A stretch of 28,315 nucleotides of DNA from a virus. Lineage: Duplodnaviria; Caudoviricetes. Every line of letters begins with the position of its first letter. Positions within the stretch are counted from its first letter, which is position 1. The stretch is taken from IMG/VR virus record IMGVR_UViG_3300038492_000301, positions 1 through 28,315 of that record; one strand, written 5' to 3'. A program made the position numbers and the translations under genes. The notes under the pieces are model-generated. The model saw only the letters and a list, made by a program, of their open reading frames with translations, had not been told where the DNA came from and did not search any database. Shown here one piece after another: positions 1 to 28,315 of the stretch.

Positions 1-126
1 TTCGTCTGTGAGCCAGGAATCCCAAGGACTCGCCGGCTTGCCATTTATCAGTTGCATGATCTCATCCGCGGAATAGCCCCGATCCTCCAGCTCGATCCTC
101 CGCCCGTTAACTTCTATGTACGCCAT
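1..126 (-). CDS. Hypothetical small phage protein, runs off the window edge (MAYIEVNGRRIELEDRGYSADEIMQLINGK...)
   Basis: Read manually: ATG at 126 and an open frame to position 1. Overlaps the end of the 107..310 gene, as expected in a compact leftward operon. Confidence 0.55.
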   Translation of the reverse strand, partial: MAYIEVNGRRIELEDRGYSADEIMQLINGKPASPWDSWLTDE

Positions 127-310
127 CTTCCAAAATACCTCTCTCGACGAGTTTATCAACGCAGCCTTTGGTCAGGAATGCGAAGTCCTCGTCTCGGTAG
201 TAGACTTTGTAATTATCACCTTCATACATGATCGCGGCGACCGCATCCCAGTTCAGCCATCCATGGCTCCGTTGACGTCCAGTCTCATCACAGAAGGTCA
301 CTCTCGTCAT
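107..310 (-). CDS. Hypothetical protein (67 aa)
   Basis: ORF track; ATGA overlap with the 307..495 gene; GGAGG just upstream. Confidence 0.65.
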   Translation of the reverse strand: MTRVTFCDETGRQRSHGWLNWDAVAAIMYEGDNYKVYYRDEDFAFLTKGCVDKLVERGILEDGVHRS

Positions 311-495
311 TCGACCTCCACTTCAATATACACCTCACCGAGAATATTGTCAATAGCTGTTCGCAAACGTCTCAGCTCTTCGACAGACATATATAGCCCA
401 GTAGCGTCCGTCCCGCTGGCCTTAAACTCCATGACATACGGTTGGTCACTACCACCAACTTTCTTCAGGATCACGCCGGTAAAATTTTCCCGCAT
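307..495 (-). CDS. Hypothetical protein (62 aa)
   Basis: ORF track; GAGGAGAGGA upstream; TAATG coupling with the upstream gene. Confidence 0.7.
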   Translation of the reverse strand: MRENFTGVILKKVGGSDQPYVMEFKASGTDATGLYMSVEELRRLRTAIDNILGEVYIEVEVE

Positions 496-776
496 TATCC
501 TCTCCTCAAATAGCTAGCCATTGTGCGGCGATCGTTGATTACAGGTTTCCGCCAATTCAGCTCTTTGGGATGACTCTCTGCCCGTTCCTGAGCCTCGCGA
601 GCCCGCTGAACTTTCAGCTTCATGGCTTCTACCTGGGAAAGATACCCCTCATTCCACAGTTTGGCAAGGGGGCTGAGTTCCATTTCCGACAAAATTCCTT
701 TGAATGATACGGTTTCTGCCCCTAAGAGTTCCTCCAACATTTGGATTTCCCCGGGCGTAAATTCGATGTTTGCCAT
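495..776 (-). CDS. Hypothetical protein (93 aa, MANIEFTPGEIQ...)
   Basis: Start moved from 911 to 776 because AGGAGGAAAACAATG is a strong RBS plus ATG, and the longer version runs into the repeat region. Confidence 0.7.
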   Translation of the reverse strand: MANIEFTPGEIQMLEELLGAETVSFKGILSEMELSPLAKLWNEGYLSQVEAMKLKVQRAREAQERAESHPKELNWRKPVINDRRTMASYLRRG

Positions 777-839
777 TGTTTTCCTCCTGGGTTGGCATTC
801 CTGTCTACAAACATACCGACACTCAGGCTGGTTTTGTCT

Positions 840-1084
840 CACTGACACACTATTTTTTCCTGACATTCGGCAAAGGCTAATGATTTCAGAGGTTTCGGCG
901 ACTCGTGTCACTGTGTCAGTGGTTTCTCAAAAAACTTTTTCTATATAATGACTATAGAGAATTTCTCGCGTAAGGGACTTTCATGAAATACCTGACACAC
1001 TGACACAAAATCTTTATAAGTAGTAGGTTTTCCGGCATGTTAGAGAGTGTCAGAGGCCAGTTTCGGCACTGACATTTGTGTCAG
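840..1084. repeat. Cluster of (C)TGACA(C/T) boxes in both orientations around an AT-rich core; putative replication origin or operator array
   Basis: CTGACAC at 842, 992, 1000; CTGACAT at 860, 1069; GTGTCAC at 905; GTGTCAG at 913, 1047, 1078. 15-bp inverted repeat with one mismatch at 905-919 / 992-1006. Lies between divergent gene blocks. Confidence 0.7.
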
Positions 1085-1123
1085 CAGGATTCGCCCTCCC
1101 GCATTCCTAAGCCAGTGGGTCAG

Positions 1124-1201
1124 AAAAAAATCGCATTTTCTTCAAAAAAGTGCATTTTCCATGAGACAAAACTAGGAGAAATGTCGGTATGTTAGTATAA
1201 T
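1124..1201 (+). promoter_or_regulatory. Probable rightward promoter region
   Basis: Perfect TATAAT at 1196-1201 ahead of the long plus-strand block; no clear -35 box. Upstream direct repeat AAAAAAATCGCATTTTC / AAAAAAGTGCATTTTC (1124-1159). Confidence 0.45.
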
Positions 1202-1295
1202 AGGGAGACAAGCACTTGTGACCAGTCCAGAGCAATGGGGGAAAACTATAAGAGCCCGTCACGCTTTCGGCTGGTCGCCCGCGGAGGGGAACAAT

Positions 1296-1466
1296 ATGAG
1301 TTGGTTTATTCTGGTTGGAGACGATTCAGGCCACAAATATGTAATCCCTGAAGACAAACGGGAAGAATGGTGGGACTTTATTGACGCTGAGGATTATGAT
1401 GTAGAGTTTCCTTCCTACGCCACGATGGTTGAGGGGAGTTTTCGTTTCAAAGAGTGGGAAGGTTAA
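1296..1466 (+). CDS. Hypothetical protein (56 aa, MSWFILVGDDSGHKYVIP...)
   Basis: GGAGGGG RBS before ATG 1296, preferred over GTG 1218. Confidence 0.7.
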   Translation: MSWFILVGDDSGHKYVIPEDKREEWWDFIDAEDYDVEFPSYATMVEGSFRFKEWEG

Positions 1467-1469
1467 ACA

Positions 1470-1952
1470 ATGAGTTGGCTATCCAGTATCTTCAGCGGCG
1501 GAGCCTCAGGAATCATTGATGGAGTCGGCGGACTTGTCGATCGATTCGTTACAACCAGCGACGAAAAGAATGAATTCAAGCTTGAGGTCGAGAAACTCGT
1601 CACCGCTCGAATGGCTATGGCAAACGAACAAGCCAACATTGAGATGGACGCCAAATCCAAAATCCTCCAGGCGGAACTCAATCAAAGTGATAATTTTACT
1701 AAGCGCGCTCGTCCTACTGTTGTATATATGGGGCTTGTTTTTATCGGTCTCAACTATTGCATTATACCTCTTATTCAGCAGTTTGCTGGACTCACGGTGG
1801 CTCCCTTCGAATTACCGTCCGAGTTCTGGTATGGATGGTCTGGCATCGTGGCCACATGGTCCGTAGGACGTTCGATGGAAAAACGTGGCGTGAAGAATAA
1901 CGCCGTTACAGCAATTACGGGCACTCAATCCGTCCGCTCACTTCTTGATTAG
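1470..1952 (+). CDS. Holin, 3TM / gene-transfer-agent holin family (DUF3154-like)
   Basis: N-terminal GxxDxFVTTxDEK, central AExxSDNFTKRARP, then two hydrophobic helices and the GRSMEK motif typical of the family. Confidence 0.8.
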   Translation: MSWLSSIFSGGASGIIDGVGGLVDRFVTTSDEKNEFKLEVEKLVTARMAMANEQANIEMDAKSKILQAELNQSDNFTKRARPTVVYMGLVFIGLNYCIIPLIQQFAGLTVAPFELPSEFWYGWSGIVATWSVGRSMEKRGVKNNAVTAITGTQSVRSLLD

Positions 1953-1961
1953 GAACGAATT

Positions 1962-2414
1962 ATGCCACTGGAATTCAATTCAGAGTCCGTTGTGGTCTCC
2001 TCACCGGTGGCTACATCCGTTACTACGATCACTCAGTTGATCCATGAAGGCGAAACTGCCACGTATTCAGTCCAGTTACAAGGTCCCGGAGGGGCAGCTA
2101 TCGCGGATACAGACTTTACAGCGATTCAAATGACGTATTTGGACGAGGAATCCCGGCTTGTTATCAATCAGCGTATCGACCAGAACGTCCTGAACGCTAA
2201 TAACGTAACTCTCAGCGCCACTGCGTTACTTACTTGGAGCATTCAGGCTGCGGATACGGCATTTATCGATCCATCGGAGACACGTACCATTGAATACCAC
2301 CGAGCAATCTTCAGATTCGACTTCGACATTGGTTCAGGTCCCGAAATTGGCTATCACGAAGTACGCATCCCGGTACGTAGGGCGTTTGCAGCAGCAGTCC
2401 CGTCGTTCACATAG
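1962..2414 (+). CDS. Putative virion protein, Ig/BppU-N-like beta sandwich; paralogue of 13700..14098
   Basis: AGGA RBS; beta-rich; shares ETxTYS, INxRxxQxV, LTW/F...AADT/S and GxHEV motifs with 13700..14098. Confidence 0.55.
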   Translation: MPLEFNSESVVVSSPVATSVTTITQLIHEGETATYSVQLQGPGGAAIADTDFTAIQMTYLDEESRLVINQRIDQNVLNANNVTLSATALLTWSIQAADTAFIDPSETRTIEYHRAIFRFDFDIGSGPEIGYHEVRIPVRRAFAAAVPSFT

Positions 2415-2424
2415 GGGGCCGGAG

Positions 2425-2604
2425 ATGGCTGTTGATAAAGTCAAGCTTTTACAGGAACTCCAAGTCCAGGGGAAGCGTTTATGCCCCGATTGCGGTGGAG
2501 AAGTCAATGATCCGGACAATATGCAAGTCGGAGCGGACTCAATTGGGCCTGAAAAGCGGAATTTGAGCGTAGTTGTGCGCCATATTACCTGCCCTGAGGA
2601 ATAA
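2425..2604 (+). CDS. Small putative Zn-binding protein (CPDC...HITC)
   Basis: GGGGG/GGAG before ATG 2425; fills the gap between neighbouring genes; CxxC and HxxC motifs. Confidence 0.6.
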   Translation: MAVDKVKLLQELQVQGKRLCPDCGGEVNDPDNMQVGADSIGPEKRNLSVVVRHITCPEE

Positions 2605-2606
2605 AA

Positions 2607-3002
2607 ATGGAGTATCCAACCCTAAAACCGCTCCCAATAACGTCGAGATGGGGCCGTAGGAAGTGGATTTTCCTTAAAAATTGGTGTCCAGAAGTGCCGA
2701 TTTACGGCCGAATTTGCATCCCTGAGGGCTATGTTTCGGATGGCGCAACCGTTCCTAGGCTCCTTTGGGCGGTGTTTTCGCCTACTGGAATCCTGTTTGT
2801 AGCGTCTTTAGTGCATGATTTTGCTATCAAAACCCAGTGTTTATTGCGCTCTGAGGACGTCAATGACTCGGAATTTATCGGAGATAAGCAGGCAGACGAC
2901 CTGTTTTTCCTGATTTTGGAGCGTCAAGAGGTCTCTTTACTGTCTTGTTATGTTGCATATTTCGGAGTCCGGCTGGGCTCGCTATTTAGGAGAAGAAAAT
3001 GA
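2607..3002 (+). CDS. DUF1353 family protein
   Basis: IPEGYVSDGATVPRLLW...SP.G...ASLVHD and ADDLF...L match the family signature; GAGGA RBS. Confidence 0.85.
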   Translation: MEYPTLKPLPITSRWGRRKWIFLKNWCPEVPIYGRICIPEGYVSDGATVPRLLWAVFSPTGILFVASLVHDFAIKTQCLLRSEDVNDSEFIGDKQADDLFFLILERQEVSLLSCYVAYFGVRLGSLFRRRK

Positions 3003-3148
3003 TGGCAATGGTGATGTCAAATATGCTGCCGTTCGCTATGGGCATGATTGCTGGCGGAGCTATCGTTTACATGTACCGTGCGTGGATTGATCGTAAGGTT
3101 AAACCTCACATCATGGACGCTGCGGACAAACTAAAGGATCAGATGTAA
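2999..3148 (+). CDS. Small membrane protein (49 aa, MMAMVMSNMLPFAMGMIAGGAIVYMYRAW...)
   Basis: Read manually, below the ORF-track cutoff; AGGAG RBS, ATGA overlap, one hydrophobic helix. Confidence 0.65.
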   Translation: MMAMVMSNMLPFAMGMIAGGAIVYMYRAWIDRKVKPHIMDAADKLKDQM

Positions 3149-3300
3149 TGGAAAAATTCACCAATAAAGGTCGTGGAGGCCAAACTCGTCCGGTTTTCAA
3201 GCCCAAAGCTGATGGAAGCCGCGGGAACATTGGTCGTGTCGCTGATCCTAAGGGCGGAGCTAACCCCTCAGGTCCACCGAACGGTCAGAAACCTAAATAA
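3148..3300 (+). CDS. Small basic Gly/Pro-rich peptide (50 aa, MEKFTNKGRGGQTRPVFKPK...)
   Basis: Read manually; TAATG coupling and AAGGA upstream. Confidence 0.6.
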   Translation: MEKFTNKGRGGQTRPVFKPKADGSRGNIGRVADPKGGANPSGPPNGQKPK

Positions 3301-3316
3301 ATAAAGAGGAGAGCCT

Positions 3317-3352
3317 ATGCTAACTATCGCTCATAACCTGAACTATAGTTAG
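3317..3352 (+). CDS. Putative 11-aa leader peptide MLTIAHNLNYS
   Basis: AAAGAGGAG RBS 7 nt before ATG; its TAG stop overlaps AGGAGGTGATCCA. Confidence 0.4.
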   Translation: MLTIAHNLNYS

Positions 3353-3703
3353 GAGGTGATCCATATCTCCGGCGAGAGCCGGTCAAGACGAGGTAGACGC
3401 ACCTAGAGAGGGCAACGTAGAGTCACTGCTGGTGGACGGGACTTATCCATCCCAGGTCGCTGGCGGCGGACGACGGAATCGGCACTCTGGGGAATGCTGA
3501 CCTCCCCGTGGGGACACGGGAAAACTTGGGGAGCCATACAGCTGGGAGGGAACCGCCCGGAGATGGTGGAACAACTCCCCAATACAGAAACGCCATCGTT
3601 GTCTCATAGAATAGGACTATTGGTCACGGACCCGGCGTAGGCGCTTAGCAGCTTGCGGGCGATGGCGATCGAAGGAGTTAGAAGGACAAGGAGGTCCTCC
3701 TCC
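3351..3703 (+). ncRNA. Candidate large structured RNA 1 (family unknown)
   Basis: No credible ORF. Consecutive stems: 3369-3382 (GAGA loop), 3391-3404, 3429-3455, 3456-3474, 3479-3500, 3505-3520 (GGGA loop), 3526-3582, 3591-3667, 3690-3703. Confidence 0.6.
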
Positions 3704-3731
3704 ACCAATGAACACAAAAGAGGAAATAACA

Positions 3732-3986
3732 ATGCGTCGTATCTTGTTTTGTGCTATGATTATCCTGATGCTCGGTTTGACCACTACGATCTGCAATCCA
3801 ATTGTTTCCCCTGGTATTCCCTTTGCTACTTTGGCTTACGCTGATGATGACGGCGGGCCTATTGAAGGTGGCGGAGGTGGTGGCGGAAACTGTTGTGATC
3901 CTACTGACGACGGTGATGGCGACGGTGGTCCGGACGAAGGTGACGATGGCGGTGGCGAAGAAGAGGGCGAAGGCTCAAACTTCTAA
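3732..3986 (+). CDS. Secreted acidic Gly/Asp/Glu-rich peptide
   Basis: AAAGAGGA RBS; MRR, hydrophobic stretch and AYA signal-peptidase-like site; mature part DDDGGPIEGGGGGGGNCCDP... is low complexity. Confidence 0.7.
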   Translation: MRRILFCAMIILMLGLTTTICNPIVSPGIPFATLAYADDDGGPIEGGGGGGGNCCDPTDDGDGDGGPDEGDDGGGEEEGEGSNF

Positions 3987-3993
3987 GACTTAA

Positions 3994-4075
3994 GGCGGGA
4001 TGAATCCCAGGTTCGACTCCTGGCCGCCTGTTCGCTACCTCGGGCGCGATAGCATAACCGGGAAATGCACCCGCC
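3994..4075 (+). ncRNA. Circularly permuted tRNA-like element (T arm, closed acceptor-like stem, D arm); YrlA/Y-RNA-like topology
   Basis: T arm CCAGG-TTCGACT-CCTGG 4007-4023; acceptor-like helix CCGCCTG 4024-4030 with CGGGCG(C)G 4041-4048; TA then D arm GCAT-AACCGGGAA-ATGC 4052-4068; closing helix GGCGGG 3994-3999 with CCCGCC 4070-4075. Confidence 0.7.
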
Positions 4076-4096
4076 GCTCCTTTTACAGCTAATAAC

Positions 4097-4169
4097 ACCT
4101 CCCACGCCTCTCAGGATCGGTACCTTGAATCCATCGGAGAGTTCCTGAAGCGCACCGGGGAGGTTTTTA
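4097..4169 (+). terminator. Long stem-loop followed by a T-tract; possible intrinsic terminator or ncRNA domain
   Basis: ACCTCCC 4097-4103 / GGGAGGT 4158-4164 and inner TCAGGA 4111-4116 / TCCTGA 4143-4148, followed by TTTTAT. Confidence 0.4.
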
Positions 4170-4480
4170 TTGGGTAGTTTCATGCCATGGCAAACTCTCC
4201 GTTCAACGAGTTCGTCTGATTCTACCCAACCAAGTGCCGCCTGTCACAGTCAGGCAACTGCGTAGTAACCTGTTTGGTGTAAAGCTGTGTTGAGCACGCC
4301 AAGTGAACCCTTGGAGGAAGAGGGACGCGAGCCTCTTCGGGTGAACGCGCACAAATGCAAGTAGGGCTGGGATACCCACCGGGGGCGTAATGCTACCAGG
4401 AAGAGTGGATCGAAACCACATAACTTGCGAGGATTGGAAGACTCAATGATTCCCGCCCGTGGGAGCGATATGGTCCCACT
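4170..4480 (+). ncRNA. Candidate large structured RNA 2 (family unknown)
   Basis: No plus-strand ORF in the track. Stems 4170-4229, 4239-4255, 4274-4302, 4356-4429 (multibranch, encloses T-loop-like GTGG-ATCGAAA-CCAC 4405-4419) and 4459-4479. Confidence 0.55.
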
Positions 4481-4497
4481 GAAATATAGGAGCACCT

Positions 4498-5178
4498 ATG
4501 AGTAAGAGCAGACAGAAGACTCCCATCACTGGTGTAACTACAGCTAGGAGTGAGAGAGATGACAAGCGGATCGCAAACAGGAAGCTCCGTCGAGCTTCAA
4601 GGATAGCCATCGGGCGCTATCTCAGAGGGGGATGTTCCCTGGACGAGAGTTCCTTAGTTCTGCCCAAGTTGCGCGAAGTGTCAAATGTATGGTGTATGGC
4701 CAAGGACGGAAAATGTAGATGGGGATGGGATTGGAATAACTGTCCTCCCTGGAAACTTTGGAAAGGAAAGCTCCCGGGTATGAAAGTTTGCAAAACATGT
4801 CTGGAGCGTAAACCTATTTCAAAGTTTTCCAAAAATGGACGTTATTACCGAGGCTCTTGTAAGCAATGTGAGAATGAAAAAATTCGTAATAGTGAGCCTC
4901 GTCAGGAACAATATCGTAGGAAACATTTTTTTACTAGATATGGGATTACTCTTGAACAATATGAAGCACAATTGGATAAACAAGGAGGGGTTTGTGCGAT
5001 ATGTTGTAATCCTCCTACGACGCGTAGGTTGTGCGTAGATCATAACCATGAGACTGGGGAAGTAAGGGGTTTGATTTGTAATTCGTGTAATAGAGGCTTA
5101 GGTTATTTGAAGGATGATTCCCGCTTACTTAAAGCTGCTGTTCAATACTTGGAGTATCCGCCATGGCCACGCCTTTAA
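4498..5178 (+). CDS. Arg-rich small phage protein fused in frame to an endonuclease VII-type (beta-beta-alpha-Me) nuclease; internal ATG at 4780
   Basis: AGGAG RBS. C-terminal part has CxxC...CxxC, YGITLEQY, QGGVCAIC and LCVDHNHETGEVRGLICNSCNRGLG, the endonuclease VII signature. Confidence 0.85.
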   Translation: MSKSRQKTPITGVTTARSERDDKRIANRKLRRASRIAIGRYLRGGCSLDESSLVLPKLREVSNVWCMAKDGKCRWGWDWNNCPPWKLWKGKLPGMKVCKTCLERKPISKFSKNGRYYRGSCKQCENEKIRNSEPRQEQYRRKHFFTRYGITLEQYEAQLDKQGGVCAICCNPPTTRRLCVDHNHETGEVRGLICNSCNRGLGYLKDDSRLLKAAVQYLEYPPWPRL

Positions 5179-5609
5179 CCCCAACTTTACGTAAGTTTTT
5201 CACGCATCTTCCCCAACTTCAAAGATTCGTGTATGACATTCCATCAGTCCTCCCAGCTACAACTTCCCCGAGATACGAACTCTTACTTCATTCAGACGAA
5301 GGAAGGCTAGAGCAAATCCGCCTAAATTACCCAGGCACGCCTCCGGGGACTTTTCCAGACATCGCCGCATTCATCTTTACAAGCGATCTAGGGGCTCGGG
5401 GTACTTTAGAGCATCTCATCGAAACCCCGGTCATTGATGATGGCTGTTTCTCACAAGTCGATCTCAAGATTCTATTTGAAAACACAGACCCTGTTCCCGC
5501 AGGAAAGTGTGGCGTCGAGAAACTCTATATTGAAGTGGACAATACCGGCGCAGTAGCATCAGGGATTATTGAACTTGAGCTGATCATCCGAGTGGATGGG
5601 AGCGGCTAA
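5163..5609 (+). CDS. Hypothetical, probably virion-associated beta-rich protein
   Basis: GGAG RBS; first gene of a tightly coupled block of beta-rich proteins. Confidence 0.6.
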   Translation: MATPLTPTLRKFFTHLPQLQRFVYDIPSVLPATTSPRYELLLHSDEGRLEQIRLNYPGTPPGTFPDIAAFIFTSDLGARGTLEHLIETPVIDDGCFSQVDLKILFENTDPVPAGKCGVEKLYIEVDNTGAVASGIIELELIIRVDGSG

Positions 5610-5610
5610 T

Positions 5611-6117
5611 ATGGCAATTCATCTCGACGATCTCCTATGCCCTCCGGAAAAAGTCCTTTTTAAACCGTCGCAGGGAAATCCTATCTTCTGCGCTGGTTTT
5701 CTCGTCAAACCCCGCTTCCAGAAGGATGTCGATGTGGCAACTACAGTCGTCCTCGCCGGGTTTGTCAGAGATTTAGAGCAATCTGAAAGGGTTGGAGTTG
5801 AATGGACAGCCCGCCCGGGGAAAATGGGAATCACGGCATTACAAGCCGGAACGATCATCGGGATCAGCTTTACTCTCGACCAACCTCCGACAGCCGGCTC
5901 AATCAACGTTTATGTGCATATCAATGGTATTCAACAGAACACTGCTGGACAATTTTTAACCGTAACGACGACCCAAGCATCTTCACTTGCGTTCACAACG
6001 CCGATTAACTTCTCTGCCGATGACGTACTGGACGCTGGCGTAGCCGTGGATAGCTCATTTACTCCTGAGGGCGCTAATGGTTTGGTAGGTCTATGGCTCA
6101 CCCAACCTTCCCCCTAG
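5611..6117 (+). CDS. Putative virion decoration/fibre protein with C-terminal jelly-roll-like domain
   Basis: GGGAG before ATG 5611; C-terminal domain is clearly paralogous to the C-terminus of 6127..7122. Confidence 0.6.
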   Translation: MAIHLDDLLCPPEKVLFKPSQGNPIFCAGFLVKPRFQKDVDVATTVVLAGFVRDLEQSERVGVEWTARPGKMGITALQAGTIIGISFTLDQPPTAGSINVYVHINGIQQNTAGQFLTVTTTQASSLAFTTPINFSADDVLDAGVAVDSSFTPEGANGLVGLWLTQPSP

Positions 6118-6126
6118 GAGCCTGTT

Positions 6127-7122
6127 ATGGATATCCGCTATCGTAACTCTGACATGTTCATTCTTGAAGTCGCGCTTGACGGAACGCTTGTTGCCGGTGG
6201 TGGCGAAACAGTAGTCACCGAAGCTGACGCTCCTTTTATCCCGTCGTTTGATGATGTCACTTATCGCTACGATGGCGTGGGAATTTACACCTTAGTCGAT
6301 TTAACGACCGGTCCTGAGAATGACAACGGAAACGCCGTTAATTCCGGCACTGCTGTAGTAGTGTCAGACAATGATACTACCCCGGATACGCTCATCAACA
6401 AACTTGTCTCCAATGACTCTTCGATCACCTTCGCGGAGGTTAATGACGGTGGGGATGAGGACTTATCTTTAGTCGTAAATCCGGCGAACGTGGATCATGA
6501 CGCCCTACAGAATTTTGTTGCGAACGAGCACATCAACCATAGTTCAGTTTCGGTTGTTGCTGGAGGCGACGATGGTCTCGCAGTTACCAATAATGACCTC
6601 ACTGCCAACATTGGCCTTATTGTTGACATTGTGGGGACTACTCCTCTTGGCGGCGTGCCCGACGCGGCAGACTTACTTCTTATCTATGACGATTCCGCCA
6701 CTGCGCTTAGGTCAGTAACTTACGCAAACCTACTTGCTGGCGTTTCGGCTACTGACACTTTGGCGCATACCGGGGCGATTATTGATTTGGACGCTTCCGA
6801 GGCAACTAATGCTTCTTGGGGAGACGGCCGAGCCCGAGCTGGTGTGACCATGCGTGTAGCTGGAAGTCTTCTTGGGTTTACATTCACGTCTGATCAAGTC
6901 ATTACGGCCGGTCAGATTCAAATTGCCGTGTCCATTAATGGTATCATCCAGAACGGTGTAGGTCAAGTAGCGACTCATACGGCTGGGCAGAATGGCCTTG
7001 TAACCTTCCCCTCCCCGATCGCTTACGTGGCTGGAGACGTTATTGACATGCATGCTCGTGCAAACGGCGCGATGGCTCCAAACAATCAGGACATCACCGT
7101 AATGTTTGAGGCCCAGAAATAG
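6127..7122 (+). CDS. Putative fibre/decoration protein
   Basis: AGGAG RBS; G/A/T/D-rich; VVVSDNDTTPDTLINKL and VDHDALQNFVANEH segments; N-terminus shared with 7132..8592 and C-terminus with 5611..6117. Confidence 0.65.
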   Translation: MDIRYRNSDMFILEVALDGTLVAGGGETVVTEADAPFIPSFDDVTYRYDGVGIYTLVDLTTGPENDNGNAVNSGTAVVVSDNDTTPDTLINKLVSNDSSITFAEVNDGGDEDLSLVVNPANVDHDALQNFVANEHINHSSVSVVAGGDDGLAVTNNDLTANIGLIVDIVGTTPLGGVPDAADLLLIYDDSATALRSVTYANLLAGVSATDTLAHTGAIIDLDASEATNASWGDGRARAGVTMRVAGSLLGFTFTSDQVITAGQIQIAVSINGIIQNGVGQVATHTAGQNGLVTFPSPIAYVAGDVIDMHARANGAMAPNNQDITVMFEAQK

Positions 7123-7131
7123 AGGTGACTT

Positions 7132-8592
7132 ATGGCCGATATCCGTGTCCGCGATGCTGACAACGTGGTCTTGGAGACTGGCCTCACCGGAACCTTAGTC
7201 GCGGGGGCTGGAGAGACGGTCTATAACGAGACCTTTTTATTCATCCCCTCCCACGACGATGCTACTTGGCAGCGAGACGGTGTAAACCTGTACTCAATCG
7301 CAGACTTGGACAACGCTCCTGAAAATGATTCTCATCCTGCGAACATCAATCTGTATTTCGACAACGGGATTATCCCGGATGTTCCGCGGGTAGCTCAGAT
7401 TGGGGAGATTGGCGTTGGAACTGGGAGCCTTACGTTCCGGCATGCCTCCAACCTTCTGACAAAAAGTTTCACGATGAACTCTCTCCAGTCAGCATTCTCC
7501 TGGGGGGATGGAGTAACAAGTAGTTTTGTTGCTGCTCAAGTTGCTCAATCATTTATTGGGACTCTTGGCGGCGGGAATTTCAACTTCTTTCAGGCCAGTA
7601 CAGCGATTACACAAATTTTTAGTTTTATTGGTGGTGTATCCCAGTCAATTATTTTAGCAGCGACCGGTGTGACTGTCAACCTTGGGGCGCTCACAGAGTT
7701 TTTTATTGCTCGGGCTGGCATCGGTACAGTATTTCAAGTATCCGTCACTGAAATTATTCATAGCCTTACTTCTCGTTTTATTGAGACTGGGGCAGACGAT
7801 AATATTGTTATTGAGAAAACCGATGGAGCTTCTGAGTGGACAATCAACGCTGGAAGAGTTGGATTTTTTGATAACTGGCTCCTCTTCAAGAACGAAAACG
7901 AAGTTGATAACTACTCGATCGCATTTCGAAATGACGGAACTATCCGAACTCAAGATGGCGTCGCAGGAGCCCCGGCTTATGGATTCGACGACAATTCCAA
8001 CACTGGAATGTATCTCGGTGGAACTGATGATACGCTTGGCTTCTCCAATGGGGGAATTCCTCGTCTCAACATTGAGCCTGATGGAACACTTAACACCGGC
8101 ACGACTGCAAATTATGAGACTCTCGTAACGGCTGACGATGATATCCCGAACAAGAAGTATGTAGACGACACAATTGCCGCGGTCGATCCTTTTTCTGTAT
8201 TCCAACATGAATCGAGTGAAGATTTACCCGAGCAGACGACCACAGCGACGACTCCCCAACTAGCGCACAGCCAAACATACACTCCGAACGTGACCGGCAC
8301 CTATCTTGTCACATGGTCAGGCGGGCATCGTAACACTGCGAATGACGCGGGCGTAGACACTCAGATCGTGCATTCCACTCTTGGCGAACTTGAGTCTTTT
8401 CGTGATCATTCCGTTGGTGTAGCAATCAACCCATTAGACGATTTTCATTCTATCGGAGGATGGGCTGAAGTTGCCGGAACCGCCTCAGTATCGTTTGACA
8501 TTGACATCAATTACAACGCTGTGGATGAAGGCGCAGGAGCCGGAACAGCAGCTATCCGAAATATTCGAATTAATATCAGGAGGATTGCGTAA
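7132..8592 (+). CDS. Putative tail fibre / receptor-binding protein
   Basis: GAGGTG RBS; fibre-type motifs DGVAGAPAYGFDDNSNTGMY...LGFSNGG and DIPNKKYVDD; beta-rich C-terminal head. Confidence 0.7.
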   Translation: MADIRVRDADNVVLETGLTGTLVAGAGETVYNETFLFIPSHDDATWQRDGVNLYSIADLDNAPENDSHPANINLYFDNGIIPDVPRVAQIGEIGVGTGSLTFRHASNLLTKSFTMNSLQSAFSWGDGVTSSFVAAQVAQSFIGTLGGGNFNFFQASTAITQIFSFIGGVSQSIILAATGVTVNLGALTEFFIARAGIGTVFQVSVTEIIHSLTSRFIETGADDNIVIEKTDGASEWTINAGRVGFFDNWLLFKNENEVDNYSIAFRNDGTIRTQDGVAGAPAYGFDDNSNTGMYLGGTDDTLGFSNGGIPRLNIEPDGTLNTGTTANYETLVTADDDIPNKKYVDDTIAAVDPFSVFQHESSEDLPEQTTTATTPQLAHSQTYTPNVTGTYLVTWSGGHRNTANDAGVDTQIVHSTLGELESFRDHSVGVAINPLDDFHSIGGWAEVAGTASVSFDIDINYNAVDEGAGAGTAAIRNIRINIRRIA

Positions 8593-9239
8593 TGGCCGAC
8601 GCTTTTTATGCTTACTCAATCTCGGCTGATACGGCGAATGCCAAACTTCAGAGCGATGTCCTCCTGAAGGAAATTCAGCTATCCGCGGATATCACTATTG
8701 CAATCAAACAGATCGACACTCTTGGTGACGCACTGACCGTTGTCATGAAAGCAGCTCTCAGCACTCCTGAGAAAACAGCTCTTGACAACCTCGTGAAAGT
8801 TCACCAAGGGGAAGCGGTCGCTAAAGTCATTAAAAATCAAATCCAACATACTTCGAAGGATGGCCTGAACCTATTCGTTCACGGCACGGAGTTTATGGCT
8901 GATCCAGCTGACATCAACGGTGGCGTCACTGAGCATGATTTTGTTCTTCCTGAAGACCGAGAAATCGAAGGCGCGATGGCTCATGTTCATGATCACTGTC
9001 CGGGTGACAAGATGGACATCGAATTTTGGATGCCAGGTGACCCAGAAGTAATGATCGGCCGTAATGGTTGCGACGTTTATGTTCCCCCGGATGGTAAAAT
9101 TCCTGAGATTCGTTCGGATTCTACTAAACCACTACCGGCCGGCATTATTCTTCGTATCCGTTACACTTGTATTCGTCCTTCCGGAACTAAGCCACGTGTG
9201 GCTGTAAACTTCCGTTTTCACAGAGAGGCAGCTACGTAA
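8592..9239 (+). CDS. Hypothetical, probably virion-associated protein
   Basis: AGGAGG RBS; TAATG coupling at both ends. Confidence 0.65.
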   Translation: MADAFYAYSISADTANAKLQSDVLLKEIQLSADITIAIKQIDTLGDALTVVMKAALSTPEKTALDNLVKVHQGEAVAKVIKNQIQHTSKDGLNLFVHGTEFMADPADINGGVTEHDFVLPEDREIEGAMAHVHDHCPGDKMDIEFWMPGDPEVMIGRNGCDVYVPPDGKIPEIRSDSTKPLPAGIILRIRYTCIRPSGTKPRVAVNFRFHREAAT

Positions 9240-10081
9240 TGGGACAAGACTTAGGTGGACGCATTCTTGAGTTCACATTCACCGATTCAGGCATCCAGGC
9301 CACCTTCGTCTCCATCGCGAATGCCAACCCGGATGTCACTGAATTAGAGGAGATCGGGAATCCTGGCATTGTCAGGTTGAGAGCCCGATTCACCAAAACT
9401 GTCACAGAGCTGAATGCATGTTACTGCGCTCTTGACAATATCAGCGGTACCGGGGATACACTCTATACGGCTGACGGCTCAATTAACGAACTTCGTCTTG
9501 TAAGCATTGACATTGACGATATGGGCCTATTAGCGTTTGTAGACACAACTGCTACCAAAGGATTCGTCCTTACAGGCTCCTCTGCTTCTATGGGGCATGG
9601 GGACACTGGCGTTCTTACTGCAAATGTATCAGCTTCCGATACCCGTTGTCAAATGTTTTCTGCGGATGTGGCTGGAGGTACGGCTAACGGGCGTGCAAAC
9701 GTCGCTCCATTCAACATCGAAATTAGTCTCCGAGACACGGACTACAATAACCGTATCATCCAAGATGTTAACCAGTTCCGAATCCAACGGCTTAACTTGA
9801 CCAATGGCGACTTCATTGGGTTTGACTTGTCGGATACTGAGCTAAACATGCGTTGCGACGGCGTAGTTGAGTTTCAAATTAATGAGGACCCAGGGGCAGT
9901 CGATGAGGTCTTCACTTCTAATGGACCTGGAGCAGCGCCAACTTATACCCCAGGACTTCCTAACAGTGTAGCCGTTGCGGGCGATATGGTTTATTACGAC
10001 GGCTCTACCTGGGTACGAATTCCCACCGGAACAAATGGCCAAACTCTGACCTTAGTTGGCGGAGTCCCCACCTGGCAATAA
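9239..10081 (+). CDS. Putative fibre-like virion protein
   Basis: C-terminal GDMVYYDGSTWVRIPTGTNGQTLTLVGGVPTW, a repeat unit I recognise from phage fibre shafts. Confidence 0.6.
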   Translation: MGQDLGGRILEFTFTDSGIQATFVSIANANPDVTELEEIGNPGIVRLRARFTKTVTELNACYCALDNISGTGDTLYTADGSINELRLVSIDIDDMGLLAFVDTTATKGFVLTGSSASMGHGDTGVLTANVSASDTRCQMFSADVAGGTANGRANVAPFNIEISLRDTDYNNRIIQDVNQFRIQRLNLTNGDFIGFDLSDTELNMRCDGVVEFQINEDPGAVDEVFTSNGPGAAPTYTPGLPNSVAVAGDMVYYDGSTWVRIPTGTNGQTLTLVGGVPTWQ

Positions 10082-10091
10082 GGAGCATTCC

Positions 10092-10502
10092 ATGGCAAGA
10101 CCAAAAAAAGGTGAAGAGACCGGATGGAAATCCAAGTTTCTGATCGCCTTAGCAAACAAGCCATACGTCTCCGTTGCATGCAAAGAAGCTAACATTTCTC
10201 GCTCCCGAGTATATGCCCTCAAGAAAACTGACGAGGAGTTCTCTGACGCTTGGGACATGGCGATGGAAGATGGGCTTGATGGGATTGAGCATGAACTTTA
10301 TCTCATTGGTGTTGGCGAGAAAAAAGGGCAATATGGCGCTCTGATTTACTTACTTAAGGCACGTCGCTATGAAGTGAAACAAGGGCAAGACATGCCCTCT
10401 AAGATCACTTTTGAATGGGGACCTTCCCAGAATGGCGATTTACCAGTTTCTACCTCCACACAGCTCCGGGCAGATGAATCTGATCCAGAGCCAGGAGAAT
10501 GA
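10092..10502 (+). CDS. terS: Terminase small subunit
   Basis: TAAGGAG RBS; FLxAL...VSVACKEANISRSRVY...DEEFxxAW HTH pattern; directly upstream of terL. Confidence 0.85.
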   Translation: MARPKKGEETGWKSKFLIALANKPYVSVACKEANISRSRVYALKKTDEEFSDAWDMAMEDGLDGIEHELYLIGVGEKKGQYGALIYLLKARRYEVKQGQDMPSKITFEWGPSQNGDLPVSTSTQLRADESDPEPGE

Positions 10503-11640
10503 CGTTTGCTTTGCCGGCCGTCGTTGGGGTAAAACCCATGCCGGCACTATCCGCATCTTACGGGGGAGCTTTGAAAAACCCGGTCTTTATTGGTGGGTAG
10601 GGCTCTCCTGGAGAGCAGCGTCATTGCAACATGCGTGGCGTGAACTCCGAATGCATCATCAAGGCATCTTAACCGAATGCCGCCTGAATTATCAGGACTG
10701 GCGATCCATGATTGATAAAGAGTTGAGGTTCCCTAATGGAGCAGTCATCCAAATGCGTACCGCTGAGAATCCTGAATCCCTCGCCGGTGCGGCTGTTGAT
10801 GGCATTATTTTTGACGAGTTTAGCATGGCGCGTGAGTCCGTCTGGGCCGAACAGTTGGCTCCCACGCTTCTTACGACGGATGGCTGGGTCTGCTTTATCG
10901 GTGTGCCTAAAGGAAACAACTGGGCCACCAAACTGTGGAAGTGGGCTAAAGATCAGCCAGGCTGGAATCAGCGACATTTCCGAACCTTAGACAATCCTTA
11001 CATTTCCCAAAACGTATACAACGATATCGCTGCATCCATGCCTATGGTTATGCAACAGCAAGAGCTTGAAGCAGCAATCATTGCCGGCCGCGGTCAAGTG
11101 TTCCGAAATATCACTGAGTGCACTACGGCCCGTTGGCAAGAATACCCCACTCCCGGGAGGATTTATCTTGCAGGACTTGACTGGGGAAAAATTACAGACT
11201 CTACTGTCCTTACAGTTGTCGATGCTGCTTCACGGGAATGCGTTTATTACGATCGATTCAACGGAATGTCCTACCCCGAGCAATTGGAGCGCATTAAAGA
11301 ACAACATAGTATATGGGGATTCCAACGCATCATTGCTGAATCAAATGCCATGGGAACTCCCCTCTGTGACCAGCTTGCAAGGGACCGACTCCCTGTAGAG
11401 CCTTTCGACATGAACCGTATCACGAAGCGTGAGATCATCGAACTTCTTGCAGTCGCATTCGAGACCGAGACTTTCAAAATTCCTCTCGATGAAACGATGA
11501 TCGACGAACTTGAATCAATGGAGATGAACTTGACCAAACAAGGATGGCCACTTTACGCTGCCCCCGAAGGGCTCCATGACGACATCCCGATGAGTCTGGC
11601 TTTAGCTCACTGGGGAATTAGTTACAGACCAGCCATCTAA
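10432..11640 (+). CDS. terL: Terminase large subunit
   Basis: Walker A AGRRWGKT, Walker B IIFDEF, coupling-motif region IGVPKG, nuclease AGLDWG and HDDIPMSLALA. Start position approximate. Confidence 0.95.
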   Translation: MAIYQFLPPHSSGQMNLIQSQENDVCFAGRRWGKTHAGTIRILRGSFEKPGLYWWVGLSWRAASLQHAWRELRMHHQGILTECRLNYQDWRSMIDKELRFPNGAVIQMRTAENPESLAGAAVDGIIFDEFSMARESVWAEQLAPTLLTTDGWVCFIGVPKGNNWATKLWKWAKDQPGWNQRHFRTLDNPYISQNVYNDIAASMPMVMQQQELEAAIIAGRGQVFRNITECTTARWQEYPTPGRIYLAGLDWGKITDSTVLTVVDAASRECVYYDRFNGMSYPEQLERIKEQHSIWGFQRIIAESNAMGTPLCDQLARDRLPVEPFDMNRITKREIIELLAVAFETETFKIPLDETMIDELESMEMNLTKQGWPLYAAPEGLHDDIPMSLALAHWGISYRPAI

Positions 11641-11652
11641 CAGGAGAAGGGT

Positions 11653-13554
11653 ATGATCTTAAACGCGCACGGCCAAGAGGTGTTTACTGCGCCAGAGCTA
11701 GCTGCGGCTGAAAGTTGGGCGCGTGGGACTACCCTATCTCAAGGCTCGATCTTCAATCAAATCTTGCCGTTCCATCAACCGAACGCCGAACTACCAAACC
11801 CCCTCGATTTCAACGGATTGGTAAATCGTTTTTATCGCAGGAACGCAATCGTCTACTCTGCTGTTCGCCTCATCTCTGGCTCTGCTTCAGACCCTGAGTT
11901 TCAAGCTGGAACTGTCGATAGCTCAGGAGTTTTCCAGCCCGATGACCCGAATAGCGATCCGCTCGCAATGCTCATCCGGAATCCGAATCCAGCGCAAGAC
12001 GCCTATGAATTTCTGGAGATGCTCCTCATTCACCTATTCACTACCGGGAACGCATTCGTTCATCTGGTTCGTTCACCGATTGGCATCCCTCTTCAAATGG
12101 AGCTGATCCGGCCGGACATCATGAAGATCGTTCCCGTCAAAGCTCCAACCGGAGAACGTGTAGCCCGATACTTTGTGGAAGCCGGGGGAGACAAAATTGA
12201 AATCCCAGCAAACGATGTCATTCAATTTAAGCTTCCGGACGCCTTGGACGAATTCTGGGGATTATCTCCACTCTTTGTCCTTAGCCGCCTTGGCGACATT
12301 GATGACCAATCAGTTGATTTTCTCCGGGCGTATTTCCTTAACAAAGGTGTACCCTCAGGAATGCTCACTGTCCAGGGAAGAGTGCAGGATCCAGACCGAG
12401 AGGCTATGAAACTCAACTGGCAACAACAGTTCCAGGGTTCTGAGGGTTGGCATAAAATTCCAGTCATGGATCAGGGCGTTGCATTCCAGCAGCTCTCCAC
12501 CGGTCTGAAGGATATGGATTTAAATCCGATCTTCAACCAGACGGAGACTCGTATTGCCATGGTGTTCGGCGTACCTCCAATCTTGCTCGGCACCAATGCT
12601 GGTTTAGAGCGATCGACCTTTTCCAACTTCAAAGAATCACGCCGCGGTTTTTGGCAGGAAACACTCGTTCCCTTATACACTCGCCTACAGCGCAGATTCA
12701 CCCGCATGCTAGCTCAGAAAGAGTTTGGCATGAATCGTATGATCCAGTTTGACCTGTCCAAAGTTGCTGGCCTTCAGCAATCACAACAGGAACTTCGGGA
12801 TTTCGCGTTGGAAGGTTGGCGGCGTAGCTTACTCACTCGTGATGAAGCCCTTCAGTTGGTTGACATGGACCCATCGGCTTCAAATGGAGATTCTGTCCTA
12901 CTCGGCACTTCGGCTATCTACGTTCCTCTTGCAGAAGCGACTACCTTCAAGTCCCTTGTTGGCGATGTTGCCACTGATTTACTTGAAGAGGAGCGCGACG
13001 AAATTGCTGAAGAAAATGAGCCCGAGCCCACTCCAACTGAGCAACGACGTAAATGGCGTAATATCTTTTTTGGGGAAGGCGGATGGTATGACAGTTTTAA
13101 TCCTTCCCAGGATCGATTGTGGAATCCAGTAAACGGAGACTGTATTGCTCACGAAGTGTTCGCCTGTGCAGATTGCCAAGCGGCTATGGAAGCTTCAGCC
13201 TGCAAGCCCGGCGATCCTGGATATCCCAATTGTCGGGATAGCGAGCCCAGTGAAACGTTAGATCATATCGCAATCGCTGAGGCTGTTATTGCTGGCGATG
13301 AGGAAGCTCGTGAAGAGTATATCCTCCTTTTCCCACCTGAATTTGTTGATTCTGTAATCGAGCTGATTGATCTCACTGCCGGCCTCGACGTAGAAAACGG
13401 AGTCAACGTTCTAGTGGCTGCGATTGGAGAGTCCCCAGACGGATTCTTCGCTCTATTCGACGTAGCTGAGTTCCTTCAAGGGCAAGGCAAGACTCCCGAT
13501 GAGATTGCCAATGCACTACGAAACGCAAAAGTAGCAATTAGGGAGAACGAATAA
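11653..13554 (+). CDS. Portal protein (HK97 family) with about 200-aa C-terminal extension
   Basis: VYSAVRLI, NPNPxQ, GNAF, LxRPD, WGLSP, NKGVPSG, IAMVFGVPPILLG and TRDEA motifs; follows terL. Confidence 0.95.
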   Translation: MILNAHGQEVFTAPELAAAESWARGTTLSQGSIFNQILPFHQPNAELPNPLDFNGLVNRFYRRNAIVYSAVRLISGSASDPEFQAGTVDSSGVFQPDDPNSDPLAMLIRNPNPAQDAYEFLEMLLIHLFTTGNAFVHLVRSPIGIPLQMELIRPDIMKIVPVKAPTGERVARYFVEAGGDKIEIPANDVIQFKLPDALDEFWGLSPLFVLSRLGDIDDQSVDFLRAYFLNKGVPSGMLTVQGRVQDPDREAMKLNWQQQFQGSEGWHKIPVMDQGVAFQQLSTGLKDMDLNPIFNQTETRIAMVFGVPPILLGTNAGLERSTFSNFKESRRGFWQETLVPLYTRLQRRFTRMLAQKEFGMNRMIQFDLSKVAGLQQSQQELRDFALEGWRRSLLTRDEALQLVDMDPSASNGDSVLLGTSAIYVPLAEATTFKSLVGDVATDLLEEERDEIAEENEPEPTPTEQRRKWRNIFFGEGGWYDSFNPSQDRLWNPVNGDCIAHEVFACADCQAAMEASACKPGDPGYPNCRDSEPSETLDHIAIAEAVIAGDEEAREEYILLFPPEFVDSVIELIDLTAGLDVENGVNVLVAAIGESPDGFFALFDVAEFLQGQGKTPDEIANALRNAKVAIRENE

Positions 13555-13700
13555 TGCAGTTCACCAACGAGACATTGACGCCCTCCAGTCAACATCGTAA
13601 TGATAAGATTGGGGAGACGAAAATGACTCAACTTCGATTAGCAGATACGCAACCCACATCTCAATCCATTGTAGCCACAGCGGCTGGGAAGGAAGAATAA
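13554..13700 (+). CDS. Small hypothetical protein (48 aa, MQFTNETLTPSS...)
   Basis: Read manually; TAATG coupling at both ends; AGGGAG upstream. Confidence 0.55.
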   Translation: MQFTNETLTPSSQHRNDKIGETKMTQLRLADTQPTSQSIVATAAGKEE

Positions 13701-14098
13701 TGGCCACTAGGACTCAACTCGGCGCTCTCGTTCAGGATGCGGAGACTTTCACCTACTCCACTACGATCTTGCAAGAAGACGGCGTTACTCCAGTTGACCT
13801 CACGGATGCTAACACTGACGCTTTTGTCACTCTCTATCGGGCTGACACGAACGCTGCGATCAACTCACGGAATGCGCAACAGGTCATCACGGCCGGCGTT
13901 GCCTCCAACAACCATACCGGAACTGCCCTTGGCGTTTTAACTTTCAAATCTGTTGCGGCTGACTCAACTCTTGGCGAATCTGCTAACGTGAGTGTTGTCC
14001 TCCGCTACCGGATTCAGTATAACGACGGCGCTGCGGTTGCTCGCGATGGTACGCATGAAGTCCAGTTTACCGTTGAGCCTCTCGTGACTGTCACCTAA
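13700..14098 (+). CDS. Putative virion protein, BppU-N/Ig-like; paralogue of 1962..2414
   Basis: QDAETFTYSTTILQEDGVTPVDLT resembles the BppU N-terminal pattern; motifs shared with 1962..2414. Confidence 0.65.
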   Translation: MATRTQLGALVQDAETFTYSTTILQEDGVTPVDLTDANTDAFVTLYRADTNAAINSRNAQQVITAGVASNNHTGTALGVLTFKSVAADSTLGESANVSVVLRYRIQYNDGAAVARDGTHEVQFTVEPLVTVT

Positions 14099-14103
14099 TA
14101 ATC

Positions 14104-14179
14104 CTCCAGGGTTGGCAGTTTCTTAAGAGGATTCACCCCTCGTCCGATGCATCGCTGCTGACCCTTTTCCTCCCCGGAG
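14104..14179 (+). promoter_or_regulatory. Structured leader upstream of the protease/capsid genes
   Basis: 12-bp stem AGGGTTGGCAGT 14108-14119 / GCTGCTGACCCT 14154-14165 followed by TTT; CTCC 14104-14107 can pair with RBS GGAG 14176-14179. Confidence 0.45.
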
Positions 14180-14185
14180 AATGTT

Positions 14186-15049
14186 ATGCTTATTAGACGT
14201 AAAGACGCCTCCCAAGAAAAGTGGGAAGTGCTGACTGTCCCTTTCACGCCATTCGCCGGTGAGGTAGGCGACGATGATCTCATGGCCGATTTTGGAGAAT
14301 TACCCGAAGGCTCCTTCCGGGGAGTTGCCTCCATGTTTGGCGAAGTTATCGACGCATTCATGCCCACGGTGATGAAGAGAGGCGCATTCACCAAAACCCT
14401 GCAAGAGCGTTCACGTTCCATCCCCATTTTGTGGCAACATGACATTGACGAACCGATCGGACGGCCCACGCGGATTGTGGAAACTGATGAAGGCTTGTTA
14501 CTCCAAGCTGCTATTTCCCGCACTAATCGTGGACGCGATGCCTTGATCTTGATGAGAGACGGAGTCGTTGGAGCATTATCAATTGGCTTCGATCCCGTCC
14601 AATTTGATTTTGAAGAGCAGCCAGACGGAAGTATGAAACGTTTCATCCGCGAGGCTCGCTTACATGAGATCAGTGTGGTCACTCTAGGAGCCGACCCTAA
14701 CGCACTGATCACTGAGGTCCGCGCCGGCCAAGTCTCTGGAACTCTCCGGAAGTACTGGGAAGGTGTTGAATCTCTCTCGACTGGCGAAGAGACTGACGCA
14801 CAGGATGTCAGTGACACCTTGGAAGAGCCCACGGATTTAGCTGCCCGTTTCGCTACTTTCATGGCCGACACTGAGCTTACCGATGAGGCAGAAATCGCCG
14901 TCGCATTCGCAGCAACTTTACAGCATGAAGCCGCGCCGGAACTCGAAGAAGAAACCGAGGAACCACGCACTTTGTCAGAAGTTGAATTCAAATTAATGGA
15001 AGCTGAAATCTTGGCTGCCGAACTAGAACTAGGATTTGAAGAACTTTAG
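14186..15049 (+). CDS. Prohead maturation protease (HK97 family) with acidic C-terminal tail
   Basis: FRGVASMF, GAF, ILWQHD (catalytic His), PIG, DEGL, LSIGF (catalytic Ser), LHEISVVTLGADPNA. Confidence 0.93.
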   Translation: MLIRRKDASQEKWEVLTVPFTPFAGEVGDDDLMADFGELPEGSFRGVASMFGEVIDAFMPTVMKRGAFTKTLQERSRSIPILWQHDIDEPIGRPTRIVETDEGLLLQAAISRTNRGRDALILMRDGVVGALSIGFDPVQFDFEEQPDGSMKRFIREARLHEISVVTLGADPNALITEVRAGQVSGTLRKYWEGVESLSTGEETDAQDVSDTLEEPTDLAARFATFMADTELTDEAEIAVAFAATLQHEAAPELEEETEEPRTLSEVEFKLMEAEILAAELELGFEEL

Positions 15050-15061
15050 GAGTGTATCCTC

Positions 15062-16405
15062 ATGAATAAAAACGAATTGCGTACTATTGCGCTGGCGGCT
15101 CTGAACAAGGCGAAAGCTTTGAAAGAAGAGTTCGGCGTGAATATGGACGCTGAGAAGAAAGCTCAGTTTGATGCTCATATGGCCGAGTATACTGAGTATG
15201 CCGCGAAATATCAAGAAGCCGTGAAGACTGAAGAGCAATTTGCTGCTTTGGATCAGGGCCTTGAAACCTTCGGTCAACCGGCTCCCAGTAATGTTGGCGA
15301 CCAAGGAAGCGATCTGGACAATGGCGCTGTGCAGGACTTGCAACAGAATGCGGCTCGCATCGAGCGTGCCCGTGCCATCCATGTCGAAGCTTTCTCGACT
15401 TTCATGCGGCGTGGCGAAGCGGCTCTCTCCCCGGCACAACATCGTGCATTCATGGGCGGGGGTTTCACTCGCGAAGAGCTGGCGTCGGCTAACTTGCCGG
15501 AAGAGGCGTGGGCTCACTTGGGCACCGTGGACACCTTGGGCGGCTTCCTCGTTCCGGAAGAGTTCCAAAGCGGCCTGATCCAAGACTTGGCTGGCTTCAC
15601 TGTTATGCGCCCCATGGCTCGTGTGCAGCGTACCTCCAGTGACAATGCTAACTTCCTGACCATCCGTGGCTCGGGTAATAGTATGTACACCAGCGGCTTG
15701 ACTGGGGCTTTCAAGAGCCAAGGTTATGTCCAAGGTGGCGACAAAATCCCGACTCAGAACGAACCCCAATTCGGGCGTGAGCGCATCCCCGTCTATACCT
15801 GGACTCCGGATGTTATCGAACTCACCCGTGAATTGCTCGACGACAGCTCGGTTGATTTGGACGCGGCCGTCCGTGGGTTGCTGGCTGAAGTGCGTGGCTT
15901 AGACGAAGACAGTGTGTTCATCTTGGGGACCGGTGTTGGAATGCCCATGGGTATCGTCACCGAAGCCGCTCAGGGGAATATCGTCTCCGTGCAGTCCGGC
16001 GCTGCCAATGCTCAGACCTATGCTGGTCTCGTGAACTTGTGGAAAGAACTCCCGGCTCAGTATCGGATGCGTGCGAGCTGGTTGATGAATAGCGTGACCT
16101 GTGGCCAGTTGGCTCTGTTGGAAGATACCGTGGGTAACCCCATCTTCCCGACCAACGAAATCCCGAGCGTTCTGTTTGGGCGTCCGATGGTCATCTCCGA
16201 GTTCATGCCTGATGGTGACACCGATGGCAACAACGCGATCATCTTTGGCGACTTCTCGTTCTACGGGATTGCCGATCGTATGGACCTTCGGATTATCCGC
16301 TTGACGGAACGCTTCGCTCCTAACATTGGCCTGCTCGCGATGGCGCGTGTTGGTGGGCAAATGCTCCGTGCGCAACCTTTCGTGACTCAGACTGTGGGCG
16401 CGTAA
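15062..16405 (+). CDS. Major capsid protein (HK97 fold, N-terminal delta/scaffold domain)
   Basis: Coiled-coil N-terminus, GGFLVPEEF, TRELLDDS, GTGVGMPMGI, WLMN, LFGRPMVISE, IIFGDFS; AGGAG RBS. Confidence 0.97.
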   Translation: MNKNELRTIALAALNKAKALKEEFGVNMDAEKKAQFDAHMAEYTEYAAKYQEAVKTEEQFAALDQGLETFGQPAPSNVGDQGSDLDNGAVQDLQQNAARIERARAIHVEAFSTFMRRGEAALSPAQHRAFMGGGFTREELASANLPEEAWAHLGTVDTLGGFLVPEEFQSGLIQDLAGFTVMRPMARVQRTSSDNANFLTIRGSGNSMYTSGLTGAFKSQGYVQGGDKIPTQNEPQFGRERIPVYTWTPDVIELTRELLDDSSVDLDAAVRGLLAEVRGLDEDSVFILGTGVGMPMGIVTEAAQGNIVSVQSGAANAQTYAGLVNLWKELPAQYRMRASWLMNSVTCGQLALLEDTVGNPIFPTNEIPSVLFGRPMVISEFMPDGDTDGNNAIIFGDFSFYGIADRMDLRIIRLTERFAPNIGLLAMARVGGQMLRAQPFVTQTVGA

Positions 16406-16488
16406 GAACCGTAGGGGTACGGTGAGACCGGGGACATTTATTGTCTGCCACTTACACGGCCCCTAACTAACCTCCTAGGAGAATTATC

Positions 16489-17013
16489 ATGGCTCAAGTC
16501 CCTCTGCAGGTGGCTGCGGCAGGTTCCGTTACTCATGAAAAAGCTTGGATGTGTGAAGTCCGCCTTAGCTCGACTAGCGTTGCTGTTGCTGCTTCGGCCA
16601 CGGATGTCTCAGGCACTTCAGTTGCTATGTTGCCGGAAGACGAAAGTTATACCTACGTCTTATCGCATGACGCGACCGCTGGCCAGATCACCATCGAGTT
16701 AGAACATGACGACCTGATCGCCGGTCCCTATGCGAAACTGACTAATGACGCAGTGATCTATGGTGGAGAGCGCAAGACCGTCCCCGTGGGGCAGCTTGTT
16801 ATCGACGCCTCCGACGCTGACAATCAGGGAAGCATCATCGTTGCAGTGAGCCCGAGTGCTCGCCAGTTGGACGCCAACGGCAACTTGATCGACGACCTGA
16901 AAGAGAATTTCCGCCTCGTTTACACTACCGATGGTGCGTGGAATGGGACGGCAGTTGAAGAGATCGGATTGGCTTGCCACCGGCATCACATCCCCGGTCC
17001 TGACGCTGACTAA
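16489..17013 (+). CDS. Putative head decoration/cement protein
   Basis: Directly after the capsid gene; AGGAG RBS; beta-rich. Function inferred from position. Confidence 0.6.
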   Translation: MAQVPLQVAAAGSVTHEKAWMCEVRLSSTSVAVAASATDVSGTSVAMLPEDESYTYVLSHDATAGQITIELEHDDLIAGPYAKLTNDAVIYGGERKTVPVGQLVIDASDADNQGSIIVAVSPSARQLDANGNLIDDLKENFRLVYTTDGAWNGTAVEEIGLACHRHHIPGPDAD

Positions 17014-17050
17014 TTAACCTTGGGCTGAAGTGTACACAGCTTAAGGCATC

Positions 17051-17094
17051 TCCCCCTAGCCTTGGAATCACGACTCCACCTTGAGCTAGGGGGA
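17051..17094 (+). terminator. GC-rich hairpin after the capsid/decoration genes (terminator or mRNA stabiliser)
   Basis: TCCCCCTAGC 17051-17060 / GCTAGGGGGA 17085-17094; no U-tract. Confidence 0.4.
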
Positions 17095-17113
17095 ATAAAG
17101 GAGAGGGGTCTCC

Positions 17114-17797
17114 ATGAATTACATTGCCTACAAAATCGAAAAGAATGAGGAGGCGTCGGAGCGAGGGGGTTTACATATTCATGCGCCACAACCTGTTGAC
17201 TTTTATATCTGGCGTGTTAATCGTCGTAAAATGGTCTTTGGGGATTGGGCGTCTTCAGTCGTCGGCTATGAAATTTACGAAAACTTCCCAGTCGAGGAGA
17301 ACGTCGATCTCACAATTCCGCAAGACATGACGTTTGTATGGGACTGTACGAGCGAGCACGGCTGCGATCCTGACGTTTACTCCTTGCATCTCAACCCATA
17401 TGTCTCACAGGAATTTAAAGATCAATATGAGCCATCCTCGACGTCCTTAGGCACGTCCATGGTTTCCGGAGATGGAGATTGGGATATCGGGCCGTTTGAC
17501 TATAGGAAGACCAAATTTAACCGAATCGTCTTACAAATTCAAGACGCCGTCATGACCGATTGGCAAAATAAATGTGTTGGCAAATTAGACTTAGTCACTT
17601 CCCACGACCAGAAGGAATGGGTTCCTCTGAACTTTTTAGAAGGTCCCCTAATCATAGACCAACACGACATTCGGATGGGAGATATTTATGAGCGAACAAT
17701 CAACCCTGGAAAACTTAGAAGTTACGTCACCATCCGATATCGGAGTGATCGAAGAGCAGCCTGGGGGCACAAATCCACAATCACTTTGGAAGCCTAA
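17114..17797 (+). CDS. Hypothetical protein (227 aa)
   Basis: AAGGAGAGGGG RBS; no motif recognised. Confidence 0.75.
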   Translation: MNYIAYKIEKNEEASERGGLHIHAPQPVDFYIWRVNRRKMVFGDWASSVVGYEIYENFPVEENVDLTIPQDMTFVWDCTSEHGCDPDVYSLHLNPYVSQEFKDQYEPSSTSLGTSMVSGDGDWDIGPFDYRKTKFNRIVLQIQDAVMTDWQNKCVGKLDLVTSHDQKEWVPLNFLEGPLIIDQHDIRMGDIYERTINPGKLRSYVTIRYRSDRRAAWGHKSTITLEA

Positions 17798-17804
17798 AGA
17801 GTCA

Positions 17805-17981
17805 ATGAACCTCAGGCCCAATCGTGACGGCACCACTGTAACTCTCACGGCTATCAACGCTCAGGGCGAAGGTATCACTGTTACCTGCAACTTAGACGAA
17901 GTTGTGAAATGTCCGGCTTGTGGGCGTAACCAGCCAGCTGAATACCTTGGGCATCACGTCACGCACAAGCATCGGAGATAA
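17805..17981 (+). CDS. Small C2H2-like zinc finger protein (CPAC...HHVTHKH)
   Basis: ATG 17805 follows the previous stop; CxxC-x9/10-HxxxxH spacing. Confidence 0.6.
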   Translation: MNLRPNRDGTTVTLTAINAQGEGITVTCNLDEVVKCPACGRNQPAEYLGHHVTHKHRR

Positions 17982-17983
17982 TC

Positions 17984-18607
17984 ATGGCACTTGATCCACG
18001 GGCTCTTTTTACCAATCCGGACATCGTCTGGGAATCCCTCTGCGTAGACGAAGACAAACGAATCGAAAACGCACACGTAATGGAACGGTGGATCAATGCT
18101 GCATCCCGGCTAATGGAACAGATCATTAATCGACCGATCATGCCCCGGGATATCGTGGACGAAGTTGACGGCAATGGCCGACGTACAATTCAATCCAACG
18201 AGCGTCCCCTAGTCTCGGTCAGTTCCTTAATCGTATATGACCCAGACCTCAGTCAACCGGACATCATCAACGTAGGACAGACACTCAATGGCCGTGAAGT
18301 CGCAATCCATCTTGACGAAGGGAGATTCGTCCTTCTCCCAGACTCCCCTATCGGCAGATTCACTCGTGGAATCCAGAATGTCCACATTCACTGCCGAGTC
18401 GGATATGACGAATTTGATCGAGCCGTATTCCAGGAAGCCGCTATTGAACTCATCCAGCAACGATGGGAGATGCTCGGTAGAAACCCTGTCGAGAAAGTAC
18501 GTGCAGACTCAATCAACACGATTAGCACTTTCACCCTAGCAGATTTTGATCAGCTGCCGTTCATGATGACCCAAGCAGTTCTTCACTATAGACGTAGGCA
18601 ATTCTAA
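17984..18607 (+). CDS. Head-tail adaptor (HK97 gp6 / SPP1 gp15-like)
   Basis: WINAASRLMEQIINR, DEVDGNG, PLVSVSSL, RGIQNVxI...GY and LP...L.HYRR pattern; position. Confidence 0.8.
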   Translation: MALDPRALFTNPDIVWESLCVDEDKRIENAHVMERWINAASRLMEQIINRPIMPRDIVDEVDGNGRRTIQSNERPLVSVSSLIVYDPDLSQPDIINVGQTLNGREVAIHLDEGRFVLLPDSPIGRFTRGIQNVHIHCRVGYDEFDRAVFQEAAIELIQQRWEMLGRNPVEKVRADSINTISTFTLADFDQLPFMMTQAVLHYRRRQF

Positions 18608-19122
18608 TGGCTGAACTTGGCTTCAACGCAGAATTTGATACAAGCAGATGTCCTTTATTCCGCGGCGATCGTGCACATCAAGTGATCTTCCAAGAGCTTC
18701 AAAAGTTCGTTCGTCGAGCGCTTGTCAAAGGAAAGGAGATCGCAGCTTCTCAAACTCCTACGGGAGCCACAGGAAACCTCAAAGGTTCTATTGTAACAAG
18801 GCAAGCCAGAGGAGCTAAAGTCAAACATACTGGAACGGTCACTTGGACTGCCCCATATGCAATTGATGTAGCAAGGGGGGCCGGTCCTCGCAAAGTCCCT
18901 CTAGCTCAACTGGTCGCATGGGCCGAAGCAGTTCTTGGAAACGGAGACGCTGCGGTCGCTATTTCAATCAACATCCAGAGACGAGGCACTCCATCTCCTA
19001 ACCATCCGGAGCCTGGAATCCTTATGGACCTTAAAACGGCTGACCTCTGGACTCCTATTGCATGCGATATGTTTGAAGCCACTTGCCGTCGAATTGTCAA
19101 CCGATTGAATAAGGGCGGATAA
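18607..19122 (+). CDS. Neck / tail completion protein (HK97 gp10-like)
   Basis: TPxxxTGNLKGSI and APYA motifs; position. Confidence 0.8.
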   Translation: MAELGFNAEFDTSRCPLFRGDRAHQVIFQELQKFVRRALVKGKEIAASQTPTGATGNLKGSIVTRQARGAKVKHTGTVTWTAPYAIDVARGAGPRKVPLAQLVAWAEAVLGNGDAAVAISINIQRRGTPSPNHPEPGILMDLKTADLWTPIACDMFEATCRRIVNRLNKGG

Positions 19123-19626
19123 ATGGCAGGTGTAAATCTCGTCACCAAATTACGATGGATTCCTATCCGGGATGCCATTAAAGCGGAACTGGAAGCAGTA
19201 CCATCTGTTCTCCTCGTTCACCCTTACCTGCGTTGGGATAGTCCGCGGAATGCTAACGAGGCTCGCTTCGAAAAGCTCCATATCCCGGCAGATGGAAAGG
19301 GAATTGTGAACGCATGGGCTATCTCGCGTAACTCGCAAACCCGTGAGTTCCTCACCAACAGGGAATACTTGGTCGTTACCGATGTCTCCCTGGACTTCTG
19401 GTATAACTTGGATGACCCCAAGGGAAGCCAGGATATCTTCGACGAAATCGTTGACGATGTGCTCGATCGTTTTGAAGAACCCCTCCGTCTCTCCTGTGAG
19501 GCAGAATTGCAAGGTCCCATTCAACTTGCCAGTGAGGATCACCGGTATTTTGCTGGGAAACTGACCCACCACGCGGAACTCACAACGACAGTCCAACACC
19601 GCGTATTCACCAACCAATTCAGGTAA
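19123..19626 (+). CDS. Putative tail terminator
   Basis: IRDAIKAELEAV N-terminal helix; size and position between the gp10-like gene and tail tube. Confidence 0.65.
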   Translation: MAGVNLVTKLRWIPIRDAIKAELEAVPSVLLVHPYLRWDSPRNANEARFEKLHIPADGKGIVNAWAISRNSQTREFLTNREYLVVTDVSLDFWYNLDDPKGSQDIFDEIVDDVLDRFEEPLRLSCEAELQGPIQLASEDHRYFAGKLTHHAELTTTVQHRVFTNQFR

Positions 19627-19640
19627 AAGGAAATCAAATC

Positions 19641-20624
19641 ATGGGTACTCCTGTTTCCCACGGATTCGAATCCCAACTCGGCATCGGAACTGAGGTCACG
19701 CTCGGCACTGAGGTTGTCGTCACTGAAAAGATTCCGTACCGGTCAGAGTCCATCAAGGCTCAAAACAACCACGTGCTCGACAACAGCCTTTGCGGCCCGG
19801 CGACTCGTCCTGTCAGCCAACAGGGAACGTTGATTGTGGAAGGGGGCTTCGAAGCCCACATGCGTTACACCCTGGCGCAACTGATCTTCCAACACTTCTT
19901 CGGCACGTTCTTAACGGACACTCCGGTTGTAGGCACGAACACCTATTCCCTCGATCCCTCCATTGATGGCGACGGCGTCACCTTGGCAATCGAGAAAACC
20001 GTCTCAGTCTGGACGACTCTTGGTTACAAAGCCTCTGAACTTGAGATCACTGGCTCGCCGGCTGACGGCATTATCTACTCCGTGGATGGCTTCGGAACTG
20101 ACCAAATCCGGAACTCCATTATCAATACTTCGGCAGTCCTGGATGCTCTCGCGATCCCCGGCGATTTCATGCTCTTCCAAGATATGCGCTTGCGTATCGG
20201 AGATCATGTTGACGCACTGTCTGCTGCGGACGATCTGGACATTTCCGAGTTTACGCTGAACATCAATCGTCAGTTGGAGCCCACTGAAGTCAATTCGTTT
20301 AATCGCCTGGAGGCGGTCGAGAATAACTTCCGTGAGACCACGCTGTCCATCACTATTCCGCGTTACTGCGCTGATACGTTCATCGACTTCCACCGGAATC
20401 ACACGCAACTCCAAGCTGAACTGTTCTTCTCGGATGGCACGAATAGCAAGACCATCTTGATTCCGAACATGCTGACCATGGAGTTTGACGCTGAGATCGG
20501 CGGGCCGGAATTCACTCCGTTGACTGTGACCTTTACGGCGCATCCGAACAATGCAACTCCCGCGGCGAATACTTTCATGACCTTGAATGATGTCAACGCT
20601 GAGGTCGAGATGCAAGAAAACTAA
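19641..20624 (+). CDS. Major tail tube protein
   Basis: GFESQLGIGTEVTLGT start, SES, VEGGF, TLAIEK, GYKASELEI, FTLNINRQL and I.IPN pattern of about 320-aa tube proteins; position. Confidence 0.8.
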   Translation: MGTPVSHGFESQLGIGTEVTLGTEVVVTEKIPYRSESIKAQNNHVLDNSLCGPATRPVSQQGTLIVEGGFEAHMRYTLAQLIFQHFFGTFLTDTPVVGTNTYSLDPSIDGDGVTLAIEKTVSVWTTLGYKASELEITGSPADGIIYSVDGFGTDQIRNSIINTSAVLDALAIPGDFMLFQDMRLRIGDHVDALSAADDLDISEFTLNINRQLEPTEVNSFNRLEAVENNFRETTLSITIPRYCADTFIDFHRNHTQLQAELFFSDGTNSKTILIPNMLTMEFDAEIGGPEFTPLTVTFTAHPNNATPAANTFMTLNDVNAEVEMQEN

Positions 20625-20633
20625 TAGAGAGGT

Positions 20634-21809
20634 ATGGCCATGCCCGCTGGATTTACTGCCAAAGCCGGCTTCAAGCGTGAAGCAGATATCTTCAGCCGTG
20701 TATGGCCCTCTGCATCCCCGGCAACGATCACAGAACTCCTTCCATTAATCAGCGAAGACGTAAACGTTGTCAACGATCAGAACTCTATCATTACCAAAGA
20801 TGGCCAATCTGTTCCGGAGAGGCCAAAACTTATTCGTAGGTCTGTAGATGGAGACGTCGTCATTGACCTGCACTACGAGGGCATTGAATTCTTCTTAACT
20901 GCCGGTATGGGCCAAGTGGCTAACCGTATCGGTGGAGTTCTCATGCCCGAAGATATCAACGGAGATGGTACTGCATACCGCCATATCATTGAGCTTGAAT
21001 CCCTCCTAAAGCAAGACGGATGGCGAGCTGGAGATGGCTTCTTAGCTGGTGATCCTCCCACTGGCGACGGGCTCGTTGCGGGACAGCAAAAACTCCGGCG
21101 CGGTACTTTCTCCGTATTCAAAGGCGCGACCGTCTGGGATACCCTCTCGTGCATGATTAACGACCTCCGCTTCGAGATGAATGGTAACAATGTCCAAGTC
21201 ACCGGAGCCATGATTGGTTATAGCCAAGACTTCGACTCCACAACTAACTCGGGTATCACGGCTCTCAATAACTGTCCCAACACTAAGATTACCTTTCACG
21301 AGGGCATCTTGGCATTCCGGGAGATCGACGGAGGAGCTATCACTATCACGGATACCGTGGGAGCTATCGTCAGTTTCAACCTGCAAGTCCTGAACAACCT
21401 GCAAGTTATCAATACGAAGGACACCGGCGTAAACATTGACGAGCCTCAAAAGAGCGGAGTGACACAAGTTAGCGGAACATTTTCTCTCCCCCGATTCAAT
21501 AACTTAGACATGATCACACGAAACCGGGATGAAGTCCGCGGGCATATGCTCTTAGAGTTCAAGGCTGGTATTATTCCTGGCTCGACCGGTCCTGATAATT
21601 ATACGATGCGTTTCTGGTTTCCCAATATCACTCTCACGGGCGGAGAGGTCTCCATCCAAGATCAAGCTACTATCCAACAGAACTATGCGTTCTTTGCGGC
21701 CGAGCCTGATGACGATCTTGATCCCCCGGGATTCCCAACGTCAACAAGGCAAAGTGCCCTACTCATTGAAATCATCAATGCTGAGGCTGCACACCCCTTA
21801 CTGGATTAG
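20634..21809 (+). CDS. Second tail tube-like protein (paralogue)
   Basis: Colinear motifs with 19641..20624: GFTAKAGFKRE, ISED, VDGD, INDLRFE, SFNLQVLNNL, FSLPRF, FWFPN. Confidence 0.7.
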   Translation: MAMPAGFTAKAGFKREADIFSRVWPSASPATITELLPLISEDVNVVNDQNSIITKDGQSVPERPKLIRRSVDGDVVIDLHYEGIEFFLTAGMGQVANRIGGVLMPEDINGDGTAYRHIIELESLLKQDGWRAGDGFLAGDPPTGDGLVAGQQKLRRGTFSVFKGATVWDTLSCMINDLRFEMNGNNVQVTGAMIGYSQDFDSTTNSGITALNNCPNTKITFHEGILAFREIDGGAITITDTVGAIVSFNLQVLNNLQVINTKDTGVNIDEPQKSGVTQVSGTFSLPRFNNLDMITRNRDEVRGHMLLEFKAGIIPGSTGPDNYTMRFWFPNITLTGGEVSIQDQATIQQNYAFFAAEPDDDLDPPGFPTSTRQSALLIEIINAEAAHPLLD

Positions 21810-21817
21810 GAGTTATC

Positions 21818-22540
21818 ATGGCATTCTCTGATTGGATTGAAACCAAAGAGCCGTTCTTCCAACACTTTGACGCTGTTCATGGCAATATCGGAAGTCTTGT
21901 TGGCTCGCGTGAATGCCTATTTGAAGCTGCTTTTGCTGCCACTTCGGCTGGCCAAGCTCTCATGATGAATCTTGACGGCACATTCAACCGCGGATTCCTA
22001 GCTGGCCGCATGAGAACTCTTTTCCGTATTGAATACAGCGTTGCAGGAACTCGGAATCGTTGGTTTGTCGGATTCTTCTTCATGTGTAACGACTTCGATC
22101 CCATTGTGAACAACGCCTCTTCGGACTTCTACGTGGCTGGATTCAACCCCCGAACAGCTACTGACGGAAGATGGCTTATTGGACGAGTCGTTAATGGTGG
22201 ATTAGGGATTATGACCATCGGTCCCGGAGACTCTGACGTTATCATTGACACATCGGCCGAAACGACTGTAGCTCAAAACGATATCTACCCTATTGAAGTA
22301 CAATGGGAATATAGCCCGAGTAAATACGGAGGCACTAGAATTCAGTTCTCTGTTGGTAATGAGGGCGATACAGATTATTCAAACCTCAGCGTTTTATATG
22401 ATCTTGTAGATACCAATCCTGATATTAACAGCTCTGTCGTAGAGGGGTTTTGCATCAGTAAGAACTTCAGTACTCCTGGATTCTCTGCTGGTCAGGACTT
22501 ATTCACTTTTGACGAGACCGAGATTGGGGAGTTAACATAA
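21818..22540 (+). CDS. Putative tail-associated lectin/ConA-like beta-sandwich protein A
   Basis: AGGAG RBS; aromatic and beta-rich; full-length paralogue of the next gene. Fold is inferred. Confidence 0.6.
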   Translation: MAFSDWIETKEPFFQHFDAVHGNIGSLVGSRECLFEAAFAATSAGQALMMNLDGTFNRGFLAGRMRTLFRIEYSVAGTRNRWFVGFFFMCNDFDPIVNNASSDFYVAGFNPRTATDGRWLIGRVVNGGLGIMTIGPGDSDVIIDTSAETTVAQNDIYPIEVQWEYSPSKYGGTRIQFSVGNEGDTDYSNLSVLYDLVDTNPDINSSVVEGFCISKNFSTPGFSAGQDLFTFDETEIGELT

Positions 22541-23256
22541 TGGCATTTGGCGATTGGGATCACATCGTACGAACTTTCTTTGGGGCTGACTTATCCGCTG
22601 GCCTAGAACTTGGAAACGCGATCGTAGGTAACGGCTCCCTGAAATGGGGAAACTTCGACGGCGGAACTCGATTCGATCAAGCTGGCAGCTCCCACTTAAA
22701 CAATACCTTCACCCGCGGCTTAACCAAAGGTCGCTTAAGAACTCTCGTCCAGCGTGAAGATGTCACAGTAGATAACAACGCCGGCTACGGTTTTTATTTC
22801 ATGTGTGACAATCTCGATCCCACGAATAACAGCTCTGACTTTTACTGGTTCGGGATGAACTTCACTTCAGGAACTGGCGTTAAGCCTATCATCTCCAAAC
22901 ACGTTGGCGACACAATGAACGCCGGCCAAATGTTATGGGGACCGGGACAGGCTGACGTTTTGATTGAGAGTGCGTCCGAAATTGCTCAGCTACAGGGAGA
23001 TATCCTCCCATTCCAAGTTGAGTGGAACTTAGACATCACTGCGTTTGGTGGTGTTCGCATCACTGCCTCAGCTGGACTTGTTGGAGATACCAACTTCAGT
23101 AATTTGGCAGTGCTTTATGACATTATCGATTCTTCCTCACCGTTAACTTCATCGTTGATTGAGGGCTTTGGTAATGTTTGGCCAACTGGAGCCCCAGGAA
23201 TCTCGGATGGAGAGCATCTCCTTATCGATTCCACCGGTGTGTTCCAACTAGTTTAA
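22540..23256 (+). CDS. Putative tail-associated lectin/ConA-like beta-sandwich protein B
   Basis: MAFxDW, RGxxxGRxRTL, GFxFMC, GPGxxDV, GDTxxSNLxVLYD and EGF shared with the previous gene. Confidence 0.6.
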   Translation: MAFGDWDHIVRTFFGADLSAGLELGNAIVGNGSLKWGNFDGGTRFDQAGSSHLNNTFTRGLTKGRLRTLVQREDVTVDNNAGYGFYFMCDNLDPTNNSSDFYWFGMNFTSGTGVKPIISKHVGDTMNAGQMLWGPGQADVLIESASEIAQLQGDILPFQVEWNLDITAFGGVRITASAGLVGDTNFSNLAVLYDIIDSSSPLTSSLIEGFGNVWPTGAPGISDGEHLLIDSTGVFQLV

Positions 23257-23280
23257 GGCATAACCATAGAGGGGTTTATC

Positions 23281-23619
23281 ATGCCAGTCCGTATTATCCA
23301 AGAAGACGAACGTTACAAAACTGAATACGAAGGCTCTATCTTTTATTATCGCCGTCTAAGCGCTCGGAAATCCGCTGACTTAATTAAGCAATACACCAAG
23401 AAAGGACAACTTGACTATGCCGCAATGGGTATGGCTGTTGTCAAGTATTGCTTGCTTGATTGGGAAGATGTCCTTGACTCTAAAGGTGAGCCTATTGCGT
23501 ATGATCCCAAACTCATTGACAGCATGCCGGATGAAGTGATTACTGAACTCACCGGGTCTTTCCGAGACGCCTGTCCTGAAGATGACAAACCTAGCGATGA
23601 GGAGCAACTGGGAAACTAG
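23281..23619 (+). CDS. Tail assembly chaperone (gpG-like)
   Basis: LLDWEDVLDSKGEPIAY motif; ends ...QLGN at the slippery site; upstream of tape measure. Confidence 0.85.
   Translation: MPVRIIQEDERYKTEYEGSIFYYRRLSARKSADLIKQYTKKGQLDYAAMGMAVVKYCLLDWEDVLDSKGEPIAYDPKLIDSMPDEVITELTGSFRDACPEDDKPSDEEQLGN
23610..23616 (+). promoter_or_regulatory. Programmed -1 ribosomal frameshift site G GGA AAC
   Basis: X XXY YYZ heptamer in the zero frame just before TAG; the -1 frame is open (KLERFLNGQIIHG) into the 23652..24032 ORF. Confidence 0.9.
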
Positions 23620-24032
23620 AGAGGTTTCTCAACGGACAGATTATCCATGGCATGAACTGCATAGACTGCCGTGCTCAATATGAGGCCGCTAACAGAGAAC
23701 ACATGGTTCCCTGCGACCTCGATCCCGATGACTGCGCCTTCACTCCCTCACCCGGAGACACAGGCCCTGAAGGTTGCGGTCTTCACCCATGCAACGAGCT
23801 GGCCCTAGAAGTTCACCATCGGATTCAAAGTCTTGGCGCGGACGCAGCTTTCAATCTCACTCAACTCGAATTCGAAAACGAGGATGAAGCAGAACTCTTC
23901 GCTGAGAAGCTGATGTTACTGGCAACACGAGTCCCCCAAGTCACTAATGCCATACAGAAGCGCCGTGAGGAACATGAACAGATCAAGAGTGAGAAGACCC
24001 TTAAGCGTAGGCAATCTCCCAGAAAGGCGTAA
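23616..24032 (+). CDS. Tail assembly chaperone, frameshifted C-terminal part (gpT-like)
   Basis: Reached by the -1 shift; ATG 23652 has no good RBS; Cys-rich (CIDC...). Confidence 0.8.
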   Translation, partial: LERFLNGQIIHGMNCIDCRAQYEAANREHMVPCDLDPDDCAFTPSPGDTGPEGCGLHPCNELALEVHHRIQSLGADAAFNLTQLEFENEDEAELFAEKLMLLATRVPQVTNAIQKRREEHEQIKSEKTLKRRQSPRKA

Positions 24033-24033
24033 C

Positions 24034-24555
24034 ATGGAACGTTTCGATATCTTCTTTAAGCATACCATGAAGTGGGAAGGTGGTGACCAATACCACGAAG
24101 TCCCCGGAGACCCCGGAGGAGCCACCAAGTATGGAATTTCTCAGAAGGCTTACCCAGAGCTGGACATCGAAGAACTCACCTACGAGCAAGCCCTTGCCAT
24201 CTACCATGAAGATTACTACCCTTCGTATATTGATGCCATCGAGCACGACGAAACGGCTGGTCGTCTTTTTGATTTCGGAGTCAACGCTGGGCCGGCGAGA
24301 GCTGCTAAGGTGTTACAAACAGCTGCGAACGATGAACTTGCAGGGCGGGGAGATATTTCATTACGACCCCTCAAAGTCGATGGCCAAGTTGGGCCGGCAA
24401 CACTTAGACTCGTGAATGCTCTTGGAGCTGACATGTACGATGAGTTTCATCGGCGTATTGCAGAGTTCTATACAAATCTGGCTGCTCGGCCGCAACTCAA
24501 GAAGTTCTTACGTGGCTGGCTAAATCGTCTCAACGATCCAATCATGGAGAACTAA
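24034..24555 (+). CDS. Endolysin, glycoside hydrolase family 108 with C-terminal peptidoglycan-binding domain
   Basis: WEGG, DPGGATKYGIS, FDFGVNAG, LQ, VDGQVGPATL, KFLRGWLNR; AAAGG before ATG 24034. Confidence 0.92.
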   Translation: MERFDIFFKHTMKWEGGDQYHEVPGDPGGATKYGISQKAYPELDIEELTYEQALAIYHEDYYPSYIDAIEHDETAGRLFDFGVNAGPARAAKVLQTAANDELAGRGDISLRPLKVDGQVGPATLRLVNALGADMYDEFHRRIAEFYTNLAARPQLKKFLRGWLNRLNDPIMEN

Positions 24556-24556
24556 C

Positions 24557-24967
24557 ATGGCAACGCCCGAAACGACTGTTGATGGAACTACTGTATTCCG
24601 CGCCGCTGACATGAATAAGTACCTTACCGCTGATGGAAGTAAACTCGCTGCAAAGATGTGGTGGGCGCGTATTTTCTACAACGGAGTCAGTACAGTCATT
24701 GACGGCACCATGGATACATCCGGCATCGTGACCGCGGTCTTTAACGGTGGAAACACTGAGGTCGATGTCACCCTAGCCGGATTCACTAATACTCCACAAG
24801 TTATTGTAGTTCCTACACTTGTAAGCTCAGCTTACTATGTCAAGCCCGTTACTATCACAAACGTACTAGCTTCCATCGCTTTTTATGATATCGACACTGG
24901 CGCTAAAATTGTGACCGGCGTTGAAGATACCGACATGTCTTTCACGATTCAAGTTATGGGCACGTAA
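24557..24967 (+). CDS. Small putative virion protein (fibre-tip/lectin-like)
   Basis: GGAG RBS; TVFRAADMN N-terminal motif and VTLAGFTNTPQVIV...FTIQVMG C-terminal pattern reminiscent of fibre tip domains. Confidence 0.55.
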   Translation: MATPETTVDGTTVFRAADMNKYLTADGSKLAAKMWWARIFYNGVSTVIDGTMDTSGIVTAVFNGGNTEVDVTLAGFTNTPQVIVVPTLVSSAYYVKPVTITNVLASIAFYDIDTGAKIVTGVEDTDMSFTIQVMGT

Positions 24968-24982
24968 GAAGGAGTCCCGACT

Positions 24983-27900
24983 ATGGCAGGGCAAGTACAG
25001 GTTCGGCTCGTCGCAAAAGATGATGCCACCAAAGTCTTCCGCCAATTCAAGAAGAATGCTGAGTCGTCCTTTGAGAATGTCGGGAAATCCGTCCAACTTA
25101 ATATCGATAGAGCCAACCGCGCCCTAGACAAGTTTGATGCTAAGCAAAAAACAGTAGCTCGAAACACTAAGAAAGAGACTGGCCTAGCTGGGGCTGCACT
25201 TGCGATCTTCGGAAAAGGCTGGCTTAAAGCTCTAGCTTCCGTTATCAAATTTGGATCAGCGGTCGCTATTATTAAGTCAGTCACGGCTGCGATTAAACTC
25301 GGCGTAGAAGTGTTCTCTCAGTTCGAAGTTGCAGCCCAAAGACTCTCAACCATTGGCGCATCTTCAGCAGAAGTAGACAAAATTAGGCAGTCCATTCTTG
25401 CATTATCCCCCGCGTTGGGAAATAGCCAGAACCTCATTGAGGCTACCTTCACTGCGTTAACCCGTGGTGCTCGGGATGCTGATCAAGCCTTACAGATTAC
25501 TCAAGTAGCAGCGGCCGGCGCAATCGGTCAGTTCGGTGATGTCAAAGAGGCAGTCTCACTTTTAACGCAGATCACGAATGCTTACAAAGGCGAGAACATT
25601 GATCTCACCAGCGCTATGGATAAATTGCAGGCTGTGGCGGCGTTGGGTAACGCGGAATTCAGGGATTTGATTCCTTCCTTAGGGCAAGCCCTCCCGATCG
25701 CAAAGTCCATGAACATCTCGTTCGACAATGCGGCAAACGCAATCGCTCAAATGGCAAAGGTCACTGGCTCCGCACAACGCGCAACGATTCAGTTCCGGGC
25801 AGTCCTCAACCAGATCGCACAGAGAGCGGCCCAGTTTGCTAAGGAAGGTGTGAATGTCCGAGAAATCCTAGGCGAGCGTAACGGCCTTGTCAAGGTCATG
25901 CGCCTAGTCCAACAATCGACCTCCGGCTCCCTGTTCGAGTTGCGTAAGTTCTTCACGAACATCCGGGCGATCAACGGTGCATCAATCCTCTCCGTGGAAA
26001 ACCTCAACGCTTTAGAGCAAGCCTTTTCAGCTGTTGAGGGGGCATCCGGACTTACCGAACGTAACTTGCAGATCGTCAACAACACACTCGGCAACACTTT
26101 CCAGAACACGATTAACGCCGTCCGTCAAGCCTTCTTGAAATTAGCTGGTGATGATTCCACGGCACTCCGGTCAGCTCTGGTTGGAATCGCCAATGTGTTC
26201 ATCACGCTCGGCAACAATGCTAATCAAATCCGCGGCTTTTTATCCTTACTCTCCCCCGTCGTTGGCGGACTCGTTGCCATCTTTGGAGGCTTAGCCACTG
26301 TTGTCCTAGCGATTGCAGACGGCTTAGCTCGACTCGGCGGAACGATTACGGCTATCACCGGCCAGATTACAGAGTTCACTGGCAAAGTTGCAGGACTCAT
26401 TCCTGGTCTCGGGGGCGTTGGAAAAGCGACTGAGGACTTCGGCCGTAACATGAAGGAAGCGGGACAGGAAGTTCTCTCCACCGGGACGATGATGGGCGAA
26501 CTCGCTAGCGTAACTGGCAAAGCTACCGTCAGCACGTTGGAAGCTCTCAACACAACCATGATCGACAACATTTCGAATATGGATAAAGTTGGGAAGCAGA
26601 CCGCGCTCATGACCGCACTCAATAACGAGCAAATCTCATCTCTTCAAAATCAGAACGCTGAGTTCCGTAAGCAAGCCTCCGCCACTGGAGAAGCAGAACA
26701 GGGCATCACTAAGCTCAACGCTGCAACTCAGGAACTCCGCACTACAGCTGTCCCTGCACTTAATGAAACCTCCGAAGCTACTGATAAGATCAAGTCTGCA
26801 ATGGAGAAAGGCCAGCAAGCAGCTGTCGGACAAACTTCTGCAATTAGAGGTCTTCTACCTGTCACGGCTGACGTTGTAAGACAAATGGATGCACTCGGCA
26901 TCAAGTTTGAAGACGTCCAAGCTAATGCAGAGAAGCTCCGTGGAGAGATCAATTTCCTCAACTCTGCATCTAAGGCGGCTAACACTGCGTTTGAAACTCT
27001 CTTCGGCAAGACTTTAGAGAAAGCTACTGAGGAGATGCAGGAAACCGTCGAGGCATTTAAGAATCTTCGTAATGAAGGCATCGTGCCTGTCGAGCGTCTT
27101 GTTAGTGATATCATTGCTGAGATCGACAAGATGTCCAAGCTCTTCGGGGCTGACTCGCAAATCGTGCAGCAACTCCAAATCCAATTGGATGCTATGGCCA
27201 CCAAGGCTGAGCAAGGCTTCAAACGTGTCTTCGGCTCTATGCCAAAAGAACTGGAAGAAGCAGCTCAAAAGACCATGAAGGCTTTCCGTGATATCATTGA
27301 TGGGGGAACCTTTCCCTTTGCTGAACTGACTAAGAAGATTGAAGCAGAGATCGCGAAACAGGAAAAAATCCTAGGCCCCAACTCTAAAGTAGTCATTGCT
27401 CTCAAAGAGATGCTCAAAGAACTATTCAAAGAAGGCCAACTAGGATTCAGGAGAGTCTTCGGCGCTTTACCAGAGGAGGCTGAAAAAGCTACCTCCAAGG
27501 CTATTGAAGAATTGCGTGACTTCGTTCCCAAAGGCCGAGCGTCTTTAGTTAAGTTCCGTGATGCAGTCAAAGCTGAAATGGATAAAGCTGCCGCACAGTT
27601 TGGAGAAAATTCACCATTCACCAGAGAATTGCGTCGTATGCTCGAAAGGGCTGAGGCTCAGTTAGGTGAAGGGCGTAACAAGATGAAGCGCATTCTGGAT
27701 CAGATTGGCGTGGACTTACAACTCCCAGCTGAAGGCGCTGCTGAGAAATTCCGCGAGGCTTTCCAAAGGATTATTGATTCCGGAAAGTTCACCCAGATCG
27801 AGATGCATGAAATCTTCATCAATCAAATTCGCCCACAATTGCTTAGGACTCCGGAAGGCGTCCCTCAAGTGTGGAATGCGAAGTTTGGTGAGGCTGGACG

Positions 27901-28298
27901 TGGCGCTCGTGAACTGCAACGGAATGTTGAAAGCAACATGAAGGGCATCTCAACTGCTACCAAGAAAGAAGCCAAGGTCTCTTCGGAAGCCATGAAATCT
28001 GCCTTGGAGGAGATGGGAGTTAACACCAAGCTCTTCACCGGCACATGGTTAGAGCAATCTGAGATTCGCCGTAACGCCATCCGGGAAGAAGTCAATGAAG
28101 CCACAAGCTTACTCGACCAATTCCGCGGCACCATGAACACCACCATGGACTTCGGTCAATCCTCCGATTCAATTCTAGGTGGAGCCGGCACAGACTTAGT
28201 TCGTTTCGAGAACATGACGACGCAACAGCTCCAGCAGCTGCTATCCAATCTCCAACTATCCAACACCGCACGGCAGAACATCCTTCAAATCCTGAAGG
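24983..28298 (+). CDS. Tail tape measure protein, 3'-truncated
   Basis: AAGGAG RBS; VRLVAKDDAT start, TP901-type tape measure core, Gly/Ala hydrophobic segment, long helical region. The apparent TGA lies within the primer sequence. Confidence 0.93.
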
Positions 28299-28315
28299 GA
28301 TCGTGACTGGGAAAC
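28299..28315 (-). other. Random-amplification (SISPA / round A-B) primer tag GTTTCCCAGTCACGATC; library artefact
   Basis: Terminal GATCGTGACTGGGAAAC is the exact reverse complement of this widely used primer and ends flush with the sequence. Confidence 0.9.

Follow-up and report, generated by a model that had tools for sequence, protein, structure and literature searches.

We identified, in the late region of a tailed phage, a predicted structured non-coding RNA (approximately positions 3351–3707, on the plus strand, as are all features of the element given below) that opens with an extended Shine-Dalgarno (SD) sequence lacking a start codon. This SD head likely docks the 30S ribosomal subunit and likely serves as a protective cap or tether for the RNA behind it, a reading to which we assign a probability of about 0.45. 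The head is conserved in two syntenic phages and belongs to a widespread phage motif. By its sequence, it is the start-less counterpart of the alphaproteobacterial rre/CC2171 mini-mRNAs, from which it differs in score, start codon, and transcript layout. In the best reading, the head likely works like the rre RNAs or the stabilizing STAB-SD sequence, and the structured body behind it is an orphan.

The window, that is, the entire 28,315-nt stretch of DNA analyzed, is a single 28-kb virus record and covers a tailed-phage late region with genes for a holin (1470), a DUF1353 protein (2607), endonuclease VII (4498), and terminase (10056 and 10411), as well as portal, protease, capsid, tube, lysozyme, and tape measure genes. 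The element sits in a gap of ~380 nt without a recognizable gene, which is one of only two gaps longer than 150 nt among the ORFs listed for this gene-dense contig. A crude sigma-70 scan of the plus strand between 2400 and 5300 yielded no promoter-like site, and no plus-strand terminator was found before 4142. The contig sequence is present in aquatic metagenome runs of one study, and there is no RNA dataset among the runs listed as carrying it; the metagenome contigs, all from this study and possibly from the contig's own source, contain zero variants inside the element. In one run (X1), a second contig joins at 3424; this junction was discarded as a candidate module boundary because it is confined to that run and one-run branches of this kind join also at four places within coding DNA.

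The head begins with a ribosome-binding site (RBS) and an 11-codon micro-ORF (MLTIAHNLNYS; 3305–3352, ATG at 3317), whose TAG stop codon (3350–3352) overlaps the 13-nt extended SD, AGGAGGTGATCCA (3351–3363). The SD is a single site in the contig, even with two mismatches allowed, and lies within the 5′ consensus of Rfam family CC2171; these 13 nt are the part common with that consensus, and the full pairing length would depend on the 16S tail of the host. In the window sequence, no ATG, GTG, or TTG follows at SD distance. The rest of the head (3363–3385) consists of AUA-UCU, a C–G stem with a GAGA loop (3369–3382, 5 bp), and UCA. Thus, the conserved part starts upstream of position 3364, where a preliminary description of this DNA had placed the 5′ boundary, namely, at 3305 with the micro-ORF or at 3351 with the extended SD, and the first helix quoted in that description is part of an rre/CC2171-related head that it had missed. 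From the AUA, a 45-codon frame (3363–3500) runs through the predicted rod at 3390–3504, and the corresponding peptide was not recognized as a protein (recognition 1361, best score 0.82).

Relatives were sought with a profile of the ORF at 5163, which recovered eight metagenome loci, two of which (L215 and L220) reach the site; among the others, L222 has a different gene order without the head, L216–L218 are too short, and L219 and L221 begin inside the anchor gene. Scans anchored on the terminase, on ORF 5163 in viral contigs, and on ORF 3148 in genomes provided no usable loci. Proteins 76% and 70% identical to the flanking ORFs are listed with an 18,239-base ENA contig, probably one contig for both. 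L215 and L220 extend to an orthologue of ORF 3148–3300, which is followed in each by the leader seen in the window: an RBS, the start of the micro-ORF, the identical 13-nt SD, and, after 1–3 nt, TCTC. The conservation of the RBS and start was reached in 0 of 2000 shuffles for L215 and has P = 0.023 for L220. In both, the micro-ORF reads through the SD, for 31–32 codons and in two different frames, so that its peptide is not what is kept. At the position of the window's AUA, L215 has CAA, the frames equivalent to the 45-codon frame span 13 codons and are unrelated, and the stem is followed by NNG in L215 and L220, compared with UCA in the window. The module is absent from L222, and a tRNA occupies the syntenic site in G001.

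Behind the head, ~190 nt are 84% identical between L215 and L220, and the third codon positions of the adjacent thyX gene are 51% identical. This stretch (L215 334–520, L220 264–450) represents a conserved RNA directly before thyX, with a self-complementary second hairpin loop; it has no Rfam match above threshold, and the L215 version has no match in cultured phages. Across three helices in the two loci, all 40 cells pair, and 4 of the 20 pairs vary, each keeping its pairing, two of them by double changes; this covariation count is within the shuffle control (125/500), which two sequences cannot exceed. The bodies of L215 and L220 are not alignable to that of the window (P = 0.47; P = 0.10–0.23), and short motifs common to these bodies and that of the window were rejected (P = 0.47).

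The organization of the head recurs widely among phages. A viral scan for the SD plus TCTC covered 120 of the stretches, whose total is estimated at 220, and features outside the search pattern proved strongly enriched. UNA behind an anchored stem was present in 28 of 95 distinct viral matches, with mixed pair types, compared with 2.1 ± 1.5 in shuffles (maximum 7 in 300), and a pseudoknot fits 54 of 102 viral matches, compared with 13.8 ± 3.4 in shuffles. Members with the pseudoknot have an ATG before UCU in 1 of 46 cases and an A at the unselected position before UCUC in 43 of 46; the frame is open in 6 of 45, and 16 of 45 begin −2 to +6 nt from an upstream stop codon. Of the 49 other viral matches, 22 have the A; the frame is open in 31 of 48, and an upstream stop lies at this distance in 7 of 48. 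Among the downstream genes scanned, which come from the first 80 loci and include several close relatives, 18 of 27 are head, packaging, tail, or lysis genes, and the examples of the motif (L223–L342, e.g. L287, L244, L259, and L240) are in phage late operons and a tRNA cluster. This SD-AUCUC-pseudoknot motif is not in Rfam, and no description of it was found in the open-access literature. Motif-related sequence is unannotated in cultured phages; in Lactococcus phage 50101, the pseudoknot occurs without the SD before the terminase gene (L439, 1495–1525), indicating that the head and the fold are separable modules.

The window resembles this motif in the SD, A-UCU, anchored stem, and UNA, in overlapping the stop codon of an upstream frame, and in its late-operon setting, and differs from it in that a GAGA tetraloop replaces the pseudoknot, the second stem of which is absent from the window, and in the size of the body, 320 nt compared with 40–200 nt to the next gene. 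The fit of the window head to the pattern A-UCU-[C...G]-UNA, with a stem this long and UNA, has a chance P of 0.0035; the scan itself was built on the SD and TCTC.

In a genome scan that recovered 30 loci, 12 of the 16 scanned match CC2171 (RF01867) at E < 0.001, and four are above the cut-off. Of the chromosomal matches, 27 of 30 have GTG, ATG, or TTG before UCU, with an ORF of 14–27 codons, and 25 of 30 have AAC shortly upstream of the SD, as does the window. The canonical start and short ORF match these loci to the rre genes (PMC5711450), and we infer that the rreB/rreR mini-mRNAs and CC2171 are the same family; the main text of PMC5711450 never mentions CC2171 or pseudoknots, and 'phage' appears there only in a reference. 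CC2171 was confirmed as expressed (bioRxiv 2022.01.24.477521). The rre genes have a 17-nt SD and are weakly translated, and rreB co-sediments with 30S subunits; when its start codon is lost, ribosome association is kept and the half-life rises from 10 to 37 min (PMC5711450). The bases upstream of the canonical SD are crucial for this association, a 14-nt version without them being mostly soluble, and overexpression has no growth effect (PMC5711450); these results speak against the docking reading, as only 13 nt of the CC2171 stretch are present in the window. The function of rre/CC2171 RNAs is stated as elusive (PMC5711450). CC2171/rre-like genes with scores of 36–40 bits were also found outside Alphaproteobacteria, in genome records of Gemmatimonadales and Woeseiaceae (L409 and L432).

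Like rre/CC2171 RNAs, the window has an extended SD reaching up to the start-codon position, UCU, a C–G stem, and a structured RNA behind them. Unlike these RNAs, it is located in a phage rather than in a chromosome, has 13 instead of 16–17 nt of SD, carries AUA in place of the GUG or AUG start, and contains an internal antisense copy of the head; at ~355 nt it exceeds the 160 nt of rre, and instead of a stand-alone layout with promoter and terminator, it has a micro-ORF in front, and no terminator was found. The CC2171 score of the window is 12.2 bits and that of L215 is 22 bits, against a cut-off of 75. The other precedent is STAB-SD, a start-less SD that acts as a 5′ stabilizer of the cry3A mRNA of Bacillus thuringiensis (PMC4113751). 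As in STAB-SD, the SD-like sequence of the window serves as the start signal of no gene and could keep a 30S subunit bound at the 5′ end. However, STAB-SD protects an mRNA and has no described UCU-stem-UNA or pseudoknot module, whereas the SD of the window fronts a large predicted non-coding fold that would be stabilized by analogy. That the phage versions drop the start codon and keep the SD-UCU-stem geometry suggests that contact between RNA and ribosome, rather than a peptide, is what matters. The motif is common before scaffold, protease, terminase, and endolysin genes, and the occurrence of related sequence in cultured phages makes direct testing possible.

The body (3386–3707) is predicted to fold into an imperfect 115-nt rod (3390–3504; most helices with pair probabilities of 0.8–0.98), a 6-bp hairpin with a GGGA tetraloop (3505–3520; pair probability 1.0), a 57-nt arm (3526–3582) closed by an 8-bp stem (3526–3533/3575–3582), a 77-nt four-way domain (3591–3667) closed by another 8-bp stem (3591–3598/3660–3667), and a 3′ hairpin with a C/U-rich tail that ends in CCA and has no U-run terminator (3683–3707). 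The rod and the four-way domain, for which there is no homologue, are predictions only; the tail is predicted to pair alternatively with the SD core, with 3430–3443, or locally. The four helices quoted in the preliminary description all lie where it placed them, with pair probabilities of 0.94–1.0, and are on the plus strand. The folding energy is modest, with z-scores of −1.62 for this strand (6 of 100 shuffles being equal or better) and −0.63 for the minus strand, and the claim of helices with almost no gaps was overstated, with ~59% of the bases paired. When the boundaries were chosen afterwards, z reached −2.1 (3354–3707) and −2.8 (3431–3707; 0 of 60 shuffles), the latter ranking second of 49 windows of 277 nt. 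Two GNRA loops are closed by at least five Watson-Crick pairs, compared with a shuffle mean of 0.015, and none of 1000 dinucleotide shuffles reached two; no further stem of this kind occurs in the 83 tiles of the 28-kb contig, and one of the two belongs to the head. This is a clearer signal than the energy. Having two perfect 8-bp helices falls short of significance (P = 0.07); as many are found in several coding tiles.

No homologue of the body was found. BLASTn searches came back empty, with two short chance matches in phages and nothing in plasmids, and whole-record searches of 20 capsid relatives gave only three 14-mers. Viral pattern scans for the 3431/3707 closing stem, a junction 15-mer, and the SD plus AAGACG, the genome scan, and a single-sequence covariance model applied to 248 sources, with roughly half their loci covered, were likewise negative. 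Hence, the fold of 3386–3707 has no covariation support, and neither has the anti-head described below.

The one notable match of a model of 3505–3667 was to the reverse strand of the SD head of another phage, and it drew attention to a similar relation within the window: the 3′ strand of the 57-nt arm (~3554–3579) is a near-antisense copy of 3352–3374 in the head. The predicted duplex of head and anti-head, a post hoc finding, has an energy of −30.1 kcal/mol, a strength reached in 8 of 1000 shuffled bodies (P ~0.008) and in 0 of 79 other tiles; with shorter definitions of the head, P is 0.068 and 0.23. Among 66 other phage heads, one has a stronger downstream partner, and L215 and L220 are without an anti-head. 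In the predicted folds, a transcript that stops at 3570 is mostly in the masked state (P = 0.66); for longer ones, this state lies 3.4–6.7 kcal/mol above the minimum. Masking leaves the rod, the four-way domain, and the GGGA hairpin intact. The near-antisense copy suggests a self-masking state of the head.

In the mechanism that we favor, the micro-ORF, with its stop codon within the SD, would deliver ribosomes to the head, where a 30S subunit would pair with all 13 nt but initiate inefficiently, given the AUA and the stable stem behind them. The bound subunit might then block 5′-to-3′ decay in a STAB-SD-like manner, so that a stable RNA would remain after processing of the late transcript, with the rod and four-way domain taken as the stabilized cargo. 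A head left free of ribosomes could be captured and masked by the antisense strand (3554–3579). In a bolder and clearly unlikely version, the ~355-nt late RNA would capture micro-ORF-delivered 30S subunits and toggle between ribosome-bound and self-masked states through an internal mimic of the 16S tail, as an elaborated member of a widespread start-less SD-pseudoknot class. What the window adds to the phage motif, on any of these versions, is a large predicted fold without known relatives that contains its own antisense strand; it is a candidate ribosome-sensing RNA of a new type.

Several alternative readings were weighed against this one. That the element is a strongly diverged form of a large RNA already known (RNase P, tmRNA, group I or II intron, ROOL, GOLLD, or OLE) is highly improbable and already largely refuted. 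Its size and 3′ CCA would fit this reading, and its placement in a phage RNA island recalls ROOL and GOLLD, which are likewise large structured phage RNAs near tRNA islands with unknown function (PMC12286853); however, the element is much smaller than these and matches neither their sequences nor their models. The preliminary description, which could not match the element to RNase P, tmRNA, or introns, was right in this respect: the window lacks any Rfam match at E ≤ 1, ARAGORN called nothing, and neither source pointed to RNase P, tmRNA, group I or II introns, ROOL, GOLLD, OLE, or HEARO. Even at E ≤ 10, the isolated 461 nt matched only noise and a 12-bit trace of CC2171 on 3340–3400. There is no T-arm, and the P4 pseudoknot, P7, and domain V are absent by eye; an apparent resemblance to RNase P was also dismissed. 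The suggestion of an undescribed family holds for the body (3386–3707) only, for which no homologue was found, the head being related to known rre/CC2171 RNAs. It is possible, if unlikely, that two unrelated modules adjoin, the SD head (3305–3385) and a separate or recently gained RNA (~3430–3707) closed by a 3431–3443/3694–3706 stem. The best z (−2.8) belongs to just this segment, in the relatives this head is followed by another, shorter body, and the island swaps cargo, with thyX in L215 and L220 and a tRNA in G001; against this, the body holds an antisense copy of this very head, and the rod at 3390–3504 spans the supposed boundary when the 5′ part is folded along.

Weak translation from the AUA, as in an rre-type mini-mRNA with a 45-aa product and the structure serving as coding region plus 3′ UTR, is quite unlikely. 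The AUA-UCU frame is open for 45 codons, and a canonical start is at exactly this position in 27 of 30 chromosomal CC2171-type matches, but AUA is non-canonical and replaced by CAA in L215, the counterpart frames in L215 and L220 are short and unrelated, the window peptide is unrecognized, and a start is rare among the phage members (1 of 46). A ribosome-gated, attenuator-like cis switch, in which strand exchange among head, anti-head, and tail would set translation of ORF 3732–3986, is improbable: the head and the two strands of the arm are mutually exclusive and the C/U-rich tail lies near the downstream RBS, yet the predicted accessibility of this RBS barely shifts (0.33 free, 0.18 with the head blocked, and 0.18 masked), there is no terminator, and the arrangement is not conserved in L215 and L220. 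A still slimmer chance is left to a body that is a non-functional GC-rich spacer, partly an inverted duplication of the head with chance helices; z is −1.6 at the coordinates of the preliminary description and no homologues were found, and on the other side stand the GNRA statistic, of which one stem is the head's, the rarity of gaps this long in the contig, and the RNA-like elements that adjoin.

Further elements were observed elsewhere in the window. A compact Y-RNA-like element (3993–4079, plus strand) comprises a closing stem, a perfect T-arm, an acceptor-like stem, and a D-arm-like hairpin and scores 18 bits with the YrlA model, the cut-off of which is far higher (69). A hairpin followed by a U-run (4096–4176, plus strand) is terminator-like or a small RNA; it is conserved in L222 (1–95), to a degree that 0 of 300 shuffles reached, and its closing stem there is compensatory. 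A further non-coding stretch (4200–4497) has a folding z of +0.6 and no Rfam match and is not alignable to the post-thyX gaps of L215 and L220. ORF 3732–3986 encodes an 84-aa protein with a signal-peptide-like start and a Gly/Asp/Glu tail, which belongs to no Pfam or PHROG family. At 4498–5178, a conserved small basic phage protein is fused in frame to endonuclease VII; the two are separate overlapping ORFs in L216, a remnant is kept in L217, and L215, L220, and L222 are without endonuclease VII, which looks like a mobile insertion. Finally, a 53-nt inverted repeat (806–858/1145–1197, and 977–1193) surrounds a point of transcription divergence, and two pieces of it are common to another abundant contig in three runs.
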